64,000 nt of DNA from a virus. The position numbers and the translations under genes were made by a program. Numbering within the stretch: position 1 is the stretch's first letter; every line of letters begins with the position of its first letter. The notes beneath the pieces are model-generated. The model was not told the origin of the DNA. It did not search any database and was given only the letters and a program-made list of their open reading frames with translations. The stretch is taken from positions 5,771-69,770 of IMG/VR virus record IMGVR_UViG_3300042879_004726. One strand, given 5' to 3'. This document shows, piece after piece, positions 1 through 64,000 of the stretch.

Positions 1-295
1 AAGTAGTTCCACCATAACATTCCTTTCTAATAGAAAACAAAAGAAGTCTAGCTGCAACATATTGATAATTAGGATTATCAAGTGAAATCAGATCTGCTGC
101 AGACTTAATTAGAATTTCTTGAATCTCTTTTGTCGAAATTCCATCATAAAACTGAATTCCAGAAGCCATCTCAACCTGACTCGCAGAGACACCAGAAAGG
201 CCAGTACAAGCCTCCTCTACCATTCTATGCATCTTATCAAGGTCTAGATACTGAATTACTCCATTTCTTTTAGTGACTTTTGTTCCGTTGCTCAT
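1..295 (-). CDS. nrdA: Ribonucleotide reductase class Ia alpha subunit, 5' part (truncated by window edge)
   Basis: Manual translation from ATG at 295: MSNGTKVTKRNGVIQYLDLDKMHRMVEEAC...QFYDGISTKEIQEILIKSAADLISLDNPNYQYVAARLLL, an ATP-cone domain. ATGA overlap with the primase stop. Confidence 0.92.
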   Translation of the reverse strand, partial: MSNGTKVTKRNGVIQYLDLDKMHRMVEEACTGLSGVSASQVEMASGIQFYDGISTKEIQEILIKSAADLISLDNPNYQYVAARLLLFSIRKECYGGTT

Positions 296-1266
296 ATTTT
301 CTTCCAATTGTTAAATTTGATTTTTGATTCTAAACCTGAATAAGTATTTGATTTTAACATATCCATAACATTATGTCCAGAAAGCACAAGATCATTAATA
401 TCTTTTTCTTTCATATCTCTAGGCCAAATCACTACTTTGTCTCCTCTATCGATGGTTTTTGATATTCTGTTGACGATTTCTCTATTGCGTGGTTCGTTAT
501 CATAAACGTAAATATAATCGCACCAACCAAACGACCTAATATCAATATCGGACCCACACATAGCAACAGAGTTTTGTATAAACGTAGAGTCGAAAGGTCC
601 CTCAACGATGTAAATAGATTTTGATTCGTCAATTTTATCAAACCCATAAATTTTTGGTACATCATCAGAAAGCATTACAGTAATATATTTATTTGTAGAA
701 TAACCGAGTGCTCTTCCCTGAAATCCTATCAATGATTTCTTATAGACAAGAGGGATAATGATCCTAGATTCTTCATACTTCATACTTTTTTCATCAAAAG
801 TATGAACTTTACTATTAACCCATTCCTTAAACTTTTCAGCATAATAAAATTTATCCGGGTCCAATTTTCGGTTTAATAGGTATTCTTTTGCTATTTTATT
901 TTCAGACGCCTTCGGAAGATTAATTTTAGTTTGAAATATAGGTGGCTTAAAATCAAGCTTTGGTTCTTCAGTTGTGAAATTTTTACCAGTAAATCCTTCT
1001 TTAAATTTCTCAAAAACATATTGTTTATGAATACTTATATCAATTTCTTTTAAGAAATTATTAAAGGATATATTTACACCACAATTATGACATTTGTAGT
1101 TTGTATTATTTTTAACTTGATAGAAATATCCTCTTGCTTTATTTTTATTCTTTTGAGAATCGCCACAAAGAGGACAGCGAAAATTATAAAGATTAGAGTT
1201 TACTTTTTTAAATTTTTGAAATCTTATGGAAATTAAATTGATATATTTTGTATCAATAAAGTCCAT
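292..1266 (-). CDS. gp61: DNA primase (T4 gp61-like)
   Basis: Zn ribbon CPLCGDS...CHNC and TOPRIM motifs VEGPFDS, YDNEPRN, KDIND. Likely start MDFIDTK at 1266; the track's TTG at 1317 is the -35 box of the promoter. Confidence 0.95.
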   Translation of the reverse strand: MDFIDTKYINLISIRFQKFKKVNSNLYNFRCPLCGDSQKNKNKARGYFYQVKNNTNYKCHNCGVNISFNNFLKEIDISIHKQYVFEKFKEGFTGKNFTTEEPKLDFKPPIFQTKINLPKASENKIAKEYLLNRKLDPDKFYYAEKFKEWVNSKVHTFDEKSMKYEESRIIIPLVYKKSLIGFQGRALGYSTNKYITVMLSDDVPKIYGFDKIDESKSIYIVEGPFDSTFIQNSVAMCGSDIDIRSFGWCDYIYVYDNEPRNREIVNRISKTIDRGDKVVIWPRDMKEKDINDLVLSGHNVMDMLKSNTYSGLESKIKFNNWKKI

Positions 1267-1289
1267 AGTTAAATTTTTTAGGTCTATCC

Positions 1290-1317
1290 ATCCTAGCACA
1301 TCATTTAATTCTGTCAA
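1290..1317 (-). promoter_or_regulatory. sigma70-type early promoter for primase-nrdA
   Basis: Minus strand TTGACA-16nt-TAGGAT with TGn extended -10. Confidence 0.65.
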
Positions 1318-1429
1318 GGCACAGAGAGGTTAATATTCCAGTCCACTTAACGACAGAATTTGTTACTTTTTGTAAGTAATAAATGGATATTTTTTTATTA
1401 TCCTTTATATTTAAATAATCCTTTTTCAT
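1301..1429 (-). CDS. Small hypothetical protein (42 aa)
   Basis: Manual ORF MKKDYLNIKDNKKISIYYLQKVTNSVVKWTGILTSLCLDRIK filling the gap; below the track cut-off. Confidence 0.4.
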   Translation of the reverse strand: MKKDYLNIKDNKKISIYYLQKVTNSVVKWTGILTSLCLDRIK

Positions 1430-1461
1430 CGGAACTAGTGCCCGAAATTTAGTAATATTTA

Positions 1462-1878
1462 TTACCTTTTTGTTTCTATCTTGTAATTTGGTTGATTATC
1501 TGGGGTTAAAATATCTACAACTATACCTGATTGTGAAACCGCAAAAGACACTACAGCAAAAATACCAACTATGATCCAACGATATTTTACAAACTCGTCC
1601 AATCTAACTTCTATTTTTTCTATTCTAGTATTTACTGCTTCACAATGCTCTTTACTTTCTTCTTTTAAGTCAGTAATCATTTTTGAAATTAAATCATCAG
1701 TTTTACTACACTGATCAATTTTTTCTTCGTGAACTGCCAGCATTTTACTAATGTTTTGACTTGTCTTACCCATTAGTTGTATTGCTTCATCTATTTTATT
1801 CATCATAACTTCATATGCAGAAAGTCTTTCTTCGAGAACAGCAATTTTAGTGTCTGCTGAAGCGTTTTGGTTAAACAT
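1462..1878 (-). CDS. Hypothetical coiled-coil protein with C-terminal transmembrane helix
   Basis: Heptad-rich body then WIIVGIFAVVSFAV; likely start MFNQNASADTK (track start 1932). Confidence 0.7.
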   Translation of the reverse strand: MFNQNASADTKIAVLEERLSAYEVMMNKIDEAIQLMGKTSQNISKMLAVHEEKIDQCSKTDDLISKMITDLKEESKEHCEAVNTRIEKIEVRLDEFVKYRWIIVGIFAVVSFAVSQSGIVVDILTPDNQPNYKIETKR

Positions 1879-1941
1879 TTTATTGTGAGTTAAAAATTTA
1901 CTACCAAAAACAAATAACTCAGGTGGTTTCAATTATATTTA

Positions 1942-2178
1942 TTATTTTTTGATATTTCTTCTTTGAATTTGTATAAGATTTTTAAAGAAAGGATTCAAAT
2001 TTTTATATCTTCTTTTTCTTAAGTCAACCGGAGGATTTTCAGGATCTGCCTGGGGTGTGCCCGCAATATTCCCACTACCGACATTATTTGTTGGTGTAGA
2101 AATTATTCCATCTTCTTTTAGTTGTATGTAATGACGAAATGCTTCAATAATCTTATCAATCTTTTTCTTTTCCATCAT
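1942..2178 (-). CDS. Small hypothetical protein with LKED..PTNNVGSGNIAG motif
   Basis: Track ORF 1942..2214; probable start MMEKKK at 2178, overlapping the upstream gene end. Confidence 0.65.
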   Translation of the reverse strand: MMEKKKIDKIIEAFRHYIQLKEDGIISTPTNNVGSGNIAGTPQADPENPPVDLRKRRYKNLNPFFKNLIQIQRRNIKK

Positions 2179-2548
2179 AGATTTTATTGAGTTCTGATAA
2201 ACAACTTTCATCAATTTCTACATTATGAATACTTGATTTTGGGTATTCTGGCAATTTATTCAAAAATACAACAAAAGATTTTAAAAATGGCCACAAATCT
2301 CTTTCTATTTTAAAGAATAACATTGGAGTTGCAGCATCTCCAAATATATTATAAAGAATAATAAAATGATTCAACAGAAGGTGAGTTTTTAATTCACCTT
2401 CTCTGCTATATCGTTTAAGCAATCTTTTCACATATTTAAAGTGATTTAAATCTTTTTCAAAATCTTCTCTAGTGATTGCTTGTGGATTTTCATAATTTTT
2501 TATAGCAAATAATAAAAAATTATCTTCATTCAACTCATTAAAAATCAT
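2156..2548 (-). CDS. Conserved T4-like phage hypothetical protein
   Basis: MIFNELNEDNFLLFAIKNYENPQ...HLLLNHFIILYNIFG, recognised as a myophage conserved family; tight operon packing. Confidence 0.8.
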   Translation of the reverse strand: MIFNELNEDNFLLFAIKNYENPQAITREDFEKDLNHFKYVKRLLKRYSREGELKTHLLLNHFIILYNIFGDAATPMLFFKIERDLWPFLKSFVVFLNKLPEYPKSSIHNVEIDESCLSELNKIYDGKEKD

Positions 2549-2554
2549 ATCTTA

Positions 2555-3310
2555 TCAAACAGGAGGATAGATTGGAGCATTTCCTGTAGTGATTCCAGAC
2601 ATAGCAACTAAAGTTTCCGTCTTAACTCTTAAATTTCCTTCAGAATCAATATAACTCGTAATGCCAACCCATCCAGCATGAGTTAATTTATATTGATTAG
2701 AAACAGAAGCATTAGCTCCTGCAGTAGAAACTCCAGAAACACTTTTACTATATCTTCCACTCAATCTTGTAATCGTTACAGAAGAACCACTTGCAAGAGA
2801 ACTTCCGATAGTAGAACCAAAAGATACTGTAGTTGTTCCAATAGAAGTAATTGAAGTAGTAACTCCCAAACTAGCAAAAGTATCTCCAACGCGAATTCCA
2901 GTCGTAGATGCAAGTGCTACTGTTGAAACTCCTATATTTGCTGTAGCAGCAACGCTTGTTTGGACTGTAGTTGTTTCTAATGGATTATTTTGAATACTTC
3001 TTTGATTATATTTTGGATCTCGAATCACATATTTTGGAAGTTGACTAATATCATACTGAACGCCAGAAATTGCATTTCCGTTTAAATTTGTTGTTGATGC
3101 AATTGAAAGTACGGTTGTACTTGCAATTCCAACAATTACTGCATCTCCAAAATATGTTCCAGTTCTTGAACCAAAACGAATTACGTCTCCAGTTGAAGCA
3201 GCCCCAGCTTGTCCAAAGCTGGTTCCACTGCCAGTTACAACAAGACTGGTATAATTTAAAGATACTGTACCAACAGATCCAACAGCATCATTATTTCCCC
3301 AGAGTGCCAT
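2555..3310 (-). CDS. Putative virion structural protein
   Basis: MALWG start, G/S/T-rich beta repeats, C-terminal HAGWVG...RVKTETLVAMSGI; late promoter directly upstream. Confidence 0.7.
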   Translation of the reverse strand: MALWGNNDAVGSVGTVSLNYTSLVVTGSGTSFGQAGAASTGDVIRFGSRTGTYFGDAVIVGIASTTVLSIASTTNLNGNAISGVQYDISQLPKYVIRDPKYNQRSIQNNPLETTTVQTSVAATANIGVSTVALASTTGIRVGDTFASLGVTTSITSIGTTTVSFGSTIGSSLASGSSVTITRLSGRYSKSVSGVSTAGANASVSNQYKLTHAGWVGITSYIDSEGNLRVKTETLVAMSGITTGNAPIYPPV

Positions 3311-3341
3311 GTTTTTTCCCGTAAAAATTATTTGCTATGAA

Positions 3342-3349
3342 TATTTATA
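3342..3349 (-). promoter_or_regulatory. T4-type late promoter TATAAATA
   Basis: Exact consensus about 30 nt upstream of ATG 3310. Confidence 0.75.
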
Positions 3350-3380
3350 AAAAAAGGAGACCCTAGATTTTGAGTCTCCT
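3349..3380 (-). terminator. Rho-independent terminator
   Basis: Minus strand AGGAGACTC-loop-GGGTCTCCT followed by a T-run. Confidence 0.75.
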
Positions 3381-3402
3381 CTTAAGTAAAATTAAAGTGA
3401 AA

Positions 3403-3600
3403 TCAAGGAGTTAAATCTTTAGCTCCTTTTTCTTTCAGTCGTGTTTGAATTTGAATTAATACGAAAGAAAGAATTCCATTTGCCTTTACATTTGGATTAG
3501 AACCAAGAAGTTCTGAAATTGCAAACAATACAGTTGCAATCAGAGCTTCATTTGCTTTTACCCAAGCAACTAATGCTACGATAGACATAGTAACCTCCAA
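3403..3600 (-). CDS. Small membrane protein
   Basis: About 60 aa with hydrophobic helices; GGAGG Shine-Dalgarno favours a start at MSIVAL. Confidence 0.65.
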   Translation of the reverse strand: MEVTMSIVALVAWVKANEALIATVLFAISELLGSNPNVKANGILSFVLIQIQTRLKEKGAKDLTP

Positions 3601-3633
3601 TTAGAGTATATCCTATATTATTTAGGAAAAATA

Positions 3634-6225
3634 TTACACTGAAAGGGAAGATAAATTAACTCCCTTTTGAATTGCTGCTTTTTGTGCGCGTGAAAGATTC
3701 TGATGAGCAAAATCTGCTTTTTGCTTTGCCTGCAAAACTTGATTGATTGCTGATGTATTCTGTTGATTTTGTGTTGTAGATTGTTGTGTTTGTTCAACTG
3801 CTTCACCCATACCTCTCTTTGCTTTCCTTGCTCTTCTTTGAACTTCTTTTGTAGATACTGGTTCAGTTACAGAACCTGGATTTCTAACGCCACTGTACCT
3901 TCTCACTCTACCATGTTCTCTTGATGTTTCTCTACTTTCCCCTCTTTTACTAAAAGAGCCAACAAGTTGAGTCTGAATTTTTGGATCAGTTCCTCTAGTT
4001 TGTCCCCTTTCACCTTGAGTAACTTGTCTATGTTTTTCTAATGGCTCTAAGTTTTTTGGATCATCATCAATATGAGAAACTTTTTGTGGTTGATATTTTT
4101 TGATATCTTTCTTAGTTGCAATAAGTTTTTTTCGAGGAGAACCAGTTCCCGGAATATCTCCAGTAAAATGACCTGGTTTTATGGTCATTCCACGTTTACG
4201 ATTATATCCAATGTTTTTCAAATGTTGAATTATACTTTTATTATCAACTTTCCCTTTATCTTCAACTAAAGAAACTTCCTCTCCTACTGATTTCCTAAAT
4301 GCACCTCTCGCGGTATTTGGTTCTATTACTGCACCTCTAGATTTATTAATTACATACTTATTTGCTTTTGTGGTTTGTTTGAATTTTGATGGGTCTCTCA
4401 ACGGAGAAAAATCCATAGTTTCTCCTTTTCCTAATTTTTCTTTATGAAAATCTCCAGTAGATACTGTTCTTACAACATTACCTTCAGGTCCTTTAACATT
4501 AATCTTTGCTGGTTCAACTTTAGTTGTTTTCCTTCCTCCAGTTTCAGGGTTTCTTATTTTTTTACTTCCTACTTCTTTTAATGCAGCTTGATCTAAATCA
4601 AGCTGTACTAAATGCTTTGGTCTTGTTGGGCCAGAAAGCTTTTCTATTTTTTTTGATTTTTTTTCAGATCTTGGAAGTTTTGCTTCATCAATATATTGCT
4701 CTGCCATCTTTTTAGCCATCTTAGTGGCAGTAGCATACATTACCTCTTCACCACGCCCAGGATACCTTTTTTCAAAGTCGGAAAGTTGATTTTTCATACT
4801 TTTTACGATTCTTTCCTTTTCACGAGACTCCTTTGAAGATAAAGTTCTTTCTTCAATATATTCCTCTGTTACCTTTTTCTTTTTATTTTTCTTTTTTGGT
4901 TTTTTAGTACCTTCAGGATTCAACATTCTCATTAATTCACCAGGAGACTTGCGGGAACGTGTTTTTCCTGTCTCTACAGATGATAATGGATTAGTTACAG
5001 TTCTAGAACGCAATTCTGGTGTATTATCATCATTATTTTCATTTATTCCAAGTTTATTAGCTGCGGCAGCCATTCTTTGTCTTAATTCTGCCGCCTTATC
5101 CTCCGTACTCTTAACTGAAGAAACAATTCTTTGTGCATCTTCTGGAGATAATTTACCACCCTTTCTACGCTCAGCTCTAACTAATGCTTTCCTTTGATTA
5201 TCATTTAATGGTTTTACGGGAGTTGTGACCGTTTTTGCTGTTGGTTTAAATTGTTTTTTTGGTGGTGATGTTGGTTCACCCCAAGGATCTTCAATTGATT
5301 TTGTTTTTACTTTTGGTCTAGATTCTTGTTTTGTTGGATTTGTTTGTTTAGTAGGTGGTGTATAGGAACCACTACTTACCTTTTCCTTTGTCCCAACTCC
5401 AGTACCACGATATGTTGATGCACTTCTTGTTTTTGTGTGTGCTTGACTTGGTTTTTTATTACCTTCCATTTTGCGAGCAACACCTAATGCTCCTTTAGCA
5501 ACACTTCTTGCTCCAGATGCAACTGCACCTGAAACCATTTTCTTAGCACCACGAACTTTACTGGAAAGTTTTTGTCTTGCAAGTCTTCCAACTGAACTCA
5601 AAATATTTCTACTTCCCTTTTCTTTACTAGAAGTATCGTGACCATAAGTAACTTTTGCTTCAGTCAGGGCATATTCAAGTGCTTCCTCAATATCATCTTC
5701 TTCATATCCTTCACCAAGAAGTTCTATATAAACACTCTCTACAATATAATCAACCTCATCAATTTCAATCATTTCAAGAAGAGTTCCGCCAAGAATTTCT
5801 ACAGATTCTCTTACACCATCACCCATATCAATTGTTGGGTTAATAATAATTTTATTATTTACTGACTTTTCTTTTATTTTATTGTCATTTTTATCTTTAT
5901 TAAGTACTTCGACAATTTCAGAGAGGTCTTCTCTCCAGTTTGAATATCCTTCCTTTACACTTCTTTTTTTTGCCTTTTTTTTGCGAAGTTCTTTAAAATC
6001 AGATGAAGTTAATTTTCCATAGGGAGCTGCTACATCAATTTTAGTCTGATCTCCAACCAACTCTTCTTTAATTTTCTTTTTTCTATCTTTTAATGCCTTT
6101 TTCATAGATTCAATTTCATCACCATCATTATCAAAATCAAGATAATCTGGTTTTGATTTTTTACCTTCAGTTAAACAATCATTATATTCTAATTCATTTA
6201 TTAAAGATCTTTTAGAAATAGACAT
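3634..6225 (-). CDS. Large Lys/Glu-rich modular protein with embedded HAD-like domain; possible head-internal polyprotein
   Basis: 863-aa ORF with late promoter upstream, many hydrophobic-x-E motifs, and HAD-like motifs DLDQ / TARG / HIDDDPKNL. Confidence 0.8.
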   Translation of the reverse strand: MSISKRSLINELEYNDCLTEGKKSKPDYLDFDNDGDEIESMKKALKDRKKKIKEELVGDQTKIDVAAPYGKLTSSDFKELRKKKAKKRSVKEGYSNWREDLSEIVEVLNKDKNDNKIKEKSVNNKIIINPTIDMGDGVRESVEILGGTLLEMIEIDEVDYIVESVYIELLGEGYEEDDIEEALEYALTEAKVTYGHDTSSKEKGSRNILSSVGRLARQKLSSKVRGAKKMVSGAVASGARSVAKGALGVARKMEGNKKPSQAHTKTRSASTYRGTGVGTKEKVSSGSYTPPTKQTNPTKQESRPKVKTKSIEDPWGEPTSPPKKQFKPTAKTVTTPVKPLNDNQRKALVRAERRKGGKLSPEDAQRIVSSVKSTEDKAAELRQRMAAAANKLGINENNDDNTPELRSRTVTNPLSSVETGKTRSRKSPGELMRMLNPEGTKKPKKKNKKKKVTEEYIEERTLSSKESREKERIVKSMKNQLSDFEKRYPGRGEEVMYATATKMAKKMAEQYIDEAKLPRSEKKSKKIEKLSGPTRPKHLVQLDLDQAALKEVGSKKIRNPETGGRKTTKVEPAKINVKGPEGNVVRTVSTGDFHKEKLGKGETMDFSPLRDPSKFKQTTKANKYVINKSRGAVIEPNTARGAFRKSVGEEVSLVEDKGKVDNKSIIQHLKNIGYNRKRGMTIKPGHFTGDIPGTGSPRKKLIATKKDIKKYQPQKVSHIDDDPKNLEPLEKHRQVTQGERGQTRGTDPKIQTQLVGSFSKRGESRETSREHGRVRRYSGVRNPGSVTEPVSTKEVQRRARKAKRGMGEAVEQTQQSTTQNQQNTSAINQVLQAKQKADFAHQNLSRAQKAAIQKGVNLSSLSV

Positions 6226-6226
6226 T

Positions 6227-7510
6227 TTAATAAGTACTTACTTTTTCTTTCTTATACTTATTTATAAATTTTGATAGAAATGATTTACCTCCAGACTGAA
6301 TATTTCCACTACCTAAAGTAGAACCTGGAGTTTGTTTTATTGCATACTTCAAATAACCATCAGTTCCAGCAAGAGTATTAGGTTTTCCAGGTTCTCTATA
6401 CATTTGATTCATTTTAACTTCACTGTATTCAGCTAAATCTTTAATCCAAGATTTAAACATAACATCATCTTCAGTAACACAAATTAAATAATTTGTTCCT
6501 CTACGAATTACCTTTCCAACTAACCCACTATTTGTATTTTCTACTATGTCATCAAGTTTGAAAATTTCATTTTTAATATAATTTTCCCTTAAATTTTTAA
6601 AGTCAAGTTCTGGAGCAATTTCCCAAAGATTATAACTTTCTTTCATGGATGTTTTAAATCCCATAGCTTTTCTGATTTCATTAAATAATTTTCTACTATC
6701 ATTTTCATCCATTGTTTTTGTCATTCCTCTCTTAAATTCCCTAAAGTTATTATCTGCTGCAGCTCTTCTTAACATTCCAGATGAAACACCAGATATATCC
6801 TTTTCAGCATCAAAATTACCGCTTGGAAAAACTCTTATATCTTTAAATTCATAATATTTACTATTATACTTATTTGCCAGATTTTGAATTTCAGATTGGC
6901 GATCAGAACCAACTACAATATTTACATTCACATACCCATCCTCATTTGCAGACATTAACACATCAAATACTGTTTTCATTTCTGGGTTGTTTATAATTTC
7001 CTCTTCAATTTCAGGAAACATTTTTTTCATATAGTAAATTTTTCTATTAGGATTTAATGGATCTTGTTTTGAATCTTGAGTTCTCGATGGATAAATTCTT
7101 ATCTCTCCTCCCAAAGAGACTCTATCTGCGGTTGAAAATAGTTTCTTATGCTCCTTTGTCGGTGGATTAAATCTTCCAAACACAACTGTTACATACTCAT
7201 CTTCAGATGGAAGTTCTTCTACAGCCCCTTTCACATTTTGTATAGAAGGAAATTTTTGTGATGCCTGCGGTTGAATCTGACCTGCAACTTGAGCTTTATT
7301 TGGTGTACCAGCCTTTGGTGGAATATCTCTTTGCCCTACTCTTTGACCTTTATTAAAAAATTTAAGTTGACCCTCAACTGTTTTTGCTACGAATTCTCCC
7401 TGAGAATTATACCAATCACCATGACCGTCTCCAACAAGACCAAGCTTTTTTGCTTGCTCTGATGCTCTTGTTTCTTTTGCTTCTAGTATAAATTGAGAAA
7501 ACTTCTTCAT
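6227..7510 (-). CDS. Cytidylyltransferase/NMNAT-like (HxGH superfamily) nucleotidyltransferase
   Basis: VVFGRFNPPTKEH, SRTQDSKQDPL, IVVGSDR, GVSSGMLRRAA motifs; probable start MKKFSQFILEAK at 7510. Confidence 0.8.
   Translation of the reverse strand: MKKFSQFILEAKETRASEQAKKLGLVGDGHGDWYNSQGEFVAKTVEGQLKFFNKGQRVGQRDIPPKAGTPNKAQVAGQIQPQASQKFPSIQNVKGAVEELPSEDEYVTVVFGRFNPPTKEHKKLFSTADRVSLGGEIRIYPSRTQDSKQDPLNPNRKIYYMKKMFPEIEEEIINNPEMKTVFDVLMSANEDGYVNVNIVVGSDRQSEIQNLANKYNSKYYEFKDIRVFPSGNFDAEKDISGVSSGMLRRAAADNNFREFKRGMTKTMDENDSRKLFNEIRKAMGFKTSMKESYNLWEIAPELDFKNLRENYIKNEIFKLDDIVENTNSGLVGKVIRRGTNYLICVTEDDVMFKSWIKDLAEYSEVKMNQMYREPGKPNTLAGTDGYLKYAIKQTPGSTLGSGNIQSGGKSFLSKFINKYKKEKVSTY
6259..6266 (-). promoter_or_regulatory. 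T4-type late promoter TATAAATA
   Basis: Exact consensus upstream of the 863-aa gene. Confidence 0.7.
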
Positions 7511-7538
7511 CTTATAGTGTTTATAGGTATTTATTGAT

Positions 7539-8555
7539 TTATCTAACTCCATCTACATATTTATTCCTTGGATCAAATGCATGACTTTTATTTGTAAAAG
7601 TAATTGAAAGACCTTTATATGGAGATAGAGATCTTGCGTTTCTTTTTGGATCTGTTTTTATTACCAAATACACATCAGATTTTATTCTTGATAAGTCTGC
7701 ATAATTATTATTTTTGTATATATTAATCCCACTCATACTAATTACATTATGACTAACATTGGTCAATCCCGCATTTATGATGATATAATCAACTCCTGCA
7801 GATCCACCAAAACAATATTTTTTAATTTCATCTATAGTTGCTGGGACTCTTATCCCCTTTATATCATTATCAAAAATTACTGGCTGGTTTGAAGAGCTTT
7901 TTAATGATACTATTCCTTTATTTAAAGTATCATTCAAAACTTGTAAAGGAATATTTTGATATGTATCTGCACTACTCCAAAATGAAAAATTACCTTGTTT
8001 TAACGATAAAGTAACTTCTTTACCAGCTTTAGTTGTTATTAAAATATCAGGTTTTTTTAAACTTTGACCAACTTTATCTACTGATTTTATAGGTCCTATT
8101 GATATTTTTTTCCCTCCACCATATAGGTTTAGAGTTAAATTATTATACATATCAAATATTTGAGGAGGAACTCCATCCATTTCTTCTCTTAATTCTTTAA
8201 GATTATTGAGTTCATCAACTATCACAGAATGAAAATATAATTCATATGCTTCACCAGGTTTTAATACACTACTAACTTTACTTTTACTCCTTTCTAATTG
8301 TATTTTTATATACCCATATCCATTTTCAGTTAATCTCAGTTTACCAACATTACCATCAACTTCCTTTTTTACTTTTATTTGTGGATATAATCTAATAAGT
8401 TCAGTGTATATTTTTTCGTATATATTTTTTCCTTGAGATAAATCTTTTGGTATGACAGTTACAGTGTAGTTTTTTCTATACACCAATCCAAGTTTAGATG
8501 CAATAGAATTTACCACATATTGAATTTTTGTTACATCTACTTTGCTACTTATCAT
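7539..8555 (-). CDS. Hypothetical protein, possible PD-(D/E)xK nuclease fold
   Basis: 338-aa ORF; GEAYE...KPDILI-x-LSLKQG pattern. Confidence 0.6.
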   Translation of the reverse strand: MISSKVDVTKIQYVVNSIASKLGLVYRKNYTVTVIPKDLSQGKNIYEKIYTELIRLYPQIKVKKEVDGNVGKLRLTENGYGYIKIQLERSKSKVSSVLKPGEAYELYFHSVIVDELNNLKELREEMDGVPPQIFDMYNNLTLNLYGGGKKISIGPIKSVDKVGQSLKKPDILITTKAGKEVTLSLKQGNFSFWSSADTYQNIPLQVLNDTLNKGIVSLKSSSNQPVIFDNDIKGIRVPATIDEIKKYCFGGSAGVDYIIINAGLTNVSHNVISMSGINIYKNNNYADLSRIKSDVYLVIKTDPKRNARSLSPYKGLSITFTNKSHAFDPRNKYVDGVR

Positions 8556-8594
8556 TATAAGTGAATCTTATTATATAAGTATTTAGAAAAAAAT

Positions 8595-10307
8595 CTATAG
8601 TTTAACTAATTTAGAAAATCCCTTTATCTTTTCTGCTTGATAAACACCATCAAATTTATCTTCCAGTCCAATTTTATGTGAGATTACAAATACATTGGTA
8701 TCCTTTAAAATATATTTAATAATTTTAAGAAAATCATCACTTCCTGCACTATCTAGAGAACTATCAAAAACTTCATCAAATAAAATAATATTACAATTAG
8801 TTGAGTTTTTAAATTTTGCAATTTCTCTCCAAGCAAAAATCAAGGCAAGATTAATTCTTGACTTTTCACCTTCAGAAAAAGAACTATATGAAAAATCTTC
8901 TTGAATTGGAGATTTAATTTCTTCATTAAATTCTTCATCTAAAGTAAAATTTACATAAAAATCCATCATTTGCAAATAACGATTAACTTGCTGATTTATT
9001 AAAGGTAAATATTTTTTAATAATTTTAGATTTTACCCCACCATCTTTAAGTAAATTATAAGTGAAATCATAATAATGAATTAAATCTTTTTTAGATGCAA
9101 GGTCTTCATATATGTGTTGAAGATTATCTTCAAATTCTTTTAATTTTACGTGTTCAATATTTTTGTTCTCAATCTGTTCGGCAATAGTTTGAATTTCATA
9201 TTGAATATCTTGAATTTGTTTCTGTTTAATAGAAACACTTGTATGATTTTGTATAATTTCATTATTAAATTTTACTAATTCTTTTGACAGTGTTAAAAAT
9301 TTATTCTCTTTACTTTCTTCTTCTTGAATTGTTAGTTTTAAGTCCTGATACCCAGATTGTAATTCCTTGGCTTTATTTTGATAATCATCAATCTTATTTA
9401 ATCTAAATTCTTCATTAATTGATTGAGTACAAGTTGGGCAAACAGTATTAGTTGAAAAAAATTTATGTTCTTCTGCAATTATTGATATTTTTTCAGATAA
9501 CTTACCTTTCAAGTTTACAAGTTTTTTAAGTTTGTCTGTAGAATTTGCATATTCATCAATATTTTTCTGGATATCAACAATATTAGTCTCAATAATTTTA
9601 TTACCATTTAATAAATTTTTGATTTCTTGATTTAAACTTGAAATTATTTGTTTTTTATTTTGAATATTTTCCTTTTCACGTTTTTCAAGTTCGTCAATAA
9701 AGTTATTTTGCATTTTAACTTTATCTGAAAGGGATTCTTTTTTTAAATCAAGGGTTTTAATTTCATCTTTTATTTTACGTATTTTTTCTTTAATTACAAT
9801 ATTCATAGAAGAAAAAATTTTAATATCCAATAAATCCTCAATCACTTCTCTACGATGAGCCGATTGAAGTTGCATAAATGGAATATAATTACTTGAACCT
9901 AAAATTACTATCTGAGTAAAACTTTTAAAGTCCATTTTTAGAACATTTTGCTCTAACCATTTTTGTTGTTCTAATACTGCAGATTGATCTAATGATTTTC
10001 CATCTTTTTGTATTTCAAACAAATTAGGCTTAATTCCACGAATTATTTTCCATTCAGTATTTCCAATTGAAAATTCAACCTCAACTCTACAATCCTTTTC
10101 ATTTATAGAATTAATCAATTGATTTTTATTTATTTTACGATATGCCTTTCCATAAAGTGAAAAACATAAGGCATCTAATAAAGAACTCTTACCACTTCCA
10201 TTAGTACCGATAAGAAGATTAGTTCTATGTTCTGTAAAATCAATTTCATTAAAATGATTACCAGTTGACAAAAAATTACGGTAACGAATTTTTTTAAATA
10301 AAATCAT
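8595..10307 (-). CDS. gp46: Recombination endonuclease ATPase subunit (Rad50/SbcC-like)
   Basis: Walker A GTNGSGKS, CPTC zinc hook, FSEGEK signature, Walker B LFDEVFDSSLD. Confidence 0.96.
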   Translation of the reverse strand: MILFKKIRYRNFLSTGNHFNEIDFTEHRTNLLIGTNGSGKSSLLDALCFSLYGKAYRKINKNQLINSINEKDCRVEVEFSIGNTEWKIIRGIKPNLFEIQKDGKSLDQSAVLEQQKWLEQNVLKMDFKSFTQIVILGSSNYIPFMQLQSAHRREVIEDLLDIKIFSSMNIVIKEKIRKIKDEIKTLDLKKESLSDKVKMQNNFIDELEKREKENIQNKKQIISSLNQEIKNLLNGNKIIETNIVDIQKNIDEYANSTDKLKKLVNLKGKLSEKISIIAEEHKFFSTNTVCPTCTQSINEEFRLNKIDDYQNKAKELQSGYQDLKLTIQEEESKENKFLTLSKELVKFNNEIIQNHTSVSIKQKQIQDIQYEIQTIAEQIENKNIEHVKLKEFEDNLQHIYEDLASKKDLIHYYDFTYNLLKDGGVKSKIIKKYLPLINQQVNRYLQMMDFYVNFTLDEEFNEEIKSPIQEDFSYSSFSEGEKSRINLALIFAWREIAKFKNSTNCNIILFDEVFDSSLDSAGSDDFLKIIKYILKDTNVFVISHKIGLEDKFDGVYQAEKIKGFSKLVKL

Positions 10308-10566
10308 AATAAGTATTTGGGGGAACTACAATATCATCAGAAGTAATCACGGTATATTGATAATCATGAATTTGGCAGGTTTTTAACATTATTTCATCTT
10401 CAATTTCAATTACGTGCATTTCTGGAAATCCATTTTCTTCAAGCATCATAGCATATCTAACAGCATCATCCTCTTCCTGAAAGATATAAAGGATTTGTTC
10501 ACCATCCTCATTCTGAACCGAATATGCGCCTTCATTTTCCTTTCCACTGATTGTTATTAAGAACAT
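10294..10566 (-). CDS. DUF3110-like hypothetical protein
   Basis: NEGAYSV...FQEEDDAVRYAMMLE...VVPP resembles cyanobacterial DUF3110 (recalled similarity). Confidence 0.7.
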   Translation of the reverse strand: MFLITISGKENEGAYSVQNEDGEQILYIFQEEDDAVRYAMMLEENGFPEMHVIEIEDEIMLKTCQIHDYQYTVITSDDIVVPPNTYYDFI

Positions 10567-10568
10567 AT

Positions 10569-11609
10569 CTAAACCATCTCACAAGCCTCCTGATAGACCT
10601 CCTGGATGAGGTTATGAAGGACTGACTTATCAAGGTTCACCTCAGATTCATTCACATATCTATTCAAAATAGAAATGGTGTCTTCAGATTCAAGTGCTTC
10701 AAAATTTTCAGGTTCTTCACTATTAAAGTTTTCAACTATTTTAATTTCGGCAATATTTGATCTATAAAGTTTATCAATAAATTTTTCAAATTTTTGTGCA
10801 TCTGTTTTTTTACGAACTATCACCTTTACAATTTTATTTTCATACTCAGATACATCAAATGTTTGATATGGAGTATCCTCATAATAAATATGATAAAAAA
10901 GACGATATGGATTATTGACTGGAATATGCTCCAATGTTTCTGTGTCAAAAATATGAAATCCACGAGTATCATTTATATCATTCCAAAACATCTCATATGG
11001 ATTTCCCAGATAAAATACCGTTCCGTTATCAGAACGAGTATGATAATGACCAGAAAATACTTTTTTGAATCCTTTAAAAATATCGGAATCCATTCCTTGG
11101 TCCATAATGGTTGTAGTATTTGCACGAAATCCTTGCAGTTCCAAATGACCCATTACAACTGGCGCTTTTGTAGATGAAATCATTTTCATTGTTTTCATTT
11201 CATTTTCAGAATTAATCCAAGGAATAAAAAGAACTCTCAAATTTTCCAATAAAACTTCTGTTGGGTCTGAGATAATTTTTACATTTGAATATTCACGAAG
11301 TAAAAGATCTACTGCATTTACTTGGTTTGTATTGCGATAATAACTTGTATGATTACCTACAATAGTATATACATTACAATTTAATTCGGAAAGTTTATCA
11401 TAATAATTACTTTTTGACCAAGAAAGTGCAGCAAAATCAATACCTTTACGACTATCAAATGTATCACCCATATCAATAACAGTAGTAATACCATACTGTT
11501 TCAATGTTGGAAAAAAAATTTTATTATAAAAGTTTAAAAAATAATCGTGAAATAGTTTTGAATTTTTACGACACCCAAAATGCTGATCTGAAATAATAGC
11601 GACTTTCAT
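10569..11609 (-). CDS. gp47: Recombination endonuclease nuclease subunit (Mre11/SbcD-like)
   Basis: Metallophosphoesterase motifs SDQHFG, GDTFD, GNH, GHLE, SGHYH. Confidence 0.96.
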   Translation of the reverse strand: MKVAIISDQHFGCRKNSKLFHDYFLNFYNKIFFPTLKQYGITTVIDMGDTFDSRKGIDFAALSWSKSNYYDKLSELNCNVYTIVGNHTSYYRNTNQVNAVDLLLREYSNVKIISDPTEVLLENLRVLFIPWINSENEMKTMKMISSTKAPVVMGHLELQGFRANTTTIMDQGMDSDIFKGFKKVFSGHYHTRSDNGTVFYLGNPYEMFWNDINDTRGFHIFDTETLEHIPVNNPYRLFYHIYYEDTPYQTFDVSEYENKIVKVIVRKKTDAQKFEKFIDKLYRSNIAEIKIVENFNSEEPENFEALESEDTISILNRYVNESEVNLDKSVLHNLIQEVYQEACEMV

Positions 11610-11616
11610 TTTAAAA

Positions 11617-12165
11617 TTAATATCTCAACTTAGTGTAAATATTATCCTTAATTGAATTATAGTCACTATAATTACTTCCGTCAAATAAATTATCTTCAAA
11701 TACTTCGGAAAATCCTGATCTTTCTAAGATTTTATTTTTAATTTCCATTTGTCTTTTTTCTCTTTGAATTCTACGAAGAAAGGCATAATGTATAATTTGA
11801 GTAAAATACGCAAATGGGTTCTGAGATTTTGCAGGATCAAAATTGTGTATATATTGAACTGAATTCTCAATTCCATCAGAAATCATATCTTCTTTGAACA
11901 TATAATTTACAAAATTTGGTTTAAAGGAAAGGTGATTTGCTATTTTTAAAAAACAATCTCCGATATATCTTGGTATTGGTGGTTTTGTATCCCAAGATTT
12001 TGCCCTATCATCTTTTGTTGGTTGATTTCCATACTTTCTAATAAAACTTATTTCAACATCTTCACGATATTTAATAAGTGCTTCAAGAAATTCTTTATTA
12101 TTTACATAATGCTCTGACCTTTTTCTTTTGGTCATAATTGCTGTGGTTATCATAAATTTTATCAT
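11617..12165 (-). CDS. gp55: Late-transcription sigma factor
   Basis: HYVNNKEF, EDMISDGIEN, NPFAYFTQI motifs. Confidence 0.95.
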   Translation of the reverse strand: MIKFMITTAIMTKRKRSEHYVNNKEFLEALIKYREDVEISFIRKYGNQPTKDDRAKSWDTKPPIPRYIGDCFLKIANHLSFKPNFVNYMFKEDMISDGIENSVQYIHNFDPAKSQNPFAYFTQIIHYAFLRRIQREKRQMEIKNKILERSGFSEVFEDNLFDGSNYSDYNSIKDNIYTKLRY

Positions 12166-12177
12166 TATTATGTATGA

Positions 12178-12228
12178 ATATTAACATATTAAGGTGGAGT
12201 TGACAACCCTACAGATTCACACTAGACT
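12178..12228. promoter_or_regulatory. Divergent overlapping sigma70-type promoters
   Basis: Plus: TTGACA(12200-12205)-17nt-TAGACT(12223-12228). Minus: TTGTCA(12206-12201)-17nt-TAATAT(12183-12178) toward gp55. Confidence 0.6.
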
Positions 12229-12250
12229 ACCTTTGTCTCCAATGAAGGGG

Positions 12251-12646
12251 TCACTCTGATCTATTATATATCTTCTCTAATATATCTTTAGCATCATTTA
12301 CATTAGCTATGTAACCCATTTCACGAGTTATTTTTGATTGATTTGTTTTTTGTTTATTTAATTGTCTAATAAAAGATTGATACATCATTATCATTTCAAT
12401 ATCAGATGATTCCGACATAGTAATTATGTCATCCAAATTAAGTATAATCATATCTTCAGTTGTTGTTTTTAACCAAGGTTCTATTTTATAACCAGCAGCA
12501 CCAGTTCTTAATTTAAATTCAGAAACAATAATAGGATTGGAAACAATTAATAGTGTTCTATTCTCCTCTTCTGATGCTGCTACCTTAGCAAATATTTCTT
12601 CTCCAGTCTTAAGCTTAAGGGTACAATAAAAATCTTCTTCAATCAT
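12251..12646 (-). CDS. Conserved cyanophage hypothetical protein (Sm-like fold)
   Basis: LKLKTGEEIFAKV...NPI...EPWLK pattern; lies between uvsW and gp55. Confidence 0.75.
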   Translation of the reverse strand: MIEEDFYCTLKLKTGEEIFAKVAASEEENRTLLIVSNPIIVSEFKLRTGAAGYKIEPWLKTTTEDMIILNLDDIITMSESSDIEMIMMYQSFIRQLNKQKTNQSKITREMGYIANVNDAKDILEKIYNRSE

Positions 12647-14108
12647 TTTTTTTAAGAGGTACAGTAATTATTTCATATTTAAAGTTTTCTTCTGCATATA
12701 TTTTAATTCTTTCAATCAGATGATTTAGAGTATAATTTTTTCTTGATTTATAAGTACAATCATCAGAAATGTCATAAAGAGTTGCTTTTGTTTTATTTTT
12801 TCCCTTTCTTAAAACTCTTCCAATTGATTGTAAATTTCTTATTCTAGATTTACTTGGTGATGCAAAAATTACATTATGTAGATTTTTTATATTTATACCA
12901 GTACTAAATGTTCCATAAGAAGCTACAATAATTGCATCATTTTCTCTTTCTGTAATTTCTCTAACCAATTCTCTTTCTTCAGTATCTACTCCACCATGTA
13001 TAAAAAACACTTTTCTTTCACCCCTCTTATTTTTATTTATATTTTCAAATAAGATTGATCCATGAGTTTCTACCCTAGAAAATAAAACAAGAGTATTACC
13101 TTTTAAATCAAGAGTAAGATTTGTTATAAATTTATTTCTTTGTGTATGAGAAATTAAATATTGAATTTCATCTTCATAAGTTTCAAATTTTTGGGGTAAA
13201 TGTTTAAGAACGATACAACGTATATCAAGTTGAGAAAGATGTCCTTGTTTCATCAATTCTTCTGTTCTTGTAATTTTATAAGTAGGACCAAAAAGACCTT
13301 CCAATACCCATTTATGAGTTTGAGATCCATCTAAAGTACCAGTAAAACCAAATCTATATTTTGCATTGTGAAGTTTAGTCATTATTGATATTAATGACTT
13401 CGATTTAAATTGATGTGCTTCATCACCAATAATTACATCATAGTCATTAAAAAATGTTTTATCTAATTTATAGATTGACTGCCAAGTTGCAATTGTGATA
13501 GGATGGTTACTACTTTTTTCTCTTCCAGAATAAATCATATGGCAACATGATTGAGAATCCATACCATAATCTTCAAAATCTTTATATAATTGACTTACCA
13601 AACTTGTCGTTGGAACAACTACGAGAATTTTTTTACCTTTATTCATATAATAATGCACGAGGGAATAAATCATCAGACTTTTTCCAGATGCAGTTGGACT
13701 TATCAATAATTTTCTATTATGCTTTAAAGCATCATATACTCCATCTATCTGATAATCTCTAGGACTATAAGAGCATATGGATTTCATATAATCTGTTACA
13801 CCTTCAATTGAAATACCGTCATTTACTTCAAATGGAGTTCCATAAAATTTATTATCTTTAAATTCATATGTGTAATTGTGTATAGAAAGTTTTTCAATTA
13901 CTTTATCAAGTAATCCAACATATATTTCTCCAGTATGAGTACTTAACAAACGAATTTTTCCATCCCAATATTTACTTCTGTATTGGGACATAAATTTTGA
14001 AGACTCTACTTCAAATGTAAAATACGGTTGAAGTTCATATAAAATATGAGGCTCACAATGAAGTTTCAAAAATACTTCATTTTTCTTTTCAATGATTACA
14101 TCACTCAT
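12639..14108 (-). CDS. uvsW: UvsW SF2 helicase
   Basis: PRDYQ, SPTASGKS, GDEAH, GFTGT, QSIGRVLR; likely start MSDVII at 14108. Confidence 0.96.
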   Translation of the reverse strand: MSDVIIEKKNEVFLKLHCEPHILYELQPYFTFEVESSKFMSQYRSKYWDGKIRLLSTHTGEIYVGLLDKVIEKLSIHNYTYEFKDNKFYGTPFEVNDGISIEGVTDYMKSICSYSPRDYQIDGVYDALKHNRKLLISPTASGKSLMIYSLVHYYMNKGKKILVVVPTTSLVSQLYKDFEDYGMDSQSCCHMIYSGREKSSNHPITIATWQSIYKLDKTFFNDYDVIIGDEAHQFKSKSLISIMTKLHNAKYRFGFTGTLDGSQTHKWVLEGLFGPTYKITRTEELMKQGHLSQLDIRCIVLKHLPQKFETYEDEIQYLISHTQRNKFITNLTLDLKGNTLVLFSRVETHGSILFENINKNKRGERKVFFIHGGVDTEERELVREITERENDAIIVASYGTFSTGINIKNLHNVIFASPSKSRIRNLQSIGRVLRKGKNKTKATLYDISDDCTYKSRKNYTLNHLIERIKIYAEENFKYEIITVPLKKND

Positions 14109-14159
14109 AATACTCATTATACTATGAGTATTTATTTGCATTATTTGATGATATTTTTA

Positions 14160-14597
14160 TTAACCCAATCCAGACATAAATTTTTGATAATCAATTGAAT
14201 TTTTAATTTGATATGTTCTATTGTGTAACATTTTCAAAATATCATTGAGGTAATCGATCATAATATTGTAATAGTCTATTTTTAAAATAACAGAAGATAA
14301 TTTTTCATCAGCGTCAAGATACTTTTGCATTGTATCTTTATCTCTAATTTTCTTTGGAAATGGACACTCGATATAAACTTCAGGATCTGCCTTTCCAGAA
14401 TAATATTCGTATCTTTCGTGCCTAATATTACTTTTTTGTTGTTCTGCTTTTTTCTTAAGAAGAATTATATTATTATATAAATCAAAATATTTTGCGTGAA
14501 GAGATGGTACTTTTAAAGATTCTGTATGTAAATTGTCTATATCTATTTTCGAATCACTTTCCCACATTTTTTGAATCATCTCTAAACTAATACTCAT
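14160..14597 (-). CDS. uvsY: Recombination mediator UvsY
   Basis: DSKID..NL..ESLKVP.LHAKY, RYEYYSGKA, R.YQIKN.I motifs; next to uvsW. Confidence 0.92.
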   Translation of the reverse strand: MSISLEMIQKMWESDSKIDIDNLHTESLKVPSLHAKYFDLYNNIILLKKKAEQQKSNIRHERYEYYSGKADPEVYIECPFPKKIRDKDTMQKYLDADEKLSSVILKIDYYNIMIDYLNDILKMLHNRTYQIKNSIDYQKFMSGLG

Positions 14598-15154
14598 AAT
14601 GGATTTCCATTTAAATCTGTTATATTGTAAATAGTATACTTGAAATTTACTTCTGCTGTAAAGTAATTTATATCAGTATTTGTAGCATCAAAATCCAAAG
14701 AAGTTAAACTGTAAGGCCAAAGGTCATTGAATTTAATTTTAAAATTTGGTCTCATAGAACTTCCTAAAATAGTTAATGTTCCATCAGAAAAAATATTCAT
14801 CATTTTTGAATCTGAACCATCAAATGATTTATTTTCATTTTGTAACTCAAATATTTCATTTAAACTTTCTGGATATCCCAAACCTCTAATCCATTTTTGT
14901 ATTTCCATATAATTTTCAAGGTCTTCATCTACAATAAACCTTAAATTAAAATCATCAAATTGCATTTTATCACCAGGAACATCAATATTTTTTAGATATG
15001 TTGGTTGCTCTGCAATTCCTAAGGTAATTCCTGGTATATTTGCCAGATTGCTAAAAAAAGATACTTTTGGTGCTCGATTTAAAGTAAATTCAAATCCTGT
15101 GGGAGATAAGAAATTTCTATTTTTTATCTGTCTATCTGAGATATTAGATGCCAT
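14594..15154 (-). CDS. gp3: Tail tube terminator / tail completion protein
   Basis: NFLSPTGF, ANIPGITLG, FIVDEDLENY.EI..W; synteny. Confidence 0.9.
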   Translation of the reverse strand: MASNISDRQIKNRNFLSPTGFEFTLNRAPKVSFFSNLANIPGITLGIAEQPTYLKNIDVPGDKMQFDDFNLRFIVDEDLENYMEIQKWIRGLGYPESLNEIFELQNENKSFDGSDSKMMNIFSDGTLTILGSSMRPNFKIKFNDLWPYSLTSLDFDATNTDINYFTAEVNFKYTIYNITDLNGNPL

Positions 15155-15206
15155 TTTGGATAATTATTGACTATGAGTATATAATAATATTAGATATTGT
15201 GCTGAA

Positions 15207-16724
15207 ATGTTTAAAACTAAAGAAGAATTAAAAAACTATTTATTGGATAATTGGAATAAGTCAAATTTCATCAAAGTATCCTTAAATAAAAATGTTAAAA
15301 ATATAATAGAAAATGAAACAACATTTTTAAATAAGTATTATCAAAACATTCCTTTGAGAACCAGAGCTTATGTGATAATCAATGAAATAATAGAAAATAC
15401 ACTACCAAAATGTAAATGTGGATGTTCTCAAGTTTGTTGTATTGATAGGACTTATAGTGAAAGGGGATTTAGGTTGTATGCTAACTCAGAATGTTCCAGA
15501 GGAGATAGTAAAATTGATGAAAACTCTAAATCAAAACTTGAAAATTATAATTGGTTATTTAATGAAAGAATAATTTTGAAAAAATCAATTGAAAACATAT
15601 CAAATGAATTAAATGTTTCAACAATTTCTGTAGTTAAGTACCTTAAAATGCATCAATTGCATAATTTAATTGATGCAAGAAGAAGAAATAGTTATAGTAC
15701 AAAAATATTAAGTGACAAAGAGAAGTTGAATGAATTATATGATAGTGGATTGACCTGTGAACAAATTGCGGAAAAATTAGGAACTACAAAGTCTACTGTA
15801 TCTCGTTGGTTGAATAATTATAATATTAAAATAAAAGATTCAAACTCATATGAAAGAAAGGTTAAAAAAATAAGTAAAGAGGAAAATACATTATTTGAAT
15901 TTATATCATCAATTTATTCTGGTACAATTATACAATCAAATCGTTCAATATTAAAAGGAAAGGAATTAGATTTATATCTACCCGATAAAAATTTAGCAAT
16001 AGAATATAATGGTTTATATTCTCATCAATACAGACCTACAGAAATTAAAGAATCTTTAATTAAAGATAAATCTTATCATTTAAATAAAACAAAAGAGTGT
16101 GAGAATCAGGGAATACAATTACTTCAATTTTATAGTGATGAATGGTTAAATAAACCTGAAATTGTAAAATCAATTATAACAAGTAAATTAAATTTAAATG
16201 AAAAAATTTATGCAAGAAAGTGTGAAAAAGTAATTATAGACACTCATACAAAAAATACATTTCTAAATCAAAATCACATACAGGGTGAAGATAAAAGTAA
16301 AGTTAAACTTGGATTATTATATTGCAACGAATTGGTATGTTTAATGACTTTTACTAAATCAAGATTTAATAAAAATTATATTTGGGAACTTTCTAGATTT
16401 TCAAATAAAATTGGTTTAAATGTAATAGGTGGATTTAGTAAATTATTAAAATGGTTTAGAGAGAATTATGATGGAAATATTGTTTCATATGCTGATAGAA
16501 GATATTCAAATGGAAATGTTTATATTAAAAATTCATTTAATATAATAAAAATAAATTCACCATCATATTATTACGTTGATAAAAATTACAACCAAAGATA
16601 TAATAGAATGAAATTTCAAAAAAAACTTATTGGTGCTTATCAATGTACTGAATTTGAAAAAGCAAGAGAAATGGGATATAATAAAATATTTGATTGTGGT
16701 AATATTTGCTTTGGTTTGGAATAA
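15207..16724 (+). CDS. Free-standing Hef-like homing endonuclease
   Basis: CKCGC Zn motif, two HTH segments, ELDLYLPDKNLAIEYNGLYSH nuclease motif, C-terminal WELSRF...SYADRRYSNG; only large plus-strand gene. Confidence 0.8.
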   Translation: MFKTKEELKNYLLDNWNKSNFIKVSLNKNVKNIIENETTFLNKYYQNIPLRTRAYVIINEIIENTLPKCKCGCSQVCCIDRTYSERGFRLYANSECSRGDSKIDENSKSKLENYNWLFNERIILKKSIENISNELNVSTISVVKYLKMHQLHNLIDARRRNSYSTKILSDKEKLNELYDSGLTCEQIAEKLGTTKSTVSRWLNNYNIKIKDSNSYERKVKKISKEENTLFEFISSIYSGTIIQSNRSILKGKELDLYLPDKNLAIEYNGLYSHQYRPTEIKESLIKDKSYHLNKTKECENQGIQLLQFYSDEWLNKPEIVKSIITSKLNLNEKIYARKCEKVIIDTHTKNTFLNQNHIQGEDKSKVKLGLLYCNELVCLMTFTKSRFNKNYIWELSRFSNKIGLNVIGGFSKLLKWFRENYDGNIVSYADRRYSNGNVYIKNSFNIIKINSPSYYYVDKNYNQRYNRMKFQKKLIGAYQCTEFEKAREMGYNKIFDCGNICFGLE

Positions 16725-16746
16725 AAAAGGGGAGGTTTCCCTCCCC
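16723..16746 (-). terminator. Terminator downstream of gp23
   Basis: Minus strand GGGGAGG-GAAA-CCTCCCC-TTTTTT between convergent genes. Confidence 0.88.
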
Positions 16747-16769
16747 AAGTATTGAGTTTGAAATAAAAC

Positions 16770-18203
16770 TCACATAAGGTTTTTGATAGCAACTCTTCTG
16801 TAGTAACGGTTAGAGTTAACTTGAAGTCTTCCAAGACCTTGAGTTGTACCTTCTGCAAAGGGATTAGCAACCATACCATAACGAGTCTTAAATCCAATCT
16901 TGGGTTGGAAGGTATTCTCACCAACGGCACGAACCATTTGGAGAGGAACATAAGGACAATAGAAGAGACCAGCGTCATAAGGAGAAGAACCCTTATATCC
17001 AACAACATAATACTGGTTTCCTGGAGAAGCATTAGCAGCAGTCAGGTTAGCAGCATATGGGTCAATATAAACGCGGAATTTGCCCATCAGAACACCAGCA
17101 AAAGTATTGCCAGTATCATCAACGTTCAGATTTGAATTAAGAGCAGGAGTATAGTCAAGAACTCCAGCCATTGTTAAAGCAGATGCAACGTCAGCAGAAC
17201 AAAGAACAATGTTGCCCTTTCCTCTACGAGTTCTCTGAGTGATAGCGTTAGCATCTCTTTCAATTTGGAAGAGAAGACCTTTGAATTTCTCAACAGACCA
17301 ACGACCGTTAGAGTCAATATCAAGGTCAAAGACACCAGGAGTTGCAACGTTTTGAACTGCACCCTGTTCTGCAACCTTATAGATGGTTCTGATAACTTCA
17401 CGGTTGATTTCAGCAAGAATCTCTGTGGAGAGAATATTTGCCAATTCCGCTTCAGCATTCAAACCGTGAATTGCCTTCAGGTCTTGTGCAAGCTCAAGAC
17501 TGTACTCAGCTTTGAGTGCTCTAGATTTTGCAGTAACAGTAACTTTCTCAATTGAGAAAGCCATTTCGTTGAAGTTATTACCAGCAGAATCTCCAAGGAT
17601 TTCTGAATCACCTGTAGGCATTCCTTGACCTACGTTATATGCGGTATCAACTCCACCACCACCAACAGGGTTCAATACAGATGGGTTTGAACCAGATTGA
17701 GTTGTAGTACCAATACCAGCAGCTGTACTACCAAAACCTGCAATGTTAAATCCAGCATCCTGACCTGAGAATGCAGAATCTACTTCGTTATAGAAGGCTT
17801 CAGATCCACTCTGATTGCTATATCTAGAACGCATCGCAAAGATGAGTCCAGTTGGTCCACTCATAGGCTGAACGCCAGCCACATCATAAGCGATGAGGTT
17901 AGGCATAGAACGTCTGATGAGTGAAATCAGAACTGGGTCAAAACCTGCAGTAGGACCACCAGCAGCGGAACCACCACCAAAACCACCTCCAAAACCAGCG
18001 GCATTACCACTGTTGGTTGGTGATGCTTCCATCAGGTTGGAAAGATTTCCAACTTGGAATGATTGCTCTTCCCTTAAGAATTTTTCTTGGTTTTCTAGCA
18101 GGACAGCGGTTACAGCTCTACGATGAGAATCTCTGATTGAATCAAGACCCTGATAATCTAAGAGAGGTGCCCACTTTTCCTGCAATTGTTCGGATTGGAA
18201 CAT
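16770..18203 (-). CDS. gp23: Major capsid protein
   Basis: AVLLENQE, FDPVLISLIRR, GVQPMSGPTGLIFAMRSRY, KSRALKAEYSLELAQDLKAIHGL, FQPKIGFKTRYG. Confidence 0.99.
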   Translation of the reverse strand: MFQSEQLQEKWAPLLDYQGLDSIRDSHRRAVTAVLLENQEKFLREEQSFQVGNLSNLMEASPTNSGNAAGFGGGFGGGSAAGGPTAGFDPVLISLIRRSMPNLIAYDVAGVQPMSGPTGLIFAMRSRYSNQSGSEAFYNEVDSAFSGQDAGFNIAGFGSTAAGIGTTTQSGSNPSVLNPVGGGGVDTAYNVGQGMPTGDSEILGDSAGNNFNEMAFSIEKVTVTAKSRALKAEYSLELAQDLKAIHGLNAEAELANILSTEILAEINREVIRTIYKVAEQGAVQNVATPGVFDLDIDSNGRWSVEKFKGLLFQIERDANAITQRTRRGKGNIVLCSADVASALTMAGVLDYTPALNSNLNVDDTGNTFAGVLMGKFRVYIDPYAANLTAANASPGNQYYVVGYKGSSPYDAGLFYCPYVPLQMVRAVGENTFQPKIGFKTRYGMVANPFAEGTTQGLGRLQVNSNRYYRRVAIKNLM

Positions 18204-18258
18204 TTGCTTTTTACCTTTTACTAAAGTGCGTTTTGTGTTTGAATTATGTTAAATTCAA

Positions 18259-19431
18259 TTATTTACTAAATGCTGAAAGAGTTTTCAGATATGCGTCCAT
18301 AGAACCAGAATAGGTTTGGTGTGCAATGTCTACACCCTCAGAGAGAGTGTCAGCTTTAGTTGAAGGAGATGTTACTCTTAAAGGAAAATATGATTCCTTT
18401 AATGTCTCCAGTTTTTCACGATATTCTTGTTCACTTTCAAACTCAACACTTTCGGCAAGTGAAGCGAGCTTATCCTTCTGAGTGTCTGCAAGACCATCAG
18501 AAACTTCTTCAAAGATTCCATCGGCAACCGCCTCTGCGAGACGCTTGTTTAGTGAAACATTTTTCTCAATTTGCTCGTTGAGTTTTGTCTCCATTTCATC
18601 AAGTTTTTCTACCATATTTTCAAGTACATCATATTTTTCTTCAGGGATTGATACATAATGTTCTTCAAAAAGACCTTTCATTCCAGTGAGGAATGATTCA
18701 GTCATTTCAGTTTTAAGCCCTTGCTCTACTGCAAGAGTATTTTCTTCCATCCATTCATTTGCAACATACTCAAGATATGCATCTACACGCTCTGAAAGTT
18801 CGGACTTAATTTCTTCAACTTCCTCAGCAAGAATCATTGAATATTGCTCTTCAAGAGATTCTTTGATTTCATAAACTTTGGAGCGAATAGCAGCTTCAAA
18901 GATAGTGCGTGCTTTTTCTTGAAACTCTTCTGAAAGATTTTCACCAGCAAGAAGAGCATTTACATCTTCTTCAATGTCAAAGCTTTCTTTCATATCATCT
19001 TCTTCATCATCTTCTTCATCATCTTCTTCATCTTCTTCATCATCTTCTTCTTCATCTTCATCATCTTCCTTTTCCTTTGCAGCTTCAGCAATATCTTCAT
19101 CTTCTTCATCATCTTCAATATCTTCTAACAGTTCTTCATCTTCTTCATATTCTTCCTTTACTCCAGACATAGGCATTGCTGCTTTTGCTCCTTTATTTAC
19201 AACATCTTTAACTTGCTTAAGAGTTGAACCTGGAGTTTTAAGTTTTGCTGAATCATCATCAGTACGATAGTTGGAAGGATCTGGTCCACCCAAATCTTCC
19301 CATCCTCCAGTTTGTCCTGGTGTTGTACCAGATAATTTTGGAATCGCATCCCCTGCCTTAGCATTAGCATTAACGGCGGTTTTGGATTGCTTTGTGCCTA
19401 CTTCCATTTCTTGTAAATTCCCACGAGACAT
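18259..19431 (-). CDS. gp22: Prohead core scaffold protein
   Basis: LSEEF..KA..IFEAA, YLEYV..EW..EN motifs; acidic; between gp21 and gp23. Confidence 0.95.
   Translation of the reverse strand: MSRGNLQEMEVGTKQSKTAVNANAKAGDAIPKLSGTTPGQTGGWEDLGGPDPSNYRTDDDSAKLKTPGSTLKQVKDVVNKGAKAAMPMSGVKEEYEEDEELLEDIEDDEEDEDIAEAAKEKEDDEDEEEDDEEDEEDDEEDDEEDDMKESFDIEEDVNALLAGENLSEEFQEKARTIFEAAIRSKVYEIKESLEEQYSMILAEEVEEIKSELSERVDAYLEYVANEWMEENTLAVEQGLKTEMTESFLTGMKGLFEEHYVSIPEEKYDVLENMVEKLDEMETKLNEQIEKNVSLNKRLAEAVADGIFEEVSDGLADTQKDKLASLAESVEFESEQEYREKLETLKESYFPLRVTSPSTKADTLSEGVDIAHQTYSGSMDAYLKTLSAFSK
18993..19150. repeat. GAA/GAT trinucleotide-type low-complexity tract encoding poly-Asp/Glu in gp22
   Basis: Tandem tcttcatca/tcttcttca units. 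Confidence 0.8.
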
Positions 19432-19469
19432 TTGAACTCTCCGTTTACCTTTAAGTTATAAACTATATT

Positions 19470-19477
19470 TATTTATA
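19470..19477 (-). promoter_or_regulatory. T4-type late promoter TATAAATA
   Basis: Exact consensus upstream of gp22. Confidence 0.8.
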
Positions 19478-19493
19478 AATTTATAATTTACAA

Positions 19494-20141
19494 TTAAAGA
19501 GAATTGATGAATTCATTAAATAAAGATAATTTATATTCTTCTAAAATATTTTGATCTACTAGACTATTAACTCTTTTTTTTGTATTTTCAATTAGCCAAT
19601 CATTTCTTGATGCATCATAGACCCATTCAACACCTTCCATAATTCCTTGAACAAATGCATCTGGAGCAGAAGGATCTGCAACAATATCCGCTGCAGTTGC
19701 TAACATAAAATCTTCACCAACTTCAGTGTACCCCTCAACCGTTTGTTTTACTGAACCGATGCCTCTAGAAGAAACTCCCAAAGTTACTCCTTCTTTTAAA
19801 AGAGATTCTGCAATTTTTCCCATTGGTGTTGAGAGAATTTGAGCTTTTCCAATGAAATTATTTCCATTTTGATATAGCTCTACAATTTTATGTGATACTC
19901 TATCAAGATTTACTGTTGGACCATCTGGATGTCCAAGTTCTCCGAGAGCACGCCCTTTATTAACATAATTTTCAGTATAACGCTTTACCTCTCTTTCCAT
20001 TACATTAATAGGATACTTTCTACGATTGCGATTTACACACTCAGCCTGCAAGAAAGTTCCCTTTATAAAAAGAGTTTTTTTTCCATTTATACTTTCAGTA
20101 AGAACTTCTATATTTTCAATTTCTTCTGTGATAAGTTTCAT
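19494..20141 (-). CDS. gp21: Prohead protease
   Basis: MKLITEE, NRNRR.Y, ALGELGHP, GVSSRG.GS, DIVADPSAPDAFV. Confidence 0.97.
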   Translation of the reverse strand: MKLITEEIENIEVLTESINGKKTLFIKGTFLQAECVNRNRRKYPINVMEREVKRYTENYVNKGRALGELGHPDGPTVNLDRVSHKIVELYQNGNNFIGKAQILSTPMGKIAESLLKEGVTLGVSSRGIGSVKQTVEGYTEVGEDFMLATAADIVADPSAPDAFVQGIMEGVEWVYDASRNDWLIENTKKRVNSLVDQNILEEYKLSLFNEFINSL

Positions 20142-20692
20142 TACGCTTGTCCTGTAATTTGTACTTGTTGAAAATGAAGTGTTCCTGGACCAGCACCAAA
20201 TGCAGATATTCTTTGTGATAGTCTTATTTCAGCATTAGGTGAATTAAATGCAGTCACAATACCAGATGAGTTGTAATTTACAGTCATTCTTGTTTGATAG
20301 AAACCATTTACTCCGGAAGAAGTATCTACTGAAATTACAGGAACGTGAGTAAAATTATAATAAGATTGTCCTGTTGCAGTTAAAGTGACAAAATCACCTA
20401 TACCAAAAGGAACTTGTGTTCCTTCAGGTACTGATACAATTGTTGTAGTTCCTGTTATAACACCAACAACCCTATTTGATGCTTTAGTTAATGCAAGTGT
20501 TGCTGTTTGATTTGATGGAATAAAATAATCAGTATCAGTTGCTGTAGGATTAGTTCCTATTGCAACTTGAGCAGATGATCCTACAGCAACAATTCTCAAA
20601 ACGTCAGACTGTACCGAAAAGGGAGCTGAAGTTGTTGCAGAACCCGATGATATTGAAAATGAGGAACTTACCCCAACTGGTCTGTGGGCCAT
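20141..20692 (-). CDS. Hypothetical protein (probable virion component)
   Basis: 183-aa S/T/G-rich ORF coupled to gp21; late-like ATAAATA upstream. Confidence 0.7.
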   Translation of the reverse strand: MAHRPVGVSSSFSISSGSATTSAPFSVQSDVLRIVAVGSSAQVAIGTNPTATDTDYFIPSNQTATLALTKASNRVVGVITGTTTIVSVPEGTQVPFGIGDFVTLTATGQSYYNFTHVPVISVDTSSGVNGFYQTRMTVNYNSSGIVTAFNSPNAEIRLSQRISAFGAGPGTLHFQQVQITGQA

Positions 20693-20731
20693 TATTTTTT
20701 AAATGCACTTTGAGTTATTTATGTTTTTCAA

Positions 20732-20881
20732 TTACTCATTATCATTAAACATAGAATCTGCCACTTCTGGACGAAATTCGTCTATTTTTTGTGCAGCTTT
20801 AGTAAACAAAATATCTTTAATTTTGTCACTAATTTGAGATGGAGAATCGTCAGATGCGACCATATTCATTAAATCATCCAT
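20732..20881 (-). CDS. Small prohead core protein (gp67-like position)
   Basis: Manual ORF MDDLMNMVASDDSPSQISDKIKDILFTKAAQKIDEFRPEVADSMFNDNE (49 aa), preceded by TATAAATA. Confidence 0.75.
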   Translation of the reverse strand: MDDLMNMVASDDSPSQISDKIKDILFTKAAQKIDEFRPEVADSMFNDNE

Positions 20882-20905
20882 ATGTATAAAAATAATAATC
20901 TTTTT

Positions 20906-20913
20906 TATTTATA
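20906..20913 (-). promoter_or_regulatory. T4-type late promoter TATAAATA
   Basis: Exact consensus overlapping the gp20 stop. Confidence 0.7.
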
Positions 20914-23900
20914 TTACTCCACCTTTAGGCATTTCAACTTGCTTTCCAGATGCAACTACATCTTTTGCTTGAGATTCAATATCAGGTTCAATTACAGGTT
21001 TTCCCAAATTCATTTGAGATGTTTGATCTAATGGCATTCCAGTTTGTGGGTCAATAGGAATACTTGGATCTGGAATAACTCCTTTTTTAATTTCCTTTTC
21101 AATTTTTGCATCTTCTTCTACAATTTCAACGTCTGTTTGGCGTAGAATTTTTCTTCTCACATAATCTTGTGAAAAATATTTCCCTACATATGGTTCTGCA
21201 ATTTGTACCATACCTAGCCTTTCGTTTAATAATTCTGCATCTTTCAATTCTGCAAAATGATTATCATAAAGAAAATCATACTGAATATGTTCATCCATCA
21301 TTGACCAATCTTCTGGTGTGATGATATTTTTCAATATTAATTGAGTTTTTAACATATCACTAAACATATATGAAAATCTTTTTCTCAATCTAGAAACAAA
21401 TTTACTAAATTTAACTTCATCTCTCAATATTTCAGATGATTTTCCTAAATTAAATCCACCTTCTCCATCCATTCTTGATGGTGGAACATTTAAAGAATTA
21501 TATAACTTTTTTTGAAAATAATTTATATCTGTAATTTCACCTAAATTCTGACCTCCAGGAAGTGTTGAAATTTCCGTTCCTCTTCCACCTTCTCTTCTTG
21601 GGAGCCAAAAATCTTCAAGCATTGCCATAAATTTTTTATCGTCCCTAACCTCACCTGTTGAGTTGCAAGTGTAAATACCACAATCCAAAGCAAAAGTATG
21701 ATAATCGTGATATAGTTCTTCCTTATCAATTGTAAGGGTTCCCACATCCATAGTATCATCTAAAAATTCAATATTTTTAATTTTGTGATTTTTATAAATG
21801 AAAGAGTTTCTATATTCTTTCCAAGAATTGAAACCAAGTTGTCTACAAACATTAATTAAATTACTGTAAGTAAATTTACTTAAAGGTTCTCCCAAACCTT
21901 TTCCTTTGCGTGGTCTCTTTTCGGAGTTTAGTTCTATCCATGAAGTAAAATCAATGTTATCATTTACAAAAGAAATGGTATTATTTAAACTTAATCTTCT
22001 TTCGGCACATTCTTCAACAATATTAAAAATTTGTTGAGTATACTCAATTGTTTGTTTATTAGATAATTTTTGTCTATATTCTTCTGAATTTTTTCCACCC
22101 CAAAGAGAGTTTTGAGCCAATTGGGTCATTTTTTGGAAGTGAGATTTTGGAATTGCTTTACCTCGCTCTCGTGCAGAATTTCTAGATTCTTCAGTCCAAC
22201 CATTTCTAATGTTTTCTTTAAATTTTTCCCTAAATTTAATATCAGTTTTTAATTTATCTTGAAGAATTTCATTACCTTTTTTTGAATTATTAACTATTTC
22301 AGTTTTTGATAAACTATGAATTCCTGATTTTTTCAGGTAGCAATTTTTTCCACCTTTAGAACCATATATTTTACCATTTTCAATTTGCTGCTCTTTTGAT
22401 ATATTAAAAAATGGTAATCCCAATTCTCTCTTTCTTTGAGCACATACTTTGCCTCCTATTTTACCAGCATCACTACAATGTTTTTTATGGTATTCAAAAT
22501 GGTCATCACGAGACATTCTGATCAAATTCTCTGGAGAATTATTATATCGGTCATAATCCTTATGATGAACTGTGCATTTATTCTCATCAATCCTTTCTTG
22601 ATTAAAATTGTATTCATTTAAAAGATTATTTTGATCCTTCCAATTAGAAACTAATCTGTGAGTAAAAATCCACTTCTTACTTTCATTTTCATATAATTGC
22701 TCATAAGTAGAATTTTTATTTCCTGGAATATTATTCTGTCTCTTATAGTGAGGAATCATAGAATCTCCAACTTTTAGATCTTTTGCTTCTACTTTTCCCT
22801 TATTCCAAACTGGAAATTTGTGATCCAATGTACACGTAATGGCTTCATCATTATCTAAAGTAATTCTCATTACTTTTTCGTTTTTGCGAGTTACTCCTGC
22901 CCAACTTATAATTCCAGGAGCAAATTTTCCAGTTTTAGGGTCACAGGAATATGCCCAAAGACGGTTTCCTTCATTAAATTCTTTTGTAATCTCAGATAGA
23001 GATAGAGTTCTACCATCTAAAAGGGGAATTTTGGTATCCATTGCAAGACAAGAATCATAAACAAGTTTATTTCTATAACGCATCATCACATCACGAAGAT
23101 ATTGTTCTGCCTTAACTTTTGGAAGATTTCCAACATCAATATAAAAAATTCTTCTTTCAGGGGCTCTTGATAATCTATAAATTACAAGAGAATCTTCAAT
23201 CATTCTTAATTGATTGAGAGATTTAATTGCTTTATGTAAATATGAAAGTGTTGAACCTTTATTTCTATCTACAAGACCTGAAGTGCAATATGTTATTGAA
23301 TCCTTTGTAAATTTAATCCCACTAGTTCCACCTAAAGATGATGGATTAGTGGTTGGATAAGACATTTTAGGATTGTAAACAAAATACTCTTCAATCTCAG
23401 GAAATTCATATTCCATTGGATCATCAACATTCATTCTCCCCAGACGATTTATTTTTTTATCATTTTCACTCTTCTTTTGTTGACGAACATAACGCATTTT
23501 CATTGCGTCAATGTATCTTAATTCTTGTATTCCCGCTTCTGGATTTTTTAAATCTATAACTTTATGATAATAAAGTCTACCATCAACATACCAATTTCTG
23601 TAAATTTCGTGTGATTTTTTATCAAAATCTAAAAGTTCTAAAATGTACTTAAACTCTTGCCTTATTTTCTTTTTTATTCCATCACTAGCATTTAAATTAT
23701 CTAAATCAATTTGTATTGGCGTATCATTGGTATCACTAACAATAGCTTCATTAACAATATCTTCAATGGCACTATCACATTCTGGGTGAAGTGCCATCTC
23801 ACGATATCTTTTAATTAGATCGAATTCAGTTCTATAGACTCCTTCAATATCAACGTAAGAACCAAAGAATCCACTACTTAAATAAAAATCTGAAGAATCC

Positions 23901-23983
23901 TCATTATTGGGTGGAACTGGAGAAAGTATAGATGGGGATTCTTTTCCCTCATCTTCAATAGAGAATCCAAATAATTTTGCCAT
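20909..23983 (-). CDS. gp20: Portal vertex protein containing an intein
   Basis: YREMALHPECDSAIEDIVNE, RAPERRIFYIDVGNLPK, EDFWLPRREGGRGTEI; 463-aa insertion. Confidence 0.97.
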   Translation of the reverse strand: MAKLFGFSIEDEGKESPSILSPVPPNNEDSSDFYLSSGFFGSYVDIEGVYRTEFDLIKRYREMALHPECDSAIEDIVNEAIVSDTNDTPIQIDLDNLNASDGIKKKIRQEFKYILELLDFDKKSHEIYRNWYVDGRLYYHKVIDLKNPEAGIQELRYIDAMKMRYVRQQKKSENDKKINRLGRMNVDDPMEYEFPEIEEYFVYNPKMSYPTTNPSSLGGTSGIKFTKDSITYCTSGLVDRNKGSTLSYLHKAIKSLNQLRMIEDSLVIYRLSRAPERRIFYIDVGNLPKVKAEQYLRDVMMRYRNKLVYDSCLAMDTKIPLLDGRTLSLSEITKEFNEGNRLWAYSCDPKTGKFAPGIISWAGVTRKNEKVMRITLDNDEAITCTLDHKFPVWNKGKVEAKDLKVGDSMIPHYKRQNNIPGNKNSTYEQLYENESKKWIFTHRLVSNWKDQNNLLNEYNFNQERIDENKCTVHHKDYDRYNNSPENLIRMSRDDHFEYHKKHCSDAGKIGGKVCAQRKRELGLPFFNISKEQQIENGKIYGSKGGKNCYLKKSGIHSLSKTEIVNNSKKGNEILQDKLKTDIKFREKFKENIRNGWTEESRNSARERGKAIPKSHFQKMTQLAQNSLWGGKNSEEYRQKLSNKQTIEYTQQIFNIVEECAERRLSLNNTISFVNDNIDFTSWIELNSEKRPRKGKGLGEPLSKFTYSNLINVCRQLGFNSWKEYRNSFIYKNHKIKNIEFLDDTMDVGTLTIDKEELYHDYHTFALDCGIYTCNSTGEVRDDKKFMAMLEDFWLPRREGGRGTEISTLPGGQNLGEITDINYFQKKLYNSLNVPPSRMDGEGGFNLGKSSEILRDEVKFSKFVSRLRKRFSYMFSDMLKTQLILKNIITPEDWSMMDEHIQYDFLYDNHFAELKDAELLNERLGMVQIAEPYVGKYFSQDYVRRKILRQTDVEIVEEDAKIEKEIKKGVIPDPSIPIDPQTGMPLDQTSQMNLGKPVIEPDIESQAKDVVASGKQVEMPKGGVI
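21662..23050 (-). mobile_element. Intein with HNH homing endonuclease in portal gp20
   Basis: YDS|CLAMDTKIPLLDG...CTLDHKF (block B)...HHKDYDRYNNSPENL (HNH)...HTFALDCGIYTCN|STGEVRDDKK. Confidence 0.93.
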
Positions 23984-24019
23984 TATATACTAAGAACGTA
24001 TTTTAAGTATTACTATTTA

Positions 24020-24664
24020 TCAATTAATAATTACATTGGTTGCATCTGATCCATTAGTTGGTCCTTGTCCTGCAGTCCAATAAAGTACTTGAAACTCTAC
24101 ACTATACTCTTCAATTGAATTTTCAGAATCATAAGAAAGATCAATTGCAGAAACATTAGTTGGAAAAATGCTATTAAATTTATAAGTTCTTAATGGTGTA
24201 ATTGCAGAGCTATTGAGAATATTGCTATTATTTATTGATTCTTTGGTTCCAGCTCCTCTTCCAAGTTGGTGAACATAAGCATCTACCATATATGAACTGG
24301 GATTAGTTGCTCCCGTGGCATTTTCAAGTTTATTCATATGGTTCATCCATCTTTCAAAGGCAGTTCTTAATTTGAAATTTTCATCATTAATAATAGTAAC
24401 ATTCCAAACATCAAAACTTCTATCACCTGCAACTTTAAGAGTTCTTCCTCTAAATGGAACATCAATTGAAGCAATTGTTGAAGCTGGAAGTGATGCTGTT
24501 TTACATAGAAATTTAAATGTTTCAGATTCTTCTCCAGGCGCAACATTCCATGAACTTGCAATTGAGGTTGGAAAAGTTGGAATTTCAACTTCAAATAAAT
24601 TGGATCTTGCACCACCACCAGCAAGTCTTTCTTTAAATCCAGTAATTGTTCTGAGTGTAGACAT
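24020..24664 (-). CDS. gp19: Tail tube protein
   Basis: GGGARSNLFEV, VPFRGRTLKVAGDRSFDVW.VTIINDE, FPTNVSAIDL. Confidence 0.96.
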   Translation of the reverse strand: MSTLRTITGFKERLAGGGARSNLFEVEIPTFPTSIASSWNVAPGEESETFKFLCKTASLPASTIASIDVPFRGRTLKVAGDRSFDVWNVTIINDENFKLRTAFERWMNHMNKLENATGATNPSSYMVDAYVHQLGRGAGTKESINNSNILNSSAITPLRTYKFNSIFPTNVSAIDLSYDSENSIEEYSVEFQVLYWTAGQGPTNGSDATNVIIN

Positions 24665-24699
24665 TTTTAGAACCTCCGTGTTTTTTTACTAAAATTAAA

Positions 24700-26889
24700 T
24701 CAGACTCTACCAGCCACTTCTTCAAAAGAAATGCCGGTTCTAGTTGCAACAAATGTGAGTGTGATATAATTAATTGATCTAGTTGGCTGTAAGAAAATAT
24801 CAGCTCTAAACTCATTGTTATCAATTATATCAGGAGTATTATTTGTTTCATCGCAAATTACAAGATAATTAAAAATTCCATTTTTTGCCTGAACATCTCT
24901 TAGATATGGTTCAACAATATTGACAAAGTTTGATCTAGTTGTTTGATTGTTTAACTCAAAAAGTTGAGCTTGGGCAGATCTCTTTAATGCCTGCTCAACA
25001 GTCAAGAATAATCTACGAACATTGATTCTATCAAAGGCAGATGAATATGCTAAGGCAGTTTTGTCTCCAAAAAGAACAACTCCAGAACCTGGTTGATTAA
25101 TAATAGGATTTATTCTTGCTTGATAGAGTAAATCTCTTTGAGCTTTTGTTGGATTGTAAGCAAGTTTGATTGCATTATTTAACACACCTCTTTGTAATCC
25201 TGCTGGAGAGAACCAAGGATAGGCATTAATATTTGTTCTGGCCATTAAACCAGCAATATCAGCATTACAAGGAATATATCTGAAAAGATTATTAAATCTA
25301 TCAAATGTATACTTATATCCATTATCAAAAATTGCATATGATGAAGATGATAATGGTGAGAAGAACTGAATAATATTATTTGTTTGTGTGGTTGTATTTG
25401 TTATATCAACTACACCGGCTCTATGTGGAGAAATTACAGCCACACAATCCTTTCTACTTTCAGCAATAGAGATTAATTGATTTGCTTTTGCCTGAGACTC
25501 TTCAATAGTATCAAGCCCAGGACCTCCAATCAGATAATCTACCGCAACTTCATCTTCATTGGTAAAAAGATTATAAGCAGTAACAAGACCACCAAGAGTT
25601 GCTCTAGAACCGTTTCCAGTATAATCTGCTCCTGCAGATAACGTGAAAGATTGATTTCCAATTACATTAAATGTAATATTCTGAGCATTTTGATTCCAAC
25701 CTCCATTTGAAATGGAAACTGGAGAAAAAGATGCACTTGGAATTCCAGAATAAGTTGTAAATCCCCCAGAAACTGGAGTAATGTTATTTACGGTATCTGC
25801 AGAAGTATAATAATTTGTTCCGGAATAAACATAACTGGAGAAGTTTGCAAGATAATTTCTATACCATACTTTTTGTGGAGAATTTGCTCCCGAAATTGCA
25901 TCAGTAGCCTTAGAAATTCCAACGTGCTTTTCTAAAAGATTTCCTTGAACTCCTGTGATGGAACCATTATCATCTACAATTGCAATATTTAAAGCATCAT
26001 TATTACAATTTCTTGTCAATGCATACTGAGTGGTAATAGGCTTTGGTGCAATAGATCTCCAATAAATTGTTGAATTTGAAAGACCTAATGTTTGTTCATT
26101 ATACCAATCAAGAACTGAATTTGCTGTTACTGCTGAACCAGTAGAAACTCCAGAATTGGATATAAATGTAAGGGTTTTATTTGCTACAATAGCACTATAT
26201 TCAGATCCTTCAGAATAAGTAATTAATGTTTCTGTTCCACCAGTTGATACTCTAGAAAGAATTTTAACTTCAATTGTAGAACTTGCAGTTGTTATTCCTG
26301 AATTTACACCAACAACAATTCCTTTTAGATATCCATTAAATGTTGATGTACTACCAGATCCTGCTACAACTGTGCTAATTCCAACAGAAACTCCAAATCC
26401 AATTTGAGCACCAATTGCTCCAGGATTAGTTGTTGCGAGTCCAATGATTTGATCTGCTTTATCATCAATTACACATACTTTCAATCCATTAGCCCAAGTT
26501 CCAGGTGTCCTTGCTGCAAAATGATATGCGCCAGTACTCTGAGAATTATAATCATCAAAATTATTAATTTTTACTGTTGCAGTTGTACCATAACCAACTC
26601 TTGAATTTTTAAGATTATTATCATCAACTCTTACTACTTTAAGAATTCCACCATAAGAAAGGAATGATGAAGCACTCATCCAATATTCAAACTGTCTATC
26701 TGAAGAAATTGGTTTTCCAAAAGTATCTATTAATGCTTGTTCATTGGTGATATCAATAGCCTGATTTACAGGACCAATTGAAAAAGGACCAGCAATTGCT
26801 CCAATATTATCCAATACATTATCTGCCCTTCCTACTGTTAAATCAACCTCTCTGATTAGTGTACCAGGAGATAATTGAGGAGTTGCCAT
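24700..26889 (-). CDS. gp18: Tail sheath protein
   Basis: SPG..IREVDLT, PWFSPAG..RG, SAFDRINVRRLFL, P.RSINYITLTFVATRTG. Confidence 0.97.
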   Translation of the reverse strand: MATPQLSPGTLIREVDLTVGRADNVLDNIGAIAGPFSIGPVNQAIDITNEQALIDTFGKPISSDRQFEYWMSASSFLSYGGILKVVRVDDNNLKNSRVGYGTTATVKINNFDDYNSQSTGAYHFAARTPGTWANGLKVCVIDDKADQIIGLATTNPGAIGAQIGFGVSVGISTVVAGSGSTSTFNGYLKGIVVGVNSGITTASSTIEVKILSRVSTGGTETLITYSEGSEYSAIVANKTLTFISNSGVSTGSAVTANSVLDWYNEQTLGLSNSTIYWRSIAPKPITTQYALTRNCNNDALNIAIVDDNGSITGVQGNLLEKHVGISKATDAISGANSPQKVWYRNYLANFSSYVYSGTNYYTSADTVNNITPVSGGFTTYSGIPSASFSPVSISNGGWNQNAQNITFNVIGNQSFTLSAGADYTGNGSRATLGGLVTAYNLFTNEDEVAVDYLIGGPGLDTIEESQAKANQLISIAESRKDCVAVISPHRAGVVDITNTTTQTNNIIQFFSPLSSSSYAIFDNGYKYTFDRFNNLFRYIPCNADIAGLMARTNINAYPWFSPAGLQRGVLNNAIKLAYNPTKAQRDLLYQARINPIINQPGSGVVLFGDKTALAYSSAFDRINVRRLFLTVEQALKRSAQAQLFELNNQTTRSNFVNIVEPYLRDVQAKNGIFNYLVICDETNNTPDIIDNNEFRADIFLQPTRSINYITLTFVATRTGISFEEVAGRV

Positions 26890-26971
26890 TTTTTTCTCCG
26901 TAAGATCTCAGTTTAACTAAAAATTATTTATTAAAAAATAACTTTACGTGGGGGAAATATGACGTGAATTA

Positions 26972-27202
26972 TTACCAGTCTGGATATTGCCAATTTACAT
27001 TTAAATAAGTTAATCGTTTATTATTAATAACTCGTTTTACGGTACATTCTTTACATTCATATGAGTATGATGATGCAACAGGCCCTCTATCCTTGCGAGT
27101 TCTATAAAATTCACCTACCAAATTTTTATTTAACCCACAAGATCTACATTTTCTGTCTGTAAATAATAAGTGACCCAAATTCAGTTGCTTATCAATTTCC
27201 AT
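26972..27202 (-). CDS. Small zinc-finger hypothetical protein
   Basis: CRSC...YSYECKEC; ends YPDW. Confidence 0.75.
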   Translation of the reverse strand: MEIDKQLNLGHLLFTDRKCRSCGLNKNLVGEFYRTRKDRGPVASSYSYECKECTVKRVINNKRLTYLNVNWQYPDW

Positions 27203-27208
27203 ATTTTG

Positions 27209-28423
27209 TTAGTATTTCCACATATAATCCCATTCAGTTGATCTATCTCCATATTCATCTAAAAACCATCTATCTCCATCTTCATCAACAAAGGTCTTTT
27301 CTTCATTTAATCCATCAGATATAAATCCAAATGGTGACATATCTTGCTCTATTTGATTCTTTTGTTCTTCATATAGTCTTTTTCTTACGTCTTGATCAGT
27401 AAGTTCTTTGAAATAATCTTGAGCAACTAACCAAGCATAAATGACCAAGCACATTGCTAGGTCATCATTGCAACCTTCCTCAGCCTCAAAAGAATTGTGT
27501 TTTTGTATAAAAGTTGTTAATTCTGAAATTATTTCATAATCGTTTAATATCAATTTACTTTCTTCAATCATAGTCTTGAGATTAAGACATCCAACTTTTT
27601 TAACAGTTTTTGACATCTTAACTCCTAATTGAGTCTTTTTACCCGAAAATCCTTGCCCAACAATTTGACCCGCCCTTCCTCTCATTGAACACATAAGAAG
27701 ATTATTATATTCTAAATCATATTGAAGAATACTTGCTACTTGATCTCCAACATCGTTTACTTCACATAGAATATAAGAGTTATTATACGCAACTGCTGCT
27801 TCGTGTATTACACTTGGGAACAACATTGGTTTTATTTCGTTATGCCTATATTTCGCAACAACTTTATGAGGAAACTGAGTGATATCTATTATAGTAAATG
27901 CTGAATAATCATTTCCTACGCCTCTAGCAACGTCTACAGTAATCAAATAGTCGTGTTCTTCTATAGGGTCCTCATAGACATCTAAACCAGCACTACGGGC
28001 CTTTGGGTGGTCATATACGAGCGTTCTGAGTTTACTTGGTGCAATAAGAGTATCAACAGAACCTAAAAATTCACAATTATGTGATACTATATTATTTGAA
28101 TAATATAAATGATCAGTACCAGAATTTACAATATCATATAATTCTATTGGTTCATTAATGACTTTTGATCTTTTTAAAAAGCAACCACCATTTTTTGTGT
28201 AAATTTCTGTAAATTTATCTAAATCTTTTGCTTTAATTATTCCTTCAATTGTAGATAATGGATGGTCTAAAGAACATTTTAATTCATTTCCATCTGTAAA
28301 TGTTAAATGTATGTACTTATTCTTTGTTATTTTATTAATACCAAAAAAGGATACTAAACCTTCTGGTGAAAGTATTTTGTGTCCTTTTTTGTTTAATACT
28401 ACGCTTTCAGGAATTGTATGCAC
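27209..28423 (-). CDS. gp17: Terminase large subunit C-terminal fragment preceded by split-intein C-part
   Basis: GTG start; 116-aa IntC ending VSHN, then CEFLGSVDTLI, DVARGVGNDYSAF, GCNDDLAM nuclease motifs. Confidence 0.93.
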   Translation of the reverse strand: MHTIPESVVLNKKGHKILSPEGLVSFFGINKITKNKYIHLTFTDGNELKCSLDHPLSTIEGIIKAKDLDKFTEIYTKNGGCFLKRSKVINEPIELYDIVNSGTDHLYYSNNIVSHNCEFLGSVDTLIAPSKLRTLVYDHPKARSAGLDVYEDPIEEHDYLITVDVARGVGNDYSAFTIIDITQFPHKVVAKYRHNEIKPMLFPSVIHEAAVAYNNSYILCEVNDVGDQVASILQYDLEYNNLLMCSMRGRAGQIVGQGFSGKKTQLGVKMSKTVKKVGCLNLKTMIEESKLILNDYEIISELTTFIQKHNSFEAEEGCNDDLAMCLVIYAWLVAQDYFKELTDQDVRKRLYEEQKNQIEQDMSPFGFISDGLNEEKTFVDEDGDRWFLDEYGDRSTEWDYMWKY

Positions 28424-28567
28424 TTGTTTAAAATTTTTTCAGGATAATTTTTATATTCCAATTGTTCTTTTGTGATATTTTTACTGTTCGTTTTTGAGTT
28501 GCTCATATAAGTCACCTATACATACATCTATTATACCATTATTTATTGTAGTCTCAAAGGATAACGA
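28076..28567 (-). mobile_element. Atypically split intein in gp17 (IntN 28567-28484, IntC 28423-28076)
   Basis: EFE|SLSFETTINNGIIDVCIGDLYEQLKNEQ* and MHTIP...KILSPEG...CSLDHP...LYDIVN...VSHN|CEF. Confidence 0.9.
28399..28506 (-). pseudogene. 35-codon remnant of an intervening endonuclease gene
   Basis: Third-frame ORF MSNSKTNSKNITKEQLEYKNYPEKILNKCIQFLKA* overlapping the IntN end and the IntC start. Confidence 0.55.
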
Positions 28568-30238
28568 TTCAAACTCAACCTTAAATTGTTGTTCGCTGGT
28601 GTTAGCAATTGTCTGTTTTTTCCATTCTTCATCTCTACCAGGAACCTCACTCCAATGAACATCGGTAAAAATATATTCATTTTTACCTTTTTCAGCATCG
28701 TGCCACATTCGGTAGAAATGATTCATACCGTGTGGAGTTGATACAATAATTACTTTTGTCTGTTTACCTGAAGTAATTGTAGGATATACTGATGCGAAGA
28801 AAGAATCTGCGATATGATTTGGTACGAACGCAAATTCATCCAAAAATAAAATATTGAATGACATACCACGAACCGCAGAAGCAGAAGTAGAAGCAGCCAA
28901 GATTTTACTTCCATTTTCCAATTCCAATGAACCTTTATTCCAAGAAATAATTCCTTGCTGCATCCATTTTGGTAGATTTTCATATGCTGTTTGCAATCTA
29001 TCTAAAAGTTCTCTTGCAGTTGCTGCCTTGTTTGCAAGAATACCAATATTTACATTATCATTAAATACTGCATAATGTAAAAGGAATGCAACTACTGTTG
29101 TTGAATTGTGTGTAGGTATAAAAGTTTTTCCACATAAAAATAAATGATCTTGATTATCAACTGAAATGCATTGCATAGGTTCAGTTTCAATTTTACGAAT
29201 ATCTTTAATATAAAGTCTTTTATTTTTTGGATGGTCTAAACTATTTTTTTGTCTTTCTAATTTTCTTGGTAACGTAAAAACTTCATATTTATTTGTACAA
29301 AAACTTATGGTTCCATATAATCCAGAATAACCGGATATTTTTTTGTACCTTAGTCTACTTTTAATACCCAATGAAGATAATAACTCTCTGACTTGATGTA
29401 ACAATTTTCCATCTTTTTGATAAAATTCACAAGCACCATTTGGAGATACTGAACCATCAGTATCCATCAATCCCTTTAAAAGTTCTAATCTTTGTGAAGT
29501 TGAAGATCTTAAATATTCTTCTGGAATGATTTTTTCAGATATTTTGTTTATATCTTCATATAAACCAGTAATTGCACCATTTGATTTTGAACCATCTCCT
29601 AACCAAACGCCAAGAGTATAGGGGTCTATTGGAAGCTTAATTTCTGGTAAATCAATTGATTCATTTATTTGGATATAAATTGATGACGATTTAAATACTT
29701 TTTTAAGACAATTAAATTTTTCTATAATTTGATTTGTAGTCAGTATTTTTTCTTTATGATACCAATCACTATGAGAAACTTTCCATAAATGTTCACCACA
29801 TGCTTTTATAATTTCTCCATTATCAAATTCAATCTCATAAGTATCTATTTGTTGTATAGGAGATTTTCCAATTACTTTTGTAGTTTTCCCATCTCTTGCA
29901 AAAATAAGATCACCCACATTCAAATCTCCCATATTAGTCCATCCAGTTGGTGTTGGGATGGGTGTATCAAGGGACAACATTTTTCCAGTCTGACGAGGCA
30001 TCTTACAGATATTAAATCTGTGTTTATGGAAATTATTAATTAACTTTTCTTGAAAATGATATGGTTTAAATGATTGTAGTCCATGATCAAGAGTAACAAT
30101 TTTTACATAATTATTTGCAAAATAAACAGGATCATTCATACACTTCACAATCTCAAAAACCTGCTCTTCTGTAAACTCGTGAGTGGTATTTGCTTTTTTA
30201 AGTAAAGGATTGCCAAGATATACATCATTATTTGACAT
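28481..30238 (-). CDS. gp17: Terminase large subunit N-terminal (ATPase) fragment with internal intein and split-intein N-part
   Basis: YLGNPLLK, MPRQTGK|...|STT Walker A, LFLDEFAF Walker B, IVSTPHG, WSEVPGRD. Confidence 0.95.
   Translation of the reverse strand: MSNNDVYLGNPLLKKANTTHEFTEEQVFEIVKCMNDPVYFANNYVKIVTLDHGLQSFKPYHFQEKLINNFHKHRFNICKMPRQTGKMLSLDTPIPTPTGWTNMGDLNVGDLIFARDGKTTKVIGKSPIQQIDTYEIEFDNGEIIKACGEHLWKVSHSDWYHKEKILTTNQIIEKFNCLKKVFKSSSIYIQINESIDLPEIKLPIDPYTLGVWLGDGSKSNGAITGLYEDINKISEKIIPEEYLRSSTSQRLELLKGLMDTDGSVSPNGACEFYQKDGKLLHQVRELLSSLGIKSRLRYKKISGYSGLYGTISFCTNKYEVFTLPRKLERQKNSLDHPKNKRLYIKDIRKIETEPMQCISVDNQDHLFLCGKTFIPTHNSTTVVAFLLHYAVFNDNVNIGILANKAATARELLDRLQTAYENLPKWMQQGIISWNKGSLELENGSKILAASTSASAVRGMSFNILFLDEFAFVPNHIADSFFASVYPTITSGKQTKVIIVSTPHGMNHFYRMWHDAEKGKNEYIFTDVHWSEVPGRDEEWKKQTIANTSEQQFKVEFESLSFETTINNGIIDVCIGDLYEQLKNEQ
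29105..29980 (-). mobile_element. Class-3-type intein (Met1) with LAGLIDADG domain in the gp17 P-loop
   Basis: GK|MLSLDTPIPTPTGW...ACGEHLW...LGVWLGDG...LKGLMDTDG...MQCISVD...IPTHN|STT; 292 aa. Confidence 0.92.
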
Positions 30239-30244
30239 AATATA

Positions 30245-30658
30245 TTAACCTTTATTTTTTAAGTATAAAATTGCATTTTCTAAATTTTTAATATTATCCT
30301 TAAAATTTCCTAGACCTCTGTTACAATGATGGCATAACATGCCACGAAATTTTCCTGTTCTGTGATTGTGGTCCATAACTAATGAATAAATTTTTCCAAC
30401 ATGAATATTATTTCTAGAACCTGCTACTTCATTTCCACCACATATATCGCACTTTTCTTGTTGTTTTAATTTTCTAACCTCATCATCACTTAATTGCCCT
30501 CTAAATTTTCCTCTACATATTTCTGCTCTATAAGTTGCCCTGCATTTTCTACACCAACTATCCAATCCGTCTTTACATTTGTTATGCGGAGGAAAATTTA
30601 TAGTGTCTCTTGGTTTATTTTCTTTACATCTAGTGCAAGTTTTTGTATTCATGCCCAT
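30245..30658 (-). CDS. Endonuclease VII-family HNH endonuclease (probable free-standing homing endonuclease)
   Basis: CDICG...LVMDHNHRTGKFRGMLCHHCNRGLGNFKDN; N-terminal CxxC...CxxC. Confidence 0.85.
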   Translation of the reverse strand: MGMNTKTCTRCKENKPRDTINFPPHNKCKDGLDSWCRKCRATYRAEICRGKFRGQLSDDEVRKLKQQEKCDICGGNEVAGSRNNIHVGKIYSLVMDHNHRTGKFRGMLCHHCNRGLGNFKDNIKNLENAILYLKNKG

Positions 30659-30702
30659 ATCACAACTTTAATATTATTTATGTAATGAAGTAGGCATGAA
30701 AT

Positions 30703-32802
30703 TTACCACTTTACTTTATTTGCCCAATAAGCTGCTGACATTGGACCTTTCGCAATATTTTTTGCATGTCTAGATTGAAATTTATGGCGGCGACTTGCAT
30801 ATGCTTTAGACTCACCTTTCTTTTTAGGTGAACCTTTCACTCCCTTTTGCCCAAAACGAATAATTTTCTCCTCTCCCCCAGAACATGCCTTAACAACATG
30901 TGATTTTCCTGTAAGAGAATCTCCTACTGCTTGTGATTTTGGTTTATTACACTTCATTTTTGATTTATCTAATCTAACTGCTTCATCAACTTCAACCTCC
31001 TCACTCATTGGCTTTATATAATTTTTATTTGGCCCTAATTTTGCTGAACTTCCTCCTTGAGGACCAAATACTTGAATGAGTGGCTGTCCTGGTTGAATTT
31101 CTGATGCAGTATGATGAATAACTACACAACCTGGATAAACTTTTTTAAGTTCATCATTTAATTCTTTTCTAGTTGGAAGTTTTATTTGTGGGAAGAACAT
31201 TTTAATATAATAATACTTTCCCCTCCAAGAAATAGTTGTGGCAATTACATTTCCAGTTTGTGATTGAAGTCTTGTTGCTTCGTTTACCTGAGATTTAAAT
31301 CCTTTAATTGGTTCTGGTTTTATTAAGTCTATAACCTCAGCAAAAGTATTTCCTTCTGAATCTTCTATTGTTATATCTTCAGTTTTTACACAATTTGGAT
31401 ATTTTTTACCGAACATTTTCTTCATTCCCTTTTTTTTATAACCTGCCCAACACTTTTCATTAATAATTTCATCTATGAGTTTGGTTGAAATACATTCTTC
31501 TTTATTTAAATCAATAGGGGGTAAATCAACTGGACCCATTAATTTTTTTACCATTTCTGATGGTAATTGTACTCTTTGTTTTGGTGTCATATTATGAAGT
31601 TTTTGTTGTGGCTTTGTGAGTGGTTTTTTATTGCTACTAATAATAAAACTTTTTGATTCATCAACATCCATCTCACCACTATCAACATAATCCGCCGCAG
31701 CATCAAGATAATCTGCTGCTTTAGTAATCTTTGATTGAACCCATGCTTCTATATTTCCTTCACCTTTCATTTTTTTCTTAAGTCTTTTTACTGCAGATGC
31801 AATAGTTGAGAGTTCTGATCTTGCCATTGAATGTTCATGATCTTTTTCGTTTGACTCTTTAATTGAGCATTCGTCTTTACCGTGTATATCACAAAAAACA
31901 CCCCTTTTCGTGTTATTACATTTTTTCGGTCCTTCAACTGGTTTTCCTATACCAACTTCTGTTGGTTTAATTGATTGTCCTGGAGTGTTAAATCCTGCTG
32001 GTATTGGTTTACACACTTCGTCAGTATTACACCAATACATTCCTTTACCACACTTTTCTTCACCAATAATTCTTTCAACTATAGTTGGATATGATTCATT
32101 TTTATTTCCCCAATTTTTAGCACCAACTTTACGACATTTAACAAGTGCTCCAGAGGCATATGCACTTGGCCAAACATCATAACGAGATTTTACTTTATGG
32201 TAACAAGCATCCTTTTTACCATCACTTTTATTTTTTTTATTCTTTAACTCATGTAAATTTACTTCTTCAGTTTTTACATTTGTTGGTTTAGAACCACCAG
32301 TTTTTTCTGGTTGATTTGGATCTTTTCTGTTTTTTCTTCTAAACGCACGTTCTTCTTCTTCGTCCGATAGATTTGATGCCATCTTAGAACTTCCACACTT
32401 TGGAGTCGATTTTTGTCCTTGTTGACGCGCACATGGGGCACCCGCAAAAGGACCACCTATCTGCACCCATCCCTTTACAGTTTTTCCAGTTTTGGGGTTT
32501 TTTCCACTGGATTTTTTAAACCAATCGTGAAGACTTTCATCTCCAGATTTAGTTTCTTCTTTCACATCTTTAAATTTTTTATGATTCTTTTTGGCCTCTG
32601 CTTCCATTTTTTTCAAACGGGTATAATAATCTGGAATTTCATCAAGATGTTGAAGAGCAATATCTCTAGCCAATTCATGATTATTGGTGTGTTCATGTTC
32701 AATAGGCTCTCCCATATCAAGTTGATTTTGTATAAAGGAAGCATCAAGACGATGCTTTTTTGCAATTTGTTCAACTGTTTTATAAGATTTTAATTTTGCC
32801 AT
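30703..32802 (-). CDS. Modular Lys/Cys-rich hypothetical protein between gp16 and gp17
   Basis: 699-aa ORF made of small motifs (EHEHT..HLDEIPDYY, KDACYHKVK, AWVQSKIT, CWAGY..PNCV, SAAYWA) separated by xxE linkers. Confidence 0.8.
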   Translation of the reverse strand: MAKLKSYKTVEQIAKKHRLDASFIQNQLDMGEPIEHEHTNNHELARDIALQHLDEIPDYYTRLKKMEAEAKKNHKKFKDVKEETKSGDESLHDWFKKSSGKNPKTGKTVKGWVQIGGPFAGAPCARQQGQKSTPKCGSSKMASNLSDEEEERAFRRKNRKDPNQPEKTGGSKPTNVKTEEVNLHELKNKKNKSDGKKDACYHKVKSRYDVWPSAYASGALVKCRKVGAKNWGNKNESYPTIVERIIGEEKCGKGMYWCNTDEVCKPIPAGFNTPGQSIKPTEVGIGKPVEGPKKCNNTKRGVFCDIHGKDECSIKESNEKDHEHSMARSELSTIASAVKRLKKKMKGEGNIEAWVQSKITKAADYLDAAADYVDSGEMDVDESKSFIISSNKKPLTKPQQKLHNMTPKQRVQLPSEMVKKLMGPVDLPPIDLNKEECISTKLIDEIINEKCWAGYKKKGMKKMFGKKYPNCVKTEDITIEDSEGNTFAEVIDLIKPEPIKGFKSQVNEATRLQSQTGNVIATTISWRGKYYYIKMFFPQIKLPTRKELNDELKKVYPGCVVIHHTASEIQPGQPLIQVFGPQGGSSAKLGPNKNYIKPMSEEVEVDEAVRLDKSKMKCNKPKSQAVGDSLTGKSHVVKACSGGEEKIIRFGQKGVKGSPKKKGESKAYASRRHKFQSRHAKNIAKGPMSAAYWANKVKW

Positions 32803-32830
32803 TGAGTTTATAATTACCTTTTTATATTTA

Positions 32831-33262
32831 TTAATCTATACTATCTTTAGATTGTTGTTTTAAAAGTTTAGATAATTCGGCAGTTGAGCCTACAAATAAT
32901 GCATTGTTAACTGTTGTAGGTCCTTTTGGCTTATCGTCTTCAATATCCTTTAAAGTTTTTTGGAGTTGTAATAATTTTTCTGCAGTTTCTCCCGTGTTTT
33001 TTATCAATTGACCAACAACTTCATATGCACGAGGAGCTGCAGTGTCTTGGGCCAATTCAAGAATTCCATTAATTGCTTCTTGTCCCTTTTCAATTAATGA
33101 ATATAAATTTGCTCTTGCATATTCATAATCTTTTTTAATATCAATATCTCCTATAATATCTGGTTTAATTTCATCTACGGAAAGCTGTTCTTCTGGTGAA
33201 ACTATTTCTCCCTTTACATTAAAAGTTTCATTTAATTTATCAAATTTTTTTGTCATTTTCAT
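32831..33262 (-). CDS. gp16: Terminase small subunit
   Basis: DYEYARANL, PRAYEV, NNALFVGSTAEL. Confidence 0.94.
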   Translation of the reverse strand: MKMTKKFDKLNETFNVKGEIVSPEEQLSVDEIKPDIIGDIDIKKDYEYARANLYSLIEKGQEAINGILELAQDTAAPRAYEVVGQLIKNTGETAEKLLQLQKTLKDIEDDKPKGPTTVNNALFVGSTAELSKLLKQQSKDSID

Positions 33263-33267
33263 AGATA

Positions 33268-34281
33268 TTATAAAATAGATCCAGTAAATCCAAAATCATC
33301 TCCTATTTCTATTAAATTATTATCTGCAGCTGTTATAAGTTTAACTTCAGTTCCTGATACATGATTTGAAACTTGTGTAGAATCAGACCCCCTTACAACA
33401 GTTAAAATGTTATTTGATTTTGATTTCACATACATAGACTCATCATTTATTGTAATGTAAGAACCTGATGATATTGTAGATGCATTAACTACTGTAATTA
33501 AATATTCTGAGGTATCAATATCTTTTGATAATGTCGTAACAACATTATTTGTATAACTTTGCAATGCTCTTGGTGAAGATGAATACACAAGGTCTCGTCC
33601 TGTAGATTTAGAATCCGCTCCTGGAGAATTTGCAGACATAAATCCAATAGAAACTTTTTGAATAATATCTTTTTCTGCTTTTGATACAGGTCCAAAAAGA
33701 TATATTTTAGCAGTAAATCGTAAAGTATAAATTAAAGCCCGTCTTGTACTAAAGTCTCCTTCATAATCATCTGTCATAGTAATTCCCTCTAAAACAACAG
33801 GAATATCTCTTTTTTCATCTATTTCATCGATTAATTTCAAAGACATATTATAAGAAGGTTGAAAATATGGTAATATCTGTTCTATTATTTGAAGCATATC
33901 ATCATTAATTTTAGTCATAATATTGAGTTCAAATTCCATATTATATGGAACTGGCATAAATGATTTTCTAACGTCTTTTTTATCTGAACTTAAAGATGTA
34001 ACAAAAGTTTGAGTTGTTGTTACTTTTCTTGTTGAATCATAATTTAAACCAATGAATTCAAAGGACATTCTTGGTAATGTAATTTGAATCGGTTTATTTA
34101 AATCTGGAGATTGCTCCAATCTTGCTAAGAATTTTTGGGATGGTCCATACGATAAAGGAACTTTTATTTCACTTACTACCTGTGATGAATTATTTTTATG
34201 TTTAATTATAATATCATTAAACAAAGAACCAAATGATATTATAGTTTTTCTTAATATTTCGTGATAAAAATATTCAAACAT
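33268..34281 (-). CDS. gp15: Tail sheath stabilizer / completion protein
   Basis: YFYHEILRK...FGSLFN, KVPLSYGP..KF, LPRMSFE, QIIEQILPYFQP. Confidence 0.94.
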   Translation of the reverse strand: MFEYFYHEILRKTIISFGSLFNDIIIKHKNNSSQVVSEIKVPLSYGPSQKFLARLEQSPDLNKPIQITLPRMSFEFIGLNYDSTRKVTTTQTFVTSLSSDKKDVRKSFMPVPYNMEFELNIMTKINDDMLQIIEQILPYFQPSYNMSLKLIDEIDEKRDIPVVLEGITMTDDYEGDFSTRRALIYTLRFTAKIYLFGPVSKAEKDIIQKVSIGFMSANSPGADSKSTGRDLVYSSSPRALQSYTNNVVTTLSKDIDTSEYLITVVNASTISSGSYITINDESMYVKSKSNNILTVVRGSDSTQVSNHVSGTEVKLITAADNNLIEIGDDFGFTGSIL

Positions 34282-34313
34282 TTAAAAGATACCTTTATAC
34301 CATATTGATATAT

Positions 34314-35690
34314 TTAGGGCATACCAAAAGGATTTTTTTCACTAAAGTCTATGATTGAAGCAGATTCTTCTTGTATGTCTTTATTTTCTGCATAAAAATC
34401 TGTAACATTATAATTTTGAGTTGAAATTAATTTTCTAGATGCGCTACTAGCAGTTCCAACTATACTTTCACCTGGAGTAAATTTACCTGAAACTTTTGAT
34501 ATTTTAAGTTCATTCGTAGTTGAGTTCCAAGAGTTAACAATGGCTTTAGTTCCACTTGTTGAGCCAATAATAATTTCATTAACTTTAAATGTTCCAATAC
34601 TTACATATGGTGGAGCTGCTATAGTTATTGTAGGTATTGAAGTATAACCAACTCCACAATCTATCATAGCGATTGAAGTCACAACTCCAGATGAATTGAT
34701 ACTCGATACTGCAATTGCAGTTGTTCCAATTCCAGGAGAACTTACCGTGACAGTTGGAGATAATACATACCCAGAACCTCCATTTGTTACACTAATAATT
34801 CCAACTATTCCATTAGCAATTTCTACAGTTGCTGTAGTTCCAGATCCTCCACCACCAATAAATGAAATACTTGGAGTAACAGTGTATCCTAAACCAGAGT
34901 TTGTAATTAAAACACCTTGAACTTTATTTGATGTTACTCCATTACAATCTATAATATCAGATATCATAGTTGCTATTCCAGTTGCGGTTACACCGCCAGC
35001 TGGAGCAGATGAAAATACTACATTTGGAATTGAAGTATACCCTCTACCTCTATTCGTAATTGTAACTTTTCTTACTCCACCATTGAATATTGATGCAACC
35101 GCTGTTGCTGTGGATGCAATTCCCACTAAAGTTAAAGTTTGAACGTAACCTTGGTCCTGTACGTTATCATCTATATTTTCTATGCTAGTATCAATAAGTT
35201 CATCTTCATATCTGAATAGTTCACAAGTAAGTTGATATGTATAGTTCTTTTGTAATTGATAAAATGGTTTTTCGTGCTCTACATATTTTATTTCAAAAAG
35301 TCTATCACCCAAAGGAAAATAAATTAAATCTCCTTCCTTTGGTCTTGATGATAATTTTATATCTGTAATATCTTTTATCAAAGGTGAAATGTAAGTTTCA
35401 AATCTCTCCCTTGATATTGTGATTGTTAAATCGTCTAACTCCTGTATTCCAAATTTGGACATCAATGTTCCCAATCCATTATACCCATCATAAGTTTCAA
35501 CATAGGCTTCTATTGGATAAGCGTTTTCAAATTTAGATTCAATAACTTCCTTTATAATTGATTTAGTTGTTACATATTTTCTAGGTAAGTAATATACTTC
35601 AACTCCATACATTCTCAATTGTTCATTGATTAAATCTTGGATTAATCCTTGTTCTGTTTTTGAACCTTGTTGGAAAAATGGATTAAGCAT
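34314..35690 (-). CDS. gp14: Neck protein with inserted G.GYT repeats
   Basis: EQ.LIQDLINE, RPKEGDLIYFP, FEIKYVEHE.PFYQL, DFSEKNPFG. Confidence 0.93.
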   Translation of the reverse strand: MLNPFFQQGSKTEQGLIQDLINEQLRMYGVEVYYLPRKYVTTKSIIKEVIESKFENAYPIEAYVETYDGYNGLGTLMSKFGIQELDDLTITISRERFETYISPLIKDITDIKLSSRPKEGDLIYFPLGDRLFEIKYVEHEKPFYQLQKNYTYQLTCELFRYEDELIDTSIENIDDNVQDQGYVQTLTLVGIASTATAVASIFNGGVRKVTITNRGRGYTSIPNVVFSSAPAGGVTATGIATMISDIIDCNGVTSNKVQGVLITNSGLGYTVTPSISFIGGGGSGTTATVEIANGIVGIISVTNGGSGYVLSPTVTVSSPGIGTTAIAVSSINSSGVVTSIAMIDCGVGYTSIPTITIAAPPYVSIGTFKVNEIIIGSTSGTKAIVNSWNSTTNELKISKVSGKFTPGESIVGTASSASRKLISTQNYNVTDFYAENKDIQEESASIIDFSEKNPFGMP

Positions 35691-35696
35691 TTAAAT

Positions 35697-36551
35697 CTAC
35701 CCAATCATATCTAAAGGCGGAAGTTCATAAGTAGAAGACATTTTTTCCATCAAAACATCGATTTCTCTTTGTGCATCATCATACATTTGTCTTCCATTCA
35801 ATTCCACTCCACCAGGAAGCTTAACTCCTGTAAATTTCATCATATTTTGCCCCCATTGTCTTTTTATCAATGAGGTTAAATAAGGTTTTAAGAATGAATC
35901 ATTCCATACTCTTGAATAATCATTTGGATCTAGAGCTGCATAGCAATCTATAATAAAATATTTACCCACAGATACTGAAGACCAATCAATATCTAAATAT
36001 AGTCTATCTTGTCTTTTATTAAATCTTATTTGTTTTTGCGTATTTAAAAGAAAATCTAAATCTTCCAAATAAGTTTTCACCATAGCATAACTAAGAAGTT
36101 CTACTGAACCCCAATAGTAAATATCATTTAAAAATAATTGATATTTTACACTGAACATATTATGTGTAATTGTATTTGTACCATCAAATGTAAATATTTT
36201 ATTCACCCCAATAACATTTGGGGGTACTTGTAAGTAATTGCTATTTTCATAAAAATTAAATGTTGTTGCAGTTCCAACTATATTTGTTGTTACTGAAGTA
36301 CTTGCAATACCTACAGAACTTTTAGCATTAGCTCCATATCCAGCTCTACCCCTATCAATGTCATTTTGTGTTACTTGATACTTAAAAAACGTTGGGTATA
36401 CTCCATCAAAGTGCCTTTCTTGAAAAAACTGAACTGCATCATCAACTAAATCTTCAATTTGCTCATCCGCAACATTAATTTCTAAAACTGGCGCTCCCAG
36501 TTTTCTTTTGCAGTAATCAATTAATTCTTGTCTGGTGGATGGTTGCGCCAT
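35697..36551 (-). CDS. gp13: Neck protein
   Basis: LGAPVLEINV, HFDG, KRQWGQN..KF.GVKLPGGV.LNG. Confidence 0.95.
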   Translation of the reverse strand: MAQPSTRQELIDYCKRKLGAPVLEINVADEQIEDLVDDAVQFFQERHFDGVYPTFFKYQVTQNDIDRGRAGYGANAKSSVGIASTSVTTNIVGTATTFNFYENSNYLQVPPNVIGVNKIFTFDGTNTITHNMFSVKYQLFLNDIYYWGSVELLSYAMVKTYLEDLDFLLNTQKQIRFNKRQDRLYLDIDWSSVSVGKYFIIDCYAALDPNDYSRVWNDSFLKPYLTSLIKRQWGQNMMKFTGVKLPGGVELNGRQMYDDAQREIDVLMEKMSSTYELPPLDMIG

Positions 36552-36576
36552 TTTTATATTTTATTCCTTAAAATAT

Positions 36577-36759
36577 TTAGATAATATTTTTAACATTAAT
36601 ATTTGAAACAACTTCTTGCTGTTTTAAATATAATTTATAAAAAGATTTTGCAATATCCCTTAAACTTTTACAGTCATTAATTGAATCAATTTCTCTTGAA
36701 TATTTTACATACTCAAAATTTTTATTTAAGCTTTCAAGAACAATATCATCTGGGTTCAT
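36577..36759 (-). CDS. Small helical protein, possibly NblA-like
   Basis: 60 aa with helix-loop-helix pattern LESLNKNFEY...KLYLKQQEVV; overlaps the upstream gene. Confidence 0.65.
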   Translation of the reverse strand: MNPDDIVLESLNKNFEYVKYSREIDSINDCKSLRDIAKSFYKLYLKQQEVVSNINVKNII

Positions 36760-36988
36760 TAATAATACTCCTGAGTAATGTTTTTATTTCATCTAAACTT
36801 GTCTTTATAGTTGTTATTTCATTTTCAAGTTCATTGATTTTTGATTGTTCACCTTTAACTTTATTTCTTCTTGTAATATAAGTATCATAATCACTTTTAT
36901 TTGTATTAACTATTGCATTTGATTTTAGATCTCTATAGAGGTCCTTTTGACCTTCAACTGGAATTAAATTCATATCAAGCAAGGGCAA
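36746..36988 (-). CDS. Conserved hypothetical protein
   Basis: PVEG..DLYRD..SNAIVNTN plus coiled coil; coupled to the large structural gene. Confidence 0.75.
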   Translation of the reverse strand: MPLLDMNLIPVEGQKDLYRDLKSNAIVNTNKSDYDTYITRRNKVKGEQSKINELENEITTIKTSLDEIKTLLRSIINEPR

Positions 36989-39900
36989 TAACTCTTAAAT
37001 TTTTTATGATTGGAACAAAGGCTTGAGATTTACTTGTACCAATTAATTTAATTCTAAATTGTTTAAATGTATTTGATAAATTGGCTGTGAATGTATAATC
37101 TTTAAAATCAGATGGTGTGGGATTACTTATAAATCTATCTTGCTTAGTCATTTTCAAATCTGGACTTCCATCATTATTTTCTAAGCTAATTGATGACTGG
37201 TTATCTGGATTTATATTTCCATAACCTGGGAATAGGGTAAATGTGTTATTATTTTCACCAATTGAATAAAGTAATCTGATATCAGAATCATTATGAATAT
37301 ATGCATCAAGTAAAACTTTTATTGAAGAAGCTGGGTTATCTAGAATAATTTGATTTGATATGTAGGAGAATAAATTTGGGTCATCACCAATTGTATTAAC
37401 TCTAGGATCTTTTATATAATCTGAAATAGGATTATTAATTTTATTACTAATCAATACCAAACTATTGTTAGATAAGTCAATTGTAGGACTAACTCTAGAA
37501 TCTGAAGTATTTAAATTTACATTTAGACTAATAGATTTGTTTGCTGGAATTCCAGTCAAATATGTAGACTCATTAATTTTAGACGCAATAATTCGTGATG
37601 AATCAAAATAATTTATTGTATTATTTGATATATCTTGTAAACCTTGATCTACAAAAGAAACTTCATTTCCACCCAGACTTGTTCCACTGATTGTTCTAAT
37701 TGATGATTTAATATTTGTACCTGTTGGAGAAGTCTGTCTTATATTTGGTATAATCATTTCAAATGGGATATTATATGTCGCTTGACCGTTAGTTCCCCCA
37801 ACTTTACTTGTTCTATTAAACTTTAATTTCCCAAATCCAGTATTTACACTTCTATCTACTCCATCAGTAGACATATTAACTTTAACGTAATAATAATCCG
37901 CACCTATTCTTTCTTTAATTGCACTACTTACATCAGATAAATTGTGAGTTTTATTGATTCTTCTCAACGAAACTCCATTTAATTCATATTTTTCAACAAA
38001 AGTATCTATTGGATAATTAAATCCTTTTGTTGAGTCAATCTCCCTTGACACACCAGTTAAACTATTTGAAATTAGATTTACTCCAGTATAACTCAATATT
38101 TCATTTGCTATTCTAACATATCCTGGGTTACTAGCACTCACTAAAATATTTTCAAAAACATTAAAACCAGAAATGCTGGAAACAAATAGTTCATTACTAG
38201 TTCCACTTGAACTTGGATATTGTGATGTCAGTTTACTTAATGTAGTACTAATTCCTGAAATATTAGAAATTGTTACTTTATTTGATGATGAATGTAAACC
38301 GTGATTTCTATGGAAAACTTTTATATGTTCTCCATCTGTAATTGTATTTAAATATGAGACTGTTAATGTATTTCCATTATTAGTAAAGTCAGTTGTTAAA
38401 CCGGAATTATTAATAAATTTGAGAGTGGAACCAATACTAATTTCCCCCTGAATGTTATCTACAATAATTTGATTATTCCCATTAATTTGAGAAACACTTA
38501 ATCTCATACCAGTACCCAAATTCTGAGAACCTATTGTGATTGGTGTTAAAATATCTCCTATCACATAACCAAAGCCCCCGTTATCTATGGTTGCCCCTGA
38601 AGCAACTACACCACCATTATTGATAGTAATATTTGCAGTTGCATTTAAACCAGAGCCAGTAATACTAGTCAATGCAACACCAGAATATGTAGTGTTTGAT
38701 CCAGTATATCCAATTCCAGAATTAATAACTTTCAAAGTACTAAAAGCACTTCCAGCATACCCAACAAGAGTTCCAGTAGCTGTTGCAAGTCCGACATTTT
38801 GTTGTATTACAGTATTTCCAAGAGTCAAATTTGAATTTGTAATTGTTCCAGATAAAGATACTTTAACTTTATTTGATTCAACTATCAAAGGATCCTTTGT
38901 CATAATTTGTAGTTTTTCATCAAGATCTGAATTAAAAAACTGAGTAAATCCAGAAGAAACGAAATTGGCCCTATAAATCTCAAATGTTAAGTCTTCATAT
39001 TGACTAGGAGACCACGTTGACGCATTTTGAGATTTGAATAGAGAACCAAGAAGTCTTTGTGTGGTAACTAATACTTGATTTTGCTCAGAATTTAATGTTG
39101 ACACATCAGATTCACCAAGCCTAGATATCCATACATTATATTCATTTGAATTTGAAATTATAACGATAGCATATTCTTTTTGTCCAGACAGATATACTGG
39201 AGATTCAAATTCAAATGTTGTAGAAACTGAAGCATCTTCTGAAATATTAATTTTATCTGGGGTTAATTCAACTTCAGAAAATGGAAGAATTTTTTGATTT
39301 GGTACTCCCAGTTCAACTTCTCTGATTTGAACTGTAACTGGAAGAATATCATCCTTTGTTCTAAAGTAAAGATCAACCTTTGTAATATAAATTCCAGTTG
39401 AGTCATCTACCACAAATGATTGTGCTAAAGGATCTAGATATGCTCCAGTAAGTCTAGTATTTGTAGATACATTTGTAACATTTGTTGTAAGTGAAACAGT
39501 TTGACTTGAATTACTTGAATCTGATATAGAATTTTCCTGTCTAAATCCATTATCAACTTCAACTCTGGCATTTCTAAGAGAAAGTGTAGATTGTTGTGTT
39601 GTATCAACTTCACCTTGAGAGTAAAAAGTTTCTTCAGCAACAGTAGTAATAACTCCAGGAATTTGTGAATTTGTTGAACTGCTGGTCAATTTGAATCTAG
39701 ATCTTCCAGTTTCAAATGTTGGAGAACCAGATAATCCATTTGGAACTTGGAAAGAACCTATTAAAGTTCCAATTCTATCTGTAACTAGTCTAACATTTTT
39801 TATTGTAGCTTCAGAACCTGATGTTAAACCTCTAAGTCTCATTCCAATTTTTATAGAACCATAAAAATTAGGATTTAATTCTTCAGAAAGAGAAAACGTA

Positions 39901-42900
39901 TCAATATTTAATATTGAACTTGTTGATGAATAGTTTTCTGGAATTGATACATTTCTATCATATGGATTTCTATCAAATGTATCAGTTGGATTATTGTATG
40001 GGCCATATTTATGATTTGATTTTGCAACTCTAAATTTAGCTTCAATTTTATTAGTAGATGCTGTAGAAAACTGACCGATTACAGTTTCTCCGACCTGAAA
40101 TGACCCAGAAATCATTTCAATTTCAATGAGTTTACTGAAACAATAATCACTGACGTTTACACCATCAAAGAATGGATAAACTTGTGTAAATGGTTTTAAT
40201 CTTTTAGATGTAAATTCAATATTTCTAGACCTCATATATGTAATTACATCTCTACGAACAACTCTATCCCCTAAAGTTTCCGTATTTATGACTTCTCTAA
40301 CTTTATATTGAGAACCAGTTCTTTGTTGACTTAATCCTACATTTAATGTTGAATTTGTAGAAACATTGGTGTTTGTTATTCTATCTACAGAGGTTGTTTC
40401 AGTTCCAACTAAAAATGATTCTGGAACATTTGCAGCATTGGGCCATCTAAAATTCCTAAATTCTTCTAAAGTACCTTGCCTAAATCCATTTGTAGAATTT
40501 GTATTTAAATTGGATGATGAACTTGTGCTTGATTGTGATGTAAAATTAACATCAATTCCTGTAGTTTCCCAAGAATTCCAAATTACAGGGCTTACTCCTA
40601 TTCTTTGGCCATCTTGGTCCGTATTTATTTCAGTTCTTAATGCTTCAGCAATTCCAAGGAAAGAACCTTCTACATCAATATTATTTACCTGCAACCTATT
40701 AGTATCAACCCAAACATCTGTTGTGGGATTAAGTTGAATAGATCCTTCCCAAAGCTTTACTAAAAATGGAGTAACATTCTCAGTTCTTGTTGCAAAAGGC
40801 TGCTTTAACCAAGAGACTTCATTATAATCCAAACAAATAGTATCACCAGTTCTTTTTATATTGGAACTGACAATATTAGAGAATCTTTTATCATCATTTA
40901 ATTGAGTTGCGCCTCCAATTCCTGGAATTGTAATATTGGCGATTTCTAATTTTACATTAGATGTAAAATGTGAAGGTCTAAGCTCACCTTTAGCTGTATC
41001 AATACTATTTTTAACACCATTAGATGTATCTTGTGTTAAAAGTGAAGTAAAATTATCAACATAGAATCCAGATTTAAATCTGTTTAGTCCAGTTCCGTCA
41101 TCAACAAAAAGATTTTGAGTGGATGATTCTAATGATGAAAGAGAAGTATAATACTCAAGATTTTTGATTCTATTTTCAAGATTGAAAATATCCTTCATTT
41201 GATATCTTTTATGTTGAATAAATTCAATCTTGGCATCAGAAGTATCATATAGATATGCGGGAAGATATATGTTTGCAATATTCATAGCACCAGAAATTTC
41301 TTCTGGTAGAGTTGGATTATCCGATGGACTTCCGTATTTTATCGTAAATGATTTATCTTTGGTCAAATAAATTCTGTCAATTCTTGGTAGATAATATGAA
41401 TATGATAAAGTTAAAGATTCATCTGCACAAATAACATCTCTTGCACTATGTAAAGAGCTATTGAAAGTTCTTCCAGAAAATTCAAATGGTGATCTGTTTC
41501 CTTCAGAAACTGAATAATCACTAACTCTTGGTCTGAAATCTACAATATCAGTAACTCTACAACCAGAAATTTTTAATATTTCTGATTTATAGTTAAATGA
41601 TCCATAAGAATTTACAGTAGTAATATCACCAATATCTGATGCATCATAATAACCTCTAGAAAATACTACTTTTAATTTTCTTTGAACATTTTCGTTAGTA
41701 TTTCTAACAATTTTTGAATAATCATAGTAAGTTGGAGTTTGTCCAGTAATCAACTTATAATTCTTTGTTACATTTTTACTTCCAGGATCAATTGAAGAAA
41801 TTATTCCATTTACATTGGATTGTTTAAATTTTACAGTTTCTCCACTCAAAAATGTAATATCATTCAAATAAATGAATCCTATTGATGTATCACTAAGTCT
41901 TTCTGAATATAAAGCTTTTGCACCACTTACGTTTCCAACTACAATTTCACCAATAAGTAAGTCATTTGTCTTTGATGAAGGCCCGTCCATAGAACCTATG
42001 ATTGCAGAAGGTATTTTAGGATCTAAAATATCATTTGATTCAAAAATTCCATAAAGAAGTCCTACATCTGGATAATTTAAACATATTTCTTTATCTTGAA
42101 CTCTAGTTCCATATGGATAATTTCCATAAATTAAACCATCATTTGATGTAGATTGACCTATTCCAGATGAAGGACTTGATGATTTATTAATGATAATACT
42201 ATCTACAACTTTCTTTTTCTTTAATTTTGATGTAATTTTTGATCTTTTTAAAGTTGCAATTAAAGTTGCTCCAGTATCATTGGAACCTAGGTTGTTTATT
42301 TTTAAATTGGTAGAACCGGATTGAAATTCAAATTTATCTGATGTTAATGTTTCTAAAGAACCATCACTTCTAATTAAGATATATCTCTCTTCATCAAATG
42401 GTAAAAATGTATTATTTTGACCTGCTGAAATTACATTTGTAGAATTGCTTGTAATTGTAACATTATCAAATTGTCTTCTTATGATTAATTCAGACGATGA
42501 GAAATCAACAGAACTTATATTTTGTTTAGGTAAGATGCTATAGAGACTATTATTTCCAGATACATTTTCACTATTTCCACTAGATTGTAATTTTGTTGAT
42601 AATATTGATAAATCTGTTACATTAATTGTTGATGCTGAGAGTGTTCCATTGACAACTCCTGGCACATTTTGTATGGATGAAATTTCAAATTGTTTTGTAT
42701 TATAAAAAACTCTTCCTACCTTTGCATATGAAATTGTAGAAATACCAGATTGGCTAAATTTTACAAAATTTCCTGAAGTAACAATTCCAGAAATATTTGT
42801 ATTATTTACAGTAACTGTTGAAATTCCTCCACTAAAAGAACTTATGGAAGCAATTCCTATAAAATAAGACTCTGATTGTATAGTATCAGCACTAAATGTT

Positions 42901-44582
42901 TTTCCTGTTCCTACAGTGGAATGAACGGATTTTATATCAGAAATACCATAATTTCTAATATTTGTAATATATCTTGATTGATTTGTTGTAGTTGTTGTTG
43001 ACCCAAAGGAAATATTTTCTTTGGGTGAAAATTGACCATTAATTTGATAAATTGTAATTGTACTTGAACTGCTTACAGAATTTCTTAAATAACCAGTTGC
43101 TCCTGTTGAGTCTCCCTGAATAAATGTAGGCACATTAAGTGTTACTGGTTCATTTAAATCAGCTATTGAATATGTTTGTATATCAAATAGAGATAAATCC
43201 CATTGATTTATATCTAAATTACTGACATCATAACCACCCTGCTCCAAAGAAAAGTCATAAACTCTAGCACACCCAATTTCCTGCCCTGAAGCTATTCCTG
43301 CATTGCTTCCTACTCTTTCATCCCTCAAACTTAAAATTGTTGTTGTATTAAATCCAATTAAAGGAGAGCCTGTAATATTATTTACTGATAGAGTTGGAGT
43401 AAAATTAAAATTTACTGCTTGATTTTCTATTGTTTTTGTAGTTCTTGGTTTTGGTACATCTAAAAATGTTGATCCATCAAAACTTACTTCATATCCCTTA
43501 ACATAAGCTTTTCCAGAACTTATTTTATAGATTGCCAAATCTTCACTAGGAACTGATCCATTGTATGTTAATTCCCCTTCATTGAATATACCGTCATTCC
43601 CAATTCCATCATTTAAACTCTCTTTACATAAAGTTGAAAATGATTTTACATAATAATGGCCAGATTCATCAAAAGTTCTTTTTGCCAGTTCATCTCCAAT
43701 AATATTGTATTCAGTATTATTGTTTAACTCCCTAATAACACCATCTTTTACGGTTGCGAGTTGAACAAAGCTGGTATTATCATAGTTATCAAGGTCTTTT
43801 TTATATAATGATGCTGTTATTTTTAGTCTATCTGCTCCAGGGGCAGAGTAATTATTATATCCTTGAGAATTATCTGTTAAATCTTGATCATCATCTGATG
43901 TAATAAGTTCTTCATTTACCAATAAACCGACTCTATAATTTGGTTTATTGGTATATTGATCTAAAATTAAAATTTGGTCTGAAACCTCGACAAAAGTTCC
44001 TCTTAAAAAATAAACTCCATTTGATAATGCAAATGCAGAACCAACAGAAGTTGAATTAGTAGAGATAGTAGATGCAAAACCTTCATCCACATTGATAAAA
44101 GTATTTCCAAATTGAATTGGAGTTTCTGAAATTAATACCTCATCATCTGAAAATTCTCTTTGAGATAAATCATTTTCAGATGATTCAAGATAATCAACAT
44201 AAAGGGTTATATTTCCTCTTTCAGATTCATCTGCACTTATTACTTTAACTACCTTGGCTTTTACTCCTGAATTTTTTCCATATATTTTTAATCCTTCTAA
44301 ATTATTTAAATATAAAGATACTGGAATTCCTGAATATTCACTATTAATCTCTATTGCATAAAAATTACTAATATATGTCAATTGTCCAGGAATTACTCTT
44401 GCACCTTCTTTGAAGAAATGAGAACCAAATTGTTCTATTTGATTTTGAAGAATTGATTGTAAAGATGTTAATTCTCTAGCCTGAATTGGATAACCTGGCT
44501 TAAATAAAACTCTATAATAATTTTTATTTTTATCAAAGTCATCAAAATATGGATTTATATTAAGATTGGTTTCTTGTGACAT
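36975..44582 (-). CDS. Large baseplate/tail structural protein (VrlC/DUF4815-like)
   Basis: NLNINPYFDDFD...LFKPG.PIQARELT, APGADRLK, HKRY.M.DI..LE.RI..LEYYT, DPLAQSF. Confidence 0.88.
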   Translation of the reverse strand: MSQETNLNINPYFDDFDKNKNYYRVLFKPGYPIQARELTSLQSILQNQIEQFGSHFFKEGARVIPGQLTYISNFYAIEINSEYSGIPVSLYLNNLEGLKIYGKNSGVKAKVVKVISADESERGNITLYVDYLESSENDLSQREFSDDEVLISETPIQFGNTFINVDEGFASTISTNSTSVGSAFALSNGVYFLRGTFVEVSDQILILDQYTNKPNYRVGLLVNEELITSDDDQDLTDNSQGYNNYSAPGADRLKITASLYKKDLDNYDNTSFVQLATVKDGVIRELNNNTEYNIIGDELAKRTFDESGHYYVKSFSTLCKESLNDGIGNDGIFNEGELTYNGSVPSEDLAIYKISSGKAYVKGYEVSFDGSTFLDVPKPRTTKTIENQAVNFNFTPTLSVNNITGSPLIGFNTTTILSLRDERVGSNAGIASGQEIGCARVYDFSLEQGGYDVSNLDINQWDLSLFDIQTYSIADLNEPVTLNVPTFIQGDSTGATGYLRNSVSSSSTITIYQINGQFSPKENISFGSTTTTTNQSRYITNIRNYGISDIKSVHSTVGTGKTFSADTIQSESYFIGIASISSFSGGISTVTVNNTNISGIVTSGNFVKFSQSGISTISYAKVGRVFYNTKQFEISSIQNVPGVVNGTLSASTINVTDLSILSTKLQSSGNSENVSGNNSLYSILPKQNISSVDFSSSELIIRRQFDNVTITSNSTNVISAGQNNTFLPFDEERYILIRSDGSLETLTSDKFEFQSGSTNLKINNLGSNDTGATLIATLKRSKITSKLKKKKVVDSIIINKSSSPSSGIGQSTSNDGLIYGNYPYGTRVQDKEICLNYPDVGLLYGIFESNDILDPKIPSAIIGSMDGPSSKTNDLLIGEIVVGNVSGAKALYSERLSDTSIGFIYLNDITFLSGETVKFKQSNVNGIISSIDPGSKNVTKNYKLITGQTPTYYDYSKIVRNTNENVQRKLKVVFSRGYYDASDIGDITTVNSYGSFNYKSEILKISGCRVTDIVDFRPRVSDYSVSEGNRSPFEFSGRTFNSSLHSARDVICADESLTLSYSYYLPRIDRIYLTKDKSFTIKYGSPSDNPTLPEEISGAMNIANIYLPAYLYDTSDAKIEFIQHKRYQMKDIFNLENRIKNLEYYTSLSSLESSTQNLFVDDGTGLNRFKSGFYVDNFTSLLTQDTSNGVKNSIDTAKGELRPSHFTSNVKLEIANITIPGIGGATQLNDDKRFSNIVSSNIKRTGDTICLDYNEVSWLKQPFATRTENVTPFLVKLWEGSIQLNPTTDVWVDTNRLQVNNIDVEGSFLGIAEALRTEINTDQDGQRIGVSPVIWNSWETTGIDVNFTSQSSTSSSSNLNTNSTNGFRQGTLEEFRNFRWPNAANVPESFLVGTETTSVDRITNTNVSTNSTLNVGLSQQRTGSQYKVREVINTETLGDRVVRRDVITYMRSRNIEFTSKRLKPFTQVYPFFDGVNVSDYCFSKLIEIEMISGSFQVGETVIGQFSTASTNKIEAKFRVAKSNHKYGPYNNPTDTFDRNPYDRNVSIPENYSSTSSILNIDTFSLSEELNPNFYGSIKIGMRLRGLTSGSEATIKNVRLVTDRIGTLIGSFQVPNGLSGSPTFETGRSRFKLTSSSTNSQIPGVITTVAEETFYSQGEVDTTQQSTLSLRNARVEVDNGFRQENSISDSSNSSQTVSLTTNVTNVSTNTRLTGAYLDPLAQSFVVDDSTGIYITKVDLYFRTKDDILPVTVQIREVELGVPNQKILPFSEVELTPDKINISEDASVSTTFEFESPVYLSGQKEYAIVIISNSNEYNVWISRLGESDVSTLNSEQNQVLVTTQRLLGSLFKSQNASTWSPSQYEDLTFEIYRANFVSSGFTQFFNSDLDEKLQIMTKDPLIVESNKVKVSLSGTITNSNLTLGNTVIQQNVGLATATGTLVGYAGSAFSTLKVINSGIGYTGSNTTYSGVALTSITGSGLNATANITINNGGVVASGATIDNGGFGYVIGDILTPITIGSQNLGTGMRLSVSQINGNNQIIVDNIQGEISIGSTLKFINNSGLTTDFTNNGNTLTVSYLNTITDGEHIKVFHRNHGLHSSSNKVTISNISGISTTLSKLTSQYPSSSGTSNELFVSSISGFNVFENILVSASNPGYVRIANEILSYTGVNLISNSLTGVSREIDSTKGFNYPIDTFVEKYELNGVSLRRINKTHNLSDVSSAIKERIGADYYYVKVNMSTDGVDRSVNTGFGKLKFNRTSKVGGTNGQATYNIPFEMIIPNIRQTSPTGTNIKSSIRTISGTSLGGNEVSFVDQGLQDISNNTINYFDSSRIIASKINESTYLTGIPANKSISLNVNLNTSDSRVSPTIDLSNNSLVLISNKINNPISDYIKDPRVNTIGDDPNLFSYISNQIILDNPASSIKVLLDAYIHNDSDIRLLYSIGENNNTFTLFPGYGNINPDNQSSISLENNDGSPDLKMTKQDRFISNPTPSDFKDYTFTANLSNTFKQFRIKLIGTSKSQAFVPIIKNLRVIALA

Positions 44583-44591
44583 AATTTTTTA

Positions 44592-46145
44592 TTAGAATTG
44601 CAAAATAACTTTGATATCTTCTTTTTGGTTTAATGACCTAGTAATAGATGGTCTATTATCAATGTAAATCATATCTCCAGAATATTTTTTTACTTCTGGA
44701 TATGAAATTCCACTCTCAAAATACTGACCAAGATTATATGTTCTATTATTTATAGTTGTACTTATACCAGTGAATGAAGTATCAATGGGAAGATTATTTG
44801 ATGTTCCTACTATAATATTTGAACCTCCAGTTCCTGGACTTGAAGTAAAACGATATAAATTATATCCATATTGTGGTGTAAATGATAAATTACTAGTTCC
44901 ACTTGTAAATCCAACAAATGACCTATCTTGCCAATATTTCAAAACTCCAGTTTTGTTATCATATGAAACTACTTTACCAACAGCAGTTTGGCCTGTAGAA
45001 ATTGTTTGAGTTATTACTGAATTTGCATTAAACGTTGCATTACTATATCCAGCACCAACTTTTAATGCATATGTATTACTTACTTTTTGTTGATTTAATA
45101 GTGTTGTTGTTCCATAAGAGACTGGATTTTTTATTATACCAACTCTTGCTATTTTATTTCCAGTTATAAAGTCTGGATTTAAATCATCATTTTCAATTCT
45201 AGAATATACTAAAACATTTTTTGCCCCCAATTCTTGGTAAATATCAAATCCGTGCCCACCAGTAGGGGGAATAATCACATCAAATGTGGGTAAAATATTT
45301 CCAGTAATTCCAGCAGAATTTAAATCTACAATTCCATAGGTATATCCACTTCCTCCAGTTGTTACATCTATAGACTCTACTGTGGAATCATTTCCAACTA
45401 CTATTGTTGCTTTAGCACCTGAACCATCACCCAAAATTGGAACATTAGTGTAAGTTTTTGCATTTCCTAAGCCACTTCCTCTATTTGTAATTGTTATTAC
45501 TTTTAATTGTCCACTCTTAGACGCATCAGAATGTTCTCTGACAGAAGCGTTTTCTAAATTTGTATTCCAATCTTTAGGAACAGGAATAAAATTCAAAGAA
45601 TCAAATTTAATTAAATCATTTGGTTTTATTGTATAAAGATATTTCCATATATATCCATCACCACTTAATCCAGCACTTCTTGGTTCCAAATCAGTGAATA
45701 ATGGCTCATCCAAAGAAGGTTTACCTTTTGGATTTTCTGGGTCTTTACCATTATGTAAACAAATATAAACCCTATAATCACTATTCATTACATAAAAATT
45801 AGACTCATATAGACTTGTTCTACTTGAGGCAGTTGAAACTCTATTTACACTAATATCCTGGCGATACAAATCATATGTTGTTCCAGATTGCCATTCAATT
45901 CTTTTTACTACTTGCCTGATGTCATCATTATTAATTTTTTTCAATGCAACAACTGTATCCCAAATATCATTATAACTATCAAATGAATCTATTGGAGAAG
46001 AAGGATTTGTCTCCCAAGTAGAGCTGTAATCAGTAGCATTTGTTAAACCAACAAAAGAATAATAAGAATTTGAAGTGGAGGCAATAGATGTGATAAAATT
46101 TGCTGCACTTAATATTCTAAATTGATCTGTTATTATAGCTGACAT
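44592..46145 (-). CDS. gp8: Baseplate wedge subunit
   Basis: MSAIITDQFRI, FYVMNSDYRVYICL.NG, DGYIWKYLYTI, SGD.IYIDNR, EDIKVILQF. Confidence 0.9.
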   Translation of the reverse strand: MSAIITDQFRILSAANFITSIASTSNSYYSFVGLTNATDYSSTWETNPSSPIDSFDSYNDIWDTVVALKKINNDDIRQVVKRIEWQSGTTYDLYRQDISVNRVSTASSRTSLYESNFYVMNSDYRVYICLHNGKDPENPKGKPSLDEPLFTDLEPRSAGLSGDGYIWKYLYTIKPNDLIKFDSLNFIPVPKDWNTNLENASVREHSDASKSGQLKVITITNRGSGLGNAKTYTNVPILGDGSGAKATIVVGNDSTVESIDVTTGGSGYTYGIVDLNSAGITGNILPTFDVIIPPTGGHGFDIYQELGAKNVLVYSRIENDDLNPDFITGNKIARVGIIKNPVSYGTTTLLNQQKVSNTYALKVGAGYSNATFNANSVITQTISTGQTAVGKVVSYDNKTGVLKYWQDRSFVGFTSGTSNLSFTPQYGYNLYRFTSSPGTGGSNIIVGTSNNLPIDTSFTGISTTINNRTYNLGQYFESGISYPEVKKYSGDMIYIDNRPSITRSLNQKEDIKVILQF

Positions 46146-46178
46146 TTACTTTTGTAATTTATTTGTATTTATTCTACT

Positions 46179-49100
46179 TTATATAGAGTTATAATTAGAA
46201 TATCTTAGAGGATTATATCTTCTAACTATTGGAGTACTGTTTAAACCAACTACTCCGAAATTAGAATTTACTGTATATTGGTTTGAAACTGAACTAGTTT
46301 CTATTAATCCCCAACTATAATCACCATAATATGAACTAAAACCTAATCCTGTTAATCCATTATAGTTGGAAACACTAACAACAACTCTTGTTACTGCAGT
46401 ATTTCCAACTCCATATACATCAGTTGATGCAGAAGATACGGAAATTACTTGATAAATGTTATCAATTCCAGTTGTTCCTATTCCTATAATTGATCCATTT
46501 CTTCTCAAAGAAGTAACCCCAAACCCAACTTTTGTATTTGAAACTTTGAGATAATAATCTTGTTTTATTTGACTTTGCGTTATTGTTGGAGTTACTACTG
46601 AAGAGTTTCTTAAATATGACTGTGGAATATAGAGATCAAAAATTAATCCAGTTGAGGCAAATCCAACATTAGTTGTTCTTATTCCAGATATAATACCAAA
46701 ATCTCCAGAATAAGAAACATTTTTTATCAATTCTTTCTTTAATTTTGGAGGTTCTATTAAAACTAAAGGAGGATTTGTGAATGTATATCCAAATCCAGAA
46801 GATGAAATTATCACAGATGAAACTGTACTGATGGATATATTAGAGTATGCTAATGCTTTTCCCGTAGTACCTATTCCTATTGGATTTTCTATTGTTATTG
46901 ATGGTGATGTTGTGTAACCAACTCCACCATCAATAATAGATATTGATTGAATAGTTCCAGCAATAGATACTATTGCAGTTCCAATTGCACCGGATTGATT
47001 ATTATTTTCAATAATTTCTACCTTAGAAATTATATCACTTGTTGTATTTTCTGCTTTAGAATCAAATATAGTTTTTAAAGTATCAACAAAAATTTGAGTT
47101 GATCCAATTCCAACAGACTGAATTATATTACACACAGGAAAAATACTTGGCTCATATATAATCCTACTTTTTCCAACAACGACACCATCAATCACAGCGT
47201 CATTTCTTTGCTTGCACCAATTTACTGGTCTAATTAAATTTAAATCTGACGTAATTCCAATTGAATTATATGGGATTGTATTTACGGTATCTGGAAGTAT
47301 AATATCAGTTACTGCACGCTCTTCTTCAGATAAATTTAAATCATTTGAATTTATTCTCAATTCATCTCCAGTTTTTATGGACTCCAGTATATCAGTATAA
47401 ATTACATCCACATTTGGGGTTCCTTTGTAAAACATAATTTTACTTTTACTTCCACTTTTAGGAGCTTCAGAAAACTCTATATAACTTCCTCCATTAAAAT
47501 TGTAAGAAACCCCAGGTTCTTGTAGAACATCATTTATAAAAATTAGAAGAACTGAGTTCAAATCTATAGTTGAATTTTTCTTTGCAATGATTGCAAATCT
47601 GTTTCCATTATCAGAAATAGGAAATTTTTTTCTATTTCCATCAAATAAAGAACTAATATCATCTAATTTTTGAAGTTCTCCAATGGACCATCCACTAAAT
47701 GAATCATTATAAATTCTATCAACTCTAATTGAAAATTGACTAAATGGTTTTGATGTATCGGTAGGAATTCCAGTCAATCCACCAGATTGAACTGTTAAGA
47801 TATCTCCAACACTATATGAATATCCATAGTTTTTAATCGTAAAATCAATTACACTTGACCCCTGACCAACTACAATATCAATTTTTGCTTGAGAACCAAT
47901 ACCACTACTAGAAGCAGTATGAATTAAAGATAAATCTGAATATGATAAGGGGGCATCAAAAACTACTTTTGGTGGATTTGATGATGTATATCCAGTTCCA
48001 GGATTTGTGATTGCAACACTCACAATATTTCCATTAGTTACTGTTGCTGTTCCAATATACTGTATTTTTGGAGTTCCTGAACTAAATGTCTGGACCCCTA
48101 CTCTCACAATTGATTGAATTCCAGTTCTGTATCCAGAACCACTATTCCCAATACTAATTGACTGTATTGTTCCAGATATGGAAACTATTGCAGTTCCTCC
48201 CGCAGATACTAGAGGCTGATACCCAAATCCACCACTAGAACCAACAGAAACGATAATACCACCCCTAGGAACACTTGAGTTGTTGGGATCATATAATGTA
48301 GATGTTGCGGTTCCAGTGAAATTTAATTTTGTTTGGGATGAAATTTCAGATAAATTGTAATCATCTTCGGGATTCTGAAAAATATTATTCACCAATATTA
48401 TAGAATTATATGAAGATATTCCACTAATATTTTGATTTCTTGATGTTAGATTGAATTGTTTACTTACAGCGTTAAAATTTTGACTTAAATCATCAAAAAT
48501 ATAGTTATTTTGATATGTTTCTTGATTTGAGTTTGAAATTCCAGATCTTATAAAAACCCTACCTTGAAATGACGACCTAATATTGATATCTCCATTGATT
48601 GGATCATATACTGGACCATATGGGGCATCTGAAAAATATAGCGTATTGTCTATAATATTGTAATTGCCTTTTAATTTTGTAATAAGAGAATTACTGTTGT
48701 GTGTAGAAAGACCTGTTCCCATAAAAGGTCTCAGTACTGCGATATAATTTGTGCTTCCAACTCCAACTGAAGAAATTTTCATAATTTCGTCATCTATTTT
48801 TATTAAATCTCCGGCAAAAAAGGATGTTATCCCTGAGAAATAAGATATGGTATCCGATAGACTCAGATTATTTAATAATAATGATGTTACTGATGTTGAA
48901 ACTATGGGAGATTGAATGATATTATCAATCAGAATTATTGATTTTGCATTTTGGTTTGTTGCAGTTACAAAATGATTATTTCCAACGCCGACTGAAGTCA
49001 AATTTATTAATTTTGGAGGAGCTGACAGTGCATTAATAGATGATGTGCAAAATCCTATAAATTTATCATCATACTTATATACATAAAGATCACCACTTAA

Positions 49101-50675
49101 TTTATTTGTAGTCCCTACTCCGACAATAAAAGTTTGTGCTATTCCTATAGATCCTAAAGTTGAATATTGTTCAGTATTGGAAGATGATTGTTTAGAAAAT
49201 GTAACAGCAACACCGGAATTTATTTGAGAACTAATTGTACTTGATAAAGATACTATATTTGAACTTATATTTGTTATAGAAATATATCCTTGAGATGTGG
49301 ATTTGAAGTAATCATCTACTGTCAACCCCAAAACAGAGGATACACTAAGTTTATTTGTTCCAACTCCAGCAATTGCTGTAGTTTGTGTAGTCAGTATGTC
49401 AACATATCTGAATGCTTCTGATCTATAGACTACTTTTTCACCACTAACAAAAAAATGATTTGGAATGTAAATTAAATTATTATTTAAATCAACACCTTTT
49501 TGGTTTAATGTCGTATATTCCAAACTACCATCAAAAGTCTTTTGAAATATTGGATTAAACTTATGATTTAATGGAAAATCTTTTTTGAAATTAATATCAC
49601 TAGATTGAAATTTACTTGATCCAGTAGATAACTCTGCATTTTTAAAGTTTATAGAGTTTGGAAATGATGAAAATTCAACATATGAAGCAGAATGTTGAAG
49701 TAAAGTAATATCTACATTAATATTTGGTAATGGTGTAAATAAAAGTTCTAGATTTGAAGATAAATTTGAATCAAATGTTCCCAATGAGTTTTGATTATAA
49801 ACATTTCCATATTCAATTAGGTATGAATCTAAATTATTATTGAGTACAATTACTTCAGATAATTGTACTCTATTATTTGTTTTATCTGTAATTTGAACCA
49901 AAAAATATCCAAAATTATTATTTAAAGTTTGTGTTGCAATTATTGATGAAGATGGTGTAGGTGATGATGTTATGGAAACATTTTTAGATGCTATATCTGC
50001 ATATTTCAATGTTCTAGTTTCAGTAATATTGAAACTTGTATTGGCTATTGAAACAGCAATCACATTGCTTGTCAAAATCTCATTCACATTGGAATAAAAA
50101 ATTAAATCTAGATCAGTACCATTCGGAATAATTGAATATGTTCCAATTCCAACTTGATTTAAATATGAATTTGTTGATAATGTTATTCTACCATATTCAG
50201 AAAATGAAGTATTAGACCCATTTGTAACTAAATTTATCTCATTATATTCATAATTATTCCCAGTATCTGAAGATATTTCAATTAAAATTTTCGATGAAGT
50301 AAATGTTGATGGTATTTTATATAAAACAGAAGATGTTCCTATACCAATATTTGAATAATTTGATTTAATCTTTACACTATTTCCAAATGTATAATCATCA
50401 TAGTCAAAAATATTTTGTTTAGTATCGTAGGATATAAAATTGTAGGAGTATTCATTTCTCCCATCCAATGGAACAAACTCTAATGCCCCCTGGTCTTCGA
50501 CTTTAACTATATCAAAATTTCCAATTTCATCAAGGGTAAACATTTTACCATATTGGTTTGAATAAATTTCATTACCATCTGTTAAAATTGTAATGACTGA
50601 AGACTGTCTTCTATCCGAAAAACGGGTATCATTTACACCTAAAAATAATTTTTTTGATCTTACTTTGTCTACCAT
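46179..50675 (-). CDS. Virion structural protein; apparent C-terminal part of the gp7-like baseplate protein
   Basis: In frame with the upstream ORF (TAA AAA ATG); FQGRVFIRSG, LDDISSLFDG, INDVLQEPG repeats. Confidence 0.8.
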   Translation of the reverse strand: MVDKVRSKKLFLGVNDTRFSDRRQSSVITILTDGNEIYSNQYGKMFTLDEIGNFDIVKVEDQGALEFVPLDGRNEYSYNFISYDTKQNIFDYDDYTFGNSVKIKSNYSNIGIGTSSVLYKIPSTFTSSKILIEISSDTGNNYEYNEINLVTNGSNTSFSEYGRITLSTNSYLNQVGIGTYSIIPNGTDLDLIFYSNVNEILTSNVIAVSIANTSFNITETRTLKYADIASKNVSITSSPTPSSSIIATQTLNNNFGYFLVQITDKTNNRVQLSEVIVLNNNLDSYLIEYGNVYNQNSLGTFDSNLSSNLELLFTPLPNINVDITLLQHSASYVEFSSFPNSINFKNAELSTGSSKFQSSDINFKKDFPLNHKFNPIFQKTFDGSLEYTTLNQKGVDLNNNLIYIPNHFFVSGEKVVYRSEAFRYVDILTTQTTAIAGVGTNKLSVSSVLGLTVDDYFKSTSQGYISITNISSNIVSLSSTISSQINSGVAVTFSKQSSSNTEQYSTLGSIGIAQTFIVGVGTTNKLSGDLYVYKYDDKFIGFCTSSINALSAPPKLINLTSVGVGNNHFVTATNQNAKSIILIDNIIQSPIVSTSVTSLLLNNLSLSDTISYFSGITSFFAGDLIKIDDEIMKISSVGVGSTNYIAVLRPFMGTGLSTHNSNSLITKLKGNYNIIDNTLYFSDAPYGPVYDPINGDINIRSSFQGRVFIRSGISNSNQETYQNNYIFDDLSQNFNAVSKQFNLTSRNQNISGISSYNSIILVNNIFQNPEDDYNLSEISSQTKLNFTGTATSTLYDPNNSSVPRGGIIVSVGSSGGFGYQPLVSAGGTAIVSISGTIQSISIGNSGSGYRTGIQSIVRVGVQTFSSGTPKIQYIGTATVTNGNIVSVAITNPGTGYTSSNPPKVVFDAPLSYSDLSLIHTASSSGIGSQAKIDIVVGQGSSVIDFTIKNYGYSYSVGDILTVQSGGLTGIPTDTSKPFSQFSIRVDRIYNDSFSGWSIGELQKLDDISSLFDGNRKKFPISDNGNRFAIIAKKNSTIDLNSVLLIFINDVLQEPGVSYNFNGGSYIEFSEAPKSGSKSKIMFYKGTPNVDVIYTDILESIKTGDELRINSNDLNLSEEERAVTDIILPDTVNTIPYNSIGITSDLNLIRPVNWCKQRNDAVIDGVVVGKSRIIYEPSIFPVCNIIQSVGIGSTQIFVDTLKTIFDSKAENTTSDIISKVEIIENNNQSGAIGTAIVSIAGTIQSISIIDGGVGYTTSPSITIENPIGIGTTGKALAYSNISISTVSSVIISSSGFGYTFTNPPLVLIEPPKLKKELIKNVSYSGDFGIISGIRTTNVGFASTGLIFDLYIPQSYLRNSSVVTPTITQSQIKQDYYLKVSNTKVGFGVTSLRRNGSIIGIGTTGIDNIYQVISVSSASTDVYGVGNTAVTRVVVSVSNYNGLTGLGFSSYYGDYSWGLIETSSVSNQYTVNSNFGVVGLNSTPIVRRYNPLRYSNYNSI

Positions 50676-50678
50676 TTT

Positions 50679-53600
50679 TTATATGTAAAAGGATGTTACA
50701 AACGATTTGGATAATGATGTATTAAAATTAGTACTTATATCATCAATAGTTAAAACTCTATTACCAATTGATTCAAAATAATCCTGTAGTATTACTGAAT
50801 TAAATATTATTTCATCACTAGTTAAAGTGTCTTGGACATAAAAATAATTTTCAGAAACTAAATCATAATCATTTATACATTCAATATCAACTATACTATT
50901 TAAGTCAGATATAGAAGACAATAATCCTTCATTTTGGGTAGTTGAAATTCCAGATACCAATGGGATTGATTCCACAATCAAATCACTGAATTTTTTGAAT
51001 CCTAAGGTGTGATTTAAATTACTGACAGCATCATTCCATTCTTGAATTGAAATCTCAGATTTCAAAGAGTATGAAAAATTTTGATAATAATCATTATCTT
51101 GTATTCTTTGTGAGTTGTTGTTTAAAAACCCTGTATCTTTATTCCAATTGCCATTGACAATGGATGAAGAATCTATATTACAGAACGATTCATTTTTAAA
51201 TATATCTCTAATGAATGCTTGTGATTTTGATGTTGTTCCGGTAATTAATGAATTTATGTCAAAATCCTTTATAACTTCAACATTTAAATATTCATTTTCA
51301 GAATCCCATTTTAAAACTTTTCCCTTTGTATCACTACCTACAACTTCCTCACCATAGATAAAATAATTTTTTGATAGATTTACTTTAAACTTAGGGAAGT
51401 GATTTTCAGATATAATTCTTCCGGATGAATTTTGAGAATCAAATATTCCAGTATTTTCTGTAGATTCAATATAATTTTCTAAAGAGTATGTAATTGCAGA
51501 TCCAGAACCTCCCAGATTTGTATTAACTCCAACTATAGGAAAAACTGCATAATTATAATTTTTAGAATTAAATCCTTTATCTGATGAATTTACAACAGAA
51601 ACTCCTTCAACAAAAACATTTTCTCCAACTGAAAATGGAAATGTTCCAGGATCACTAAATTGCTTAGTGAAGAAAGCAGTAACTATTTTTGTTGATGAGT
51701 TATATGATATTGAGCTTATTCCAAGTCCATTTGAATTGTTTATGGGAATTACTCTTGGAGTTACATTGTAAAGACCTTTTGTATTTTTAATAATATTGAT
51801 TTTGGAGTTGATTATATCATAATCCAAATAAACATCATTGACTACATTATCTGTAAAACCATCAATAACAATTAAATTTGGTTTTGTAATGTAATTTATT
51901 CCTGGGAAAAGTACCTCAATAGATTCTATTGTGGATAGAGGTTCGACTCTAATAATAGAAGGAAACTTAACAATTGGTTTTAATGTTTTATCGATTGGAT
52001 AATCATATCCAATATCATTTATATCACACTTATTAATTTTTCCTATAGATTTACTTTGTGGAATTAAAATTGCACCAGTTCCATATATGGAAGAAATCGA
52101 TGAAATTGAAGGTAATTTTTCATAGAGTGTTCCTTCGGATGTAATTTTAACAGATTCTATTTCTCCAGTTTCTGATGTTGAATTTGTATAGTATCTAAAA
52201 TCTCCACTTAGAGAAGAATAATTAATATTTTCAAGATAATTATTTTGAAAGCTGAAGCTATTGGATGTTATTCCTGAAATTGTTTTGGAACCATTCAAAT
52301 TACTGTTTATGAAAACAATTTTATTACTTTCTATTGAATCTTCATCAGATTCTAGATGTAATGTTTCTGCATTTTGAATGATTTTTGGTATCAAGTTATA
52401 GTAAATAAAGTTAGGAAATTCAGAATCTACCTTAAATTTAAGATTAGCATTAGAACTAATTCCAATATTTCCAGTTTTATTAATTTTTGAAGTTCCATCA
52501 GAATTTATTGGAAAAAATATTGTTTGAAAGTTTTTATCTGAAAATAAATTGAAATCAAATGCAGAAGTATTTCCAGAGCCTATCAATGGAGAAGATAGAG
52601 ATGAATCTGATAAATCAAAAATTACGTTTTGATTTTTAATAATTTTTACTTTTGGATTTATCTGGGATAAAGTCCCTGCAGAAGAACTTGTGATACTGAT
52701 TGCCAATTTATCTTTTCTTGTGGCATTGTAATATGAATTAGAAAGCCTAATTCGGTTTTCATCATAAACAATAGCATAATATATTCCTTGATTTTCCAAT
52801 CCAATAGAAGGTGTGGAGGAAGTATAGATTAATTTTTCTCCAGTAGTATAATTATGTCCATTGATTACAATCAAGTTATTAACCGTATCTATAGATGAAA
52901 TAGATCTTGGATTAATAATCATTCTATTATGATAATCATTATATCTTACTACTATTGTAGTTGAAATTCCAGGAAATGCTTCAATTACAACTGAATCATT
53001 TAAACTTAATTTATGAGTAGATGCTGTGGATACTGTTATAGTATTTTTTACTATATTTCCTTTTGATACATTATTATAATTTGTAGTGAAACTATGATAA
53101 TTTCCAGTTCCAATATTGGTAAAAAATAAAGTAGATGCAGTTTGTGATATACCTACAAATTCTCCCGTTGTTCCAAGTCCAACTTTAACTGTTGATATTC
53201 CAACTAGATCATTTGATAGTTTTGCAGCATAGACAATACTATTATTTGAAAGTGTAAAGTTAGTAATTCCATTTGTTACTGTTATTCCAATTCCACTATT
53301 TGTATTATATATTAATTGATCTCCAGTTTCTAACTTATGGTCTTTTAAATATATTGATTTTGTTGGTACTATAATACTAGTTTGTCCTACTCCGGGATTT
53401 GAGATTGTTATTGTATATCCAATACCAGCTATTGTTCCTATACCAAGAGATTCTTTTGGATCAAAATATAGTTGAGTATTCAATTTATAATTTTTATTTT
53501 TTAAATCAGTATTTAAATTGATATAGAATTTTCTGGGTCTTTCATATAGATATGAGTATGCGGAATGTGCAGAAGAAACTGTTAGATTTTGGTTTCTTAA

Positions 53601-56600
53601 AACTCTAATTCTAGATGAATCCTTATCAATATTCAGAACTTTAATATCTTCAGAATCAATTCTTAAAATGTCATTTTCTCTTATTGATGGAAAATCGAGA
53701 ATTCCTGAAACATAAAAATAAGTAACAATTCCAGTTACTGATGTATCTGCTACACCAACACTAAGTATTAAAGATTCTGATCTTATCCCAATATTAAAAC
53801 CTCCCTGCACCGATGAGTCATAATCAGATAAAGAATTAATGAAAATATAATCATTATCTTGAAAATTATGAATATTACTAGAAAATCCGATCAATCTATT
53901 TGAAGATGATGATGGATAAAATTCAACATCACTTGTAACTCTAGATGTTTGAGATATTCCACTAATAGTTTTTCCTTTTATATAATTAACTTTAGCCGAT
54001 ACCCCATTTCCTCTACTATTGAGATTATTGAATATCAATCTGTCACCAATTTTATAATTATTTCCACCTGAAACTATTTTTACAGAGTCTATTGATCCTT
54101 TTTTTGTACTTCTTATTTTTATTTTTTGATCTGATAATTGTGATAGCTTTAATATATGGTCATATGCTGAATTTTCACTTAAAGTATTACACGGATTTGT
54201 ATTTCTAATATAATTTGGATTATTTAAATCATATAAATCTTGATTTGATTTTACATCCAAATTAAATTCTATCGGCTTAGATTTAAATGTATTTCCTATA
54301 ATATATGGGAATGTAGGTTCCTTTACACTTCCTAATGTTTTTATAGGATCTACTGTCATAAAATATGCATAAGTTCCATTTGGATATTCTGGAGTAACAC
54401 AAAATCTTCCATTATGTTCGTCTAAATCTCCACTATCAGTAAAAATATAGTCTTCTACAAAAAATCCTGCAGGAAAAATATTTTTATTTGGTCTATTTTG
54501 CTGATTATCTTCCGGTGCTTTGTAACCAGAAGATAATCGTTTTACTTTTTTATTTGTCGGTGAAATATAACCATATGGTCCATAAATTGGATTTCCATCA
54601 TATGCCCAACCAATAAGAGGTGAGTGGTATTTTATTTGATTGTCATCTTTATCATTCTCAGCATCACTTCTATAATTTACTAATCCACCTGAAATAAATT
54701 CCGTATATACTCTATCTCTTAGAGATCTAGGAGCATATAAGTGAGTATATTGATTTCCATATTCTGAATTATTTCCTTCATATACAATACCATCATCATC
54801 AATAGATGATTTTTTGTAGTCTATTATTCTTGAGAAATTATTAATATTCCAAACTTCAGGGTAAAATTTTAATTTACATCCCTCTCCAGAAGTTAATACA
54901 TCTATTGATGTATTTTTTTTCTCATAATTAATTCCCCCATTTATAACCTTTACGTCTACAATTTTTCCATTTTCTATGACTGCTGTTAATTTAGATCCTA
55001 TTCCAAATCCTCTGACAGCTAAATCTGGAGGAGAATTATAATCATCACCAGGATTATTAATAACCACACTTACTATTTTTCCATTTGAAACAATAGGAGT
55101 CAAAATAGCATTTGAACCCATATTTAAATTATAGTCTGGTTGTTTGTTGAAATTAATAATTTCAGATGAACCATAACCAACACCACCTTCATATGAAAAT
55201 ACTGAGGTTATTTTTCCCCTAAAAACTGGTTGTACTTTTGCAGATAAATCAATAGATGATACTGTAGAAATTCCCAATTTACCAGTAACTTTTACTTCAA
55301 TTGGCTCATAGTTAAATATATGATTACCTACACCATTTGATTTTAAATCTACATATTGGTTTGTTCTATAATAAAAGTCTCTTGAAGTGGAACCAACTCC
55401 AACTTGAGATAATTTAAACGAAGTCTCATCGACTTTTGTTATATAATAACTTCCTGTAGATAATCCACTTATATTAGTTGTTCCACCGTAATAATATATA
55501 ATGTCACCATCAACATAAGGAATTTGCTCAGAGTTTATAGTATTATTTGTCGTGTTTATTCCTGATGATGGAATTGATATTTTCTTATTCTTATAATCAC
55601 TTCCTTCACTTTCAATTACAATAGAATCAATTTTTTTCTTTTTGTTTGTGGAATTAAATCTATGATTTCCAACTCCAAACGATGTTATGTTTATTGTGTT
55701 AATACCTACAATTGATTCGTTGTAAGATTTATGTAGTTTTATTCTGTTATCATCTATTACTTTGACAAAATATTTTGCATCAGTATTTAATCCACCAATT
55801 GGTTGATTATTTGATGTTTGATAGATTACAGATTCACCATCTCTAAATTTATGAGATGTTGAGAATCCAATAACATCATTAGATAATGAAATATTCGAAT
55901 TTGATGATGATGAATTAAAATCTATAAAATGTTCATATGAAACCATCTTTACAAACGCTTTTGCTCCAAATCCACCACCACCAGATATAGTAATTAATGG
56001 AGTATCAATATAATCAAATCCACCATCTATAATGTTAATTTTATTCAGAGAACCCTCTACTCCACAGTAACCCCTTGCTGTTGATCCAATCGAAGAAGAG
56101 ATTTCAAGACTAGGGGGATTTATGACATCATAATTATTTCCTGGAGATAATACTTCTATTGATTTAATTGGACCATAATGAACAAAATCATTTGATTTAT
56201 AATTTAAAATTTCAACACCATTAATTAAAATTCCAGTTGTTCCTGTTGGCGTTTTATAAGTGTTACCATCGTTTATGGGACTTTTTATTACTCTAACAAG
56301 TCTTTGGGAATCTATAGAATCATTCTCTTTTGATAATCTTAATAAAGATATAGTATTATTTGATGAAATATCTAAATTAGTTGCACCTATACTGACAAAT
56401 TTCTCACTTTCAATGTCATATTTACTCCTAGAGAGTTTTAATTGAGATTGAGAACCATTAATTTTTTTAACATAATATACACCAGAAGAAATACCAAGAC
56501 TTTGATTAGAATTTTCAAATTTATATTCTATTTCATCACCAGTAATAAATCCGTGATTCTGAATGTCTATAGTATCTCCAGAAAATAATCCACTCAAAGT

Positions 56601-58307
56601 ATACTTGAATGTTTTTAATGTATCTGGAGTAAGATAAGATGGTAATGATGATGATGTAATAAAAATTTCATCCTCATTTAAATTTTTGTATACGTTTAAA
56701 ACATCAGTTACATACTTATTTGAATATTTTCGTATTAATCTTTTAACTGAAAATATATTTGATATACTAATTCCATTTGTGGTGATTTTAAATGTTTTTC
56801 TTGGTATACTACCAGATGGAATTAACGCCTGAGATATTAAAGTTTCTCTACTTCCATTAGTTTGATTTAAATATTCTATTTCAACAGAATCTCCAGAATA
56901 AATTCCATTATCATCATATGTTTCTATATTATATGTAAAATTTCCATCTGGAGTAAAATTTTTAACATTACATCTTACAGTTTTATTAAAAATCCAATTA
57001 TTATCTTTAAATGAATTTTCATTATACCCAAGAGTTATAATTCTTCCAGTATCATCTTTTTGATAATAAAAAGTATTATCTGGCAATTCAATATCAGATA
57101 AAACACCATTAATTCTAAATTTTATTTTTTGCTTTATACCATTTATCTTTGAATAACCATATGCGTATACATTTTCATAAATCTCTGTTCCTGAAGTAAA
57201 GTTTTCTACAATTCCAGAACAATTTAAAAATTGATTAACAGTTTTTCCATTATATGTAACTAAAATATAATCAGAACTACCTTTGATTGATAGAGTTCCA
57301 GATGAAGAAAAACCTAAAGTTGAATCTACAATTATTGTATCTGAATTGATTATTAAATCATCAATAATTTTAGTTTTTGGGTGAATTTTTAATTCACCAA
57401 AAATTGAACCAGAAACACTAATATCTTTATCAAAATCATAGTCCAACTTTAGAATATAATATTCTTTTTCATTTTTTATTAATTTCTCAATAGCTACAAC
57501 AGTTCCAAACGATTTTGGAATATTTTCATATTTGTCTTGGAATATTGTTTTATTTTTTAATAATTCAACATCACCTTCTATTGACTCTACAACAATATTC
57601 CTTGTTACTCTATATTCTGCATTTGAAGGCTTTATTAAATAATCTTTTGGTAAAATGACATCAACATTTTTACCATATAGAACACGAAATAAAATCTCAA
57701 AAGACCTGTCAGTTCCTTTTGATGTATAAAAATCTTTTGATTGTTTTAAAAATATATTTTCATTTAGATTTTCGTATAGTTCTCTTCCATCAAATCCAGG
57801 TAAAAATTGTTTTTTAGTCTTCAGAAAAAATTCTTTTAGAAATAAAGAACTTAAATTTACAACTAATGTCTCTGAAATATGACTTTCTCTTTCCGTAGCA
57901 CTGAAAGAGAAATCTTCAGTATTCCCTACTGAAAATTCAGTTATACCACTAAATCCCCTAACACATTCATTGAATGATGTTAAAGTCTTAGATTTGTAAA
58001 GAATAATCTCATTGTCAATATAAATCAATCCATATGTATTTGGAAAACCTTCAGTATTGTCTACATAAATGACATCATCTATCAAATCAATGTCCGATGT
58101 AAGAGTTGTATTTTCTACTAAATTTGATAAATTATTTACTTTTACATATTGATCAATATTTTGTAATAAATCATATGAAGAACCTTTAGATTCTAATGAT
58201 CTATAGTATTCAGTAAGAAGTTCTGCAACAAGAGGATAGTCATCTCTTACAAAAAGGGGAAGCTGACTTTCTACAATAGAACTAATTTTAATTCTAGTAT
58301 TTTCCAT
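50679..58307 (-). CDS. gp7: Baseplate wedge initiator (gp7-like), N-terminal part
   Basis: Follows gp6; KDFYTSKGT..SF.ILF..LYG, HSPLIGWAYDGNPIYGPYG, YYQNFSYSLKS, NHTLGFKKFSDL. Confidence 0.82.
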   Translation of the reverse strand: MENTRIKISSIVESQLPLFVRDDYPLVAELLTEYYRSLESKGSSYDLLQNIDQYVKVNNLSNLVENTTLTSDIDLIDDVIYVDNTEGFPNTYGLIYIDNEIILYKSKTLTSFNECVRGFSGITEFSVGNTEDFSFSATERESHISETLVVNLSSLFLKEFFLKTKKQFLPGFDGRELYENLNENIFLKQSKDFYTSKGTDRSFEILFRVLYGKNVDVILPKDYLIKPSNAEYRVTRNIVVESIEGDVELLKNKTIFQDKYENIPKSFGTVVAIEKLIKNEKEYYILKLDYDFDKDISVSGSIFGELKIHPKTKIIDDLIINSDTIIVDSTLGFSSSGTLSIKGSSDYILVTYNGKTVNQFLNCSGIVENFTSGTEIYENVYAYGYSKINGIKQKIKFRINGVLSDIELPDNTFYYQKDDTGRIITLGYNENSFKDNNWIFNKTVRCNVKNFTPDGNFTYNIETYDDNGIYSGDSVEIEYLNQTNGSRETLISQALIPSGSIPRKTFKITTNGISISNIFSVKRLIRKYSNKYVTDVLNVYKNLNEDEIFITSSSLPSYLTPDTLKTFKYTLSGLFSGDTIDIQNHGFITGDEIEYKFENSNQSLGISSGVYYVKKINGSQSQLKLSRSKYDIESEKFVSIGATNLDISSNNTISLLRLSKENDSIDSQRLVRVIKSPINDGNTYKTPTGTTGILINGVEILNYKSNDFVHYGPIKSIEVLSPGNNYDVINPPSLEISSSIGSTARGYCGVEGSLNKINIIDGGFDYIDTPLITISGGGGFGAKAFVKMVSYEHFIDFNSSSSNSNISLSNDVIGFSTSHKFRDGESVIYQTSNNQPIGGLNTDAKYFVKVIDDNRIKLHKSYNESIVGINTINITSFGVGNHRFNSTNKKKKIDSIVIESEGSDYKNKKISIPSSGINTTNNTINSEQIPYVDGDIIYYYGGTTNISGLSTGSYYITKVDETSFKLSQVGVGSTSRDFYYRTNQYVDLKSNGVGNHIFNYEPIEVKVTGKLGISTVSSIDLSAKVQPVFRGKITSVFSYEGGVGYGSSEIINFNKQPDYNLNMGSNAILTPIVSNGKIVSVVINNPGDDYNSPPDLAVRGFGIGSKLTAVIENGKIVDVKVINGGINYEKKNTSIDVLTSGEGCKLKFYPEVWNINNFSRIIDYKKSSIDDDGIVYEGNNSEYGNQYTHLYAPRSLRDRVYTEFISGGLVNYRSDAENDKDDNQIKYHSPLIGWAYDGNPIYGPYGYISPTNKKVKRLSSGYKAPEDNQQNRPNKNIFPAGFFVEDYIFTDSGDLDEHNGRFCVTPEYPNGTYAYFMTVDPIKTLGSVKEPTFPYIIGNTFKSKPIEFNLDVKSNQDLYDLNNPNYIRNTNPCNTLSENSAYDHILKLSQLSDQKIKIRSTKKGSIDSVKIVSGGNNYKIGDRLIFNNLNSRGNGVSAKVNYIKGKTISGISQTSRVTSDVEFYPSSSSNRLIGFSSNIHNFQDNDYIFINSLSDYDSSVQGGFNIGIRSESLILSVGVADTSVTGIVTYFYVSGILDFPSIRENDILRIDSEDIKVLNIDKDSSRIRVLRNQNLTVSSAHSAYSYLYERPRKFYINLNTDLKNKNYKLNTQLYFDPKESLGIGTIAGIGYTITISNPGVGQTSIIVPTKSIYLKDHKLETGDQLIYNTNSGIGITVTNGITNFTLSNNSIVYAAKLSNDLVGISTVKVGLGTTGEFVGISQTASTLFFTNIGTGNYHSFTTNYNNVSKGNIVKNTITVSTASTHKLSLNDSVVIEAFPGISTTIVVRYNDYHNRMIINPRSISSIDTVNNLIVINGHNYTTGEKLIYTSSTPSIGLENQGIYYAIVYDENRIRLSNSYYNATRKDKLAISITSSSAGTLSQINPKVKIIKNQNVIFDLSDSSLSSPLIGSGNTSAFDFNLFSDKNFQTIFFPINSDGTSKINKTGNIGISSNANLKFKVDSEFPNFIYYNLIPKIIQNAETLHLESDEDSIESNKIVFINSNLNGSKTISGITSNSFSFQNNYLENINYSSLSGDFRYYTNSTSETGEIESVKITSEGTLYEKLPSISSISSIYGTGAILIPQSKSIGKINKCDINDIGYDYPIDKTLKPIVKFPSIIRVEPLSTIESIEVLFPGINYITKPNLIVIDGFTDNVVNDVYLDYDIINSKINIIKNTKGLYNVTPRVIPINNSNGLGISSISYNSSTKIVTAFFTKQFSDPGTFPFSVGENVFVEGVSVVNSSDKGFNSKNYNYAVFPIVGVNTNLGGSGSAITYSLENYIESTENTGIFDSQNSSGRIISENHFPKFKVNLSKNYFIYGEEVVGSDTKGKVLKWDSENEYLNVEVIKDFDINSLITGTTSKSQAFIRDIFKNESFCNIDSSSIVNGNWNKDTGFLNNNSQRIQDNDYYQNFSYSLKSEISIQEWNDAVSNLNHTLGFKKFSDLIVESIPLVSGISTTQNEGLLSSISDLNSIVDIECINDYDLVSENYFYVQDTLTSDEIIFNSVILQDYFESIGNRVLTIDDISTNFNTSLSKSFVTSFYI

Positions 58308-58310
58308 ATA

Positions 58311-60212
58311 TTAATTTCTTACTAAAACTCCATTGGTGTAACTTGAAGATGTAATATAGTTTGATCCTGAAGTGTCTGAACCAGATTCAATATTATCAGA
58401 AATCAAAGATATATTTAACTTATTAATATCTATCTGCAAATAAAGATCCTGTATTCCCAAAATATCATTTGATTCTGGTATAGCGGAAACTTCTATAATT
58501 GGAGTTCCATCTTCATTTTTTTCCGAAGATATAATCTTTAATGGATTTGTTAAAATTTCACCAGTCTCATAATCAATTGTCCCAATAGAATTTTTAATTT
58601 TTATTGGTTGAGTTTCTGAATTCAAATAAAATAGAAATATAGTTCCTTTTTTTAAATTTGAATCTGGAACATCTCCAAAATAAACAGTTTTCGATATTCC
58701 AGATACTTTAAATCCAGATGACTTAATATTATAACCATTTGTATTTTTAATATGAAATTGATTTTTAAAACAAATTTCATATTCAGCAAAAGAGTTAGTA
58801 GATACTTTTAAATTTCTGCGTATTTGAACTCTTGTAATGTTTGATGTAACAGAAGAATCGCTATTGTCTATCAAACTTTGATATTTACTATATTTAAATC
58901 TTGCACCATATTTATTTAATTCTTCAGAATTGGCATAACTCGTAATATTGTTGATAATTTTTGTTTTGGTTGCTTCAATATTCAAAGATGAATTTGAGTT
59001 ATAGTAAACGTTTGAATCAAGTTCAATATAAAGATATTTTAAATCAACTATTTCAGGAATTATTCCAGCAACAGAATATTTTCTAAGTTCATTTTTTATA
59101 TTATCTTTAAGTGAATTTGATAAGAATGAACTATATAAAGGCTTTATTACAACAAAAACTTTTCCATATTGTGGGGGATTTAATTCTTCTCCTCCATATG
59201 CAACTACAGATTCAGCCTCATCATATATTTTTGGAATGATTATTTCATAATCAGATGCAGTGACGGCTCTGTTCTGAGATGAGTATGATCTTGGAGCAAA
59301 ATTACGAATTGAATTGATTGATTCAATTTCCGAACCACTTGAAGAACTATTATTTGTTGTAATTAATGAAACATTTTGATTTACTGTTCTTTGTTTATCA
59401 TCAATTAAAATACCAACAAAATTAAAAAGTGAACATCCGTTTGCTGAAGAACCATTGCAAATTAAGTACGAAACATCAATGTAATTATTTTCCGTCAATT
59501 TTTCACCAAAAATACCATCACCAAAGATAAGTTCATACCTTTCATCTTCAATTTCCTGAAGAAAGAATACTCTTGAGGTTGAATTAATATCTAAAATACT
59601 TGATGAATTTATAAATTTTTTTACGCTACTACTATTTTCAGTATCTCTTATTAGAACTTCTATCGATGATGTATCAACTCCTCGATTTTCAATTATAAAT
59701 CTTTGATTTTTATTATTTGGATCTACAGTAAAATTCTCTTTTGTGAAAGAGCCTTCATAAACATCTATGGACTCAAAGAAAGCAGTTCCATTTATCACTG
59801 GAACTGTAATATCATTTAAGATTGAAAATACAAATCCAGAACCATTAAAATTATTTGTATTACATACAGATCCACGTTTTAGTGTAATCGTTTTAATTGT
59901 GGAATCTATAACATCAACAAAAAAACTGATAGTTGCTTTTGATGATTTTCTTGATCTTGGGACATATCCAATATTTCTTGCCAATGAGACAACATTTTCC
60001 CGAAGTGTAGCACTATCAATAAAAACTTCATTACTTACCATATTTGCATTGTAAGATGCAATATAGGTATTGTAGGCAAGCATATCAATGAGTACAGATA
60101 AATTAGATCCTTCAAAATCATAATCAGTAAAATTTGAGTTTGCTCTCAAATAATCCTGAATTGATGTTTTGATTTGATCGAAATCTAAACTTGTAAAGTT
60201 AACTAAAGACAT
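58311..60212 (-). CDS. gp6: Baseplate wedge subunit
   Basis: LDFDQIK, FTDYDFEGS, DSATLRENVVSLA, QNRAVTASDY. Confidence 0.95.
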   Translation of the reverse strand: MSLVNFTSLDFDQIKTSIQDYLRANSNFTDYDFEGSNLSVLIDMLAYNTYIASYNANMVSNEVFIDSATLRENVVSLARNIGYVPRSRKSSKATISFFVDVIDSTIKTITLKRGSVCNTNNFNGSGFVFSILNDITVPVINGTAFFESIDVYEGSFTKENFTVDPNNKNQRFIIENRGVDTSSIEVLIRDTENSSSVKKFINSSSILDINSTSRVFFLQEIEDERYELIFGDGIFGEKLTENNYIDVSYLICNGSSANGCSLFNFVGILIDDKQRTVNQNVSLITTNNSSSSGSEIESINSIRNFAPRSYSSQNRAVTASDYEIIIPKIYDEAESVVAYGGEELNPPQYGKVFVVIKPLYSSFLSNSLKDNIKNELRKYSVAGIIPEIVDLKYLYIELDSNVYYNSNSSLNIEATKTKIINNITSYANSEELNKYGARFKYSKYQSLIDNSDSSVTSNITRVQIRRNLKVSTNSFAEYEICFKNQFHIKNTNGYNIKSSGFKVSGISKTVYFGDVPDSNLKKGTIFLFYLNSETQPIKIKNSIGTIDYETGEILTNPLKIISSEKNEDGTPIIEVSAIPESNDILGIQDLYLQIDINKLNISLISDNIESGSDTSGSNYITSSSYTNGVLVRN

Positions 60213-60613
60213 TAGCGTACTGATTGTAATGCAAATGTAAGTTTTTGTGGAAGGGCATCAATTCCAACAATATAATATTTAATTGTTACATTATATTCAT
60301 TATATTCATCATTTGGAGATACATTTACCTCAATTAAATTCACTCTAGGCTCATAATTTTGAATTGTATTCTTTATTTCATCTTGAATTATAGAAGCAGA
60401 AATATCACTAATAGTCTCAAATAAACTTTGAGAAACTTTTGAACCTAGATTTTGATTAAAAAATCTTTCTCCGGGTAATGTTAGTACTAGATTGCGAAGA
60501 GAGCGAGCAATTGCAGTCTCATTTTTAATCTCAATTAAATCATAATTTAAAGGATTAATCTGTAGAGACAGACTTATGTCTTTAAATGATTTACTTACTC
60601 GCTCTATCGGCAT
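60212..60613 (-). CDS. gp25: Baseplate wedge subunit
   Basis: FKDISLS, LVLT..GERFF...GS, I.NYEPRV. Confidence 0.94.
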   Translation of the reverse strand: MPIERVSKSFKDISLSLQINPLNYDLIEIKNETAIARSLRNLVLTLPGERFFNQNLGSKVSQSLFETISDISASIIQDEIKNTIQNYEPRVNLIEVNVSPNDEYNEYNVTIKYYIVGIDALPQKLTFALQSVR

Positions 60614-60639
60614 TTAATATACTACATTCTTATGTTTAT

Positions 60640-60885
60640 TTATGCGCCTATCAGAGGCTCTGTACCATATGTCCAATCATCATAGTCATTATCATTGCGA
60701 ATCTTTGAATGAAGTTCGTTCTGAGTTAAAAAATCGTGTTTTTTGGGAGTCTGGTCATCATTTACAATTTCACGAAGCATTTTTTGCTTCGAAATTTTTT
60801 CTTCCCAACCATATTCACTGGATAGGTATTGAGTTCCCCATTGATTTAACATAAAATCTGCATTTTTATCAATTTTTTTAGTCAT
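60640..60885 (-). CDS. Hypothetical protein
   Basis: 81-aa ORF with AGGAG Shine-Dalgarno. Confidence 0.7.
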   Translation of the reverse strand: MTKKIDKNADFMLNQWGTQYLSSEYGWEEKISKQKMLREIVNDDQTPKKHDFLTQNELHSKIRNDNDYDDWTYGTEPLIGA

Positions 60886-60892
60886 TTGTTTC

Positions 60893-60938
60893 TCCTGATT
60901 TGTTTAAATCAGAACTTTTTACGGGGTTTCTATCCCGT
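60893..60938 (-). promoter_or_regulatory. Two-hairpin leader overlapping the Shine-Dalgarno
   Basis: ACGGG-ATAGAAAC-CCCGT, AAAAAGTT spacer, then CTGATTT-AAAC-AAATCAG running into GAG. Confidence 0.45.
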
Positions 60939-61390
60939 TAATCTAGTATATCAATATCATCATCGAGAATTTCTTTGAGATAATCATCATCCCATAGATT
61001 ATAATAATCAGTTTTTGCCAGTGATTCTCTAATTTTTCTTAATTTTTTTGTAGGTTGAGCTAAAATTAAGTTATATTTACCATTGTTTGTTTTAATTCCC
61101 TGTAAATATGTATCATATGATCCACAGTCTTCAAAAAATTTCCAATTATCATATTTTAGATTATAAAAGTCTACCCAGGATTGTACTGCACAAAGATCAA
61201 AATGGTCTTCTATAATGTAGATGATCACCTGATAGTCTTCAATTGGTTTAATTTCTTCTACAGAACACTCTATGATTTTATATTTTGCAGTTGAAGCGAA
61301 TGGACATATCGCAAATCCCTTTAATTCAGTTCTCACTTGAGATACTTCTTTAATCCAATTCAGAATATAAATTTCCTTTTCTGTAGACAT
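60938..61390 (-). CDS. Hypothetical protein (CPFA motif)
   Basis: 150-aa ORF; GFAICPFA and C-terminal R..LAKT.YY..W. Confidence 0.7.
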   Translation of the reverse strand: MSTEKEIYILNWIKEVSQVRTELKGFAICPFASTAKYKIIECSVEEIKPIEDYQVIIYIIEDHFDLCAVQSWVDFYNLKYDNWKFFEDCGSYDTYLQGIKTNNGKYNLILAQPTKKLRKIRESLAKTDYYNLWDDDYLKEILDDDIDILD

Positions 61391-61427
61391 AAAAAAAAAG
61401 AGTGCTTAGTATTATTTAAGCACTCTT
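61391..61427 (-). terminator. Rho-independent terminator
   Basis: AAGAGTGCTTA...TAAGCACTCTT stem followed by a T-run. Confidence 0.75.
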
Positions 61428-61431
61428 GAAA

Positions 61432-61578
61432 TTACTTTCCTTGACCTCTATATTTCTTTTTTTTACCATTGCGAGAAGATGGGCTTAATAAGGTTCTAGA
61501 TGATCTACCCTGTCTTGTCTTTTTCGGAGCCCCAGCCTCAAAAGAAACTTTACCACTTCCACCACCACTCTTAGCCAT
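61432..61578 (-). CDS. Small basic protein (48 aa)
   Basis: Manual ORF MAKSGGGSGKVSFEAGAPKKTRQGRSSRTLLSPSSRNGKKKKYRGQGK with GGAGG Shine-Dalgarno. Confidence 0.75.
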   Translation of the reverse strand: MAKSGGGSGKVSFEAGAPKKTRQGRSSRTLLSPSSRNGKKKKYRGQGK

Positions 61579-61732
61579 TTAAAATTTCCTCCAATTCAAT
61601 TTCATTTAAATCAATAGTATTAGAATCTGTAGATTCAACAAATTCTTTCAGGACTTTCATACATTCATCAACCGAAAGGTTTTTATAAATTTTGCGCCCT
61701 TTATATAAAATATGATAAGAAATCCCGCTCAT
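61571..61732 (-). CDS. Small hypothetical protein (53 aa)
   Basis: Manual ORF MSGISYHILYKGRKIYKNLSVDEC...EIELEEILNG; ATGA overlap with the glycosyltransferase stop. Confidence 0.7.
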   Translation of the reverse strand: MSGISYHILYKGRKIYKNLSVDECMKVLKEFVESTDSNTIDLNEIELEEILNG

Positions 61733-62496
61733 ATAATACGAGTTTTTTCATGTCCAACACGAATGCGAGGATCGCACCAGATATCATATCCAGCTTCTTT
61801 TGCATCAAGACAGAATGAAACATCCTCTCCACACATATCCTGAACTGCACCAGATTCAAAAACCTGCATCTTTGGAGCAAACCAAGGATATTCAAGATTT
61901 TCAAAAACGCCCTTCTTAATCAGAACCCATCCAAATCCAGTATAGTCTACTGTAAATGGCTTACGACGCTTTGAGATACTTTCTACGGTTTCATGATTCA
62001 TCACTCCACCATTTGAACGGAAATCATCTTCTTCTAGCCAATGAGCGACAGAAGTTGTGTGTCCATCTTCAGTTGCATACCATCCTGCGACAACCTCACG
62101 CTCTTCATTATTCTCTGAAAGAGCAAGGTCACATAATTGCCAGAACTGTTGAGTATTGAAGACAATATCCGAATCAATCCAAAGTTGATAATCATATTCA
62201 AGTTTTCCATCCCAAGGAATTTGCTTTGGTCCACGAAGAACATTCGCACCAAGACATTTACATCTAGCAAAGTTAACCATTGATGAATAATCTTGAGAAA
62301 TCTGAATACTCATTCCATTTTGAACTAAATCAAAACAAAGTTGAACAAATGCTTTCAGAAAAATGAAAGAACATCCTCTTCCAGGTAAACAGAATACAAT
62401 TGATTTACCTTGCATTCTTTGTTTAATTGCATCATAATCCCATTCTTGTTCTTTGGGTTTTGGTGATGCAGCTTTTACAGTAAATCCACGAGCCAT
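61729..62496 (-). CDS. GT-A fold (GT2-like) glycosyltransferase
   Basis: V.FAR, LWIDSDI (DxD), TGFGWVLIK..VFE, GEDVSFC, VGHEK. Confidence 0.82.
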   Translation of the reverse strand: MARGFTVKAASPKPKEQEWDYDAIKQRMQGKSIVFCLPGRGCSFIFLKAFVQLCFDLVQNGMSIQISQDYSSMVNFARCKCLGANVLRGPKQIPWDGKLEYDYQLWIDSDIVFNTQQFWQLCDLALSENNEEREVVAGWYATEDGHTTSVAHWLEEDDFRSNGGVMNHETVESISKRRKPFTVDYTGFGWVLIKKGVFENLEYPWFAPKMQVFESGAVQDMCGEDVSFCLDAKEAGYDIWCDPRIRVGHEKTRII

Positions 62497-62520
62497 AAAT
62501 TAATCTCCAGTGTCAAATCA

Positions 62521-62550
62521 ATTTTAACAGTTTATATAGGCAGTTGTCAA
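62521..62550 (-). promoter_or_regulatory. sigma70-type promoter
   Basis: TTGACA-18nt-TAAAAT with TGn, upstream of the glycosyltransferase. Confidence 0.6.
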
Positions 62551-62738
62551 TATGATGAGTTTAGTGTTATTTCGGAATTATTATGAAGTTCTTCATAAGA
62601 TAAGTCCTCTAAATTATAATCGGTGTGCATTAACCCAACAAGACGGTTTAATGTTTTCCAAGTAATTTTGAATTCATCTTCGTTTAGTGTATGAAATAAA
62701 CAAGTATTCTTTGCGTAAATGTGATAAATTTTATTCAT
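62547..62738 (-). CDS. Small hypothetical protein
   Basis: 63-aa ORF KIYHIYAK..CLFH.L...LSYEEL. Confidence 0.65.
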   Translation of the reverse strand: MNKIYHIYAKNTCLFHTLNEDEFKITWKTLNRLVGLMHTDYNLEDLSYEELHNNSEITLNSSY

Positions 62739-62993
62739 ATAAAACCTTTTATATTAAAAATTTTTGGCAAAAATTTTTTTACCTTATTTTATTTTGCAAT
62801 TAAATTATATATCCAAACAATTAAAATTCCTAATGGAAATCCAATAATTTGAAAAAATTTTTGTGGATATCTGATTATCCAACCGGCAAGAATAACTTTC
62901 CAAAAATTCCAATATGGAGTTTTTTTATATGCGTACTTATGATGCATTTTTTTCTTTGAAAAATTTTTTTAAGAGAGATAAATCGAGGGAGGT

Positions 62994-63734
62994 TTAGTAG
63001 TCAACAATTAAATTCCAAATTTTTGTTTCTTTTCTTCTTGCAGTAGAAAGATTACTTGCAATTTTATTGATTAATAAATTTTTATTTTTCATTCTACTAT
63101 AAACAAAATCATAATTTTCCTTTACCCATTCTCTTAGATTATTTCCTTTCCACATCTGTCCTGTTAATGTATCGGTAATCGTATAAGACTTATGATTTGG
63201 TTCAGATGCATTTTTAAATCTAGTAATCCATCTTAAATTTGTATAATGATTATTTAATTTATTTCTATCAATATGGTCTATCTCATTATAATTATTTGGA
63301 TTTGATACAAATGCTTCTGCAACTAATTGATGAATTGACCTTTTAATTTGCTTATAATTTCCATTCTCATCTATAATTGAGATATTCACACATTCATATT
63401 GATGTTCTGGATATTTTGGATTTCCCCTGAGAGCTGGTTTAAGTTCTATTAATCCATACTCATTGATTTTCCCATATTTTCCATTTCTATCACATTTTCC
63501 TGGTCTGCGATATACTCTCCCGTCCTCTGTAATATAATATCCAGGAAACTCAGTTTCTTTCATTTCACTCGGAATTTTTATTGGAGGATAATTATAAACT
63601 ACTTTTTGTTTTGGAACTGCAATCGACATATTCCACTCCTCTCTGGGTTTCTTTAAGTAAACCCATTTCCCATCATTTTTGATGAATTTTGCACCCTGGG
63701 AATTTGTTTTAATTGTGCCTTCTGGATATTTCAT
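62994..63734 (-). CDS. HNH homing endonuclease
   Basis: GYYITEDGRVY (NUMOD4-like), SIHQLVAEAFV.NP, IDHIDRNKLNNHYTNLRW. Confidence 0.88.
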   Translation of the reverse strand: MKYPEGTIKTNSQGAKFIKNDGKWVYLKKPREEWNMSIAVPKQKVVYNYPPIKIPSEMKETEFPGYYITEDGRVYRRPGKCDRNGKYGKINEYGLIELKPALRGNPKYPEHQYECVNISIIDENGNYKQIKRSIHQLVAEAFVSNPNNYNEIDHIDRNKLNNHYTNLRWITRFKNASEPNHKSYTITDTLTGQMWKGNNLREWVKENYDFVYSRMKNKNLLINKIASNLSTARRKETKIWNLIVDY

Positions 63735-64000
63735 AATTTAATCAACTTTTTGGGGGAAAAAATTTACTGAAATTTTTTTTATTTGAAAGATAATCACTCT
63801 CTCGAATTGTCACCTCTGTAGGTTAGGGTAGTATTCGATTTTTTATAAGGGGGGGGGGCTTAAGAACGGGCGAGGGGGGGGCGAGGGGCTTAGGGGCGCA
63901 TCGCCCGATATAAAGAATAACAAACAACATAAAATAACTGTCTATAAACGAATAACAACACACGAATAAAACATATAATCGTGTTAATTACACTGTTATT
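63735..64000. other. Non-coding region with A/T tracts, a hairpin and G-runs
   Basis: No ORF in the track; G10, G3, G8, G4, G4 runs at 63849-63896. Confidence 0.55.

Follow-up and report, generated by a model that had tools for sequence, protein, structure and literature searches.

In the 64,000-nucleotide stretch of viral DNA analysed here (the window), the large terminase (TerL, gp17) is encoded by two separate ORFs, and the question raised by this locus is how a full-length TerL could be obtained from the two products. The IMG/VR virus record behind the window is 69.8 kb long, is classed as linear and has a CheckV completeness of 36%, and the sequencing runs in which the stretch is found carry the labels lake water or freshwater metagenome; the source is an uncultured T4-like myovirus of lakes.

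The terminase gene and its interruptions

By domain search, Terminase_6N lies on ORF1 and Terminase_6C on ORF2, both on the minus strand (Table 1). Over residues 113-400, ORF2 shares 80.6% identity with the TerL of Synechococcus phages S-SM2 and SynMITS9220M01, and the gp18 tail sheath gene comes after TerL, in the same order as in T4-like phages. The 3′ end of ORF1 reads ...QQFKVEFE, followed by SLSFETTINNGIIDVCIGDLYEQLKNEQ and a stop, and the translation of ORF2 runs from MHTIPESVV... (GTG start) to ...NNIVSHN over 116 aa, after which it continues with CEFLGSVDTL, the codon of Cys+1 being 28075-28073. Excision of 28567..28076 gives exactly KVEFE-CEFLGSVDTLIAPSKLRTL when the product is aligned with gp17 of Synechococcus phage S-SM2, which is uninterrupted, and the insertion point EFE/CEFLGS falls between the ATPase and nuclease domains of T4-type TerL.

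An earlier note on this DNA had described a 28-aa IntN as a tail after EFE, with Ser1 as TCG at 28567-28565 and a stop TAA at 28483-28481, together with a 116-aa IntC ending in VSHN before CEFLG; both were found as described, the latter being read from ORF2. The element limits of 28076-28567 and the restored EFE-CEFLGS junction, which it had also given, are exact against the intein-less gp17 of S-SM2. As for the statement that gp17 consists of two ORFs in different frames, two ORFs are indeed present, but they share one frame, and three in-frame stops (TAA, TAA and TGA) stand in the 60 nt between them.

Table 1. Features of the TerL locus and its neighbours, in window coordinates.
Feature	Position	Strand	Description
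Free-standing endonuclease VII-type ORF, 137 aa	30245..30658	minus	directly upstream of TerL; PF02945 E 2.4e-15; phrog_2633 E 3.6e-27
TerL ORF1	30238..28481	minus	585 aa
TerL N-extein, first piece	29981..30238	minus	aa 1-86, ending ...CKMPRQTGK in the Walker A loop; aligns with S-SM2 gp17 residues 1-85
Contiguous intein 1, 292 aa	29105..29980	minus	Met1 (ATG), LAGLIDADG_3 (PF14528 E 2.4e-11), Ser+1
TerL N-extein, second piece	28568..29104	minus	remaining ATPase domain, ending ...QQFKVEFE; Terminase_6N at ORF1 residues 379-556
IntN, 28 aa	28484..28567	minus	SLSFETTINNGIIDVCIGDLYEQLKNEQ; Ser1 is TCG (28567-28565); then stop TAA (28483-28481)
35-codon mini-ORF	28399..28506	minus, other frame	MSNSKTNSKNITKEQLEYKNYPEKILNKCIQFLKA and stop; extends into the end of IntN and the beginning of IntC
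Spacer, 57 nt	28424..28480	minus	separates the ORF1 stop from the start of IntC; TAA and TGA are further stops in the TerL frame
TerL ORF2	28423..27209	minus	404 aa
IntC, 116 aa, GTG start	28076..28423	minus	block B CSLDH (S51, H54), block F IELYDI (D97), end SHN (H115, N116)
TerL C-extein (nuclease domain)	27209..28075, including stop codon	minus	first residue Cys+1 (CEFLGSVDTL...); Terminase_6C at ORF2 residues 161-323
Small ORF, 76 aa	26972..27202	minus	directly downstream of TerL; phrog_4723 (PHROG labelled endonuclease VII) E 2.9e-34

The start codon of IntC is GTG and not ATG, and no Shine-Dalgarno sequence is visible before it. At the homologous start codon, ATG is found in 22 of the 23 related loci in which the IntC start can be read (in L025 the script assigned a GTG further upstream, and L026 is unreadable), and because of this difference the expression of the second half could be weaker in the window. 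The T4 late-promoter consensus is TATAAATA; it was not found near the TerL locus, and in the whole window it occurs 7 times against a shuffle mean of 14.6, that is to say, it is rarer than in shuffled sequence. A sigma-70 scan gave 8 sites where 5.5 +/- 2.5 were expected, a count not above chance. With regard to the genes on either side of TerL, S-SM2 also has an annotated endonuclease VII gene in the place of the 76-aa ORF of the window.

In addition to the split element, ORF1 carries a contiguous intein (intein 1) that is inserted between PRQTGK and STTVV, i.e., between the Walker A Lys and Ser/Thr, and is absent from S-SM2 gp17. Its signature residues are GEHLW, MQCISV and PTHN followed by Ser+1, its best PDB matches are the DnaB helicase inteins 6RIX, 6RIY and 6BS8 (E 2.7e-22 to 4e-21), and the three motifs align with aHqW, vrCveV and PTHN of 6RIX, the alignment from which the block numbering was set by eye. 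According to PMC2807308, class 3 inteins are defined by a non-nucleophilic residue 1, a triplet of Trp (B:12), Cys (F:4) and Thr (G:5), and Ser or Thr at +1, and they are found mostly in P-loops, phage terminases included (Tori et al. 2010, PMC2807308). Like the class 3 inteins of P-loop ATPases, intein 1 has Met1, a Trp two residues past the block B His, a block F Cys and a Thr before His-Asn; in contrast to them, its host is the T4-type TerL of an aquatic phage. On these residues intein 1 fits the class 3 definition and is a predicted class 3 intein. Active TerL is thus predicted to need two splicing reactions, one at intein 1 and one at the split intein.

Intein family and the Ser1/Cys+1 pairing

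The closest structural match of IntC is the solved CatC fragment 6DSL_B (E 2.8e-17, with IntC residues 9-115 aligned), and CSLDH, LYDI and SHN of IntC align with the same residues of CatC; the matches to gp41-1 inteins are weaker (E 1.7e-5 and 2.9e-4). The residues of class 1 splicing are complete, namely Ser1, S51/H54 in block B, D97 in block F, H115-N116 and Cys+1. Moreover, a short IntN of 28 aa and a long IntC of 116 aa are carried on separate ORFs, and the IntN of atypically split inteins is given a size range of 15-37 aa in PMC13014065. By its motifs and architecture, the element is classified as a GOS-TerL-type atypically split class 1 intein and belongs to a family that is already described.

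In a collection of 5.8 billion proteins, IntC together with the first extein residues has matches at E <= 0.001 in 299 metagenomic protein clusters; with this number and the CatC match, the intein assignment is not due to chance. Among the 120 of these 299 clusters that were listed, 118 are 386-426 aa long, with IntC fused to TerL-C, one is 350 aa long, and the last, P0088, is a TerL of 672 aa whose mini-intein at this same site is contiguous and has Ser1/Cys+1. The search with the N half matched 482 clusters, the best 120 of which comprise 18 short Ser1 tails, 63 short Cys1 tails and 39 uninterrupted proteins (P0212 included); of the 18 Ser1 tails, nine (the window's own among them) have a length of 28 aa, eight of 37 aa and one of 35 aa. 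The 28-aa form of IntN also occurs in 8 related loci and 8 other protein clusters. In addition, a tblastn search with IntC gave 25 phage records in which a related IntC is annotated as terminase.

A scan of IMG/VR gave 24 loci whose IntC is 66-88% identical to that of the window. IntN could be read in 16 of them, and the other loci (L007 and L020-L026), where the flank is short or the search pattern may fail, stand outside the Ser1 count. Residue 1 is Ser in 16 of 16 readable IntN and residue +1 is Cys at 24 of 24 junctions, and in all 16 relatives with both halves found IntN ends at a stop. The Ser1 codon of these relatives is AGT in eight, TCG in seven and TCA in one, and two subclades, that of the SLSFET/SLDYTT forms and that of the SFLPETLIN forms, each contain TCG as well as AGT.

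The GOS-TerL split intein was reportedly described by Bachmann and Mootz (J Biol Chem) in 2015. The earlier note had listed GOS-TerL among the inteins that start with Cys and had set the window apart from them by its pairing of Ser1 with Cys+1, which it called unusual. This contrast is not supported: the passages on GOS-TerL in PMC10189870, PMC13014065 and PMC11766414 present it as an atypically split TerL intein with Ser1 and Cys+1 that is compatible with Cys1, and the same pairing is the rule among the relatives counted above. As far as these passages go, it was introduced by GOS-TerL in 2015 and not by the window. What the present material adds to the known family is a natural 28-aa IntN, an endonuclease remnant, Ser1 codon switching and the contiguous relative P0088.

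The likeness to GOS-TerL, so far as these sources describe it, extends to the host and the design: both inteins interrupt the large terminase of T4-like phages known from aquatic metagenomes, are split after the first helix, carry class 1 motifs and pair Ser1 with Cys+1. In a table of PMC11766414, GOS-TerL has an IntN of 37 aa and an IntC of 115 aa, the latter against 116 aa in the window, and its IntN is said there to be reducible to 27 aa, a working truncation near the natural 28 aa of the window. The difference lies in the natural length of IntN, 37 aa as against 28 aa, and in the GTG start and the endonuclease-gene remnant between the halves that the window adds. The closeness itself is judged through a size-matched proxy, locus L012 (IntN 37 aa, IntC 115 aa, Ser1, Cys+1), whose IntC is 77% identical to that of the window, and not through the published sequence of GOS-TerL. 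The 37-aa-type IntN of cluster P0134 is absent from the supplements of PMC11078102, which have an entry for AceL-TerL only.

AceL-TerL and the consensus intein Cat (6DSL) share the insertion site and the split architecture with the window, and Cys1 forms with a 28-30-aa IntN are common at the EFE/C site (63 of the best 120 N-half matches); they differ in having Cys1 and an IntN that begins CL/CV-SGDT-like, whereas that of the window begins SLSFET. In cultured phages with split TerL genes, for example Aeromonas phage PX29 (17B), Vibrio phage VP-1 and Escherichia phage kaaroe, the related IntC is only 28-35.5% identical to that of the window. According to the review PMC11766414, Ser1/Cys+1 inactivates the close homologue AceL-TerL, and therefore the pairing would need a fitted active site; in PMC10189870, the motif NX histidine is given as absent from GOS TerL.

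Endonuclease remnant and intein-free alleles in lakes

The mini-ORF across the spacer consists of the fused first and last codons of an endonuclease gene that is intact, with 390 aa, in the related locus L003. In the comparison of the window with L003, 93 of 104 positions are identical over 313-416 of L003 and 81 of 84 over 1461-1544 of L003, and the intervening 1044 nt are missing from the window. The 390-aa ORF of L003 overlaps both intein halves; it matches DUF559 with E 1e-6, a value that passes the Pfam cut-off, has HTH motifs that stay under this cut-off and shows weak PHROG matches labelled HNH endonuclease. From the IntN stop to the IntC start, the distance is 1071-1101 nt in 10 of 16 loci and 4-116 nt in the other 6, with 57 nt in the window. 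The endonuclease ORF was identified in L003, and the other nine long-gap loci, which are known by gap size, likely hold an intact one as well. Since L009 has a different short gap that nevertheless starts with the first codons of the endonuclease, the gene may have been lost more than once.

Dassa et al. (2009, PMC2677866) described fractured genes, mainly of phages, in which split intein halves stand around free-standing Vsr-like or GIY-YIG endonuclease genes, and a gp17 terminase locus from a lake is among those that the article lists. As in these fractured genes, the intein halves of L003 flank an ORF of the DUF559/Vsr type with HTH motifs, and an intact endonuclease thus stands between the halves in L003. 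In the window, by contrast, the endonuclease gene is cut to 35 codons, and the arrangement is, by the description in PMC2677866, a former fractured gene.

Ten runs contain at least half of the sampled words of the stretch, and 4 of these 10 may be its source; the accuracy of the sequence was checked on contigs from four runs not marked as source (X5, X6, X7 and X9). An 837-nt contig of X5 covers 27893-28729 with 0 differences to the window, and X7 and X9, which belong to other studies, both cover 27998-28596 with a contig of 599 nt that has 8 substitutions and 0 gaps; the contigs of X6 flank both sides and leave 28465-28482 uncovered. TCG of Ser1, TAA of the ORF1 stop and the GTG are unchanged across the contigs of X5, X7 and X9, X6 shows no change where it is covered, and the Cys+1 and Ser1 codons have no variant in the contigs of the four runs. 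The letters TCG at 28567-28565 and TAA at 28483-28481, for which the earlier note had named read-level confirmation as a check, are therefore the same in other runs at the level of contigs.

In X7 and X9, further short contigs diverge from the window exactly at 28075 and 28567, with the coding-strand continuations ...GAGTTTGAA and TGTGAATTTTTAGGATCT, and they represent the intein-free EFE-CEFLGS junction. That is to say, intein-less TerL alleles are present in the same samples, and the borders of the element are marked by the assembly graph itself. Since both kinds of allele occur in the same runs, the phage lineage as such can do without the intein.

Proposed splicing mechanism and alternative readings

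Selection on the two intein halves is purifying: in comparisons with 8 relatives, dN/dS comes to 0.11-0.13 for IntC and 0.06-0.34 for IntN, and the X7/X9 variant contigs show 6 coding differences, 5 of them synonymous. IntN (ORF1 546-585, including 12 extein residues) and IntC (ORF2 1-122, including 6) were modelled as a complex, which reached an ipSAE of 0.62, where the best of 3 controls had 0.00; the runs agree in at least 84% of contacts with a partner pLDDT of at least 64. Of 157 solved complexes 116 attain the ipSAE mark, as do 2 of 215 mismatched pairs; these counts hold roughly, because alignments made for this analysis were used. In the modelled interface, residues 556-568 (EFE and Ser1 onward) lie against blocks B, F and G of IntC (48-55, 93-98 and 114-117). 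Because a like complex (Cat, 6DSL) is already solved, the pass indicates likeness and may be carried over from that structure.

It is very probable that the element is a functional GOS-TerL-type trans-splicing intein that joins the two halves of TerL, an account in which every chemical step and the activity are taken over from homologues. Accordingly worded, gp17 would be made as TerL-N (the ATPase domain) with the 28-aa IntN and as the 116-aa IntC with TerL-C (the nuclease domain). IntN would fold onto IntC and so complete the HINT domain; an N-O acyl shift at Ser1 would then give an oxyester, Cys+1 would attack it to form the thioester branched intermediate, Asn116 would cyclise, and an S-N shift would finally give full-length TerL with the native EFE-CEFLGS. 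By descent, the locus would have been a fractured gene with a free-standing Vsr-like homing endonuclease between the halves, of which 1044 nt were later lost and a 35-codon remnant was left.

The chemistry is where another reading could enter, namely a non-covalent two-subunit terminase in which the intein fragments only hold the TerL halves together without splicing. The complex model supports association only and not chemistry, and the step from Ser1 to Cys+1 in GOS-TerL is described in PMC11766414 as thermodynamically uphill and slow; however, Ser1, S51/H54, D97, H115, N116 and Cys+1 are kept here and in the relatives, with a dN/dS near 0.1, and trans-splicing is reported for the homologues GOS-TerL and AceL-TerL (PMC13014065, PMC11766414), which makes a purely non-covalent assembly improbable. 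The signs of loss at the locus, i.e., the endonuclease gene deleted to a 35-codon stub, the GTG start where 22 of 23 readable relatives have ATG, and the incomplete genome with its completeness of 36%, could also be those of a terminase gene that is decaying and no longer functional, either in a defective phage or in a dead-end variant. Loss of the homing endonuclease after fixation is, however, the expected course of its life cycle and leaves splicing unaffected. Both long ORFs are intact, the same sequence or its gapless variant with 8 substitutions was assembled in several lake runs (2017, 2019 and 2024), and with the purifying selection on the fragments, decay must be considered very unlikely.

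Since ORF1 and ORF2 lie in the same frame and P0088 carries its contiguous Ser1/Cys+1 mini-intein at the same site, it might also be thought that the split is an artefact of assembly or sequencing error, or that it is bypassed by stop-codon readthrough or recoding that yields one contiguous precursor. An assembly error that created the split is ruled out by the contigs of X5, X7 and X9, which carry the stops and bridge the region without indels. Readthrough or recoding is rejected on account of three in-frame stops of two kinds (TAA, TAA, TGA) within 60 nt and of the relatives, in which 16 IntN end at a stop, the gaps measure 4-1101 nt, and the halves are in different frames in L009 and L012; in addition, the spacer of the window encodes the endonuclease remnant in another frame. 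Taken as a whole, an artefactual or bypassed split is extremely unlikely.

A far-reaching idea, held here to be a long shot, is that the two inteins are more than parasites. The packaging motor would form only after two splicing events of different chemistry, a cis class 3 reaction by way of an internal Cys at the Walker A loop and a trans class 1 reaction in which the Ser1 oxyester has to go uphill to the Cys+1 thioester. Their slow steps, which depend on thiols, would serve as a timer for the onset of packaging that responds to redox state or temperature, and the switching between TCG and AGT would record passage through rate-tuning Cys1 or Thr1 forms. Inteins that are split atypically and have a short N-fragment serve as useful tools in protein semisynthesis and labelling, and the pairing of Ser1 with Cys+1 is mechanistically unusual. 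It is the rule in a sizeable and diverse clade of lake and marine phage terminases, whose naturally occurring variants can be used in engineering and in finding out why Ser1 can work with Cys+1. Moreover, three stages of the intein/endonuclease life cycle can be seen among the relatives: one with the endonuclease gene intact, one with a remnant left after deletion, and one without the intein, the last as alleles from the same samples.

Intein-free, contiguous and distant forms

In the lake metagenomes whose contigs were compared with the window, short contigs read the exteins joined directly as EFE-CEFLGS, the join also found in the uninterrupted gp17 of Synechococcus phage S-SM2. Since these contigs pass from one extein to the other without interruption, they show that intein-free TerL alleles coexist with the intein-bearing allele in these metagenomes, and the points at which they mark the borders of the insertion are listed in the table together with the other features of the locus. 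At the same TerL insertion site, the metagenomic protein cluster P0088 (672 aa) carries an un-split mini-intein with Ser1 and Cys+1 that is 64% identical to the IntC region of the window. Compared by IntC alone, distant relatives (28–35.5% identity) occur under terminase annotations in 25 records of cultured phages, including Aeromonas phage PX29, Vibrio phage VP-1 and Escherichia phage kaaroe; some of these records are annotated with two terminase genes, or as hypothetical.

Features at and around the TerL locus
Feature	Window position	Strand	Remarks
Contiguous intein, 292 aa	29105-29980	minus	Walker A loop of the split-intein TerL
Borders marked by intein-free contigs	28075/28076 and 28567/28568		runs X5, X6, X7, X9 (lake/freshwater metagenomes)
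Small endonuclease VII-type ORFs on either side of TerL	30245-30658 and 26972-27202	minus	PF02945; phrog_2633, phrog_4723
Sigma-70-like match, TTGAGA, 16 nt, TG-TATAAT	28530-28557	minus	11/12
35-codon ORF	28399-28506	minus	joined ends of endonuclease gene

Endonuclease genes and the second intein

A DUF559/Vsr-like endonuclease gene of 390 aa is intact in the related viral locus L003, while the window keeps its fused ends (35 codons), 1044 nt having been lost in a deletion that is in frame for that gene. Closely upstream of the ATG of this remnant, within the IntN coding sequence, lies the strong sigma-70-like match, although the region holds no more sites of this kind than chance would give. 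As with the endonuclease VII-type ORFs flanking TerL here, a gene annotated as endonuclease VII immediately follows gp17 in S-SM2.

The Walker A intein starts with Met, is followed by Ser at +1, and contains a LAGLIDADG_3 domain and the class 3 Trp/Cys/Thr signature. With a contiguous class 3-type intein beside the split one, this single terminase is thus broken by two inteins of distinct predicted mechanistic classes.

Codon usage at Ser1

Among the 16 related viral loci with a readable IntN, the codon homologous to window 28565-28567 is AGT in eight, TCG in seven and TCA in one, and each of two subclades contains both TCG and AGT. TCN and AGY codons can be interchanged in single steps only by way of Cys, Thr or another residue. 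Among the 120 best of the 482 clusters that match the TerL N-half, the Ser1 clade showed no member with Cys1 or Thr1. Because serine codons of the two kinds are not directly interchangeable, their mixture hints that the Ser1 inteins may have passed through Cys1 or Thr1 forms, or may have recombined.
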